Shown here one piece after another: positions 1 through 64,000 of a stretch of 64,000 bases of DNA. Source of the DNA: Calcarisporiella thermophila CBS 279.70. Its lineage: Eukaryota > Fungi > Calcarisporiellomycota. A program made the position numbers and the translations under genes. Under the pieces are notes generated by a model. It made no database searches, was not told the DNA's origin, and worked only from the letters and a program-made list of their open reading frames with translations. Position 1 is the stretch's first letter. The number at the start of each line of letters is the position of its first letter. The DNA lies in contig NW_027192204.1 of the NCBI RefSeq assembly GCF_041956535.1, positions 272,523 through 336,522 of the forward strand, in the 5' to 3' direction.

Positions 1-321
1 CTGAGTATCATTAAAGTTAACACCTTGTATTATGAGCTCACGCACACGAACTGCATCTCCTTCTACACAAGCATCATATAAATCATTATCATGTCGTTGT
101 AATGAGCCTTCTTCCTGTGAGCCACGTAGAGAAAAAAAGGGTGAGAGTCAGCTAAAAGAGATTAGTGGTGAAGGACGAACTTGATTGAGATGTTCATTGC
201 CATAATAGGGGTGCGATTCACCTGGGATAGGTGGTGTAACGAACTCCGGAATGACTGGAGGCGTACTAATGATGGCTGAAGTGTTGTTATTAGCTGAGAT
301 GGTTTTAAAATCTGTTGACAT
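1..321 (-). CDS. Ankyrin-repeat protein, 5' part (runs off the window start)
   Basis: ATG at 321 gives MSTDFKTISANNN...; intron 180-115 (GT..CAG). The next exon reads LYDACVEGDAVRVRELIIQGVNFNDTQ, an ankyrin-repeat consensus. Confidence 0.7.
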
Positions 322-1596
322 TTGATCAAGATCAAAAGTGGGAGCGGATTTGATCTAAGATCTAGGGGCTAACAATATTTAGAGAAAAAAAAAATGCTTT
401 TTTATGTCAATAAAAACGAGAGTAGAGAGTGTTATATTGATATTTTTTAACCAAACATTTAAACTCTTAACATATGGATCGTAAGAAAACCAGTCAAGAC
501 TAAAAGACTTGAGATATTTTAGCGAGGATTCTGTAGCCAGACTTTGTACCGCTTCAAGGATCGTTGTAAATTAGAAAATGTGACGGTGAATCTGGAATAG
601 ACTTTATGCCATTTTTAAATATTTGTTATGGAAAAGCGCAAAAATACGACTTTATTATTACTGATCTTGCCAAGCTACGACTGTTAATGATGGAATGTGC
701 GTTTTCAATTACAAGATTATTTCGTCGATTGTAAATTGGACTCGTTAATATACCATAATGGGGTTACGCTCGATGTTTACTCAGAGTGTTGTTGCAACCG
801 AATTCTGCTAATATTAATACCTATTCTGGACGCATATAATGAGGTTCTCAGATTTGTCAGATGAAAAAGTGCTGAGAGGGTGGCAAAAAATCAAATTTCG
901 AATTTTTCGAATTCTTCGCTATTCATTGGATATTATCCATATATTTCTTCAGTTAAGACGTCCTATAACGGCAGGTGTATTCCAGATATTCATGGTTTAC
1001 TTTCATTTTAATCCTATACAGATTGCACAAAATGCTTGCAGCACACCTATTCCACATACTTAAGTGGATGGCGTTTTTATTATATTTTGATAATAATCAC
1101 AAGTAGCTGATCTTAATATTATTTGTACTGTGTAAACCAAAATATTCAATGTTCAAATCAACAAATAGCATTATTTTGAAATAGAAAATAATAACAAAAC
1201 GATTCTTTTTCATAAATATTGCGCCCATACGTAAAAAGGATCTGGTTTTGTCCTCAAGACAATTCAGACAGTAAGACCAATATCTCCACAGAGCTGGAAG
1301 GTATTCTGATAGATTGTCAAAGAGTTGCCTCAATCAGAATCTTAATCCACATGAGTAGCTCGATAAAACGTTCGGTGTAAGTTAAAACATAGCGGTCGAG
1401 TATGTGGATAAACATTCGGTCGACATTCAGCGTACTGGGATCAAAGTGCTCTAATTTAGTCCGCTGTGTAAGGTCAAATCCTGATGAATGTTGTGATATA
1501 CTCTCCGCACCTAATCAAGAAAAAAGAATAAAGAAAATACATTCAGCTTAATAGAACCAAAAAATATAGCTTCTTTTACCATGTGCATAAATATGG

Positions 1597-1635
1597 ATAT
1601 ATAGATATATAGATATAGATATAGATATAGATATA
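1597..1635. repeat. (GATATA)n microsatellite
   Basis: gatatatagatatatagatatagatatagatatagatata seen directly, just past the predicted stop of the FHA gene. Confidence 0.85.
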
Positions 1636-1639
1636 ACAG

Positions 1640-4227
1640 CTATCTTCCAGCTTAATAGCCCAGAAAAATAATAAAAAAAAAAAATAGATTAAAGAGAAAA
1701 AGAAAGAAAGCAATAAAAATTATAAGTAGTATAGGCTTAGTCTCAATATAATTGAGTATACTACAATCTGGTGGAAGCAAAATTTTACTTACCATTTGGC
1801 GAGATGCCGAGTCGCTTCAAAAGTGCATAAGTACCAATTGCACCAACGAGCACCCCAAAAGAAAGCAAAGAAAAAGGCTATAGAAGTGTGCTTCGTTAGA
1901 ATACAATGAAATTTGTTAAGTAATAGATATAATTTTAAACCTGCACAAATTTACGATTATCATCTGAGCTTTTTATTGTCGAATTACTTATTCTTTTTGA
2001 CGTGCCGATCTCAACGAATTTACTAGCTGGACCAGAAAGGTCGTTCCCCAATTCGGTCGCTGAATCAATAGTCGATTCAATAGTAGAGATGTCATTGACG
2101 CCAGGTGCAGGTATTGTAGAGTACTTATTCTGAGTATTCTTTGCTGTGTTATTAGAATCGGCGTTTACTGATTTAGTTGGCTCCAGTGGATATATAGTAG
2201 ATTTCTCCTGTTCAGGGTTAGGACAAGCAACTTTGCCTGCATTTGATACGGTATTGTTTGCAATGACGCCTGATATACGAAGGGCAGTTGGAGGTCGTGA
2301 ACTATCGTCATCACTACTTTCAGGGTAGCATAACCACTCGGCCTCTTTAGATGAAGTAATTTGGCGGTTTCCGCTTAGAGGAGAAGGAGATTCCGAGAGG
2401 AAAGACCAACGCTTTCCACGCCCACTACTCAATCTTCCATCCCCTGCAAGTACTGCTTTAACTCGCTCTTTCACTCGCTCTTCCATTTGATATTCCAGTT
2501 CCCGATAACCTTTTTTCAGTTCGTTCTCTAAGACCCGTACTCGATCTTTTGCTTCCTCTGCGATTTTCATGAATTGTTCGGTTTCTGCAAGCGAATTACG
2601 AAGTGACAATCGTGACTGTGCTAGTTCTTGTTTTAGACGCTCATTCTCTTGCTCTGTTACTCCCTTTGCCTCCAAGAGATTTGCATTATCAGTAATTTGA
2701 GTTTTCAGTTGAGCATTCTCTTTGACCAATTTGACAATTGACTCTTCATGAGATTTTGTCCTTGCCACTAATTCTCTCTTAGCAAGTTGGAGCTCCTTTT
2801 CAAGGCTCGAAAAATTCCGTCGTGTGACCTGAAGCTCGTCTTCAATAGTCTGAGCATTTTGGAGCATAACTTCTTGAAGTTGGCATTTTTGCTTCAATAT
2901 TTCTAACTGGGAGCGCAAATCATTAATTTGACGGACAAGCTCAGGGACTTTATCGCTATCTTGGTGCTGTCAATTTAAAAAAAAAATTAAACCCACGTTT
3001 GGTTGCAGATAAAATAAAACAATACTCATTACATGTATTCCGATGCTACCGCTCTGGATTGCTTGCTGAAGGTCTGCTAGAACATGGTTTATTTGTTTGA
3101 GTTGAGTTGAAAATTCTTGCGAGTTTAAAAGTTCAGTCTAAATTGTAAATTTGGACCAAAATTATTAAGGTTTATCTTGAAATACTTTTGTTCGTCAATA
3201 CCTGCAGACGAGTCAGTATAACATCTGCACTAAAGCCTCTGGAAGATATATCAGAGTGATCGCCGTTGCTTTATAAAAAGTGGATGAAAAATAAAAAACG
3301 ATTAATAAATATTTTGTTGAACTATTGAATTAAAATAGATGTATACTTTCTGTTTGCCGCCGAAGCAGTTAAATCTTTAAATGTTGCATCATCCATTTGA
3401 CTAAGTGGGCCATTAAATATAATGGCTTGAGCAGAGACTTTCTGATATAATACAACTAACAAAAGGGCATAAAAATAAATCATTGGATTAAATATATATA
3501 AATCTCGCAATTACCTTCATCATCGTTCAGAATATCAATACCGAAATCGATCAGATCTCGGTCATGCAGCACTACCGGCCTACTTTCTGTGCCTTCAGCG
3601 CTCAAGCGCTCGCCATTAACAAATGTACCGTTGCTAGATTTGATGTCTTTGAGATAAGTCTTTACCCGAAATAATAAATAAAGTAATAAACTCTTAATAA
3701 CATGTTAACCTATCAAAGAAAAAAGGATATAAATACCTGAGTACCATCATACCATATTTCTGCATGGTTGCGCGATAATACTCTATTCTCAAAATAACCA
3801 TTTGTAGTGGAGGGTGCTGTTCTTGATGAAGTCGAGCGGCCAATTTTTAAGCGAGAGTTTTCTTGTAGCTCCAGGGTTTTTGTCGCAAAAGACCCATTGA
3901 GAGATAATAATATTAACGTCACCGAGGAAGCAGGGGTTTTCAGTGTCGAAGATAAATGATCAGATGTTGAAATGGATGGAGATGGGATTGATTGATCTGT
4001 AATGCCACTACTTTCATTAACTATGCGAGGACTAGCACTTCGCTTTATCGTAGAAGATTCTGTATGAATGAGTTAAGGTAAATAATTTTGGTGTCGGCAG
4101 AAAAAGTATAGAAAAAGGATCGTAATATTAAAATGCATTTGTTCAACTTACGCGACGAGATGTTGCCATCGATATTACTTGTTTCACCTATAGAGGTTGA
4201 AGGTGATTCCATCATAACATCGATCAT
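1640..4227 (-). CDS. FHA + coiled-coil + C-terminal TM protein (SLMAP/Vps64/Far9-Far10 family, STRIPAK component), multi-exon
   Basis: FHA motifs KIGRS...NGYFENRVLSRNHAEIW and YLKDIKSSNGTFVNGERL; long coiled coil in ORF 1935-2918; terminal hydrophobic exon PFSLLSFGVLVGAIGTYALLKR (tail anchor). Confidence 0.85.
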
Positions 4228-4445
4228 TAATAAAAATAATACGGCAAAGTTTAGGAAGTTTTTATTAATCTATTCGCATGTAAAAGTGCAACAAATAAAA
4301 GGGATATGTAATAGACAAGAGGCAACACGAATAGAGAAACCAAATTTGGAAGAATCCAGTCAGTCTAAAAAAGCTTTTCGGATCAAATGTTTATTTTTTC
4401 ACAATCAATTATTTTTCTTATTTTCCTTTTGGATCTGATCAAATA

Positions 4446-7400
4446 ATGGGAGTTCCTGCCCTCTTCAGGTAATCGGTGTTATGTGCAAGTTTTCCAATTA
4501 TTTTTTTAACATGATTGTATTTGTAGATGGCTCTCTGATAAATATGAGAAAATCGTAATCCCAGTTGTTGAAGAGGCTCCAAAGAAGGTCGATGATGTAG
4601 AAATACCCATTGATATATCGAAGCCAAATCCAAATGGGATGGAGTTCGATAATCTCTATCTCGATATGAATGGAATTATTCATCCATGTTGTCATCCTGA
4701 AGGAAAGGTTAGTATAATTAATTGAAAGTTATTTTGAAGATTTAATTCTTATGCTTATTAATTATATTAGCCTGCCCCGGAAACTGAAGATGATATGATG
4801 GTCGAGATCTTCAAATACATGGATAGAATTGTAAACATGATTCGTCCGCGAAAAGTCTTATATTTGGCAATTGGTAGCAGCATTCAATTTACTTTAATAA
4901 AGGTTGGCCTAATTATGCACAATAACTTATTAGATGGGGTTGCTCCACGAGCAAAAATGAATCAACAACGATCAAGACGATTTCGTGCTGCACAGGTAGC
5001 CAAAATCCAGATGGAAGAAGATGAAAAAATTCGAAAGCAAATTGAAGGTATGAATCTCTTTTATCTTACAAATTGCTTTTCTATTGTTAATCTACTCTAC
5101 TATATAGAAAGCGGTCATTTTATCGCGAAAAAAGAAAAGAAAGAATTTGATAGTAATTGCATCACTCCAGGTAATCTATTTCACGAATATCCTAAAGTTC
5201 TCACCTGATACTATAAATTTTTAATATAAAAAAACAGGAACACCATTTATGGCACACCTCGCTACTTCCCTTCGCTACCATGTCGCTTATAAATTAAATA
5301 CGGACCCCGGATGGAAAAATGTAAACTGCTTATTCTTCCTTTTTTCTAGTTCTTCAAAAATAATGTATCATTCTACAGTTAAAAGTTATTTTGTCTGACG
5401 CAAATGTACCTGGAGAAGGAGAGCATAAGATTATGAACTACATTCGGGCCCAGCGCACTTGTCCTGAGCATGACCCAAATACAAGCCATGTCATATATGG
5501 ATTGGTACTTACATCTTTTTAGTTACTTTGCTGATTCTTGATAACTCATATCACACTTGCCTCTAGGATGCAGATCTAATTATGTTAGCTCTTGCTACAC
5601 ATGAGCCGCATTTCAAAGTTTTACGTGAAGACGTCTTTTTTAAGGAGGGCAAAGTTGTGCATTGTAGGATTTGTGGACAAAAGGGGCATTATGCAGAAAA
5701 TTGTACTGGAGCAGCAAAAGAAAAAAATGGCGAATACGATGAAAAAGGGGAAGGCGATGTACAAAAGCCATTTATTTTCCTTGATGTTGGCATTCTGCGA
5801 GAGTATCTCGAAATCGAATTAAGTACCGAGCATCAACCTTTTCCATTCGATTTGGAGCGGGCGATTGATGACTGGGTTTTTCTTTGCTTTTTTGTGGGCA
5901 ATGACTTCCTCCCTCATTTACCATCTCTTGAAATTCGTGAAGGCGCAATTGACACCCTTATTACCTTATGGAAAAAATCGCTTCCATTAATGGGGGGGTA
6001 CATGACAAATAATGGAAATGTAAGTAAACTCTAATACAACTATCATAAACTTTTTTGCTAATATATCTAGTAGATTGATCTCAAAAAGGTACAGTACATT
6101 GTGCAGGAGCTTGGGTCCATGGAAGATGAGATTTTTATAAATCGAAAAGAGCGTATGTTATATATAGTTCAAGATACAAATATCCTATACACACCTTACT
6201 AAATTTTCATATCCTATTACTATAGGTGAAGAAAGGATTGAACGGGCGAATAAACGTCGCAAGCTGCGTGAAGAAGCTAATAATAACTATGTCACACTTG
6301 AGGCAACTGCAGATATCTCACAGACCTACAGAGTTACCAACTTTTCTGAAGCTTCAGCAGCTCCAGTGAAAGGTACTGGACATATCGGAGCGCTCTCTAA
6401 CCACGATGTTGTTACAAATCGAGCAGCACTTCGAATGGCGAATATGAATGCCGCTCAACTACTTAAGGCTGAACTAGCTACCTCAACCGAGACCAGTATT
6501 AATGAAACTCTTACTACAGATACGAAAGAAGAGAACACAAATATCGTTGCCGGTGTAAAACGGAAATCGGTCGAGCATGACCTTGAAAAACCCAGCGAAG
6601 AGGAAGATATAGAAGAGGACACTAAAGATGAGGAGGTTGAGGTTGAGGAAGTTGAGGAGGAAGCATTTGGAATTGTGAATAGCACGCCTATTAAGCCTCT
6701 CCCTAAGAATCCCGAACGTGTTCAGGATCAAGTGGACAATGTTCGCCTATGGGAACCAGGATTCAAAGAACGCTATTATCGCGATAAATTCGGTGTCGAA
6801 CTAAATGATTATGAATTTCGACGTAAAATTGTACATAGCTACGTTGAGGGTCTATGCTGGGTACTTAAATATTATTATCAGGGCTGTCCGTCTTGGAAAT
6901 GGTATTACGCTTACCATTATGCGCCATTTGCATCTGATTTTGTCGATATTGGCAATATCGAAATCAACTTCGAGTTGGGTGAACCTTTCCGCCCTCTGGA
7001 ACAACTTATGGGTGTGCTTCCTGCTGCAAGTCGAGACCACTTACCACCAGCATTCCATTCCCTCATGTGCGATCCGGAATCTGAGATAATCGATTTTTAT
7101 CCTGAAGATTTTAAACTTGATTTAAATGGGAAGAAATTCGATTGGCAAGCTGTAGTCATATTGCCATTTATTGAGGAACATCGTTTTTTGAAAGCTCTGG
7201 AGCAACAATATCCTAAACTTACCGATGAAGAGATAATGCGAAATACGCTAGGAAAAGAGATCCTGATATTCAGTGAAAACAATAAGCTCTATGACTCGCT
7301 CTCACTGCTCTACACTCGCCGTAATGATGACCAAAAAGTCAAGCTAAATCCTCATCACAGCAATCACATGTCCGGATATGCTTCTCGTGATCCAAATTGT

Positions 7401-8421
7401 ATCCCCCGCAGCACTCTACCATCTCCACTCCCAAACAATAATTTGCCAGATATCGTCAACGATAAGTCCTTAAGGTAATAACTCCTTTTAATTATTTGTA
7501 TAAGGATGCTTAATTTTTTCAATTTTATCTAGTGTCATCTATGAACTGCCCGAAGTTGATTCTTCAAAATTTGTGACTTCTCTATTGAAAGGCGTCAAAT
7601 TGAAACCAAGGGTACTAACGCCGGAAGATGTTTATCTGGTACGTACTGGGCGAAATAATCGACGAGGGCGTGGGAGAGGCCACGGAGGATACAGACCTCA
7701 AGAATTACGCTCGCAGCGGGATACGGAATCAAGAGATAATAGCTACCCATCTCTTCCAAGGGGACAGTATGATAGATCTCCTAATAGTCCATATGGTGCT
7801 GATCGTGATAATTATTCGACCTATGACAATCGTAGAAGCCGCTCCGATTATGATAGCCGTAGAAACTATACTGACTACAGCGATCGTAGAAATTATTCAG
7901 AATTTGATACACGACAAAACTACAGTGGACATTTTCGCCGTGATGGTCCTGGTAGCTATGGTGGATACGAGCAAGGCTACAGCCATCGCCAAAATTATGA
8001 AGAACGCCGACATACCCCTAACTACAGTGCACGCTCATCTGTCGGTTATGGTTCTTATCGCCCGGCTTATGGAGAATCTACCAATCATGGCCGATCTAAT
8101 CAGCTTTCATCATCGGGGCCTCTACGGGGAAGCGGCAGGAGCTCATACGACAAACCTCAAAGACAATCTTACGCTGGATCTACCAGTGGTCCTCCACATG
8201 ATCCCTACCATGGATACTCGGGGTACTCTCCTTACGGTTACCCAGCGCAAGGGAGTAGTGGAAGTGGTAGATATGGATATTCTCCATCCTCGTCTCCTCC
8301 TCAAAGAGGTCATCCCCCGCGTACTTTTGGGGGTCGCCCTCCTCCCTCGCAACATCATAGCGGTCCTCCACAATCCAGGCATGGCGGCCAAGGAAATGCT
8401 CCTCGTCCTCGCTACCGTTGA
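4446..8421 (+). CDS. XRN2: Nuclear 5'-3' exoribonuclease Xrn2/Rat1/Dhp1, multi-exon
   Basis: MGVPALFRW start, [54 protein letters not shown] knuckle [23 protein letters not shown]; C-terminal R/G/Y/S/P-rich tail. Confidence 0.97.
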
Positions 8422-8718
8422 TTTGAATGATCTCGGTAGAATTCAGACATATTTGTATTGCAATGTGATAGATGTCGCCAATTAGTAAAAATTCATAGTT
8501 TTGTATTTACTGTTTATAGCCATATGCTTAAAACACTATACATGAAGTAAACTATATAAAAAAATTTTTTTCTATTGAAACGTTAATTATTACCCCAAAC
8601 TGTGAAAAAGAGAATCTAAGCTAAGCAGGAAACAAAAAGCTCAAGAATGCCAAAATTATGCAGTAGTAACCCAAACTAAAACAATCAATTTAGAAAGATT
8701 TGAAGGATACGACTAAAT

Positions 8719-11708
8719 TTAAGTGTGAAGTTGCTTCTGTACAAGATATTCACTAGGAAGGGCAGCTCGAACTCTGCACATAAGTTCAAGCTCGTATTGT
8801 GAAGCTAATATACTTCCTTGTACATGTAAATTTCGGATTCGTTCAAGAAGTCGCGAACGAAGTTTAGCGTTCTCAAAGAGCATTAATGCTGCCATATCAT
8901 ATCGGCGCGAACTAACGAAGGAATCATAATGTTGCAGCAACTTATCCCCTTCTATGTATACAATTGGTGAATCTGCCATTGCGGTTCCCGCTGAAGAGGA
9001 AGCAGAAGCGCAATGTGATCCTTCAGCTTCGTCATTTTTTCCCTTCCTAAACAGGTGTAAGATCCCCATTCTTCTATCCTCACCAAGTACATTCCAATCA
9101 AACCCCTAGAAAAATCAAAAAAGTTGTCTTCAAATGAATATAAAATATCTAATTCAACCGAGTGTGAATCGAACCTTTTGATAGTCACCCACATCTTCTA
9201 ATGCCAATAGGCTACAAGGATGTAAATCTTCCAATACTAACATTTTTTTTCGTGGTGACGAGAGAGCATTATCCATCTCATCATAATGACAATCAGCATA
9301 CTTTCGTTTTCGCTTGCCACATGCGCGACACACGCATTTCTCCTTACAGCATTTACAAGTCCATTCACGCAACAGCATTAAATCATACATTTTTTCGCCA
9401 TGAAAGCGAAATAAACAACTGAAACAGAATGAACTATTGCAATTTGAATACTTGCAGGGAAGCAGTTTCCAGCACTGTAAGGGGCTTTTAAATACAACAT
9501 TACAATGGTGGCAACAAAGGCTTTTCTAATCGAAGTGAAATCAGAATTAGATTAGACGTCTCGCTACGACGCATTTGACTAGAGGAATACAGTGATATAA
9601 CTCACAGGAATACATCCGAGATTATTTCGATTCAACATAAGCAAATAAGCAGCGGAAGCTATACTTCGCTTCTCTTTATCCAATGGGGGACTATAATGTA
9701 AAATAGACGAATAAAACTTATTTTAAAATAATAGGTATTAACTCTGGCATATATAATTACCCTTTGAACCAGGTATCTACTAGTGGTGTAAATGCATCAC
9801 CTAACCGTTGTGTGATAAATTCACATCCATTATAGTAATCAATAGCGTCACGACGAAGTTTAAGAAGATCTCGCATATGGACTTGTTCACACAAAATCAT
9901 TGAAAGTGGGTGATGACAGCTTCTTCCAGTCAAATAGCACTCAAGACAGAGATCATAGCCAGCATCATTAACAGGGGATCCAATACTAATGGATGTGCTA
10001 ATTGGATTATCGTTTTCGTGGTAAAGACTTGCTGATGTGCCATCATTATTTCTTCCAAAAGATTCAGGTATACAGAGCGGACAATAGAAAAAGCGATTCC
10101 ACAAGTCACATTTACAAAAATCGCAAGATCTCGTATGTTGATCACTACAAAATTCGATCGTGTGCCGCAAATTCGCATAAACGTCCTCTTCGAGCCATTC
10201 GTCCTTGACCAGGCCTTCATAAAGTCGAAATATTGATAGAAATTGACTTGAAAACTCAATAATATCTAGTTCAGTGAGCAAGGATGGACAGTTCAGTTGT
10301 CTGACCCAGTGGGTTAGAGTAAAATAAATGATTGTCTTGATACGATATTGCTCAGAGCGGCCAATTCTGAAGAAATGCAACAATATTTATATATACCAAG
10401 TAATATTTTAAAGTGTGTCATATTGGACAATACCTCCGATAAATAGGTAGAGTTTCATTAATAGCATACTGCAGCGTTTCAGGGACTATACGATTCCACG
10501 ATATCTTAATGGTACATCCTCCTCTATTAATAACCTGAAAAACGTATAAGTCCAGGTACAATGAAAGAAAAAAAGATCAAAGTGTAGATCACACCTGGTG
10601 AGCAGAATTAGGCGGAACAATCACCAGATCACCGAGCCTTTGCTCGATCAGAAAAATATCGAAATTAGCCTTATAAAGTTCATCAACTCCAGCAAGGTAA
10701 TCCTCCGCATCAATATCTCTGTTGAGAGATTGCCAGAGTTCAGCAACCCGCTCTCTATCAGCACTTTTGGCCAAAAACCAAATTGAATATGCACCTAGTT
10801 AACGATATAAAGCATCAAAGATAGTTATACTATAGATTGCGCTTTTATGATTACCGTCATCAGTATGAACCATAAGATTATGTCCCAGAGCACTACACAT
10901 GTCTTTGTGACCAGGAGTGCTTTGTAATCCGAAAAATTAGCTCTCACCCAAATCAGGAATCAAAATCAACTATACCTTGAACCTTCAGCTCCAATATAGA
11001 TCATGAGGTTAGGTGTACGCAACTCAGGTGGAACCAATGCTATAGTAAATATAATAGAAGATATTATAATCATACAATGTTAAGAAATGTATACTTTATA
11101 GAGTTACAGAAGAGATCCGCCTTATTAGAGGGCAAAAGATGATGAGGCAGAATGGAAGATAATGCTTCAGACCACAACCCAGGACATGCAATATCCTTCC
11201 CGTAGAGTTTACGTTGTAAATGCATCTCTTCTGTTCCACTGACCTCCTTCTCATCCGATAAGTCTCTACTAATGGCTTCGATATAACTTATGAATTCTTG
11301 CATAGACATTATCTCATCTCTACATGTATTGATATCACGTATTTCAACTATATAATAAACAGAAATTATTACTAATCTTCAAATATAGATGAGATGGAAC
11401 ATACCAAAGCCTCTAAAACTCTCCTTCAAAAACTCTAGCGAAAAAAGTCTATCTTTCCACTCAGCTCGCTTATTCCAGTTACTTATAACAAGCGGTAGAC
11501 CTCCAATAATGCAGTGTTGCTGAATTTCTTTATATAGGCAATATTCACCGTGAATTCCATCGAAATCATTTGAATTTATTCGTTTTGCAGCCTTAAATGG
11601 TGATCCCATAGCAAGCAAACTGTTGATTGTGGGCCAGTTATTAACGGCTTTTACTGCTTCTAAAGAAGATAAAGTAATATAATATCTTTCGCTAGTAACA
11701 TCTATCAT
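8719..11708 (-). CDS. JmjC-domain dioxygenase with Cys-rich finger and zf-4CXXC_R1 zinc finger, multi-exon
   Basis: JmjC motifs TPGHKDMC..LGHNLMV and QRLGDLVIVPPNSAHQV; finger CDFCKCDLWNRFFYC..YDLCLECY; C-terminal CHHC...CKYSNC..FCFSCLFRFHGE...WTCKCCKEKCVCRAC. Confidence 0.85.
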
Positions 11709-12551
11709 CGCTGGCTAAAATGTAGATAAGTCGAATGAACACGTTATGCACATTATTCTCTGGAGGATGGTGTTGAAATATACGGTTAAGATTCGTGAAG
11801 CCCGAATTAAGCAGCTAGATCCGACTTTATTTTGCCTCAATCTATCTCACTTATAATAGGCACGTAAGTCCATCAACTTCGGTCGACCGTCTAGTTTTAT
11901 GCTTGAAGTTGCTAAAACAAGAGTCTGGGTTTAGTGAAGAAATCAAATGTTCAAATGCTATTGCGAGAAAACACTAAAAACATAAAATTAAGCTTATAAA
12001 GAGTACCAGCAAGGGTAGTGATGGCTACAAGTGAACAAGAAATAATGCGCAGAGAAGATATTCATGTATCAGCAGGATGCTGGAGAAACTGATTGCAATT
12101 TCAATATTTTTCGACCAAGTTAGAGAATTTTAAATCGAACGCGCCACATCCTTTATTGTAGAGATCGTATCTCCACATTACTTAGGATAGGGGTTATATT
12201 AAATTTTGTCCAAGGCCAAAATTACTTCCGATTTTTAAGCAATTGCATTACAGTATTTGATAGAACTAGAGTGAAGCTTAGTTCTACTTGGATTTATTGT
12301 ATTAAACATTAAGCGAGAACTAATGGCCTCATATAAGTGTAAATACAGAGAATATATTTGCAAAATAATTAATTATGAAATAGGACGAGAAATCATCCAG
12401 CTCTCAAGAATGTTGTTCTCAATACCTACGCTAAATCATTCTTTTATGTCTAATATAACTGCTTTTTTGTTGTTGAGTAATACTAGCAATTTATATATAT
12501 TTCATTAATTAAAATAATAAGTTGGATCTAAGAATTTAATGTACAGAAATA

Positions 12552-13784
12552 TTACACCACAACTAAGGTTATCTTTCCATCCCAGCGCCGCATCAATCGG
12601 CTCATGTATCTCTCCTTTAATTCCACACCAACTTTTTTCTTTCCTTCCTCACCAGGGAAATACCATATTAATCTAAATATTGAAGGAAGTTCCCGTCCCT
12701 GAGATGCAAAACGATGCCTGATCGCCATATTTAACTGAGAGAGGCTAGTTGTTCGCAATACCCGAAGTTGAACAATTGAGTCAGGATCCAGGACAACACG
12801 CAAGAGTACGGATGGCTCAAGCGGCATTATTGTAGAGTCGGCTGGGGGTGCACGAGGGGAAGGATACTTGTTGGGTGATTGATGCGACTCAAGTGTAGAG
12901 AATATGCCAAGTCCGATATCAGAAACAGAAGCACAAGAGGGCGATGGGGGAGGTGTGAGGAAGTCATTTTGCATAGGATTTTGGCTTGAAGAACGGGCGT
13001 ACTTTAACTGTCTGAAATCAAACTTGTAAGGAGACGGAGAGTTAGGTTGTGAGAGAGGAGGACTGATCGTGGAGGACTTTGCTGAGCTCACTATAGAGCG
13101 CATACGGGATGAATAAAATAGTTCACCCAGTTTCGATTGACTATTGCTACGAGTATGTGAGGGTATAAGCAAACTCTGTGTACGTTTGGGCAGGTTTGGA
13201 GATGCACTTGATGTTTTGGCAGTCGCTTCTAGAGTCGAGGGAGAGCGCAGTAAGCGGAATCGACTGCTTGAGTTAGTAACAGCATTTGGTTGGATCTGGA
13301 TTTCTTCGTCAGTTGCACGCTTTTGAAAGAAACTATTGACACAATCTGATAGATAAATGAATGGCCCGAGCCGAAAGAGTTGTTTTACGAAACGATCTAA
13401 TTCTTCACAACGAGTGGCATGCTGCTTTGCTAGGAGGAAGGGGGCCAAGCGAGCACGGAGGGGAGTGGTTCTATTCTTAACCAAGCTTGGGGCCGTCCCC
13501 CTAAGTTCCTGATTAACCCATTCAACTATGTCATTATTGTACTTTTTGTGAATTTCGGCTGTCAACTTAAATGATAATTCAGCGAACTCTTCGTAGGTTC
13601 GATAGATTGTGTACGCATTGTCGGCTGGTATGTACGGAATAACCTCAATACAATAGTAGATAGTCTCAGCATATTTTTTGTAGGCAGCGACATGTGCGTT
13701 GACAGTGAGCGGCTTAATCCTCTGTAATTCTGCTGAGTTTGCTGCCATTGTGCATGACTGAGGCTCTGAATACGTAGACAACAT
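12552..13784 (-). CDS. PX-domain protein with C-terminal PB1-like domain, single coding exon
   Basis: PX pattern YYCIEV...YTIYRTYEEFAELSFKL...RCEELDRFVKQL...SDCVNSFF; S/P-rich linker; C-terminal ubiquitin-like PB1 pattern LRVVLDPDSIVQLRVLRTTSLSQLNMAIRHRF...KITLVVV. Confidence 0.75.
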   Translation of the reverse strand: MLSTYSEPQSCTMAANSAELQRIKPLTVNAHVAAYKKYAETIYYCIEVIPYIPADNAYTIYRTYEEFAELSFKLTAEIHKKYNNDIVEWVNQELRGTAPSLVKNRTTPLRARLAPFLLAKQHATRCEELDRFVKQLFRLGPFIYLSDCVNSFFQKRATDEEIQIQPNAVTNSSSRFRLLRSPSTLEATAKTSSASPNLPKRTQSLLIPSHTRSNSQSKLGELFYSSRMRSIVSSAKSSTISPPLSQPNSPSPYKFDFRQLKYARSSSQNPMQNDFLTPPPSPSCASVSDIGLGIFSTLESHQSPNKYPSPRAPPADSTIMPLEPSVLLRVVLDPDSIVQLRVLRTTSLSQLNMAIRHRFASQGRELPSIFRLIWYFPGEEGKKKVGVELKERYMSRLMRRWDGKITLVVV

Positions 13785-15036
13785 ATCTCCAACAGATAAA
13801 TTGATAAATAAAAAAAGCGTATCAATAAATTAATATCGTATATATAACACTTTCAGGTGTGCACAAGATATCAGCGAGATGCATCTAAACGCTGATCAAG
13901 ATCTGCTCATATAATGAACTCATTGATATAAAAATAATTAACGCATTGATAAAATTAATCATTTGCAAATTTTCAAAGTGGAGCCCAAAATTCAAGGGAG
14001 ATATCTTATATAACTCTTTAATTTCATCCAAGAGCACCAAATCATACTTGAATTTGAGACGTGGCCCGTGTGAAATTAACAAGGAACAAATCAATTCTTG
14101 ATGATATGAATCTCAAACCTAGCCGCTTCAAAAAGACTATTACAAAGCAAATTACCCATCCTTATTCGTATAGCGAAGTCTTGCAGGAGGTTGCTGCCTT
14201 TACGCAATATACTCTCATTTTTAGCAGACTAATTCACAGCCTCGGTTTTTTCCATTGACTCACCTTCAGTCTTTCGAGAACAACGATGTAATATCCATTA
14301 ATTAAACTCTGACTCTGTTCATGAACTGAAATATCCAAATTGTGAAATTCTAATTTTGTATAAGTCGAGCGATCGAAGCTCGGGAATAGGATATGTACTA
14401 ATTTAGCCCTGTGTTTGCTATCGGTTGAAAAGATTTCAGCTTGATATAGTTCAGCGTCACGAAGCTTGGTAGTCAGAATTTTATTAATTTAACCAAGGAT
14501 CTTTACTGAAAAGTATCCTACCCTGTTAAAAAAGGTAAGCTGGCTTCCACGTCAGAATCCCCCAGGCAGTGCTCCTTGCTTACCTTAAAGAGGGAGAAAG
14601 GAAGGAAGGGAGGAAGGTAGAAAAAGGAAAATAGGAGTTGTGCGCAAAAAGGGAAAAAAAATTAAAGGTATTTGGAGTAAGACAGGGCAGATGAAACTGC
14701 TTTGTAAGTATAGCATTAAATATGTTATTTGTCCCGTTACCACGACTTGCTTAATAAAACAAAGCTATGGCTCTCCTTAAAAAAGCATCTAAGCAATCTC
14801 CAATTGCACTGTGCCAGGAATAAAGTGCACCATATGTGCTGCTCAAGCACTGCTTGATTGAACCATAGTCCATGAGATTTCCTTTTCTTAGCACAATTCC
14901 ATTCCTTTTCCATTTTTAGGCCAATCAAATGGCTAGAGAAAGGGCCGAATCTTGTACGATTCCGTTTAGGTATCTTGTGCGTTCTGATACCTGTTGGTCC
15001 AGGTATCAACATCATCCTCTTCAAAGAGTGCCAAAA

Positions 15037-17095
15037 ATGCCGTGCCATACCTGTATCATCCTAGCAAATGGCGACATTCCGCGTATTGAAACAGAAATTA
15101 AAGCAAGTTTTGGACTTTATTTCTTTATGAGATGTCTATGCTGAATATAATGTCCATTCAGAGTAAATACAGCAAAGATTTGCTCAACCTTCGAGGAGTG
15201 CCGAAATCTCTCCTTCCTATTTCCGGACGGCCAGCACTGTCCTGGTTCGCTTCTACTGCCAAAAAGTTATTTGGAAATGAAATTTATGTAGTAGCAAATG
15301 CTCACACGTAAATATGATTGTATACAAAAAAGAAGCTTTCCGACTCGTAATGTTCTGAGATGAATTGTAGATTCCAGCACTACCAGAGATGGGCAATGTC
15401 GAATGGAATCAACCGAAGGAATGTGATCAATAACGGTGCTACATTAATTGGTGACCCGTAGGTGTTATTATAATTCAAAAAATATTCATTGCTCATTGAT
15501 TTTCTTGTATTACCAGTTCGCAATCAGCTACCCACCTAGAGGACATCCTTCTGGTGAAACGAGTTAAAAATATCAGAGGTCCCGTATTTATTGTTATAGC
15601 CGACATCCTTCTCGATCCTAATATTGAGCATTATTGGCTAAGTGAGGCAGTTGTCGAGGATAGAGATCGTATCATTTGTTATGCAAAGGATACCACACAG
15701 AATGCAGACATTATACCCTACGCATCACAATCCTACAAGGATACCCCGGAAGACCTGCCCATTGCTTTTGTCCTTACTCAGGCAAGTTCGGAGAAAATTG
15801 CGGATTATATAGAGTCACAGTATCAGCGTGGGGACGAGGGATGTGAAGAAGTATTAACTATCCCACATCAACGGGCTATAGTCAAATTCTTCCAACAAGA
15901 ATCACCTACTGTGGTCTATACAACAATGGATGAGCGATTGACCACTTGGTCTCACCCAGATATAGGATTGGATGATTATCAAATACACTGGCGAACTGCT
16001 CTGCAAACTCCACAATCAGCTAGTGACGACAATCATTCAAGCTCTCCAATAATTACACGTTCGAATGCTAGAATTGGTTTGCTCGGCAATCCTTCCGATG
16101 GATTCTATGGCAAAACTATATCTGTTCTCATTTCCAACTTTTGGACCGAAGTAACTCTCATACCCCGTGAGGATGAGCAGATCAAAATCGTACCTAACCC
16201 GCTCTCGGACCCCCATCATTTTCCATCTCTAGAGGCATTATCAATAATTTCTCAGGCAGATGGATATGAGACTGGCGATCGTTTATTACAAGCAACGTGC
16301 AAGGTTTTTTATGAATATTGCCTACAGAAAGAAATCACACTTCATAAAAGGGGATTTTCAGTGTTATTTGAGACAAATATCCCAAGACAAGTCGGGCTTG
16401 CTGGTTCTTCAGCCATTATTACTGCTTTTTGGAAAGCACTAATGGCTTATTATGGTGTTGAACGCAAAAGTATCCCTATCGAAATCCAGCCATCTCTTAT
16501 ATTGAGCGTAGAGCAAAATGAGCTAGGCATTGCGGCTGGCTTGCAGGATCGAGTTATCCAAACTTATGGTGGAGCTGTATTTATGGATTTCGATAAAGAG
16601 ATGCTGGAGCGCATAGGACACGGTCGCTATGAGAAGATTAATATTGCAGAATTACCCGAGCTATGGATGGCTTATGTAGCTGACCCATCGGACTCAGGAA
16701 AAATTCATAATAATGTTAAGGCTCGATGGATGCGTGGCGATAAGGACGTTCGTGAAGCGATGACCCAGTTTGCGTCATTTGCGGAAAAAGGACTCGAGGT
16801 ATTGCACAATGGAGACAAGTCAGCACTTGCAAGACTCATGCGTGAAAATTTTGCGCTAAGACGAAAGATATATGGCGATGAAGCACTTGGGAAAGCCAAT
16901 TTACGAATGATCGAAATTTTTGAGAAATATGGGTGCGCGGCTAAATTTACTGGAAGTGGCGGAGCAGTGGTCGCGTTTTGGGAAGTGAATGGCGAAGGAA
17001 AAGAAGAGCAGGAGCGGGAGCGCGTAAAGAAATCATTAAAGCGCGATCTGAGTGATGAAGGGTTTGTGTTTGTTGTGGTGCAGTATATGGAATAG
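15037..17095 (+). CDS. Glucuronokinase (GHMP kinase) with N-terminal nucleotidyltransferase-like domain
   Basis: Kinase motifs ARIGLLGNPSDGFYGKTIS, TNIPRQVGLAGSSAI, GIAAGLQDRVIQTYGG, AKFTGSGGAVV. N-terminal exons give CIILANGDIPRI...GVPKSLLPISGRPALSW, resembling NTP-transferase motifs. Confidence 0.85.
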
Positions 17096-17363
17096 AGGTA
17101 GAATTCAGACCAGACTCTATAATAATATTTATTCAACAATTTTGAAATAAACGAAAAAGTTATTTTACCACAATTATTGGTAATATATATATAAAATAAA
17201 AAGTGTATCTAAGAATAAGGCTCAGTTAACATCCAAAGAGTAAGAGTATAATGGTGAATGTGTAGTGGCAGTTGGAGGAAGAAATCTACAATATTTTGAC
17301 AATAAACGAAAAAAGTTGAGACCACTTGTGAAGATTGAGCCCATTGAGAAAAAAGCTTTAGAG

Positions 17364-17899
17364 CTACGATGACCCCCCCGAATTAGTATTTGCTTGGGTC
17401 TGCTGTTCTTTCTTTTGGAGTTCTTTCAATTCCATTTCGTAGCGCTCTTTTGCTCTGACCACCTTTGATTGTAAATAGAATGATCCTCCTGATGATGAAT
17501 CATTGACTTTGAAGAGATGATCGTATTTCTTTGTAATCTCCTCTAGTGTGGAATTGCGGTTTACATTTAGGATCTGGCATGCCTCTTCGAAGGACATGCC
17601 AGTCTTTCGCGTAAGTGCATCCGCCGAAGTTTTTCCAGCTGCAGCTCCGGCCGCACCACCTCGGGCCGCATCTATAATCAATAGAGAGAGGAATTAATCT
17701 AAATTGCCGATCCGAAATTAGAAGAACGGAGACGATATATACTTGCTGCTGCTTGTTTATATGCCTCGATAAATGCACGGCCCACTACCTGAGTACCCAT
17801 TACGATAATCTGTGCAAGTAATCTAGCAGCCTATTTATATATCAGTGAATTTTTTATTCTAATACAAAATGGCACTCAGCAATAGCAATGACTAACCAT
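17364..17899 (-). CDS. PAM16: Mitochondrial import motor J-like subunit Pam16/Tim16
   Basis: ATG-only first exon, then [28 protein letters not shown]; [12 protein letters not shown]...[16 protein letters not shown]. Confidence 0.95.
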
Positions 17900-18482
17900 G
17901 ATTAGTCTTGTATAAGTTTTTTTTCTCTCTATTATTTTAAATATTCAAAATAAAATGGAAGGCAAACTGCTAAATTGTAACTTTTTGCGATCAATACAAT
18001 ATTGGAAGAGGATATGAGAATCTTAAAATCCTATTGTGACTGCTACAAACAATGTGACGATACTCATAAATGCAGGTTTTGACATGCCAAGTATTGAAAG
18101 ATAAAGTCAAGATTAACCTTTTTTTAAAAATTTGTAAAGATTGTAAGGAGATGGAAATAAAAGAAGGGCATAGCAATAGACGAAGAAAAATTACTGGGGG
18201 GAAATATAAAAGATAAAGGGCGGGTGTATAATATTAAGAAAAAATGCACAGAGGACAAAAATACGTGAGCAGTATTCAGTTTTAGAAAGAGAGAAATAAA
18301 TGAAAGATTATATAAAAAAAAATTGCATAAAAATAGTAGGAAAAAAATTCATTAATAGGTAGTGAAAATCACAATGTATAAAAATAAGAAAATTATTTTG
18401 TTCATTTAGGGTTAGTGCTAATAGGATGGAGCATGAGGTAGAGATGGGAGTAAGGGTGAGAAAGGTAGAGAGGTACTATGAG

Positions 18483-20271
18483 TTAAGCCTTTTTATCCCC
18501 TCCGTTATCGGCTCTAATCGCCAATTTTTGTTGCGCAAGCGCAGAAAGGTCTATCTCCTCTCTAGATGATGTCTCTGCTAACTCAAGCGAATCTTCATAT
18601 TCTTCAATAGATGTAGCGGAATGCGCAGCTCCTTGCACTTGCACTGAAGGTGGATATTCATAATATCCAATTGCAGGTGAAATAACACCACCTGATGTTC
18701 CGATCCCAAGTACTGTTTCAGGTGTGAGCGGTTCGGGGATAACCCGCCCATATCCTTGCGTTGCTTTCCACATTCGACGCTTAACAACTTGATCCTTTAG
18801 CTTCTTCTGTGCTGCAGAGTCAGCAAAGCGTGCTTGAAGTGGAGCTGAAGCACCTGATAATGTGACCCCGCTGTATTTTTGAATAATGGCATCCGCTGAC
18901 TGACGATCGACCATTCTAACAAAAAATAAGTGTAAGGATAATGGTCGGAATAAAAATGTTATTACGTAGCCACTTTACCTTGCAAAGCCAACTCCACGAC
19001 TAACATTTGTCACCGGGTCGCGCATAATTTTGATTGAAGTTGTCTTGTACGGGTGGAGCAGCTCCTCAAGTTTCTAATTAAGAAAATAAAAATATGTCAT
19101 CTACGTCTCGGAGTTGCACATAAGGGTACCTACAGATTCATCCATATCAAGTGGCAAATTAGATAAATAAATATTAGTAGTGGAATGGTCTTGGAGACTC
19201 TTCAACCGCATGCTGAATGAATCCTATTCAGTAGAACCAATGTTATTGGCCCCAGCCACACTTGAGGATATACATAAAATATATAAAATAATTACTCTTG
19301 CAAAGGACACTTGGAAACCCATTTGTGACAGCGCTTCTATTGCACGATCTGCTTCTTCCTTTGTCTCATACATCACAAATCCGTATCCTTTACATACACC
19401 AGTTTGTTGATCAATCATCGCTTTAGAAGATGTGATATTTCCATAGCTTTCAAATTATGAACCCAATAATGGTGTGAGATTAATATTTGAATACCATCAA
19501 AAACAAGACTTACACTGCACACATTGTTTGCAGAGAATCATCGCTGGTGGTAGGTGGCAATCCCCGAATATAAATATTAGTCATGTGAGCCTGTGACTGT
19601 GTCATAATTGGCTGTAACTGTTGTGGCCTTTGGTGAACATGTGTTCCTTGATGAGGAAATTGGATAGTATGACGTCTATTTCCCGGAACTGTCCATATTA
19701 TGTGATGCAACGGGGGCGAAAGTGGGGGGGAACCTGGATGCGCGAGATAGCGAGCCTGCTGAGGGGGTGAGGAAGGGGCAGACGCAATATGCGCGAAAGT
19801 AGCGAGAGAGGGTGAAGCAGGGACATTTGGGTTGTAGGCACCGGGATGATAGTAGGGCTGCAGAGAAGGAGAGTGAACAGCTGGTCCTGTGGGGGGGGTA
19901 TGAGGTGCGGACTGTGGGTAATATGATGTGGGATTTCCAGGCGAATAATAAACCGGCTGTGGAATAAAGTTAGGAGATTGCGGCGGCAGAGGTGGGCTCA
20001 TTGAACTATAAGCAACGCCAGGGGCTGCCGCAGCCGTGGGGTAATAAGAGACATGGTGAAATTGTGGTGGGTAGATACTATAGTTATAGGCGATGTGATA
20101 AGTTGAAGGATCATTAGGATCATATCCTGCAGATAGCGCAGCTTGGTAGGCATCATTCCCCGACAACATCTCAGAGACTTGTCTAGCATTCTTATTCTCC
20201 TCCAAAATATCTGTGGCGCCAATTGGATGTTCCGTGATAGTATTCTGTTGATCGGTCGCCAATCGTTCCAT
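18483..20271 (-). CDS. Two-RRM RNA-binding protein (RBMS/MSSP/Spo5-like) with Pro/Tyr-rich N-terminus
   Basis: RRM1 TNIYIRGLPP...CKGYGFVMYE; RRM2 TNIYLSNLP...SRGVGFARM...PLQARFADS. Confidence 0.85.
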
Positions 20272-21194
20272 AAGAATAATCTATTCAATAATTTTAAAAA
20301 TGCTATTGAGATGACCGCCACAATACAAGGGTTATATAATGGATAATTGCTTCAAAGTCTGGGAAAAAGCTTTAAGACTGAAACTTACCTGGTTCTTAAG
20401 GTTGGGGACTCAATCTAAGTAGTTGAGAAGACGCGTATCAATTCAAGTCGAAGAAGGCTGTTGCAAAAGGGATTACTTATTGCAAGATTTTTGAAAAGTT
20501 CGGTAATTTTGTATCACTTACTGAAGCTCTTAGCTCTAAGTACTTCTCCGAGTAAAACGGTAGGGGGAGGGAGAAAATATAAAGAGATTGTCCCCGAGGA
20601 ATCTTTGGGGAAAAAGAAAAAGAAAGTGTGATGATGAACGGAAAAAAAAAGGAAGGAAAAAATGGGAAGAGTAAGAGGAAAGATTGAGATTGACGATGTG
20701 TAACACTATTCCGTGATCGAGCTAGTCAATAAAGAAACCTGCTATTTACCTAGATACTGTAATCAGTATATATAAAATAATTGAATCTGAACTCGTGGCA
20801 TTCACTTACTTAAGCAGCAGGCGGCTTTTAACTCCATTAAACATTCAGTAGAAGAATGAAATGAAAAATTCACTCCATCACACATCCGCTCTACCATATT
20901 ACATACATTCTATACACTTTAGCTAATTAGTCATTGGTTGCACTTCCTTACACGTAGATATCCATGCACGAATCTTAACACATTTTGGTTACTCTATTAT
21001 GTCGTTTTAGATAACAATCATATTGTTTACATTTTTGTTTAATCATTTTTTTTCTTTATATTCCTGCCTATACCTTTTTCCTGTTAACATTTAATTACCC
21101 AATTCGATCTATAATTTTTAACTTTGTGACTGCCCTTGTGATTTTATATTGCCACACTTTTCATCTTTAGGAGCAGTGAGATGAAATAGAACAA

Positions 21195-22543
21195 ATGGTA
21201 TCTCCAAATTCCAACGAGAAGCTCCGTCCACGATCATCTGGATCGATTCAACGACTATCACTTGGCGATACCTTGCGCCTTTCAATCTCCCATTTTGGGG
21301 CTGGCCTTAAAGATGCGTTTGCATTCCCAGCAAGCCTATTAGTAGTTTATGGGTAAGTTTCCCATGGAGTCATCCATAAATTATATCATAAACTAGGCTA
21401 CTCTCTTACTTACTTTTATTTTAAATTATAAACTTTTTTCTCTCTTATATTTTTAGCTCAAAAACCATTCAGACTGCATTTTTTAAATGCGTTGTCCTCA
21501 ACGGTATACTTTTCCTTGGAAGTATGGTGCTTTTCAACGCGCTATTAGATCCAGCCACAGACATATTGGCGAATTTTATGAAACGTCAAGATGGTACTCT
21601 CCCAGAGTCCATACGGAATGGAATGACTATTGTCTACCATGTAATCTTTTACTCTGTTTTATTTATTTAGTACATAATTTTTCTAATTATTTGATTTTAG
21701 GTGTTTTGGCTCTATCCTCTATATCTGACGAGTTTAATGGTAAATTCGATATGGTACCAACAGATATCCAACCGTGCGTATCGTATGATCACCGGTAAGG
21801 CACCTATAACTCAACAAGACAGGTAGAAATATTTAATATTTTGAAGAGAATACATCTTGTTAATAATGTTTGCTACGTGTGATAGAATGACAAAAAACGT
21901 CGCCACAAACATATATCGTGGCCTCATCTACATATTTTATCTCTCTTTCGCCACGATAATATTTTCCGCACCTATTGTGGGTCCATTAGTGTCATTTTTA
22001 CTATTTTGCTGGTTTTGCGCTTTTTACAGCTTCGAGTATGCTCCCCATCTTTAATGATTTTAAAGTTATCAACGGAATTTATTCTAAAATTATCTAGGTT
22101 CCGATGGGTAAACCAGGGCTGGAACATTGATCAATGTATGGATTATTTTGAAGAGCACTGGGCCTATATGGCAGGTTTCGGTAAAATCGTTACTTCTATT
22201 TCAATTCAACATCTATGATAATAATATTGTTATTCAGGCTTCCCACCCACTTTAGTTTCTTTCTTTTTTTCGCAGCTTGTGAATGCTGGCATATTTGCCT
22301 TGGTTTTTCCTCTGGTATTAGTTGAATCATATTTACAGTTTGTTTCCAATATTGATCTTATTCAAACCTATTTAGTATGTGATCATGGCTACCCGAGCTA
22401 CTGCCCTTCCGCGTCATTCTCAGCAGATTCGAAATTCCATTTGGATTCCGCACCGACTTTCAATATTCTACCTTTCAAAGAAGTCTACCAGAATTACTAT
22501 ACAAACAGTAAAATATATGCTTGGGTCGCGTCCTGCTTCATAG
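21195..22543 (+). CDS. EI24: EI24 (etoposide-induced 2.4) family multipass membrane protein, multi-exon
   Basis: Spliced translation includes FKCVVLNGILFLGSMVLF, VLWLYPLY, CWFCAFYSFEFRWVNQGW, YFEEHWAYMAGFG, NAGIFALVFPL. Confidence 0.8.
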
Positions 22544-22816
22544 CTTTTATTTTCTTTTTCAATGAGCGCCTATGAAGGAAGAAAGTATTTCAAATCCACA
22601 TTGCAAAGAATAAGGCGATATGCAGGAGGTTGAGAAGAGTACCGGTTTCATTGATTTCATTGATTAATATTTTTGATATTACGATTTCTTGATATTTGCA
22701 ACATGCAACCATGAAGAACTTTTTTTTTCTAAACATCTTGATAAATTTCTTGTCCATTACCCCATAACTTAATAAATTAAATGCTTATTATTTGCTCTAC
22801 GGAAAAGTTTATTTTG

Positions 22817-25464
22817 TCAGTCCACTGAAAGTAATTCTTCGACCTCTTCAACTCGGCGCAAAACGATCCCGGAAATTTCGTATTCATTCAAGGGATTTTC
22901 TATGGCTTCACAAATGCGTCGGTAAGTTTCAAGGAACATGCGAATAGCATGTTGAGTAGTTTTGCGAGCAAGACGCGCATGAGCCAAACACGAAAGGCGG
23001 AAGCTAAGGTCTACACTTGCCGTGCAAAGAAAAGCATCGAGCTGGGAGAGGATGGAGGCGAGGGAGGATGAGTCTAGACCGGGAAGTTGGGAAAGAGGAG
23101 TCTAGAAAAGCAAAAAATGAGATCGGAGCATTCTATTGAAACATTCAACATATTCAACATACGTCCGCATTTTTTGTATCTAGAGCCTCAACCATGGGTG
23201 AGAGTCCGGATTGCTTTAATAATGACGCGTGCTATATTAAGGGAAGTGTAAACATGTCAAATATTTTAGGTGATAAATATATTGTCATTCACGGATTCTC
23301 TACCAGTTCATTAACCAAGAGCTCAATGTGACCATCTATTTGCGATTCAATGAATGCCGACCGTGAATTTGTAAATGGGTATAGAGTCAATACAGACTGC
23401 ACACTTTGCAAACAATTCACAATGTAGATAGCATGATCAAAGCTTGACAGACTTCCAGAGCCCATCTCGCACATCTGCAGTAGTGGATCTAGGATGCTGT
23501 CAAGCGAGGTACTAAATTCAGCGTCATCACTCTGAGCATCAATCATCGAAGAATTATGGGAGGCCATGATCTCCTTGAGTTGTAGAATAGTTTCCTTAAC
23601 AGCCGGGGGTGGAGAAAGGTTAGGTCCGGGTGCCTTTAGTAAAATTAATAGTTAGATTATGAATTATGAATTATTAAAAAAATAAAAAATAAAAACCTCG
23701 ACATTTCGAAGCATATGCGTGGCACGTGCGTTCAAAGTATTGGTGAAAACGCGGAAAGAATCCCGTGTGATCCTAGTGTACAGAAAAAGTAATAAGAAAG
23801 CATTGTTATGGCTCTTCATTTATTAAAATTAATATATACTCTTCTAATGTCTCCGAGAGCTGTGCCTCTGTTCCAAAAACGTTTCTAACGGTAATGGTAT
23901 AAAACTGGATAAGTTTTGAAATACGGTAGGCGGTGATTGCGCCCAACTCAGAAAGTAAGACTTGCTCGACCCGGTTCTATGTAAAAGTCACATGCGTTTG
24001 AGAAGAGTGCCAGATACAACTATATTTTCTTTTTATATACTTTTAGGGGGCGGCACGATGCCTCCATGATCTTGTCAAGTAGCTCGGGAATCAGATGCTC
24101 AGGATCTGCGACTGTTACAGGCGAACCATGATCAGTTATTTCCTTAGTTTCACTAAGCGTTTCTTGCAATTTTCTTGAGGATTCTGATTGGAAATATCCA
24201 GTTAAGCTTAGTGCTCAATACATAACCTGAAAATGTATTTTACTCTTTGTAGAAACTCCAAACAATCCTTCCAATACTTCTCGTTCCCCTACCAAAGACT
24301 GGTGTATCCATGCCAACATGTCGCCGATATAACGCAGAGGATCATGGGCGTGCAATTCAATTGGTCGCGGCATTCCTCCTGGTCCACCACGAGTCAGCGC
24401 ATCAATAAACGCACGGAGGATTGCATTTTTACGAATTTGAACCAGCTCGTCGAGACATGATCTATAATTGTATGAATATTTTCAATAGGGTCTAATGCGA
24501 ATTTACTTTTAAAATATAGGCGGCGTACTGGAATAAAACGGGGCGCTGTTTAAGTGCTTGCATTGCACTCCGGAGAGCAGCACTTGCCTCAAGAAAATCC
24601 CGATTCAACGAACGGCATTCTTGCTGTGTCCACCGGTAGAGTTTATCATAGGCATTTTCTTGGTATATTGACATAGATTCCATAATTTCAATGCTTTAAG
24701 TCCAATATATAAATAAGTTTATGCTATATAGGATATATGTTTAATTCCATACCCAGCCCGCTGGTTCTCTGTGATAAGCAAAGCCTGACAATCGTTGTTG
24801 ATCTGCTCCAAATGTTGCAGAGCACCGAAAAAACGAGAATCAACGACAGAGCCCGAGGATAGTATTGCAATTTCATCTTCTGAAAGGGTAAAATGAGAAA
24901 GGAAGGTATCTATTATCCTGCGGCGCGTGTCACAAGACTTTCTAATATTGTAAGCGTCGTAAGTTATTAACTGAATTAAATGTAAAAGCGAAGAAAAAGC
25001 AACCTTTCTTTTTTCAATTTATCTGTTTTCTCAAGCATACTTGACGTTTTTATACTAGCTTCGTTAAGTCTACGTTCCATTTCTGAACAACATTCCGCCA
25101 TTTCCGTCACTTCTGCCTCTAAAGAAGATAGTTGCTAAAAATAAAATACAGGAGTGTTAGGAATGGTTACTCTAAAAAGAAAGGCAAACATCCGGACCTT
25201 TATGACCAATTCAAACATTCCTAAAAAATCTCTGTTCACTTCCGTTACTCTTCGTTCGATTTGTCCGCGTAGATTCTGTCGCGTCGCCAAATCTTGCGGA
25301 CAAATCTCGGCGAGAGCCTCTAGAGCGGAGTTGATATGCTCATCGTCAAAAGATGAGGAAAGAATTTTATTTAGTTTGATAGAGAGTGGTTTACTACTAC
25401 CACCGCTACCCCCCGATCCGAGGGGAATTGAAGATGGAACTATAGTTTGAACGTCATCTTCCAT
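22817..25464 (-). CDS. COG6: Conserved oligomeric Golgi complex subunit 6, multi-exon
   Basis: [10 protein letters not shown]...[11 protein letters not shown]; [10 protein letters not shown]; [37 protein letters not shown]; ends EVEELLSVD*. Confidence 0.95.
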
Positions 25465-25600
25465 CGTTTTTAATTTGTACAGAATAGAGTCGTCTAAAAG
25501 ACCTATTTTAACACGTTGAGCTGCGGAATAATTGCAAGTCACTTCATTATGCTTTGTTAGAAATTGCTTTCTCTTAAAATAAAATTTCTGAAAAATTGAA

Positions 25601-25979
25601 ATGGAGCAACAACGACAACAGCAATCAAGGACGCCAACAGATTTTCTTAATCTTGTCATCGGACGTCCCGTCCTTGTTAAATTGAACTCTGGAATTAACT
25701 ATCGAGGTAAGTTTTATTACAAATCCAAGTAATATTTAAATTTCTTTACACTGTTTATACGATGTTTAATAGGCATTTTATCCTGTTTGGATGGATACAT
25801 GAACATTGCGCTTGAACAAACCGAAGAATATGTTGATGGGCAACTGAAGAATAAGTACGGGGATTCTTTCATTCGCGGAAATAATGGTAAATTATCAATA
25901 GTTGCAGATTTTAATGATAGGACTAAATTTTTTATTTCTCAACTCAATAGTGTTGTATATAAGTCCTGATACTCGATAA
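25601..25979 (+). CDS. LSM6: U6 snRNA-associated Sm-like protein Lsm6
   Basis: TPTDFLNLVIGRPVLVKLNSGINYRG|ILSCLDGYMNIALEQTEEYVDGQLKNKYGDSFIRGNN|VLYIS; 3 exons. Confidence 0.95.
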
Positions 25980-26146
25980 GACATGTTGATTTGTTATCCA
26001 TAAATGGTTTTTAATGAATAATCACATTGTTTTCTATTGCTCCTCAAAATAAGTGTTACATTGAGATAATGTTTATTCATTGAAAATATAGTACTATTTA
26101 CAGTATTAAATGAAAAACAGCAAAAACAACAAAAAACTAGTATTGC

Positions 26147-27218
26147 TCAAGATGCTTGTCGCTTGCACTCAATACTACAGAACCACTTGCCCTTGGGCGG
26201 CTCTGTTAGGCCAACACAGCCATAGTGAAACCATTCACGTTCGCACTAGAGAATAGAAAATAGAAAAAATTTAATTATACAAAGTTGAAGAGGAATAAAG
26301 TATAATCCAATAGAAATTTCAATTACTTGATCATTATCACAAGCAACCATGTCGCCAAATGACACTTGATTACAGTAACAATAGAGTGGTTCATTTGGAT
26401 CAATATCCATTTCAGACATAGACACTACCCCACCTCCTCCACCTCTCTTACGAGGTGAGTTGACAACCGATGGACTTCCTCCTCGTTTATCTATTCAAAG
26501 AAAAATATACAGATGAACGAAAAAAAAATAGGTTAATATCACAATGAATTAACGAATGCATACTAATTCGTGTAGATGAAGTAGCAGGCGTGGCCGCTAT
26601 TTCAGTAAGCGAAAATATTGAGGAATGAAAATTAAAAAGAAATAGCATGATTTTATACCTCTAGCCTCTTTTGGATCATAATCAAGACTATAGCCATGTT
26701 TTGTTATCTGCTCATCGATACGTTCAATATGTCGAGAGACCTAATTTCAAAAGTTTAAAATTACAGGTAAAATACATTGATAAAATCAGAAATACTTACA
26801 ATATCATACACCTTATTTGCTAGCTCTATTTTTTGATCTTGCTTTCGCATTGCTTCTCGATATTCTTTCTGCAAATTCACAAAATGAGTAGAAGTAATCT
26901 TTAAAAAGAATATTCAGATATTCACCTCAAGATCTAATTGTGTGGCAATCTGTTGTTGTGAGTCAACATCCCCGATTTTTTTTACCTGCTTGTAGTAGTC
27001 TTTACAGAGCTGTTTATATCTATCATGGATATCTGTAATTATAGTACCAGTAACATTAGATACACAAGATCTCAAGAGCTAGAATTGATCATCTCACCAT
27101 GAAACTCTTGATCCATATGACGCAATTCCAGCATGTTTTGCTGAATCTCATCGGGTAAATTTTCCATAGATTCGAGCCATTCTTCAAAAAGCTCTCCGAT
27201 TGTCACTGCGGCCGTCAT
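26147..27218 (-). CDS. ING-family PHD finger protein (Yng2/ING4-5-like)
   Basis: N-terminal ING domain [25 protein letters not shown]; [51 protein letters not shown]. Confidence 0.92.
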
Positions 27219-27486
27219 TTTTCTTTTGAATCGATTAACTGGAGAAATCAAAAATACTAATGATTTACAATATAATGAAATGAGAGATTTCTGTATTCTG
27301 AAATGTATCTGATGGATATACAATGCCGCAGCTTTAATCTTTTTTTCGTGTTTCCATTTTTATTTTCCGTTTTATTTTTTTTAGTCTTCGAACGCGTCGA
27401 GAAGGTCTGCATCTTTCAAAATAATCAGGACAAAATTTCTCTCGCCTTGTTTTTACGCCCGTTGCCCTCGTTATAAATTCTCACTT

Positions 27487-28924
27487 ATGCTCAGTCAAAG
27501 CCTGGCCAATTCTTCCGGTAAAGGCGCTGGGGATATCGGGGGCGAGAAGCGCAAAATTGAGGAAGCTGAGACGACCGCAAAAAAGCCAAAAACCTCAGGA
27601 AGTAGTGTGCAGTCGCTAATGACTGCCTGGGCAAAACCGAAACCTTCTTCAACCACAGTAGAGGCGAATAATTCTACCTCAGATTCTGAAAATCGAAATG
27701 GCGCCGAAGCAATTAAAGTGGATATTTTCAAGGGCGTCACAGATCCAGAAGCAAAAGAACTCCTGAAACTCGAGTCTGAAACCATGGACAAGGATTGGTT
27801 GCGCGCATTGAAGCCAGAGTTTGGGAAGAAATATTTTCTCGACGTAATTGGATATTTCAACGTGTTTTTCTTTGAAGATTCCTAACTCTTCATACTCACA
27901 GCTCAAAAAGTTCTTACTTGCTGAGAAAAAAAGCGGCAAAAAAATATTTCCTCCAGGTGATTGGTTTTTCCGACTTGCTATGCTAATTTTCACTTATCTC
28001 TTGTTGTTTATAAGAACATCTTATATACAGTTGGTCACGTTATACGCCATTTTCTCAAGTCAAAGTCGTTATAATTGGACAAGGTATATTCAAATTCTAT
28101 ATTTCCTATACGTGTTCTATAATTGTGCTTCGTTTACTCTTCTTGTAAAGATCCGTATCATAATGATGGACAGGCCCATGGTAGGACCCAATAATTCTTG
28201 GATATTTTAACTAGAGCGTCATTTTATCTATTTTGAAAAAAAAACAGGATTATGTTTCTCGGTCCCCATGGGTGTTACCCCCCCACCATCACTTGTCAAC
28301 ATTTATCAGGCAATAAAAAAGGATATACCTGAATTTCAAGCTCCGAAGCACGGGTATGGTATAACAGACAAGTAATGAAAACCTAGACTAAATAGCTCTG
28401 ATATACATTCTAGATATTTGGCAAGTTGGGCGAAGCAAGGCGTACTTCTCCTCAATGCTTCACTCACTGTTCGAGCACATGAACCTTCAAGCCACAGCGG
28501 AAAAGGCTGGGAGACATTTACAGGTGAGGATTTGACATATAATAAGAGCTCTTTAGTAGAGAGAAGAATTAGTTTCGCTAAAATTTTTTGCTTATATCAA
28601 AGACGCCGTTATCCAATATCTCAATGACAAAAAAAGTGGAGTTGTGTTCTTACTCTGGGGTTCCCATGCGCAGAAAAAAGGGAAAAGTATTAATACTAAG
28701 GTAGCTATCGCCATTATACTTTTACCATCAATTGCTTCACCCTCTAAACACCTCTGCAGAAACACCTTGTATTGAAATCGGTCCACCCCTCACCTCTTTC
28801 TGCCCACCGTGGGTTTCTCGATTGCGGTCATTTCGCAAAGACAAACGAATATCTACGGAGTAGGGGGTGCAAAGGAATCGATTGGGGCAGTGTAATGAAA
28901 GAAGATGGAAGAACCAGGGTATAA
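27487..28924 (+). CDS. UNG1: Uracil-DNA glycosylase (family 1), multi-exon
   Basis: VKVVIIGQ|[65 protein letters not shown]; N-terminal NLS-like KRK..KKPK. Confidence 0.97.
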
Positions 28925-29477
28925 TATCTTGCGAATATTTGAACAACTTTATGGCATTTTTTATCTCAATAAACAGACAATGATATGCTATTTATTGTGG
29001 TTCCTATTAAGCTTGTAGTCTGCAAGTGTAAAATTAGTGTTTCATAGTATCATCAGCGCAAACAAGGTAATATCCTTCGTTTTGGATGCATGTATTTGCG
29101 CGTCTTTACTATGATTATATTAACTTTACATTTAAAATTATAATCCCTTACAACAAAATTATAAAATAATAAGTACTTTTAAATTAATAGATAGTCATGG
29201 AAAATCATCCTTAATACACTATTTTCAATAAATTTCTTCACTTGAGATAAAATAGCTTATAGTCTAATCTAACCGTTGCAGTTGCTTATCAGGAAATTTT
29301 AGTACGTGTGGCGATGAGATTTAAAAAAAAATATTTATTCTTTTCCTTAAAAATATATTGTACAAGAAAAGGAAGCTTTCAAACATGTTTATTAAAGTAC
29401 ATGAAATCTTAGGATAAATTTTGAAAAGATCCAAGCTTGGAATAAATTTTCAAAAGCATTCTTTTTCTGGAATCTTA

Positions 29478-29626
29478 CTCCAAAAAAATACATTTCTTCG
29501 TTGACTCGTGGGCCCTAAGGAATTCTAAGGATCCTGCAGACATAACTGTCCACTGTTTGCCATAGCTGATTAAAGGCCGGGTATTCCAGGTAAGGATATG
29601 CAATGGTTTCCACAGCGTTGGCTGTG
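29478..29626 (-). mobile_element. Diverged non-LTR retrotransposon (LINE) fragment, copy 0
   Basis: Aligns by eye to about 30296-30441 (e.g. ttgccatagctgattaaaggccgggtattccag vs ttgccatagctgatttatggccgggcattccag). Left boundary uncertain. Confidence 0.75.
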
Positions 29627-29644
29627 CTGGAATAAAAAAAAAAC

Positions 29645-29772
29645 TTTTTTTTTTGTTAGGAGAATCTCTATTAAAAAGTGTCCTTTTTCATTCTTAATAA
29701 AGAAAATTGATAGATATCAGAAAACAAGAAGTACATATAAGAAATGGTAGAGAGTGTGCATACCTTACCTAT
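29645..29772 (-). mobile_element. 5'-truncated LINE 3'-UTR + poly(A) tail, copy 1
   Basis: Poly-T run followed by gttaggagaatc..., near-identical to 29788-29906; flanked on both sides by CTGGAATAAAAAAAA. Confidence 0.8.
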
Positions 29773-29787
29773 CTGGAATAAAAAAAA

Positions 29788-30765
29788 TTTTTTTTTGTTA
29801 GGAGAATCTTTATTAAAAAGTATCTTTTTGTTAATAAAGTGACTTGGTAGTCATCAGTAACAAGAAATATATATAAGGAATGGTAGAGAGGGTGAATACC
29901 ATCCTATTTTTCAAGCAAGGAGGTATACGAGAGAGGAAAGTAAAAAAAAAATAAAATAAAATAAAAATTTGGAATACGGGTGGTAGAGTATTCGGCAAGG
30001 TCGTATTGGAGCTAAGTATTTTGGTTGAAGGATATTTCGTCTCTTTGAATTTGTATCCAACTTTCCTTACACCAAAGCTCTTGGAAACCTTCTTTCTTAT
30101 CCTTTATGGACGCTGACCACCATTTGGGTCTCACGATTTTTTGCATTTCGTGACCTAGCTGTTCAGCGAGCGCTATTTCGCTTGGTTGGGCGTTATCCAT
30201 TATTATCGATAATCTTGATCGATAAATGATCCAGATTGCTGCATCATGGACCGTTGACACTACTCCCCGTTGGTAGCCCATGTGTTTGTAGTCTGTTCCA
30301 AATAGTCTGTCTTCCTTGGTTGATTCGTGGGTTTTCACTCCAAGAATGCAGCAGAGGTAACTGTCTGCTGCTTGCCATAGCTGATTTATGGCCGGGCATT
30401 CCAGATAAGCATGAATAATAGTTTCCACTGCGCTGGTTGTGTACCGCCAGCAAATATTTGGTTCTCCTGTCCACTTACTAGTGATGGTATCTGTCACCGA
30501 TCTGTTTTTCAAGAGTCTCCATCTTAGTGCCCAATGATTGGGTTCACTTGACCGCTTTTTCCAGTACATCCAAGCTATCTCCCATCTGATGGAGTCGCTT
30601 GAGGTCTCTTTCCATTCCGGAATGATATTCTCCTCTTTGCTTGTCTTGTAGAGCCTCCTAATTTTTGTACGAATGTTTTAGATCTTTGTGCCAGCTAGCA
30701 CACATTTACCCAGCGGGAACGTGCATGGTCCTTCAATCTGTGGTATGCCCTGTAGCAGGGCATGT
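29788..30765 (-). mobile_element. 5'-truncated LINE (L1/Tx1-like) with C-terminal ORF2 zf-RVT-like region, AATAAA and poly(A), copy 2
   Basis: ORF 30012-30569 has ICWRY..VETIIHAYLECPAINQLW...AAIWIIYRSR (zf-RVT-type). Minus strand ends AATAAAgattctcctaacAAAAAAAAA; upstream frame has a stop. Confidence 0.85.
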
Positions 30766-31102
30766 AGGAATAAATATTTTTTTTTTCCTCTAAGGACGCG
30801 GGAACTTGCGTCCTGTGGTTTATTTAATATATATTACAAATCTGAGATGTGCTTTCGAACAAGCTTATTAAGTACTAGAAAAACATGGGATATAATTTAA
30901 AGAGTTCCGTGCTTGGAAATATCAGATTAGGTGTTCTTTGTTTCCTCGAAATCGAAGGCTTCTTGGCTGTCATCGATCCGGATTAGCGAGCTCTTTCCCC
31001 ATTTTTGCTTGAACCCTTCTTCGTCTTTTTTTTTAGATAGCTTCAATCCCGTTTTTTTTTTGATCCCTCATTGATTATATCCATCACGGCACATAACATT
31101 TC

Positions 31103-31424
31103 TGTTACGGGGGATTAGAGATTTCGTGGAGAAATATACGGAATAGTTAAAATAGGAGAATGATGAGGGACAATAAGTAAATGTGTATGGGTTTATATAA
31201 GTCAAAAAAAAAAGATTATACGTAAAAATAAGAAAAATAACGAAATCGAAAAGATATTAAGAATGTCGAAACCATTGTTGTACGTGTCGTGAAATTACGC
31301 TATATTCGTCATGATACCCGTGAATATTGCACTTGCACACTACGCTACACTCGTACTACGCTCTCAAATACCTTGTGACTGTCAAAGTGTCTTGCTCGTA
31401 TCAAAAACCGATTTTCTCGTAACA
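31103..31424. mobile_element. Solo LTR A (322 bp)
   Basis: Termini TGTTACG...CGTAACA (perfect 7-bp inverted repeat); TTTC on both sides. Confidence 0.75.
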
Positions 31425-31428
31425 TTTC

Positions 31429-31852
31429 TGTTACGTGGGTTTTGGGGTTTATCGTGAATATTGGTACGTAAAGAAAACAAATGAAAGATTTTCTTAAAAA
31501 AGAAAAAAAAAATAAGACAATAAATTTCAAGACTATTACTCAATATAAAAAAACTAATCCGCCTCCCCGTTCACTCACGCTTGAATCGCTTCTTATATAA
31601 CAAAATTAAACTAAATAGAACGAACCGATTAAACAAACTGGTTAAACGAACTGAATAGACAAACTGGTTAAACAACTAGTTTAACAAAACAGAACAAACT
31701 TGAATAAAATTTTCAAAGCGCTAGTAATTTGCCGAAAGGTTATAAAGGTAACAAAAACTAATTGTGCATAAAGTTAAAGAAGAAAAGAAGTTTTTTTTTT
31801 GGCTTGTAGTGGCGCAGTTATGACTGTACAAAATACCGATATTCCCGTAACA
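31429..31852. mobile_element. Solo LTR B (424 bp)
   Basis: Termini TGTTACG...CGTAACA; right end gtacaaaataccgatattcccgtaaca resembles the ends of A and E. Confidence 0.72.
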
Positions 31853-31856
31853 ATTT

Positions 31857-32099
31857 TGTTAGAATCTGCGTAGTACATGCGAGGATAGTTAAGATAATTA
31901 CTGGTTTATTAAACAAGAATACTATCTGGAACTTAGAATGTCTCCCTTTACTATAGTGGGAGTTCTGTTCAATATATACTAAAAGAATTACATTACAACG
32001 ATTACTTTATAATGCTCCGATAATGCTCCGAAATAGCAGGGCTTGAGGGATTACGTGGCTTGGTTGTCCTACTGCAGATATCTCGATACGATTCCAACA
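31857..32099 (-). mobile_element. Solo LTR C (243 bp)
   Basis: Termini TGTTAGAATC...GATTCCAACA (9/10 inverted); ATTT on both sides; minus strand has a TATA-like TATATA followed by AATAAA. Confidence 0.75.
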
Positions 32100-32103
32100 A
32101 TTT

Positions 32104-32351
32104 TGTCATAAACTAGAGCGATATAACTAGGGGATACTCGTGGAACATAGGTAAAACTATAGGTTTATTCAAGAACAAGGTGTGTATGTTGGAAGTTCTC
32201 ATTAGAGTGTTCCTTTTATACTATAAGATATAATAACTATATAACCTGTTAACTAATAAAGCTAATGAATACTGGTTTATAACTAGTTCCTAATTAATGT
32301 CGGAGCTTGAATATCGTTGGGATAGCTTGATATGTGACTCGAGTTATGACA
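32104..32351 (-). mobile_element. Solo LTR D (248 bp)
   Basis: Termini TGTCATAA...TTATGACA (perfect 8-bp inverted); ATTT on both sides; minus strand has TATAAAA then AATAAA. Confidence 0.75.
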
Positions 32352-32503
32352 ATTTTTTGTTACGGGCGAAAGGAGGTTTGTGTGGAGGGGTGTCCGGATC
32401 TTGATAAAAATAAAGAATTTATCTTTATAATTCAGGGAATTGGTGAGGACAACAAGACAAAATAGATGGGTTTAAATAGGGATGGGAAATCAAGAAAATG
32501 ACT

Positions 32504-32974
32504 NNNNNNNNNNNNNNNNNNNNNNNNNNNNNNNNNNNNNNNNNNNNNNNNNNNNNNNNNNNNNNNNNNNNNNNNNNNNNNNNNNNNNNNNNNNNNNNNN
32601 NNNNNNNNNNNNNNNNNNNNNNNNNNNNNNNNNNNNNNNNNNNNNNNNNNNNNNNNNNNNNNNNNNNNNNNNNNNNNNNNNNNNNNNNNNNNNNNNNNNN
32701 NNNNNNNNNNNNNNNNNNNNNNNNNNNNNNNNNNNNNNNNNNNNNNNNNNNNNNNNNNNNNNNNNNNNNNNNNNNNNNNNNNNNNNNNNNNNNNNNNNNN
32801 NNNNNNNNNNNNNNNNNNNNNNNNNNNNNNNNNNNNNNNNNNNNNNNNNNNNNNNNNNNNNNNNNNNNNNNNNNNNNNNNNNNNNNNNNNNNNNNNNNNN
32901 NNNNNNNNNNNNNNNNNNNNNNNNNNNNNNNNNNNNNNNNNNNNNNNNNNNNNNNNNNNNNNNNNNNNNNNNNN
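32504..32974. other. Assembly gap (471 N)
   Basis: Run of N characters. Confidence 1.
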
Positions 32975-33146
32975 GTCCTTGATCGATAGACTTTCAATCG
33001 ATATGCGTGTATCGTAGTTGTCGTGAATAGCATGTACGTGAAACCGATGTAATCTTTTGTACTTATCGTAAGGGCAATCTTATCAATAATCAAGACTCAG
33101 CTTCTGATCAAGTGGATAGCAGTCACAAACTAAGAGTAAGTGCTGA

Positions 33147-33221
33147 TGGGGGAAGTGGGATTCGAACCCACGCCGTTCTCGTCGGCATCCCAGGGATAGT
33201 CCACTACACTAACCCTCCCCC
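33147..33221 (-). ncRNA. tRNA-like element / internal Pol III promoter (A and B boxes) without a canonical anticodon arm
   Basis: Minus strand reads GGGGGAG-GGT-TAGTGTAGTGG-ACTATCCCTGGGATGCCGACGAGAACGGC-GTGGG-TTCGAAT-CCCAC-TTCCCCC-A. Acceptor-like stem, A box and perfect T arm/B box are present. Confidence 0.6.
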
Positions 33222-33307
33222 ATCTCACCTCCCGAGTATCTAAGTGACTGCTTATGTGACTTTCCGTACCAAAAGCCAATATCCTCGTAACATTTTTAAG
33301 AGTTCGA

Positions 33308-33381
33308 GTTTTCGTGGTGTAGTTGGTTATCACGTCTGTCTAACACACAGACGGTCTCCGGTTCGAATCCGGACGAAAACA
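33308..33381 (+). tRNA. tRNA-Val(AAC)
   Basis: GTTTTCG acceptor pairs with CGAAAAC; D arm GTG..CAC; anticodon arm TCTGT-CT-AAC-AC-ACAGA; T arm TCCGG-TTCGAAT-CCGGA; oligo-T terminator follows. Confidence 0.97.
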
Positions 33382-33546
33382 ATTTTTTTTATAAATTATT
33401 TTCAGAATGATATCAAACACATTTTCCCTTTTTTTTATGAGCGAAGCTTTTTAAAAATGGTCCATAATTTTAACTATTTACTTAGTATAATAATAAAAGG
33501 AATCGTTTATATATTCTTTGAAACCTTATAGGTCAGTACACCGCTT

Positions 33547-34909
33547 TTACTTATTGTAGCCGCACTCCTCAAGTGCGGTTTTCACAGCATATAATACTTG
33601 CTCGATGTGCCCGCGATCCGGCTCCGTTACAGAGATATTCATGTGGCCAATTCGGAAGTATGATATCTGGGGTAAAAGTCCACCTGCGCAAACCACTCCG
33701 AATCTCGACAATGCAGGAAGCAGCTCAGCAAGAGCCACACCCTCAGGCACATACACCGCAGTCATGGAGTTCGATGCGACCTCTAGGGACTTGGGCACTA
33801 GTTTAAGGCCAAGATCCGTAACGAAATTCTTTACCTTTGCGCTCACTTCGCGATGCTGAGCGAAACGTATGTCCATTTTGTTCTTGATGAGCTGTTTTAA
33901 GCTGACATTAAGCGCAAAGATAAGCTGAACAGCGGGAGTAGCAAAGTAAGCTCCTTTACGAGACTCATAGGCTTGCATAATAGGAAGCCAGCGGGCCCAG
34001 GAGGAATAGTAGCTGCGAATAGGCGTTTTACGATCACGGAACACTCCCTAGTTATAATTCCATTAGTATTGTCATATCATATGGTATCTTCATTGTAGCT
34101 TCAACTTTCAAGTACCATTGCTTGTTCACTAACGACCACGATAGACAACCCGGGTGGCACTCCAATTGCTTTCTGGCTTGCAGTCACTACAACATCCACA
34201 TTCCAGTCATCCATGCGAAGCTCCTCGCTTCCCACGGAACAAACACCATCGACAATAACAAGGGTTTCGGGTGAAATTTCCTTTACCACTCGCGCAACTT
34301 CTTTCACGTCAGATAGTACACCTGTCGAGGTATCCACATGTGTGACTGTGACAATCTTGTATTTGTCTGCGGCCAAGTGCTTCTTGAGATCTTCTGTGGT
34401 AGGTCGAGATCCAATCTCGGATTTAATTTGGGTCACCTTTGCACCAAATGTCTCCAAGCTATGTGTCATGATATAAAGTTATAACCAAAGAATGATCAGC
34501 AATCACGAATTGACATAGACATTCCAAAGCATCTAATTACCAAACGCTCAGGCCATCTCCGAAATATCCAGTATTTAGTACCAGAACTTTATCACCTTCC
34601 TCGATCAAATTGGCACCAACTTGCTCCCATCCAAGGGTCCCCGATCCAGCTAATACAAAGGGCTGTCCTCGCTCGGTGAAGAGAACCTCTCGAAGCATCG
34701 GAAAACATTCACCAAATACTCCGATAAATTCGGGAGAAACATGCGAGGTTGCAGGGGTTCCCATGGCAGCGAGGACATCTTCGTGGAATTCCACAGGGCC
34801 TAACGTTTGCAAAAAAAAAGTGTTATAAAACTAAAGGCCAAAAGTGCTGCGAGGTATATCAGAATCACTAACCAGGAATCATACACAGTTTTCGGTCAGC
34901 TTGAATCAT
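33547..34909 (-). CDS. AGX1: Alanine--glyoxylate aminotransferase (class V PLP enzyme), multi-exon
   Basis: KLCMIPGPVEF, GSGTLGWE, VTHVDTSTGV, VDGVCSVGSEELRMDDWNVDVVVTASQKAIGVPPGL (PLP lysine), YFATPAVQL, YFRIGHM. Confidence 0.93.
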
Positions 34910-35885
34910 GATTTCTTGATTTCGATGGAAATGGAATTTAACGCGAGGTAGAAACGAAAGGAATTATTGGGCTTAATATTGGAGGAAGGGTGAGAACAAA
35001 GCAATTTGGATGGCGCATGTGCTTGTGCAACATTGATGCTACCTTACTCATTTCATGAATTCGAAGCATGAAAGATATCCCGTTTGGCATAAGATAAAAT
35101 GCAAATTTAAGAAAGACTGAATCCAAATTGCAAAAGCGGTCGGGACAAGGGGGCGCGCATACTTGGTTGGATTATCTAATCTGACTAGAGATTGTGGCTG
35201 CATACTGAACAAAGAAAGGAAGAGCTATGGACCTTTATCGACCTGCTGCTTTGACTTATGCCGGGCGATTCCTTCTCACTTTGTTCAAGAGGCCCAACGG
35301 CTAGAGCAACATCAATGCCGAAGGCTGCATTAGTCATATCCCCTTATTCTTACGGAAAAGCATCCAACTTTGATAAATTGAGTTTAAAAATTTGGTGGCA
35401 AACCATGAAGAAGCAGTCACAAACTCTCTGAGTAGAAAGACATAGCTCAATAAGTTTAATGCTGAAGGTTGCTCATTACTTAATCTAGATTACTGTGATT
35501 TTTTCTATTAAAATTCAGATAAAATCATAAAGGAGAGGGAAGGAAGTATATAAGAATAGTAAATAATAATATCGATAAAAGTCCATATATAGTCACCAGA
35601 TAATGAATGGAGTCCCAGTGAGACATAGCTGCAATAAAATTGCCCATAACACGATTAGAAGAAATAGGAGAGGAGCGAGGGAAGAGAAAATAGGGAGAAT
35701 AGAGCTGAGATGGGCATGAAGGTATATGATATATAAAATTTTAAATAGAAAATAAGGCGAAAAGAAATTATCCATAAATACATTGGCAGAATATTATAAT
35801 AAATAATTGGATATCAAACTATTACGATAATCATAGGAATGGCTATAGCGAAGGGAAGGGGGTTAGTGAATTTGTAATATGGTAT

Positions 35886-36871
35886 TTAGCAATCCTGGAT
35901 AACACTCACATTTTCAAGGACATCTCTTTCTCGCATTAGTGCCCATTCTCCCGCCCCAACTCCAACACACTTCATTGACACAGCCTGCAGTATTCGCATA
36001 CTTGCAGGGCTCACGTTTTCGTCCCGAGACGTAACAAACCGACATCCATGGGTGGGGAGCGGCTGCTGCTGTTCTTCCTGTATTCGCCACGGTGGCGTTG
36101 CCTCGACCTGCCGGCGTCGCCATCGTTGTAAGCGCTCCTGGTCAAACTCCGAATCGATGGATTGTGTTGCGGATGAATATTGCGGGTACGCAGCACGCCA
36201 GCGTGCATAGAATTGGCGGGGAGACGCAGTCTGCCGCCAACTACTATTATTCACCACACAATCTTCTTCGGCAGCAATGGCAGGAGAGAGTTCCAAGTCA
36301 AGGTCCTCGTCCTCCTCGCCAACCAAACCTTCATCATCGTCATCCTCATCCATGACAACAGGGGGCGATGAGAAGTAGCTTGCAGGAGGTGCCGGGGCAA
36401 GAGCCGCTGGCGGGGAAGAGAGGGGGAAACAGTCGAAGTCTTCGTGCAAAGGTGTGGGAGATGAGAGCTCGCGATACTCAGCCAGCGAGTATGAGCGGCG
36501 AAATGTGCGAGGGGTGCAGATGTTGTTGAATGGTCGGGTGGTTTGGCGTTGGTTGTCTAGTGTAGAGGGTATCTGTTTCGTGATTATTAGGAGATGCGCA
36601 GCGGATGTTAATTGTTTGATTAATATTCGATTTACCTGTGACCATGTGTTACGTTTTGGTATAAGTTTTGGGCTTGTAATCACCGTCTCAATGGTGAGGT
36701 CAGCATCTTTTGATCCTAACAAGCACAAAAATGGGGGATCATGATTATTAAGTGTAACGGATAAGAACGAGGGGACAATGCAATGGATTTACCATCGGTA
36801 GCTTTGCCCCAAACCGTTTCGAGCATCATACACGAATCACCCGCTAAGGTGAGTCTTCGTCGTTGAGTCAT
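35886..36871 (-). CDS. Hypothetical protein with Pro/acidic low-complexity centre
   Basis: Long, locally GC-rich ORF 35886-36728 plus a probable upstream exon (MTQRRRLTL...). No family recognised; start uncertain. Confidence 0.55.
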
Positions 36872-38162
36872 TTCCAGAATGTCGAATGATGGACGAAAGG
36901 AGTTCGAGTATAGAAATATATAATAAAAACCAAGAGAACCAAAGCCAAACACCTAACAATTCCAAAGACAAATGCCCAGCCCCCTTCTCGTTCGACTCTC
37001 TCTTCTTCTATTTCTTACACAAACAAAGAAAAGGAAGGAAGCAATAAAGGCCCAAGGCCGGTACTTTTAAATTCCTACCAACCTGCGCCGCTTACCGAAT
37101 AAATGGGATTTTTTTTTGGTGTCGATAGCGATTGGTAGGACAGAGTTTATTGTGCTTGTTGCGTTTTTCGCGGCTTCGGCCGAAAATCCTTTTCTCGAAT
37201 GGTGGCAAGTTAGAAAGTTTTGTAATGTTCTGTGGCCTTTTTCATAGGCCCATTGGCCTTTGGTTTCCTTAGTCTATACACACTTTAGCAGAAAAGAATT
37301 TCTTTCGTTTTCTTCAATTAATTTTGGATGCTCAAAGCTTAGTTTGCCAGTCAAATATAGTGGGTCTAGACCAAGTATGCTAACAACCCTGCACCGTAAA
37401 GCAGGAAAACGCGATGATGTCATCCACAGAAATACACAACTACCAAGTTAGAGAATGCTCGTGGCTGGCTCCTGGTGCTCATATCTGTGCATGTGGTCAT
37501 GCTAATCTACTGGAGACAACGATAATCAATGTGGTAAGCAGCTCAAGGTATATTAAAGCTTTTGAAGTGGCAAGTACCCTTCTCGTTATCATTCACATCT
37601 GACCAACTGATTTGGGGTCAAAAACACGTTGTGTTCACCGATTAATCTGTTATCATACATGCATGGTCTGACATTGAGGTTTAGTCAGCTCACTATTACA
37701 TATTATTACGCGTTGAAGCAAGTTTCATGGTTAGCTTCAGAATGAACTCGGCAGGCAAATCTAATATTTACTTGGGTCCCCTACCCTATTATCTAAACCA
37801 AGCAATAGCCTGAATGTCATAGCCTCTAATATACCCCAAAAGAATATAACTCTTCTATTTTCCTAGAGAAACTTGAGTATATCCAGCGTTGCAGAGTAGA
37901 GCGATAGATAAATAAATATAAGTAGCTATGTTAGTATTCACACGATCACCCAACATCATGTGTCAGTAGACTGAAGCTCACTCTGTGATGGATTCGCTCA
38001 CATGAATTATGATTAGAATTCAAAGAGTTATCTACACAACGTGTATTTAGGTCTAAGTGAGAGAAAAGAAATAAATAAAAATACTGCGCCACGAACAATT
38101 TATTTTACCATCGTCGCGATCTACGCGATCCGCTTGACGCAATTACAGACTCACCAAGGAAT

Positions 38163-41100
38163 ATGGCACCTGCGGCCCAAGATCTACAGACAACCATTCC
38201 GCGGTACGCACCAGCCGAGGAGGCCTCGCTGTCACGCGGCGTGCACCACCCGACGTTGGCTGAGATCCAATCCGATCCGATTTCACTTCTTGCCCAGAAG
38301 AAATGGCTCAAGAAGATGGATTGGAATCCAGCGGTGGTTGAACAGATCTACAAAGAACAGCTCGAGGCCACTAAATTTAATACTCGCAAAGTGATGCTTC
38401 TAGAGTTTAATCAGTATCTAGAAAAGGTTAGTTGAGATCGCTTTAGGGTGCTCTCTAAATTGGTTATCATTTCTAGTCCTTGAAATATTTAATGATATTG
38501 ACATTGTTATGCTATTTTAGTTCTTATGGCCAAACTATGACCCCGAGACATCATCTCTTCCCCATATTCTATCGATTGTATTGATGATAAACGAGAAATT
38601 CAGGCAGCGCGTGCCTGCATGGGGTAATAGAATTGCTTCTTACTTGACTACGCAGTTTCCTCTAAATAACAGAAATCTTTCCTTTCCCATAGACTTTATT
38701 CAGACCGCTCCCGTTAATTTCTCTCGATTATTTTCTAATATCGTACGATTAACATTACCCTCTCATTCCCAAAATCTGACCCTTCAAACTCGCAAATTCC
38801 TCATTCTCTTCCTCGTCAATGCCTTTCAAAGTCTGGAGAATGTCGCAATCAGATCAGAATGCATGCGGTGAGATTCAATGTCATCCCCACAATTGAAAGC
38901 CCTGTTTCTGAAATCTATATTCCATATTAGACTGGTTTCTATAGCAACATGGGAATGCATCGTCCCGAAACGGAGAGAGCGGCTATTTAATGAAAATCCC
39001 TCGTTACGTAAAGTTTGGAAGCATATCCAGAAAAAATATGACACTTCAGGTAGGATCCTTTATTATATATAACTGGCCAGGGGCGACTTACGAGTTTTCA
39101 TATTAGACGAAGCAACCCGGGAGAAACTTGATTTCGAACGAAAATGGCTAAGTAATTTACTGCGAGATTTTGTCCAGATCCTTTTTAGCATCGAGGATTC
39201 AAATGAGGGTAAGGGTTACTCTGATTTTTATGGATTTTTTTTTTCAAGTACATTTAATTTTTTTTTTCTCACTTCACCCACAGACACTGTGTTTTATTGC
39301 GAAAGATTTGTCGAGCTCCTAATTGACCTCGAGGCTCAGCTACCAACACGACGCTATTTCAACACTCTATTAGATGACCATCAAATCCTCATTCTTTGCG
39401 AAAATGCTCCAATTCTCAAACATATGGATAAAAGGTATAACGAATGAACCGTAGCTTTCACGTATGCCCGCATTGTACTAATTCTGCAGTTTAGTTCTCT
39501 TCTCATGCAATTACTGGATATACTTCGCTTCTATGCCAAGTTTGAGATCAATGACTATCAAGGAACTGCCCTCACGCGAAATGATATGAGAGAGATCCAC
39601 GAATCAAAATTGGTTGAACTCCAGGTACAAGTCTCTCTCTGCCCCAAGCTCAAAATGACTGGTTTTGACTGACGTTTGCCTTGGCTTAGCGCATTGCTTT
39701 CAAGCATTTCCAACCAACCTTGAAGTCATTAGCCCTCTCCAATGTCGGGTCGATAGAGCAGCGTGACGAACTTCTGAATCATTTTAAGGAGCTTGAGGAT
39801 TCTGAGCTCATGAAATTAGCCGAAATGCTTGGTGTGCGCACTGAGATAGTGCTCAATGATACCCGACTTGATGAACATCAGATCCTCTTGGACAGCTTAG
39901 TTGCACGCTTTGAAAAGCGAGTCAACCAGATTGACACAATTAACTCCATGCCGATTTATCCTGATGAGGTAGTATTTATTCCTAGAGTTTCCCGATGTGG
40001 TTCACCCCCTGACATTTTTTGATATCACATAGAATATGCTCTTCAACGATGTCCTCGTTAAGACGCAGTTCTATTCGGGCGACAGGCCTCTAGCCCTCCC
40101 AAAGCTAAACCTACAATTCCTTACCATCCATGACTATCTACTCCGCAATTTCAATCTCTTTCGCCTGGAGAGTGCTTATGAGATCCGACAAGATATTGAA
40201 GATGTTGTCAAGCGACTTGGGCCGCGTGTATCGGTCGATAACCGGACAGCATTTTCTGGTTGGGCACGGATGGCGGTGCCCATTACAGGATTTCAAGTGG
40301 TAGAGGTTGCGGGACCCAAAGTTGGAGAGAATAAGCCGGCTTATGTGAAGGCAGATATAACGCTTAATCTAGGGCGATATACGGATTCAATTCGTGCTGA
40401 ATGGGACGAGCTTCGACAGCATGACGTACTATTTTTATTAACCATTGAAGCCCATGCGGAAACGAGTGAGAAATACACCAGCGATATGGATTTCCGGTGA
40501 GTACCCCGAATCCACTGCGAGGCTGTTTCTCGGCACTTGAATTTAACCGAATTTCCTCTCTCGAATGAAGAAAACATTTCGGGATCAAGTACGTCCGCGG
40601 TTGTGAGATGCGCGCGTTTATAGGCGATGATGGTAAACCCCTTGATGAGGGCGAGCCTCGAGACGAGAATGCCCTGATTGGATCGGTGCGGACCATCCGT
40701 GTCCATTTGGATCCGAACCAGTACAAGGTAATTGAGCTTGTGCAAGAGGATTCATTCGGTAGAGGATAATGACCATGCCCAAATATAGGCTGATATGGAC
40801 CGACATCACAAGGAGAAAAAAGAGAATGTCCATGAAACATTCAACTTGCTGTTGCGACGCAAACCCAAGGAAAACAACTTCAAATCTGTGTTGGAGACCA
40901 TCCGTGATCTAATGCAAAGCGAGCTGGTCATCCCCGACTGGCTGCATAACGTGTTCCTTGGGTATGGCGACCCCGGCAGCGCCCACTATTCACGTATCTC
41001 CAACCAGCCGAAGGAGCTCAACTTTCGAGACACCTTCCTGGACTACGAGCATCTGGTGGAAAGCTTCCCGAACTCTGTAAGTTTGACCGAGCGAAAGGGT

Positions 41101-43458
41101 TGCTTCTTCCACACATCGCACTAATCCAACTTTGATAATCCCACCCTCCAGGAAATAGTCCCTTCTCCCGAGTCTACTATACCCGTCCCTCCACCCCATA
41201 TTCTTTCGTTCCCTCAGACATCTGAGGACCGCAAGACGTCCAAGAAGCGGAAAGCGAATGCTCAGCCCCCCGTGACCGATGGAGCCCACGCCAATAATAA
41301 ACAGGTAGCGGTGCGCACCTATACCATGCCAAATATGGGCCCCTATCCCTTCAACAAACCAAAACAGAACTCGATCCGCTTCACCCCCGTTCAGATAGAG
41401 GCAATTCGTGCGGGAATGAGCCCTGGCTTGACGCTAATAGTAGGGCCGCCCGGCACTGGTAAGACGGACGTGGCAGTCCAGATCATCGCCAACATTTACC
41501 ACAACAACCCGGAGCAGCACACACTACTTATCACGCACAGCAACCAAGCCCTTAACCAACTTTTCGAGAAGATCATGGCGCTGGATATCGACGAGCGTCA
41601 CCTCCTGCGACTTGGGCACGGAGAGGAGGAACTCAACACCGAGTTGAGCTTCAGCAAGTACGGAAGAGTTAATTCCTTCCTCGAGAAGCGGCTTGAACTT
41701 TTGGCAGAGGTGGATCGCCTCGCAAAATCACTGGACATCGGCGGAGCACATGGTTATACTTGCGAAACGGCAGGCTACTTTTTCCTGTACCACGTGCTTG
41801 CCCGATGGGAAAAGTACACGGAAAAGGTCAAGAACGGCCCAGAAGAGAGCTTGACGGCTGAGCTGGTACGAGACGAGTTCCCCTTTGGTAAGTGGTGTGG
41901 AATTGGTGATTGGTCATTTTTCACAACCAACTGATCCTGTCTTGTCCCCTTCTTTTTATAAAGCCGAGTATTTTGCCAACGCACCCCAGCCGCTTTTCCC
42001 GGCTGAGGCCTCTTATTTGGAGGCTCTCGAGATTGCAGAGGGCTGTTTCCGTCACATTAACCACATTTTCACGCAGTTGAATGAGATACGCGCATTTGAG
42101 CTGCTTCGAACTGGCCACGACCGCTCCAATTATCTCCTGACAAAAGAAGCGAAGATTATCGCCATGACATGCACCCATGCCGCCCTCAAACGGCGGGAGC
42201 TGACCGCACTTGGATTCAAGTATGACAACGTCATTATGGAGGAGGCGGCCCAGATCCTTGAGGTGGAGACATTTGTCCCCCTGCTGCTGCAGGAACCGGA
42301 CGGCGACCACGAGGGGCGCAACCGCCTTAAGCGTGTGGTTCTCATCGGAGACCATAATCAGCTTCCCCCTGTGGTGAAGAACCTCGCGTTCCAGCAGTAT
42401 GGCAACATGGAACAGAGCATGTTTACGCGGTTTGTACGCCTTGGTGTGCCGCATATCCAGCTGGACAGACAGGGACGCGCACGATCGTCTATTGCGGGGC
42501 TCTACCGATGGCGGTACAATGGGCTGGGCGATCTGCCGATCATCAAGGAGGCACCCGAGTATCAAAAGGCGAATGCTGGGTAATTTGATTGACACATTTG
42601 GCCCCGATCTCCAAGAAGTACCTGACGGACTTTTACTGACTATTATAATCACAAAATAGATTTTCATTTGAATATCAGCTCATTAACGTCGAAGACTACA
42701 ACGGTGCGGGGGAGAGCGAGCCCTCGCCCTATTTCTACCAGAATCTTGGCGAGGCGGAGTATGTGGTCGCACTCTACCAGTACATGCGGTTGTTGGGCTA
42801 CCCGTCGGAAAAGATATCGATTTTGACGACCTACAATGGGCAGAAGGCTCTGATCCGCGACGTTCTTCAGCGGCGCTGCTCGTGGCATCCCCTCTTTGGA
42901 TGGCCGGCCTGTGTGTCCACCGTGGACAAGTACCAGGGCCAGCAAAATGACTATGTGCTTCTGTCGCTAGTACGCACTAAAACCGTAGGGTATTTGCGCG
43001 ATGTGAGACGCTTGGTGGTCGCGCTATCGAGAGCAAGGCTGGGCCTGTATGTGTTTTGCCGGCGGGCGCTGTTTGAAAACTGCGTGGAGATGCGCGAGGC
43101 CTTTTCGCTGCTGGTGCAGCGCGGGGACAAGCTTTCCCTAAGGTTGGGCGAGATGTGGCCGACCGATCGCGCGGCCACCCCGGCTGACGCCGAAGAATTG
43201 CAGAAGGATGAGCAGGGGGTGATCATGGAGGATGTCAAGCACATGGGAAGCTATATTCACCAGATGATTCAGGAGCAGCTGGAGCACGCCCGGCAGCTCC
43301 AGGAGGAGCGAGAGAGAGAGGAGCAACAGCGGGAATTGGACGCCATGGAGGAGCAGTCTGTCGAGCCGCAGACAGAGCAGGCCCTGGAGGGGACAGAGGA
43401 GCATAACGAAGATGGGATGGATGAAGATAGAGCGAACGAGGACGAGGATATGGAGTAG
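38163..43458 (+). CDS. AQR: Intron-binding spliceosomal RNA helicase Aquarius (Cwf11/IBP160), multi-exon
   Basis: [109 protein letters not shown]. Confidence 0.97.
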
Positions 43459-43710
43459 GCTCCCGTCGCCACACGATTTCTAGGTCTTTATGTTTCATTT
43501 TCCTTGAACAAAACCCAGTTTGTTTGTTTTTATTTGCTGATTAATAAAATTAGGCATTGTTCAATCTTGATGAAATTAAGCAAAAGCAAAAGGGGGAGGG
43601 GAGCAGGGAGTAGAGAAAGCACATTTGTCTATATTACAGCTAAGAGTATATTGAACACCATCGTACAAGGAATAAGCGGCAGGGGGGGAGGGGGTGGGAG
43701 TCTCCAATCA

Positions 43711-45072
43711 TTATAACTCCTCCGCCGAGATTTCGGTCTTGGTCGGGCTAAGACGGTCCAGGTAGGTCTTTCCCCGCATATATGGAATCAGGTCGCAGTA
43801 GGCCTGTCGTATTCTAGAGCCTAGCTCCGCCCGTGCTTTCCACAGTTCGTCTGCCTTTTGCCGGTCGCCGGACTTCATGGCTGCGCACCACTTGCCCGTT
43901 AGGTCCTCGAAGTCTTCGATGATGGCATGGCGCTCTTTGAGTAAGGTGTTACGGGTTTCGGTGTCCTGCAGCAAATCGTTCTCACCTTCCACAGGGGGCG
44001 GATACACCCACCGATATCCCTCATCATCGCCACCCACTAGGTTGGCGGGCAGGTATTCCTGATCAACGAACTGGAGCAACTCGCCCACGTTGCTCGTGAA
44101 CCGAATCTTGCTCGCCACTACGGGATCAAACCAGAGCTTGATAATCCGCCACACGGCTCCGAAAAACCAGGGGGCGTTGTGGATAATCAAGAGACCCAAT
44201 GACTCCGGGTAGTAGGCCTCGCAGCAGGTGACGATGAATCTGGCCAAGTCTAGGTCGAGATTCACCATGGCAACATTGGAGAGGTTGAAGACGATGCAAA
44301 AGGTTTCTACGGGCGGCTCCAGTAGGCTACGCTGCATCTCGAACTTGAGTAGAGTGGATTTCTTGAGAGGCTCTTCATCCGTGTGGCTCCTGAAATGGTT
44401 TTTGACGTCGACAAAGCTGGGGAAGTGGGGGCAAAGAGGATGATTCAAGTGAGCGGTGAGTTTCAAACAAATAATACATCGAGTTCATCCTTACCAGATA
44501 GGGCGATTCCACTTGTCCACGCCGTGTAAATACCCCTTCGACACCTCAAACGACTCTCTCCAACCTTTCTCTCCGGTAGCCTTGAAATGCTTCTCCATCC
44601 CTAGTTCACCTTGCGCAATCAGCTCGGGGATGTTTTCCTCGATATGGAATTTCTCAATGCTAATGAGTAACTGGAGGGCGGCCTCCACATTCCACTTTCT
44701 AGCGCGGAGATATCGTAGAAGAATCTGATCCGGCAATTCTTTGAAAGTGCATTCCCAGAAGGAGCGTTGGATATCGAACGGAGTGATCTCTAGGAGATGG
44801 TGGGGATCCAGTTTCTCAGGAGACTGTTTTTCATCGGTCTCAGGAGCTTTTTCTCTCCTTGCGCCGCCGCTCAGCCAGCCGCCGAACGATGCTTTCTTAG
44901 CCGCGGGGGCTTCTTTGCTGTCCTCTTTGCCCGGGAACTGATCCCGACGAAAGACGTCTAAGACAGCCGTCCATAATTCGGAAAGCTTAATCATTTGCTC
45001 GGGGCTCAGGCGGCCGAGATGCCCCTCTGCGGTTCTCTGGTCTGCTGGGAGTGGTAACAGATGAGTAACCAT
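43711..45072 (-). CDS. CRAL-TRIO/Sec14-family lipid transfer protein (Csr1/Sfh2-like), 2 exons
   Basis: GHLGRLSPEQ, PDQILLRYLRARKWNVEAAL, GVDKWNRP, CCEAYYPESLG..IIHNAPWFFGAVWRIIKLWFDPVVASKIRF. Confidence 0.9.
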
Positions 45073-45674
45073 GGAAGGATGGTAGTGGAGCTAATGACAG
45101 GGGCGAGAAAGAGAGGCGTGGTAGAGGGGAAAAAGGAAATAGCCAAGAACAGAATAATAGAAGAGACAATAAAAATAGGGAGCAGGGACAAGGAACCGTT
45201 TCTGTTTCTTCCTTGACTTTGCCTCTAAACGTTCCAATTAGAAGGGCCTTGGGCACAAGAAACCGAGAGGCCACGTGAAATTTCCATGTGCACTCTGAAA
45301 CCGCCCTTTCCATCAGGCACGACGGGTCCAATTCCTGCGGGCCTACGCACCATTATGGAATTCTGCATTCTAAAGGGAGGGAAAAACGAAATAAACAGCT
45401 TGCAATCGGGAAACACGCTTTAAAGAGGATGCAATGAAGCGAAAGGAAAGAGACGAAAGTCTGACATGAAAATAGGAAAAGGCTGGAGGGGTCGTTCTCA
45501 GAGCAACGGGGGAGATAAAACTAAGTATACGAATGGTGGGAGACTATACAAAGACAGAGTAGGCGGATAAATAATATAGATAATCGTGATATCGATATGT
45601 ATATAAACAGGTTTTCAATAATAAAAACACAGGTATTGTGGAATCTGAACATGTTGGGAAACCTAAATGGCCGC

Positions 45675-47325
45675 TTATCTAAGCATCTGGGTAGGAATCC
45701 GAGCAGGCCTATCTGATGCGACTGAGGTTGAAATGGCGGGGGGGAAGTGTGGATGGGATGCAGAGAGAGGGGGTGGGGAGAGGGGAGGTTGCAGGCATGA
45801 GAACTGGCTTGCATAGTTGCTGAAGAGCCTTGTGAATTCATGGTTACTGCTGTCTTTTCTGGCGTCGTGCGAGAATCGGGTCGCTGAAGAGGGCGGGGGC
45901 GGCAGCGGGGGCAGTGCAGCGCGCTGGGATGCAACTCGAGGTGAGCTGGGGGTGTAGGCCATGGAGACGGAGAAGCTGGTGGTGAGAGGCGAGGGGGTGT
46001 GCGGGGGGGTAGGATCCAGCATCAGTTTCGGCGGCTCACCAAGCCCGTGCCTCTTTTGGAGCAGCTGGGTTACCAACGGTGCGGCCGGAAAGTGAGTTTT
46101 CGGCTCTGGATATTCAGGATTGCTTGGGGCCATTATGTCATCCTCCATCTCCTTTGCGGCCGCTTCCTCGCTTCTTCTTCTCCTGAAAAGACATGAAGAT
46201 CAGAATCCAAGTTATACTAAGCCCTGATTTTTTTTTCTTTTTGGTGCTGAAGCCGTGGAATCGGCCTTCAAAACAAGGGACGCTTACATTGCCTGGGCGC
46301 GATTTTCCTTGCGGATTCGCATGCGCACCCCTTGATCCGAGAACATTCTTGTAAGAAAGGTAGATTCTACAAAAAGCTCACAGCTGCTTAGTTGTCATAC
46401 TCTGGCACGTTTTCACCGTCTTCTCCTCCCTCCTTTTTTTGTTCATCGGCTCACCTTGCATTCCCGGGAACAGCTTTGGGGCGTACACAACGAACACGTC
46501 GGAATACACACTAGTTCTATAAATGGCGGCTTGTCTGAAGAGTAGCACAGATTAGTGACGAAAGGGGGAGAAGGGGGGGGGGAGGTGCTTTTTCAGCGTC
46601 GACGCGTACCTCTTGATCTCATAGAGCGTGAACTTGAGCCTAAACGTCCCCTCCAGCCTCACCGAGATGTCGGGGTAGACGAAGAAGCCGCCATCTATGC
46701 GAGGGGGAGGGGTGTTAAAGCTGAGGATGCAATCCTCCGGGAGGGCTGGCTGGGGCACTTACCGGAATTGTCCAGGTCCTTCAATTTATACAGCGATTGT
46801 ACCACCGTCCCGACACATACTCTATTTCCCCCAAAATAATTGATCTCCCGAAAGGAATCGGGCTGGACCACATTGACATACAGGAAAAAATAAGGGTTCT
46901 GCAGATAGTTTCTGTTATAGTGAAGCGGATGGAGGCATCAGCGTAATCTTATTCTTCTTCAGAAGGGGCTTCTATGGATATACAGACTCATTGGGGTCCC
47001 CCTCCGCCACAAGCTGAACAATGGGGGGCGGATCGATGGGCCGCCGGTCCACTGGATAGGCAAAACAGATAGGAGCGGGTGAGCTCTATGCGTCGAGAAG
47101 CCGCAGCGGCTAATTACCTTTGTCGCGGAAGCTGCACAGGCGCGCCTGCCGGGGCTGCTGCCGAACTAGCAGCGTGTATCTGGAGAGAATGAGCAGGTAG
47201 AGCGTCAGCATTAGCATCGGCGCATACAGGGACAGAGATGCCTAGATTGATGTCACCTTAGTTGCTGGCCGGAGCTGATTTGCTCGAAGCTGGATTCCTC
47301 GAAGGTCCGTTTCTTCATTTTGCAT
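45675..47325 (-). CDS. Velvet-domain transcription factor (VosA/VelC-like), multi-exon
   Basis: YTLLVRQQPRQARLC...DRRPIDPPPIVQL...NYLQNPYFF...GTVVQSLYKLKD..DGGFFVYPDISVRLEGTFRLKFTLYEI...[36 protein letters not shown]. Start uncertain. Confidence 0.92.
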
Positions 47326-48340
47326 TAATGATGAGGGGCCAATGGGGGGCGGGATTGAGATGGGGGAGAGCACGAGCTTAAAATAGAGGCCAAGGGCGGG
47401 AGAGGGGAAGAAAGAGGGCACAAGGGGAACCAGGAAGCCAGAATGGCCAGAAATTGGTTTTTGACACGGGAAACCCGAGCGCGAGCGCAAGGCCTACGTC
47501 GCTCAACTCTAAACCGGCAAGCGCGCACAATGATGCCAAATCTACCAGAATAGTAAGATTCGGTATTTCGTCTTGCTCAGCAGCACTGTGCATGGTGACT
47601 GGCTCGGAGAATATAACCAGAACTCTGCCGACCACGCGAAAAGTCTACCCCTCGAGTGGACTGGCGGCGTTCCCGCGGAGCTCTGGAAAAAGGCAAAGGG
47701 CCGGCTTTAGGTTAGGTTTTGTGGTTTCTTCTCGCGACGGTTGTTCACGCTTGCATAAACCGGTGCAACCCGGCTTGTGAATCCTGATTTTTCTCTCCCT
47801 TCTCGCTCCATGCGACTGAAGATCGTTCCTCCAGCAGAGTTCCCGGGGGAGCCGACCCCTGCTGCCCCTCTCGCCGCGCAGCCTCGTGCACAAGCTTCCT
47901 CAAAGCATGGATATTGTTCAACCAAGTGATCCAGCCCAAGCGCCCTCCGGCACCCGCTGCTTCCTCCCTCCCCAGCTAACTCAACTTTAAGGAGTGCTTT
48001 CTTTTTTCCAGTCAAGTCACGGCCTGGTCGCATTTCCCGAAGCGGCTCAAGCCTGTTCCATCTAAGCTTTCATCCCTGATGGGCCTTGCAAGCCGAAATC
48101 ACGTTTCTGCGCAAGAGCGAGGATGCGTTTGGCTCTAGCGCAATATAAGCACGTTTAGTACTTCTTTCCACCCCATCTAACGGGCTTTTTCCAAGCTGTT
48201 TGGAGGGAGATGGGGGGAGCATGGTCGTTTTTTTTCTTTCTCTTTGGCCACAAAAAAGCACGCCAAGGCTTTCATTACAGGACAATGCCATTCAATATAA
48301 TTATCCGCTTTAATGGTGGTAATGAACAAGTAACAATAGC

Positions 48341-50055
48341 TTAAACCGAAATTGTTTTGAAGATGTTGAAACCAGTGTATGCTGTTGAGATGACACAGCC
48401 TGGAATCTGGCGATGCCAGTGAATCTCTTTGATGTGTTGTTGGCCCTGGGATGCGGGGAGAGGTTAGGTTGAGCCAATCTTAAAGGAAAATGTTAAATAA
48501 AAAAAGCAGGCGTCCTCACCTGATGCACGAATAAGAGCTGCGGAGGAACATCCTTTAACTCGGGAGCGCGGCTCTTCTCCTCCTCCGGATCCTGTTCCAC
48601 CGAGAGATCCCAGAGGGTGACTTGGTCGTCGGCGCCAGACACACAGAGCACCGACTCTTCACTAGGGTGCCATTCGATAGAGGTGATGGGCGCCTGATGC
48701 CATTTGAAGGTGGCCACCGGCGTGGGCGTTTGCTGCGAGCTATGCTCGGGGAAAATTAGAAAGGTGAAATTAGACATGCCCCCAAGCAAGTAGGAAAGAA
48801 AGCAATATACTTTGAGAACGTGCGCAAGTCCCAGATGTTGAACACGCCGTCGTCTGCACCCGATGCCAGCAGATACCCGACCTGTTTATTCCAGCTCATT
48901 ACGTTCACATCCGTGTCACTGGCACGTATGCAGATGGCCTCCTTCTTTTTGTTCCGCAGGTCCCATATCCGAACCGTACCGTCCGCGGAGCAGGAGGCAA
49001 ACACATTCTTCTCCGATGGTGACCACTGTATATCCTCTACGGACGAGGTGTGTCCTTTGAACGGAGTGCGGTCTATCGTGTAGGAGGAGGAGGTGCCGGT
49101 GGTGAGGTAAATGTTGCTGTCGCAATCGCCGGTAAGTAGGCGGCCGGGGGTGGTGGGCGACCAGTCGAGGGCAAAGCCTTCAGTTCGGTGGGCATCGATG
49201 GTGAAAATGGGAGATTGGGCAGCCGGAGGGATGGGCGTGCCTGGAGAGTCAAGCGAGGCAATCACCGGGGCAATATCCCAGAGGTGAACTTTGCCAGTGT
49301 CGGCCCACGTGGCCGTGACATGCGCATCACGCTGCGGCATTGTCCGTACACGGTTCACACCGCCCTTGTGCCGGATGCTTCGATGCTCAAGGATGGGGTC
49401 TTCGTCCAGGTTTTCGTCCTCTTCGTCATCCGATAAATCTAAGAAAGAGGGGCATCAGTCGGAATACGGCTTCCCTTTCAAGCTCAAGAGGTATATTCAC
49501 CATCATCATGCTGTGTCTTGTGTAAATCAGTCATCTTCATTACTATCACCTCGTTATTATCCGGCTTGTCTGCCTGTGTTCCAGTCACGACGTAAGCTGT
49601 CGCAGGATACTTGAATGCAAAAAAAAAAGAATTGCCGAAGATGACGTGAAAAGTTGGAATATATCAATGCTTACTGTTGATCGCTCATCTCCAAGCCGAT
49701 CCCACAAAACATCAAAACTAAGACATGGCCATTTCACATTCATTTTATGTAGCATCACGTATACCGACTGATCCACCTCGAGAACCTCGTCTTTTTCCAG
49801 CTTTTGTCCCGGCAAATAGACTCGTACATCCTCTGGCTTTTCTTCCTCTTCTTCCTCCTCCATCGCTTGCTGGTCGGTGTCCATGCCATTCATATCTTCG
49901 TCTCCTCCATCGACAACCTGTTCCTCCTCCTCATCCCATTCATCTTCCCACTGATCTTCAAAGTCACCCATCTCATTCTCGCCGTCCATTTTTACATCCT
50001 CCTCTCCGGGTCTGCGCCGTGCCTCCTGGATATCTTCGGCCACTCGTTTTGACAT
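48341..50055 (-). CDS. RRB1: Ribosome assembly WD40 protein Rrb1/GRWD1, multi-exon
   Basis: Acidic N-terminus, [72 protein letters not shown]...[10 protein letters not shown]. Confidence 0.95.
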
Positions 50056-50551
50056 TGTTTGCGGCTATTATTATGATCGATTCAAGAGACTATTAACCTC
50101 GAACCTCTTCACTATTTCAAGTCGGAGGTTGAATTCGAAGAGTAAACAACCTCTGACGTCACGCATATGAAGGCTCTTTTCAAAGTCACGTTTTACAGCG
50201 TTCGGTTTTCTGGAAATCTTCATCTGTAAGCCGCGAAATCAACCCACTTCTAACTCCGTTTCACGTAATAGAAATTCTTTAGCGTCTTGTTCTGTGCGTA
50301 GACACGCCCATGTGGGAAAAGAGGGGATCGCCATTTTGACTTTTGAATTTTTACTCTGTTTAATATTCCCTTAATTCTCCGTATACCCCTCATCACGGTT
50401 ATTTAACCGCCGTCTTATATCCTCGTAAGACACCCTCAATTCTGCACGCGTATGCTTTTGTGGGAACAAAAAAAAACAAATAACGTCATATACGCTCCAT
50501 TCGTGAGATTCAGTATTGGTAGCATTACCTTAACGGCCAGCTCCTTCTCCC

Positions 50552-53235
50552 ATGTTAAAACTGATCGCCTCCCTCGGCAAGAAAGAAAAGGAAAGGCGAT
50601 TCTTTGAGCAGCCCCAGCAGACGCAACAGCAAGCGAGTGTGCATCGGTCAGCGTCTTCTGCGTCGAAACCAGAATCGACTGCCCCCTCTTTACGCAGCGC
50701 TTCTACACAGGAAAACGTTCAGTCCGTAGGACAAGGTCTTTTTCTTTCTGGAGGCAACCGTTATTACACTCTGAATTAACTCAACCCTCTCTTTGCTACC
50801 TTTTTTATTATTAATCTGTTCTGTGCCCAATCATAGTAACAACAAACCCTGCATCTGTACCCTATCCACAATTCAATCCATCACCAGCGCAGTTACATAC
50901 AATTCAACCGGAGAACATTCCACCATCAGCAGAGCAGAACCAACCACCACAGCAACCACAGCAAGCACCACAACCACAAAATCAAACGGCAACAGAGAAC
51001 AATAATATGGCAAATATTGGGCATGAATTTATGGATGGCGGCATGCATGGACTTGGCATGGGAAGAACCCCGCTTCTTCCGTCTATACCTCCCATGGGAC
51101 CGATGGGCCAGGTGCCTGGGGGAATGATGGGACCAAGTGGAGCGGGCGTGCCGGGAATGGGCATGCTAGGTCATTCTGGAGGCATCCCCCCTATGGGTGG
51201 CCCGGGTAGCATGATGGACCAGCCAGGAGTCGGGATGATGAGCGAAGCACATGGAGGAGTTGGTTCAATGGCTGGGATGGGGCAAGCCGGCCTGGGCCCT
51301 CTGGGAATGGGCCCCTCTCCTGGCATGCCACCCATGAATAACCTCGGGGGAATGGGAGTGATGGATGCTGGAGGCGGCCTCGGGTCGATGGGAGGCGCTG
51401 CGAGGATGTTTCCCATGGCACAAGGTGGAATGACGTCGATGGGAGACTCGGGTGGGATTCCTCCGATGGGCCAGGGGATCCCAGGGCCGAGCCAAGGGGG
51501 GATGTTCCCGCTAGGGGGTGCGAGGGGATTCCCGGGCATGGGCCAGAGCGGGATGGGCGCAATGAATCCAGGAGGAGGCATGCTAGGACAAGCCTCGGCG
51601 ATACCCCCAATGCACATGATGGGATATGGTCCATTGCCTGCGAACGAGCTCTTTGATCAGATGGGCTCCCCTTCCACACCGCGCGCTGGCTCTATGCCTC
51701 CTCCCCCTCCCCACCCTATGACACCCAAAATGATGCCGGCTGGGATGGGAGGACAGTTCCCACACCCTCCGCCTCACCTTCCACCGCTGCACCCAGTGCG
51801 ACCCCCTCTCTCCCGCACCAACAGCACTTCTAGTGCGCGAACCATGCCCGATCACCCAGGAGCACCCTTTGATCCCTTTATGAGAATGGAGGGGTCCCCG
51901 GGATTCGAGCCTCCGGATGGCATGTTCATGGGCGGGGGCTCTCCGCTGTTTAATGAACACATGAAACCGCATACCGTGCCCATGATGCCAATGCACCGCC
52001 GGCGGCCTCATCGCCTGCAGCGTAGTATGTCTCACCATGAGATTCCCCCGCCGCCACCGCACCTGTTTATGCCTCCACCACACCATGGTCCTTTCATGCC
52101 CGGTGGCGTCAGCGGCGGCGACGGCGAATTGGAAAATGCAGGAAAGGATATGCCTGCTACCTCGTCCCCTTTCTTCCCCCCTGGGTTTATGCCCCCTCCG
52201 CCCCCGATGCCTTTCCCACATCCATTCATGTATGGACCCCATCCCCCCTATTCGGGGATGCCGCGCCCGGAGCCGGATGAGAGCGAGGGGGGACGAGGAA
52301 AAGCCTCTTCGTTGCAGCGCGAGGGTTCGAGGAAAAGTTCAAGGATCGTGGACGATAAATCCGACCGAGGTAATTGGCCGGCAGGGCCTTTTCACGCTGA
52401 AATAAGTGACCCGGACATTGATTTTTCTATTTTTTTATATATTTTGCCCATCAATTCTGAATCTTATGGTGATGCAGCCACTGGAGACAAACGCTCTTCC
52501 ATGCCTCCCCTTCGCCCACGTGCCAGCTCCATGAGATACTCTACTGGCGGCCCGTCTCCCTCCTCGGCACCCATTACCTCCCAGCCAGCCTACTTCTCCC
52601 CTAGTCCCAACACGGGGCCCGACGCGGCCGGGGATGAGGTGCGCTCCGACGACGAGATCGAGGTGTTGCGGAAGCAGCTCAGCGATTTGCAGGTGGAGCG
52701 AGATGAGTTCTATAAACAAGAATCAGAACACCGCAAGCGGGAGCAGAAGATACTACAGAAGTTGGCGCGCGGGCAAGAGGAACTGCAGCGTGTGCTTTCC
52801 AAGCGGGGGCTACACTCGACAAGCGCCGGACGAGACCGAAGGGAAGACTACTACCCGCCCATACGAAGATCCCGATCCTTCCACCGCTACTACAACCCCC
52901 CGTCCCTCCGCGACTACTACCGGGATGAGTTGGACGACGACGAGGAGTTTTACCCGGGCGATTACTACTATGACAGGGACGTGTATGCGATGCCTTCCCC
53001 GTCCCAGCGGCAACGCTACGCGCGGGCCAGCAGGCAAGAGTCGAACGCGAGCTCGTCCGAGGCAGAGGAGAAGGAGCCCACTCCCAAAAATGGTGAAGAG
53101 GCGCTGAAAAGAGAGGGTGAGATGGCCGCTCGAAAGCAGAAGGAAGCCGACCCGGTGCAGCAAGACACTTCGGCCGCCGATGCAGCCAAAGATTATAGCA
53201 GGCAGCGGCATCGTCGTCGACAGAGTTGGTACTAA
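50552..53235 (+). CDS. Hypothetical low-complexity protein (Gln-rich, Met/Gly/Pro-rich, short coiled coil)
   Basis: 742-aa ORF with biased composition, joined through an intron (about 50735-50836) to an upstream exon MLKLIASLGKKEKERRFF; coiled coil EIEVLRKQLSDLQVERDEF. Confidence 0.75.
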
Positions 53236-54011
53236 GCCTCAGCCTACGATCATCTGATTATGTAGGATCGGCTTTTTTTTATTGTTTTCAATTGATTTCT
53301 TACTAATTCTCGGGGCAGAGGGAGATATATTTATTTCTATTTTTGGTGTTCTGGTTTTGTTTTTGTTTTTTAAAGTGCAATTTACCCCTATTTCTAGGCA
53401 TGGTGATCCTGCGAATGGACCCATTTATTATTTTTTACCATTCCCCTCCTGTTATGCGCTATTTCTATTCCCCAGGCTATATCTCTATTTCTATGTCTAT
53501 CTATATTTATATCCTTATAATAATCGACGAGTGTGTGTTTCCTTGCGTTTCCACTTTCATGCCTAGTCTTAGAATATATATACACTACCTTTGATACAGT
53601 ATTCTACTTTTTGGGGGGAATGCCTAGTGTCTGTCTCTCCATACTTTACATAATATGTAGCGCGAGCTTGAGCTCGGTTTCAACCTTTAACTCTATTGTT
53701 TACTTCAATACAATTTCATCTCTTTTTGGAGAAAAACTTCGTGTTTTCTGCTTTTATCATGAATAAACAAAATAGCACAATTGCATATCCAGATAGACCC
53801 AAGTAGAAAGGAGGCAGGAAAAAAAATACAGTATAAAATCATGGATGTGGAAAGCGGGGGAGAAGAAGAGAGAGCCTGTGGAAAAGCATTTGACAAGGAA
53901 GAGGCGTAGAACAGCCATAGAGGTCGAGGAAGAAACATGGGAGAAGGGAGAAGGAAAGGTCGCCCCATCATTCTAGAGAGAATAGAAGATTCTTAACGCA
54001 GTTTTCGTGGT

Positions 54012-56709
54012 TTAGGGTGCACTCGGGCCCATCTCGTCACTGACAATCCCGGCTAAGAGTTGTTCCACCTCTCCGACCGATTCTAGGTAGAACTCGGCCT
54101 CGGTTTGTTTGCGTCCCACCGTGCACGTTACGGCACGGGGAACATCCCGCAGCAAGGAGAACACAACCTCATCGGTCTTGCCATCGCCAACACACAGCAG
54201 GAAGTCTATCTCGTCCGCTCCCTCCGACTGCTGCTTCAAATCCCTCAGAATGGCACGGACCGCTGTGGACTTGTCAACAGAAGAGGGCCGCAGCTCTAGT
54301 GTTTTGTTTCCGTGGACGATCGCGAGGGCCATGTGCGACATCAGCTTCTCCAGATTGACCTGGAGCTCTTGGGCCTGCCAAGTTCCAAACTCCGGGTCGG
54401 TGTTGCGATAGTGCCAGGTGAGGTTGATCTCTTTCTCCTCGATGAAAGAGCCGGGGGTGCGCTCGGTATAATGCTGGAAGAGCGGGCGGATTGTCTCTTT
54501 CCACTATTGAATCCACAATGACAAACGAAAAAAAAAGCACGCTGTGGTCAGTGAGCCGTTCACTTGTTAACTATATTGCGTACTTACCGTTGGGTCAACC
54601 TGCTCCACAAGCCGGTACCATCCTTGGCCTTCTTCCTTCACCACCTTTCCTTCGGCCACGACCGCCATGGGGTCAATTTGCCCACGCAGAGAGACCGGGT
54701 GCTTATAGAAACATCCGTGCTCAGCCGAGAGTCCCACGCCTGTTTCTTGGAACCATGCATCCAAGTGGTGACGGCCGCGGCCAGACAAGATGTAAACGTA
54801 ATATCCAGGCATGGAGGCCAGCTTCGTCAGCGTGGAGATGATCACACGCGATGGCTTCGCTAGCTCTGGCAGGCGCTGTGGCGTGGTTAGAGTTCCGTCG
54901 TAGTCGAGCAGAATGACGCGCTTCTTTGCCTTGTGAGCCGAGGCAATTACCTCCGCGGTGTTGAGACGAGGAAGATTGGCCACTCGGCTGAGCTCCTCCG
55001 TTACATGGCGCAACTCCTTGATGAAACTGATGCCCCAGTAGGCTGCGGTGTATTTGGTGACATAGCGGTAGAGTTTCTCGTGATTTGCCTTTCGCTCTGG
55101 TTCGGGCATGGTAACCGCCTGGTAGATAGCTTCAGCAAGCTCTTCCGTGTTCCAAGGATTAACGATGATCGAGCCTAGAGTGCAGAAGATTACAAGAGAC
55201 CGAAATATAAAGAGAAAAAAATTAGATTTCTGGTCCCACCCCCCACCTCCCCCCAAAAAAATACAAATACAAGTCCATTCTTACCGTTCAGAGACTGAGC
55301 AGCACCGGCAAATTCGGACAAGATCAAAACACCATGCTTAACTTGCTGAGACGCGATGTACTCATATGAGACGAGGTTCATGCCATCCCGGGTGGAGGAG
55401 ACGAGGCAGGCATCAGAGATGGCATACAACGCGCACAACTCGTCGAAAGGCATGGACTTGTGCATGAAATGAATGGGGGCAAACTCCACTGTTCCAAATC
55501 TGCCGTTGATTCGGCCAACAAGCTCATTGACTACGGCGCGCAGATTTTGATACTCCTCCACGTCCTGTCGGCTGGGCACTGCGAGTTGCACAAGTACCAC
55601 TTTGCCAACCCACTCGGGGTGTTTGCTCAGAAAGACCTCCATCGCATGCAGCTTTTGGGGCACGCCCTTGATATAGTCAAGCCGGTCGACACCGACGATA
55701 ATCTTCACGTCGGTGAATTTCTCTTGTAATGCGCGGATACGGGCCTGCACCTTATCCGTCGCGATCATGTCTGTGAATTTTTGCGGGTCAATTCCGATAG
55801 GGAACGTGCCCACATACACCTGGCGCCCATCATATTCGACGCCATTGGGCATGGTTGCGAGCCCAAGGATACGCGTGCACGAGGAGAGGAAATGGCGTGC
55901 ATAGTCGTATGTGTGGAAACCGATCAGATCACAGGAGAGGACGCCTTCCAAGATTTCACGCCTCACGGGTAGAATCCGATAGATCTCACTCGACGGGAAG
56001 GGAGTATGCAGGAAGAATCCGATCTTCACCTTTGGCTTGTCTGCCAGACGTTCCCTCAGCAGGCGTGGAAGGAGCATGAGGTGATAGTCCTGCACCCATA
56101 CGAGATCACCGTCCTGCACACTCTCACAGATTGTGTCTGCGAACGCCTCATTCACGGTCTGATATGCTTCCCAATAGGATTCATCGAATTGAATTTCACC
56201 GGGGTGGTAATGGAAGAGCGGCCAAAGAATGCTGTTCGAAAAGCCGTTGTAGTGTGCGTCTGCTAGTTCATCGTCTACAAAGACAGGAATGCACGAGTGC
56301 TCTTTGATAAGGCGGCTCTGCACTGTATCACGCTCTTCCTCCGGAACATCGATACCTAATAAAGCATGCAATTGATGAGTACAGAAATCACTTTGTGGTA
56401 TTCGGAACGGTATTGATACGGGAGGATAAGAAACAGAAATGAAAAAAAAAAAAGAAACAGATGTCATATGAAATTTGAAAAAGAAAAGTGGTAGAGCTTA
56501 CCTGGCCACCCACTCCAAATGAAATTCATTTTCTGCTTTAGTCCACTCAGTGCAGAAACCAGCCCACCCGATGACATCTTGAAGTGGTATTTTCCATCCT
56601 CATCCTTGGTGATCGTGACAGGCAAGCGATTGGAAATGACATGCAGCCTCAATTCGGGCTGGTCGCTATTCGGGCTGTGGCTGCTGGCCTCTGTGGGTTG
56701 TTGGGACAT
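54012..56709 (-). CDS. TPS1: Trehalose-6-phosphate synthase fused to HAD trehalose-phosphatase domain, multi-exon
   Basis: GT20 motifs ISNRLP, SSGGLVSAL, HYNGFSNSILWP, WVQDYHLMLLP, DRLDYIKG, VPSR, RDGMNLVSYE; HAD motifs LDYDGTL, LSGR, AEHG, VDKS, GDGKTDE. Confidence 0.93.
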
Positions 56710-57381
56710 GGTTTATAACGAGTCGGCTGAAATAGGGGGGAATAGTGAGAGAGGGAAAGAGATAGGGAAATTTATTTCGAGAGAGAAAGAGAAGAAACTA
56801 ATGGAAATGTCTGGATATCGCGAGAAAAATAGGCGGACAAAATTTTCAACTTTGGCGTTTTAACGAGCACTTTTAGGAACCGGGATTGCTGACTGGCCCT
56901 TCCACGTGCAACGTGGGATCCAGAGCTAATTATCGGCTGCGGAGGCCGGGGACGGCCCCAAAGCTAGCAGCCAGTATGAAAATATCGGCTGCAGCACCGG
57001 CCTTTATCCCCCCAACCCTTATCTTTCCGCGATAAGCTCCAGAAGCGCACTGTCTATATACAGGTGTCACCCTGATGGCTCACTAAAGCCTATTTGACTG
57101 CGGGAACAGGCATCGATTATCTCCCAGTCACCTGAACCATTGAGAAACGTGCCAGGACGAGGGCTGGGTAGAGAACAGAAGACAAGGTTCGTACTTTATT
57201 CTTGTATCAAAGGAGAAACCATGGGGATCGTAATAATAAGAAATCATCGAAAAATGCAAAAGTGGTTTCCAAATCATTGAGCTAATGTTACGGATATAAT
57301 AAATTATGCAGTTATAAATACAAGACATTGCAGTGTGGTGCATTAGTGCAATTTTCAGATCCCCCCTCCCCCGCAGCATCG

Positions 57382-59334
57382 CTATTTTCCCCTTCCTCTC
57401 CCACTTATTCTGCGCTCCATTCGCCCCCGCTCTACTTTGTTCCGCTCCTCCCCGGTCTCCTGCTCTTCCCTGCGTCGATTTGCCTCTTCTCTCCATTCTT
57501 CCAATTCATCGGTGGTGGGAAAATCTACGTTCCAATATCCTGGTGGGGATGCAGGTGGCTTGTGCTTATACCGATGCCTTGAGACTCGCTGTAAGCGCCG
57601 CTCCATCATGGTGCCGGGAGAGGGCTGCCTTTGGTTTGAGTGACTAAACGTGGGGCTGGCGTCGTTGTTATCGTCGGAATTGAGCACCGACACTCCCGCA
57701 GTGACCTCATAAAAGCGACGACAGCACCCACAATCCGTGCCACGAAGTTGTCGGCGCTTATCTTTCTTGCGTACCGTTTCGTTGTATTTGTACTGGGGCT
57801 CGTCATTCCTCTTATGAGCCTGACGAGGGGTATGTCCAACACCACGATTGGAGCTAAGCGCAAAAGCGTTGGGAGGGGAAGAGGATCAGTGCCTGCCGTA
57901 GTATACATACGCCGAAGAAAATATATTGGATTCTTACCACTTTTTCTCGCTGTGCCTGATCCGGTTCTCCCCATTATCTAGCACAAAGGCTTCGACCTCG
58001 TTTTCGTCATCCAATCGAACCAGCTCATTACAGCCCTCCTCACGATCATAGAGGATGGTTTCTTCTATACAGTCGACACTTTCTCCTTCGTTCTCTCCCT
58101 CATTAGCACTGGTTGCCCCATCTTCCTCCTCGTTTGGCCTCAAATATGCGCTATCCACAAAACGTGGAGAACTGGGTGGCAATGCCTGATAGCGTCCCTT
58201 AGGCCGTTCCGATATTGACGCCTGATCATTGCTAAATATGGATCTGCTCTCCTCTTCGTCCTCCATCCGTTTCTCCACGCCCCCTTCATCTACCTCTTCT
58301 AACTCTAAGAGCACCTCTTGCATGCTTTCTCGGCGTGTCATGCCTGCGGTGGTTTGACTTGATACTTCGTTGTATTGGTCGTCGTCATCACGAATAGTTT
58401 CATCAGCACAAGGAATTTGACTAGGTGGTTGTTTTTCCAGCTCCTCAAGCTGCTGCGAAAAGGTCACAAGCAGTTCTCTCTTCACGTCCTTGTCTTTGGT
58501 TAAATCTGAGGGCGAATGTGCGCGGGGAGTACTAGCGATGACCATAGTCGACCGCTTGAACTCTCTGCGTAAAGAGGGTGAATCTTCCCCGAGAGCAACG
58601 GCCGATGTACCCCGCCTCTTTCCGGATAATGGGCTCAAGGGTTCTGCGTTTTTCGCACGGCTTACTCGCACAGATTCTAAGCCTCGTTCACTTGACTCCA
58701 ATTTTGCGGTATCCCGCATATCACACATTCCAGCGACAAATTCTGTTGCTTGCGTGGCATCCATGGTGGCGACTCTCTCACGTCCATCCTCGTGCTCTCC
58801 TACCCTAATTTCGGTTGAAACAACTATACTATTGTTTATTATCCGCCTTTTTACCGAGTGAGTATTGGAACTTTCAGTAGGTGCGGGACTCGGCCGCTTT
58901 GTAGTTAATGGTGGAGAATAGAAATTCGGTTTTGGTTCGGGAGTAACCGCGCGCACTGCAGATCGACTATGGATAGCTTGCGCTATGCCGTGTTCGTTCT
59001 CACGATCTCCAGAAGGATGGGTTGCCCGGTGGTTGGAACCTGAAGGAGAAATAGTTATGGGGAGTACGGAGAAATTATCCATTATCGGTGGGTTCATTAT
59101 CTCCAAGGCCTCATTCTCACTATCACTATTATGCAATGTTACTATCTCGCTGCTGCGCTTTCCTTCCTTTCTAGGATGGGTTTCGCTCTCTTCTGTTTGT
59201 GGACTCACGGTAGGGCGCATCTTATTATGATGTTTCCATTCTGCCCATTGCTTGCGCCTCTTGAGATAGTGTTCTCTCAGCTTGTTGAATTTATGCTCGA
59301 GGGCCTCATAACGAGATTTCCACTGGTCTTCCAT
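57382..59334 (-). CDS. CTP1: DNA end-resection factor CtIP/Ctp1/Sae2 homolog
   Basis: N-terminal coiled coil, disordered middle. Last exon: YKYNETVRKKDKRRQLRGTDCGCCRRFY...RVSRHRYKHKPPASPPGYWNVDFP (CxxC, RHR and S/T-PP motifs of the SAE2 domain). Start uncertain. Confidence 0.88.
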
Positions 59335-60069
59335 TTCCTCAAGTGCAAAATGAAAGAGCATCGAATCACTGGTGTTTAAATATAGTCCACCATAAGAATC
59401 CCAAATGAATTAGACAGCCAGCAAGCAATCGCTTACATATTCCTGCTATCATCGTTACCATTTTGCGTGTAGGGGAAGCTGGATGTGTAGCTTTCACGCG
59501 AGTTCTCAAAAAATGAGTCACTAATTCTAATAGAAATATGGAGCATAAAACACCGATGGTGGAAATTAGGTTCCGATCATTGCATTGTCTATCTATTTAC
59601 ATGCAACCTACTCATTTCGCTTGGATCGCCCGGCACTTATCCTCTGAATAATCTGACGTGCTATCTTTCGTCGATCCTCATTTTCCAGCCAGATATTTTT
59701 CTCGAGTGTACCAAGCGCATTCTTGAGATTGTGGTTTTCAACTTTTGGATCATAAAGTAAGCGTTAAAATAATCAGTGGAATCCCGTTCTATTTCTCATT
59801 CGACATACTGACCCTTGAGAAGACGCGTTTCTTCTTGATAATGATCTATAAAATGTTGGACAGAGAGCTTAAAACTCAACACAGCTGGGTCTTCATCCAT
59901 TGTCTGTATATAGACCCTGAACGAAGTTGAAATTATCCTATGTAAGGGTTGGAGATCGGTTGCCAGGACGAAATGAACGCGTATAATTTTTATTTTAGAT
60001 GATTAATTTAATGTGACTTTAATTTTTTTTTCGTTCATTCATATCGATTGTCTATTCTTAAATAAATAG

Positions 60070-60613
60070 ATGGATTTGAATCCGCTAACCGCCTGGACGA
60101 CCCTCTCCCACGCCACCCCTACCACTCCCGCTGCATCATCGACTCCACCTACATCCTACACATTTCGCCGCGCCGATTTCTCATTCCTTCCACAATTATA
60201 TGCAATTCTCGAGAAATTTGGAAAGCAGGATGAATTACCGGAAGTTATGCGAGAGGTAGACATATATGATTTTCGGCAGATGCCTTAGTACACGATTTTT
60301 GATAACCACATTTTACGTTTACAGTTCAGCAAGTTGAACGACATGTTAATCCGTGCTCGTCGTATTATTCAGGAGCTTCCTGGCGCAGATCTCTCAAAAG
60401 AAGAACTGGAACGAGTATTGGGAAGAGAAAAAGAGGTCCTCGCCGCAAAAAGGTAAGCTTGACTAGAAGTCGACTAAATACTCTAAGCTACAAAGTCGGT
60501 TGCCTTCTTTCTATAGAGAACAATTGCAGGAATACGTGAAGCTTCCCGTTTTTGAACTCTTGAAGGAGATCGAGACGCCAGCCTCCAATCCTATGGACCA
60601 AGGTTCGAATTGA
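60070..60613 (+). CDS. MED9: Mediator subunit Med9-like, 3 exons
   Basis: FSFLPQLYAILE...RARRIIQELPGADLSKEELERVL...EQLQEY resembles the Med9/Cse2 LPG.D.S.EE motif. Confidence 0.7.
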
Positions 60614-60786
60614 ACTCACCCTTCGTGTTATAGATGCGCTCTATGTTTTTCATTTTATCTGTAATCGGATTCATTTTGTAACGCACATATCCTCTGAAGA
60701 AGATTTTACTAGTATATTGTTAACATTTGCAATAATAAAAAAAAGACAAATAATGCGGTAATAAACAAGAAAAAAGTACGCCCCGT

Positions 60787-61350
60787 TCAAGTACGCGTGA
60801 CCATTTGGATGTTATGCTTCTTCTGGAACGCTACAAACTCTTCCTCCTTTTTCTTGTATGTCTGAAGGAGCTGATTCATTACGTTTTTGATCTACAGCCA
60901 AAAGAGTTAGCCATTTTTAGAGATCCATGTCACATGCGTTATACATTACCCCTTCATGATTGGTCTTCAAGGCAGGCAATACCTCTCCCACAGTGCGCTC
61001 CACGAGCACACCCCCGATAAGGCGGAAGCATTTGCGGTCCGTTTGTAAAGGAGAGATTGTATCGATGACCAGCCTATTAACCACATTGCAGTTTAGATTT
61101 GTGCACAACTAACGAGAGCTTGCTTCAAAGGCTTACTTATGCTCATCAGACTCGGCCTCGAGTTCTCCGATCTTCTGTGCAAGATTCTGGAGCTCTTGCT
61201 TCATCAGATTGAACTACGAATTTTAACACAAAAAGGCAACATAATGAAGTTGAAAAAAATAATGATGGTAGACTTTTAAACAGATCGTAACTGTACCTGG
61301 ACTGTTACTTCTTGATCGGGGGCCTTGCCTCCTGTAGATGGTGAGGCCAT
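60787..61350 (-). CDS. GIM4: Prefoldin subunit 2 (Gim4), 4 exons
   Basis: KQELQNLAQKIGELEAESDEHK|LVIDTI..RKCFRLIGGVLVERTVGEVLPALKTN. Confidence 0.95.
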
Positions 61351-61850
61351 GGTGTGGCGATTTGTCGAGTATTATTATTTATTTGGATGTCATAACACGA
61401 TAGGCGCGTATTTTTGATTTCGATAGAGGGTGCTGCGCCGCCAGGTAAAGCGGTCGAATAGTTAAGAAATAGAATGAATTTAGAATTGTGCACGTCTCAA
61501 TCGTGCGTAGAGGATAGAAAAATAAGAGAGCAACAGCGGTAGAGAAAGGGCGAATAAATGAAAACAAAAGGTGAGGGAGAAAAAGAGAAAAGGTGAGAGA
61601 GGGAAGTGGAAAGAACTGAATAAACACTATAGATGATTAGAGAGAATTGATAGGGTAATAAAAAAATATAAAAATTATACACTTGATATTTTACCTCTCT
61701 CTCACACAAAATTGATCTATCTATTCCTCCTCAACAATGGAAAGCTTGGAAAAGAAAAATTACACCCGAGGAGAAATCCATGTGGAATACAAAGAAAAAA
61801 AAACCAATAGAACAAAAGGTATATGGCTAGACCAGGGCGGGCCATTTTTT

Positions 61851-63134
61851 TTAGCTAGTGCTTCCTCTACGGGGAAGGGGGGCTAAACTCCCCGTGCTTG
61901 TTCTCGTTGGAATGATGGTTCCCATCGAAACGGGGCGCTTTTCAGCCGACCTTGAGGAGCTTGTTGCTTGAGCCGGAACAGTTGGAGCAATGCACACCAG
62001 CGGGAAGACTCCTCTCTTTCCGGTCTCGACCACCTCGCCCAGGGCCCACCCATCGTCGTATACTCGTTGGATTGTGACGGCATCGTCACGGTTAAGGGAG
62101 AGCTCGTCCTCCCGACGGGCAAAGAACGGATGCACAACCATATGCTGGCGGGAGGCGGGATCCAGGGGAGGCGAGGTGGGGGAGGTGGGTTTGACGGTGG
62201 CGTTGGAGTGGAAGAAGCCACGGCGGCGGAAGTGGCGGAAAAGCATGATGGCAAGAGAGACGGCGAGGAGGACTCCCAGGATCGACGCACACACCAGAAC
62301 CACATTTTTGATGCGCGAGGATTGGGCTCCATCCTCGGTTTTATCTGAGGTCGGGGCAAGGGCCGTGGTGTTGCAAGGCGAGATGACGTCGCAGGTGGAG
62401 CCCAGACACTTGGTTCCATTCGAGCCGCAGATAAGTTGCTCATTTTTGGCTCCAGGGGCGCAAAATATCTCTGTCCCGTTGAAAGGATAATACGAGCAAC
62501 GCTCATACATCCCCCGTAGCTTCTCATCGCGACTTGGATCCTTCGGCTGGGGACACCATTTTAGATCTCCCAGCAGCTTCTCCAAACTTGCCGCATAAGC
62601 CATGCAGCTCTCCTTGCACAAGGGCGGCAAATACCGCCCATTATTGCACGCACGACTGTGCTCCGAGACTATAATGTCCGCACAAAGCATACTTATTCGG
62701 TAATTAAGGAGCCCTCCCATATAGGAGCCGAGATTGCCACCGGTGCAGTTCCAGTAGTCGCGCAGCCACTGCAAGTTTTCATGGGGATTGTTCACGTAGG
62801 AAAACAGGCTGGCGTCGAATGACTCAACGGTGGAATTGAATTGGAAGCGAGAGGTATTCTCCAGAGACACGAAGAAGTCCTGCCAGAGTGGGCATGCAAC
62901 GGACCCTGAACAATGGTGAAATTCGACAGCGTTAGCAGCCAGTCTAGAGAGGCCAATGTAGCAAAAGCAGTGCACTGCTGGCAGTGCCCTGAAGGAATTG
63001 TCCTTACCATTAAGTGACAGGCATTTCTCCGGTGGAATGGCTTGTGCCGTGAACATGGGCAGAATCGCGCTCGCTATAACGAAAAGGTACCATAGGGTAT
63101 GACAGGTCCGCCATGGCGGAAGAACAAGCGACAT
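61851..63134 (-). CDS. Type I membrane protein: signal peptide, Cys-rich ectodomain (Frizzled/Mid1-like), TM helix, cytoplasmic SH3
   Basis: Hydrophobic N-terminus; many Cys (LPPLCKESC..YAAS...C); TM VVLVCASILGVLLAVSLAIMLF followed by RHFRRR; SH3 VVHPF.ARREDELSLNRDD...YDDGWALG...GVFPLVCI. Confidence 0.85.
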   Translation of the reverse strand: MSLVLPPWRTCHTLWYLFVIASAILPMFTAQAIPPEKCLSLNGKDNSFRALPAVHCFCYIGLSRLAANAVEFHHCSGSVACPLWQDFFVSLENTSRFQFNSTVESFDASLFSYVNNPHENLQWLRDYWNCTGGNLGSYMGGLLNYRISMLCADIIVSEHSRACNNGRYLPPLCKESCMAYAASLEKLLGDLKWCPQPKDPSRDEKLRGMYERCSYYPFNGTEIFCAPGAKNEQLICGSNGTKCLGSTCDVISPCNTTALAPTSDKTEDGAQSSRIKNVVLVCASILGVLLAVSLAIMLFRHFRRRGFFHSNATVKPTSPTSPPLDPASRQHMVVHPFFARREDELSLNRDDAVTIQRVYDDGWALGEVVETGKRGVFPLVCIAPTVPAQATSSSRSAEKRPVSMGTIIPTRTSTGSLAPLPRRGSTS

Positions 63135-63716
63135 TCTTTATGGTTCAAACACTGGTGCTAGTGGTTGAATGCGGGGAGAAAAGGTTGGGTGTGGGAACGG
63201 GGAAATAAGGGGGAGAAAGAGAATATTGTGAAAAGAGTTCACCCCCTTTACGCATGCAGCAATAAGAAAAAAAAGGAACAGACACGTCGCTAGCCCGCTT
63301 TTTGATCGATCGGCTTCCCCGCGTGTATGGTAAGAATTGGTTTTATTTCGAATTATTAACTGTTAAAATCAATGACATCGGTTTATTTTATTTTCGTTCA
63401 TCCGGTCCCCTTTGACATCCTCCCAAAGTGCGGAGAGCAGTCCAGGCCCCTGTAGATCTTGTTTAATAGCAAATGCTTATGGCCGCAAGATCCCATTAAG
63501 CACCCCAGAAATAATAAAATAACACTCGAATGCGCATTACCGCCTCTGTCGGGTAATTTCTGCATCAAGATTTGCCTTTTCAATCATGTCAGGATCTTCA
63601 TCATCCCCTCATGGGCCAGTTGATATTGTCAAAGGCCGCAATATATACTGTTGCAAGCTTTTATTGACCGTGAGTATATATAGAAATTAAAGTATTTACA
63701 TTTGCTAATAACAACA

Positions 63717-64000
63717 TCAATAAAATGATACACTGTATAGGACGTTTTGTCCATGCCTTTCCTGAAAGGAGATGATAATTTGCTCGAGCTCCTCATCTAA
63801 ATCGGTAGCCAGCTCAATCTAGTATGCAGAGAAAGGGGTGAGAAGAGGGTGATGGGAAGGATGAGAAGGTAAATACCATATTGGCAAGTTGCAAAATCAT
63901 CCGCCCGCCCACTGCAGCATCCTCATGATTATCCTTGATATCAATGTTAATTACATGGACAGGGGTATTGAGTTTCTGTCCGCGGTTCAGTAAATCTATT
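63717..64000 (-). CDS. SSU72: RNA Pol II CTD phosphatase Ssu72, 3' part (5' end beyond the window)
   Basis: [40 protein letters not shown]|[28 protein letters not shown]. Confidence 0.9.

Follow-up and report, generated by a model that had tools for sequence, protein, structure and literature searches.

Retroelement insertions stacked, very probably in order of age, upstream of a tRNA-Val gene in Calcarisporiella thermophila

The tRNA-Val(AAC) gene considered here lies on contig NW_027192204.1 of Calcarisporiella thermophila CBS 279.70, within a 64,000-nt stretch of DNA (the window) whose positions serve as coordinates throughout, and a dense series of repeats precedes it (Table 1). Other loci of the genome are designated by L and a number. 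The outermost layer of the retroelement pile is a fragment of an L1-type LINE, 90% identical to L053:575-740, with its 5' end toward the tRNA gene. A second non-LTR retroposon, T2, adjoins the outer side of an LTR remnant, Z, and is 88-93% identical to copies in L030, L082, L084, L014, L005, L060, and L106, with variable 5' truncation. The end of Z also abuts LTR starts in L028 (96% identity) and L015, and Z would be the oldest LTR of the stack.

Table 1. Features of the tRNA-Val region, with coordinates in the window
Feature	Position	Strand	Remarks
L1-type LINE fragment, 5'-truncated	30012-30737	-	translation matches zf-RVT (PF13966, E 7e-07)
Non-LTR retroposon T2	30774-31031	-	poly-T (reverse poly-A) at left end
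LTR Z end (sixth family)	31034-31098	.	terminal CATAACA
Left TSD of A, TTTC	31099-31102	.	equals TTTC at 31425-31428
Solo LTR A, 322 bp	31103-31424	-	TSD TTTC/TTTC; U3 start at right, tRNA-proximal end
Solo LTR B, 424 bp	31429-31852	-	flanks unmatched, TTTC / ATTT
Solo LTR C, 243 bp	31857-32099	.	TSD ATTT/ATTT
Solo LTR D, 248 bp	32104-32351	.	TSD ATTT/ATTT; same target reused as C
LTR E, distal part	32358-32503	-	left TSD TTTT inside spacer ATTTTT
Assembly gap (N)	32504-32974	.	471 N estimated
tRNA-derived SINE, 246/328 bp visible	32975-33221	-	tRNA-like head 33144-33221
LTR E, proximal 71 bp (U3 start)	33222-33292	-	plus-strand end CGTAACA; 98% identity to L075
Right TSD of E, TTTT	33293-33296	.	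equals last four bases of spacer 32352-32357
tRNA-Val(AAC)	33308-33381	+	ARAGORN; Rfam RF00005, 63.8 bits; integration landmark

Between Z and the tRNA gene lie units A to E, every one of which starts with TGT and ends with ACA; TG..CA termini with short inverted ends are present in all five and at the Z end. A first-pass annotation of this DNA had described five abutting TG..CA units joined by tiny spacers resembling target-site duplications (TSDs). Units A to E are as it described them, but with the Z remnant added there are at least six LTR units. The spacers read exactly as reported, TTTC before A and then TTTC, ATTT, ATTT, and ATTTTT, with TTTTT after E, and we find the same 15 bp between the end of E and the start of tRNA-Val. 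Matching 4-bp TSDs flank A, C, D, and E; B has no match, and a test for chimerism of B, to account for its unmatched flanks, gave no signal. Units A, C, and D are each a single LTR with a matching TSD and without internal sequence, as expected of a solo LTR. The left and right TSDs of E match as well, and because the middle of this unit falls within the assembly gap, we infer its solo state. Independent genomic repeats begin and end where the units do, which means that chance did not produce the pattern.

Unit E, presented in the first-pass annotation as one unit, does end at 33292, but its LTR is split by a 328-bp SINE, and the gap lies inside this composite. The E-LTR and SINE composite is ungapped in three other loci (L018, L017, and L007). 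The distal part of E is 81% identical to positions 1-128 of L018 and 80-93% identical to other E copies, and the window sequences flanking the gap match L018 1-128 and 427-745 in identical order and orientation. Because these two segments are collinear with the gap flanks, the flanks are most likely continuous. Judged from this alignment, the missing sequence is most likely ~280 bp, not the 471 N of the assembly, and would comprise ~185 bp from the middle of LTR E and ~90 bp of the SINE tail.

The inserted element has the hallmarks of a tRNA-derived SINE, namely a tRNA-like 5' head, an A-rich 3' tail, a long TSD, and dispersed copies. More than 20 copies with a poly-A tail occur, and two of them (L018 and L053) show TSDs of 16-18 bp. 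For the head in the window, the Rfam clan hit is weak; copies of it are classed by ARAGORN as tRNA of unknown type. In the window, the head is 86 bp from the tRNA-Val start, and in 15 loci it lies 78-89 bp upstream of a tRNA gene, in the opposite orientation to the tRNA. For E only, the tRNA-like segment could alternatively be integral to the LTR, providing its own Pol III promoter in a Cassandra-like manner, with no later insertion. The SINE does occupy the same place of the E-LTR in the window, L017, and L018, and L007 has the LTR-to-SINE-tail junction in common, so the composite could have spread as a unit. However, the same 328-bp unit interrupts B (L015), C (L013, L085, and L100), and D (several contigs), also occurs in non-repeated sequence (L056, L088, and L108), and is always ~85 bp from the tRNA. 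Where it enters C in L013 it brings a poly-A tail and a 16-bp overlap, and in L053 the SINE sits elsewhere in the LTR, in the other orientation, beside an empty copy of the site. We consider an integral segment unlikely and rejected E as an LTR with a built-in tRNA promoter; SINE insertion is the preferred reading.

Every one of the units A to E proved multi-copy in the genome (66 matches). Other copies of A are 82-94% identical to it. LTR B has 32 genomic matches, and its copies elsewhere carry 4-bp TSDs, with their ends 9-16 bp upstream of tRNA genes. Copies of C (95-98% identity) end at the same 9-16 bp from tRNA-Gly, Asn, Glu, Arg, and Cys genes, and for D (copies of 96-99% identity) the distance upstream of tRNA-Lys and Met genes is 10-12 bp. 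In 30 loci taken together, the ends of B, C, and D lie 9-18 bp upstream of tRNA genes with many different anticodons, in the orientation seen in the window with one exception, and most of their copies outside the window are flanked by matching 4-bp TSDs that vary in sequence. These data bear out the proposal that several LTR families have a tRNA-gene target in common. An unbiased sample points the same way: among 60 tRNA genes chosen by tRNA score alone, regardless of repeats, a repeat end lies at most 25 nt upstream in 24, and in 21 of the 60 it lies at 9-16 nt, the predicted enrichment at a fixed distance from tRNA starts. In 23 further genes of this sample, a repeat boundary appears only at 60-110 nt upstream. 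No LTR was found at the start of 5S genes, only three of which are assembled intact, and an Rfam search for other Pol III genes beside LTRs in loci without a tRNA found none.

The elements might instead target each other's ends, at LTR-LTR junctions and not the tRNA gene, in which case growth would be unordered and adjacency to the tRNA secondary. Every junction of the stack has the form ACA-4 bp-TGT, and the TSDs alone formally allow either order of D and E, but LTRs without an LTR neighbor occupy the same 9-16 bp from the tRNA (L003, L005, L010, L025, and L029), and in L018, L021, and L068 the displaced SINEs reveal that the now-distal LTR was formerly proximal. We therefore regard targeting of LTR junctions as very unlikely. 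The displaced SINEs are 332 bp (L018), 401 bp (L068), and 579 bp (L021) from the tRNA, with one, one, and two LTRs, respectively, in between; when these LTRs are subtracted, ~80 bp are left. Because the excess distance equals the length of the intervening LTRs, it supports the rule that the element closest to the tRNA is the youngest. Two whole stacks, moreover, have a single TSD throughout, AGTC in L004 and TAAC in L021. Identical 4-bp spacers and displaced SINEs together support the suggestion that new insertions push older ones outward.

On another account of the stack, segmental duplication copied a composite repeat as one block, or the assembly collapsed repeats around the gap. The succession of B and C does recur in L002, many N gaps surround the retroelements, and L053 has a suspicious 145-bp perfect inverted duplication as well as a 5' side that is rearranged or misassembled. 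Yet the order of families varies from A,D,B,E in L004 to A,D,C in L021 and E,D in L018, and there is a TSD per unit. Differences of 1-17% between copies rule out recent copying en bloc, and we judge this account highly improbable.

For the tRNA-Val stack itself, we infer the order Z, A, B, C, D, then E, including the exact order of A to D. The proposal that such a stack is an ordered record is supported as regards order by displaced SINEs in other stacks, but the record is not lossless, since the flanks of B do not match. Divergence had been expected to increase with distance from the tRNA, and no clear rise emerged: the terminal branch lengths of B (0.0094), C (0.0074), and D (0.0048) fall in the expected order but rest on 1-4 substitutions. 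The SINE inside E has a terminal branch of 0.0168 and E is without close relatives, and neither fits a simple age gradient. The likeness to a CRISPR spacer array stands as an analogy of layout and does not reach beyond it.

An integrase search returned 21 genomic matches, and eight of the eight integrase-bearing ORFs scanned carry Ty3/gypsy domains, with RT-RH preceding IN in those that span both parts. The L053 element has gag-PR-RT-RH and IN ORFs; its RT-RH matches Ty3 (E 9e-93), and its integrase ORF shows zinc-binding and core domains only, with no chromodomain match, whereas a chromodomain is present in other gypsy families of the genome (L040). Directly before the LTR start in L053 is a polypurine tract, and the ends of E, A, and B nearest the tRNA can be aligned to this LTR start; the related end of A, B, and E that had been noticed earlier thus matches the LTR start of a Ty3/gypsy element. 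In L038, the polypurine tract is followed by an LTR start whose sequence recurs in L104, ending there 9 bp before tRNA-Lys, and a polypurine tract and internal region next to the LTR were also found for families G and H. No primer-binding site was identified in L053, the one full-length E-type element, and the LTRs of the assembled internal regions in L052 and L053 fall in N runs.

Elsewhere in the genome, B, C, and D occur singly. No paired B, C, or D LTRs at element distance were found among the genomic matches, no G-rich polypurine tract was found beside their proximal ends (0 matches), and none of these LTRs lies within 1.5 kb of integrase at the 21 integrase loci. Their retrotransposon origin thus rests on LTR hallmarks and, for B, also on end homology. 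Alternatively, the units could be DNA transposons, MITEs for example, whose terminal inverted repeats are short. The termini are indeed 7-bp inverted repeats (TGTTACG/CGTAACA), and a full-length retroelement is unassembled for B, C, and D, but a variable 4-bp TSD suits retroviral-type integrases, and the end of the A/B/E type is the LTR start directly after the polypurine tract of a gag-pol element. To our knowledge, none of the common DNA transposon superfamilies generates variable TSDs of 4 bp. Solo-only LTR families beside tRNA genes are, furthermore, known in Yarrowia (PMC5014426). A DNA transposon origin is exceedingly improbable in our estimation. The earlier identification of the units as solo LTRs of several families is supported by their TG..CA ends and variable 4-bp TSDs, though B, C, and D are without an assembled full-length copy.

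Very probably, the region consists of retroelement insertions that accumulated in order of time and were directed to the initiation complex of Pol III on tRNA-Val. Several LTR families of the Ty3/gypsy type would integrate at an almost constant point, through a staggered cut of 4 bp. For A, B, and E at least, the U3 start faces the tRNA, so these elements would be transcribed away from it. Every unit was presumably once a full element, and each insertion would have been reduced to a solo LTR by LTR-LTR recombination before the next hit the same point and displaced the older LTRs outward. After E, a LINE-mobilised tRNA-derived SINE would have inserted within E at a second fixed distance of ~85 bp. 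By analogy with Ty3, the integrase may read TFIIIB or the transcription start.

Pol III gene targeting by Ty3-type elements is textbook safe-haven integration. The Ty3 TSD is 5 bp, in contrast to 4 bp here, and its host is an ascomycete yeast, whereas the host here is an early-diverging fungus in which, unlike the situation with Ty3, many distinct LTR families occupy one site. As described in PMC5911963, Ty3/sigma of Saccharomyces cerevisiae is otherwise similar, inserting no more than a few bp from the Pol III start with its LTR end ~15-20 bp before the mature tRNA, with solo LTRs dominant and, as in L053, an integrase without a chromodomain; it differs in orientation, which goes both ways in Ty3 and is nearly fixed here (~27/28 copies). 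Within fungi, Pol III gene targeting by Ty3-type elements is listed only for Ascomycota in the table of this 2018 review (PMC5911963). The tDNA-associated families Tyl3, Tyl6, and LTRyl7-9 of Yarrowia lipolytica, Tj1 of Schizosaccharomyces japonicus, and beta/Tca8 of Candida albicans are all from Ascomycota (PMC5014426; PMC5911963, Table 1), and LTRyl7-9, represented by solo LTRs only, resemble the solo-only B, C, and D (same sources). A transposition assay for Tj1 has been carried out in S. pombe, as PMC5911963 describes (original paper PMC4600332). For the Yarrowia, Tj1, and Tca8 families, the available portions of PMC5014426 and PMC5911963 contain no account of deep same-site stacks with shared TSDs.

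Outside fungi, DGLT-A of Dictyostelium discoideum, likewise of the Ty3/gypsy group, sits 13-33 bp upstream of tRNA genes and represents an independent origin of targeting (PMC5006619, PMC5911963); it differs in its amoebozoan host and in inserting in either orientation. The L1-type non-LTR element TRE5-A of the same species is comparable to the outer layer, being position-specific upstream of tRNA genes and in the opposite orientation, and it also integrates at 5S genes (PMC5911963). Binding of TFIIIB by an ORF1 or ORF2 product has been described for TRE5-A. Its distance of 44-54 bp differs from the ~80-100 bp of the outer layer here, which consists of a tRNA-derived SINE and L1-type fragments in a fungal host. 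Table 1 of the 2018 review (PMC5911963) gives only dictyostelids for tRNA targeting by non-LTR elements. Our literature search, incomplete in its coverage, found nothing relevant on tRNA-targeted elements in early-diverging fungi or on Calcarisporiella retrotransposons. Ty3-type tRNA targeting is a known behavior, present here in a fungal lineage for which we found no description in the literature.

A broader reading, which we favor by a little over even chances, is that two independent molecular rulers act on the Pol III initiation complex: one of ~10-16 bp, shared by seven or more Ty3/gypsy LTR families of distinct sequence in one fixed orientation, and one of ~80-100 bp, used by an L1-type LINE, the tRNA-derived SINE, and other retroposons, which together would make the upstream region of most tRNA genes a self-ordering stratigraphic record. 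If this is true, the outer ruler would give the first example beyond Amoebozoa of a non-LTR system targeted to tRNA genes, and the SINE would be the first demonstrated to home in on such genes. The ~85-bp SINE/LINE ruler may be a more original result than the LTR stack. The Calcarisporiella case either extends the targeting trait deep into the fungal tree or adds an independent origin. Its many families and near-absolute orientation are natural material for studying what fixes orientation, and same-site stacks cross-dated by a second fixed-distance element provide a rare internal relative clock for retroelement bursts.

Direct reading of the sequence upstream of the tRNA-Val gene bore out the stack of five abutting LTR units proposed in the first-pass annotation, including their borders, their TGT and ACA ends, and the spacers between them (TTTC, TTTC, ATTT, ATTT, and ATTTTT). 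The tRNA gene, placed by both ARAGORN and Rfam, begins 15 bp beyond the end of unit E, as claimed. Units A and B have 31 nt in common around their left junction, and the related end ascribed to A, B, and E corresponds to ≈36 nt that recur at the right end of all three (families D3 and D4). For C and D, first grouped together, the shared sequence is limited to short blocks.

Features of the LTR stack and its surroundings
Feature	Position	Description
L1-type LINE fragments	within 29478-31031	5'-truncated; beyond the LTR pile; zf-RVT match
Retroposon	30774-31031	258 bp; directly outside Z; 88-93% identical to seven other loci
LTR remnant Z	31034-31098	65 bp; ends in LTR-type terminus CATAACA
LTR unit A	31103-31424	TGT start, ACA end
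LTR unit B	31429-31852	TGT start, ACA end
LTR unit C	31857-32099	TGT start, ACA end
LTR unit D	32104-32351	TGT start, ACA end
LTR unit E	32358 to 33292, across gap	TGT start, ACA end
SINE	32975-33221 and gap	other copies in L013, L015, L017, L018, L056, L058, L085, L088, L100, L108
tRNA-Val(AAC)	33308-33381	ARAGORN; Rfam 63.8 bits

Copies of the units were sought in the source genome (28.2 Mb), where only the best candidates were scored, so that the tRNA and repeat lists are partial. The stack search gave at least 66 matches, B alone at least 32, and C and D together at least 48. Across 30 fetched loci, B, C, and D occur singly or stacked in varying order, terminate 9-18 bp upstream of genes for tRNA-Gly, His, Pro, Asn, Val, Arg, Met, Lys, and Glu, and keep the orientation seen in the window, with the exception of one reversed D (L018). 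The bias of an LTR search was avoided by examining 700 bp upstream of 60 of the 63 best-scoring tRNA genes (Rfam tRNA model) for repeats common to at least two other loci and ending no more than 25 nt upstream. Such an end was present at 24 of the 60 genes, at 9-16 nt in 21 of them, with modes at 10-11 and 14-16 nt; 23 genes had only a repeat boundary at 60-110 nt, 12 had both kinds, and 13 had neither. All 14 proximal copies of B, C, D, and E in this sample are oriented as in the window. The units are thus multicopy and mobile, and are associated with tRNA genes at a nearly fixed distance.

By analogy with Ty3, the integrase would most likely be positioned by the Pol III initiation complex, with TFIIIB at the start site, which PMC5911963 places ≈10 bp before the mature tRNA end. 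The near-fixed LTR orientation suggests an asymmetric integrase contact. Inserted elements would then be reduced to solo LTRs by LTR-LTR recombination, a standard process.

The genome contains at least 21 integrase-core matches, and Ty3/gypsy domains were found in all eight ORFs scanned, with the order gag-PR-RT-RH-IN in both whole-polyprotein cases (the L053 pair and L055). L053 is the single full-length E-type element, with an odd, possibly misassembled 5' side; its RT-RH region matches Ty3 with an E value of 9e-93. The L053 integrase, which hits the Ty3 intasome chain, lacks the chromodomain present in another family (L040). Immediately after the L053 polypurine tract, AAGGGGGAGA, comes an LTR start; in reverse complement, the tRNA-proximal ends of E, A, and B align with it. 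Likewise, the LTR start after the polypurine tract in L038 is the reverse complement of the sequence ending 9 bp before tRNA-Lys in L104. Therefore, at minimum in the A/B/E type and one further family, U3 adjoins the tRNA gene and the LTRs point away from it, reversing the orientation first assigned. One exception, in L043 (G000:C2:1164972-1168181, positions 1954-2466), lies the other way: a 414-bp LTR following a polypurine tract ends 25 bp before a tRNA-Gly-like head that has an encoded CCA end and continues as part of a repeated element. Possibly it belongs to a second SINE family, with a head that LTR elements also target, in this case in the same orientation.

The search for full-length two-LTR elements tied the E-type LTR to the L053 gag-pol, but for B, C, and D genome searches turned up neither paired copies nor an internal region or polypurine tract; where internal regions are assembled, N runs take the place of their LTRs. 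As known here, B, C, and D are solo LTRs only, like the LTRyl7-9 families of Yarrowia as described in PMC5014426. L053 itself (G000:C9:524200-534100) carries an intact-looking gag-pol between N runs. On its left it has part of its own 3' LTR in inverted form, and a 145-bp stretch recurs at its two ends (803-947 and 6640-6784), inverted and 100% identical; this may reflect misassembly or a real inverted rearrangement. L055, an unplaced 4290-bp contig without LTRs (G000:C65), is filled by one uninterrupted 1423-aa gag-pol ORF with Ty3 capsid, PR, RT, RH, and IN domains, and could be the internal region of one of the families known as solo LTRs only.

Unit E, first read as one unit, is instead a composite, since part of it recurs independently as a 328-bp element. 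Because this element has a tRNA-like head, together with a poly-A tail and 16-18 bp duplications read at two copies, it is a LINE-mobilised SINE, on the minus strand in the window. The distance from its head to the tRNA start is 78-89 bp in 15 loci (86 bp in the window), the orientation is always opposite, and 5'-truncated copies have an identical end point, so it is the target site that is fixed. A separate first-pass note had suggested that E might be an LTR carrying its own tRNA promoter. That reading is less likely than later insertion of the SINE, which recurs alone and, at its fixed distance from tRNA genes, interrupts B (L015), C (L013, L085, and L100), D (several contigs), A (L021), E-type LTRs, and non-repeated sequence. 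The composite of E-type LTR and SINE is found gap-free in L018, L017, and L007, and positions 1-128 and 427-745 of L018 match the left and right flanks of the window's assembly gap in identical order and orientation. On this homology, both flanks would most likely be parts of a single composite that lacks ≈280 bp, not 471. A concealed internal region of 5 kb is made less likely by the modest scaffold size estimate.

The SINE also supplies an independent marker of order. Head and tRNA are 332, 401, and 579 bp apart in L018, L068, and L021, respectively, and subtracting the intervening LTRs and duplications (one, one, and two) leaves ≈80 bp. In these loci, then, the SINE was already in place when the inner LTRs inserted at the proximal site, which supports the proposal that new insertions displace older ones outward. 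Terminal branches of the window copies (B, 0.0094; C, 0.0074; D, 0.0048) run in the predicted direction, but on no more than one to four substitutions; that of the SINE inside E is longer (0.0168). The closest relative of A is 94% identical, and E lacks a close relative, reaching at most 93% over its distal part.

Beyond unit A lies Z, the remnant of a sixth LTR, with a terminus that also adjoins other LTRs in L028 and L015. The retroposon and LINE fragments stacked directly outside Z all have their tails outward and are probably older layers from the outer fixed distance, a layout that fits an earlier proximal position of Z, prior to the insertion of A to E. A target duplication could not be confirmed for the 30774-31031 retroposon.

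The 4-bp duplications that flank full-length copies vary in sequence (AGTC, AAGC, TTGT, TAAC, CATT, CTGT, ATAT, and TAAT, among others). AGTC occurs at all four junctions in L004 and TAAC at all three in L021; therefore, one element after another inserted at precisely one 4-bp cut. In the window, the flanks of A are TTTC left and right, ATTT served for C as well as D, and E went into TTTT, two bases nearer the tRNA, which accounts for the 6-nt spacer before it. The flanks of B are unmatched (TTTC left, ATTT right). A test for chimerism of this B gave no sign of it; as a proposal only, recombination between two successive B-family insertions would give such flanks.

The outer SINE/LINE targeting resembles that of Dictyostelium TRE5-A, whose insertions lie 44-54 bp upstream and are oppositely oriented. 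At L117 (G000:C31), the 3' part of a truncated LINE stops 76 bp before a 5S rRNA gene (280129-280247), equal to the tRNA outer distance counted from the transcription start; because of this, the reference point for the outer distance may be the transcription start, whichever the Pol III gene. L119 (G000:C5:1186735-1186848) is a 5S rRNA copy, truncated and bordered by GAAGTTTT repeats, that lies upstream of a tRNA with a SINE head on one side and the final 70 bp of a B LTR on the other. It resembles a 5S retropseudogene that went into this outer site.

Elsewhere in the window, an ORF (51007-53235, 742 aa) shares 95% identity with an uncharacterised protein of Calcarisporiella thermophila (phylum Calcarisporiellomycota), which places the genome in that species or a close relative; TPS1 gave no match above 78%. 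Our literature search, of incomplete coverage, found no tRNA-targeted elements in early-diverging fungi or Calcarisporiella. In Table 1 of PMC5911963, the fungal tRNA-targeting LTR elements are from Ascomycota only and the non-LTR elements from dictyostelids only. Ty3-type targeting of tRNA genes is a known behavior, met here in a lineage for which the search found no description of it, and the outer SINE/LINE targeting may be new.
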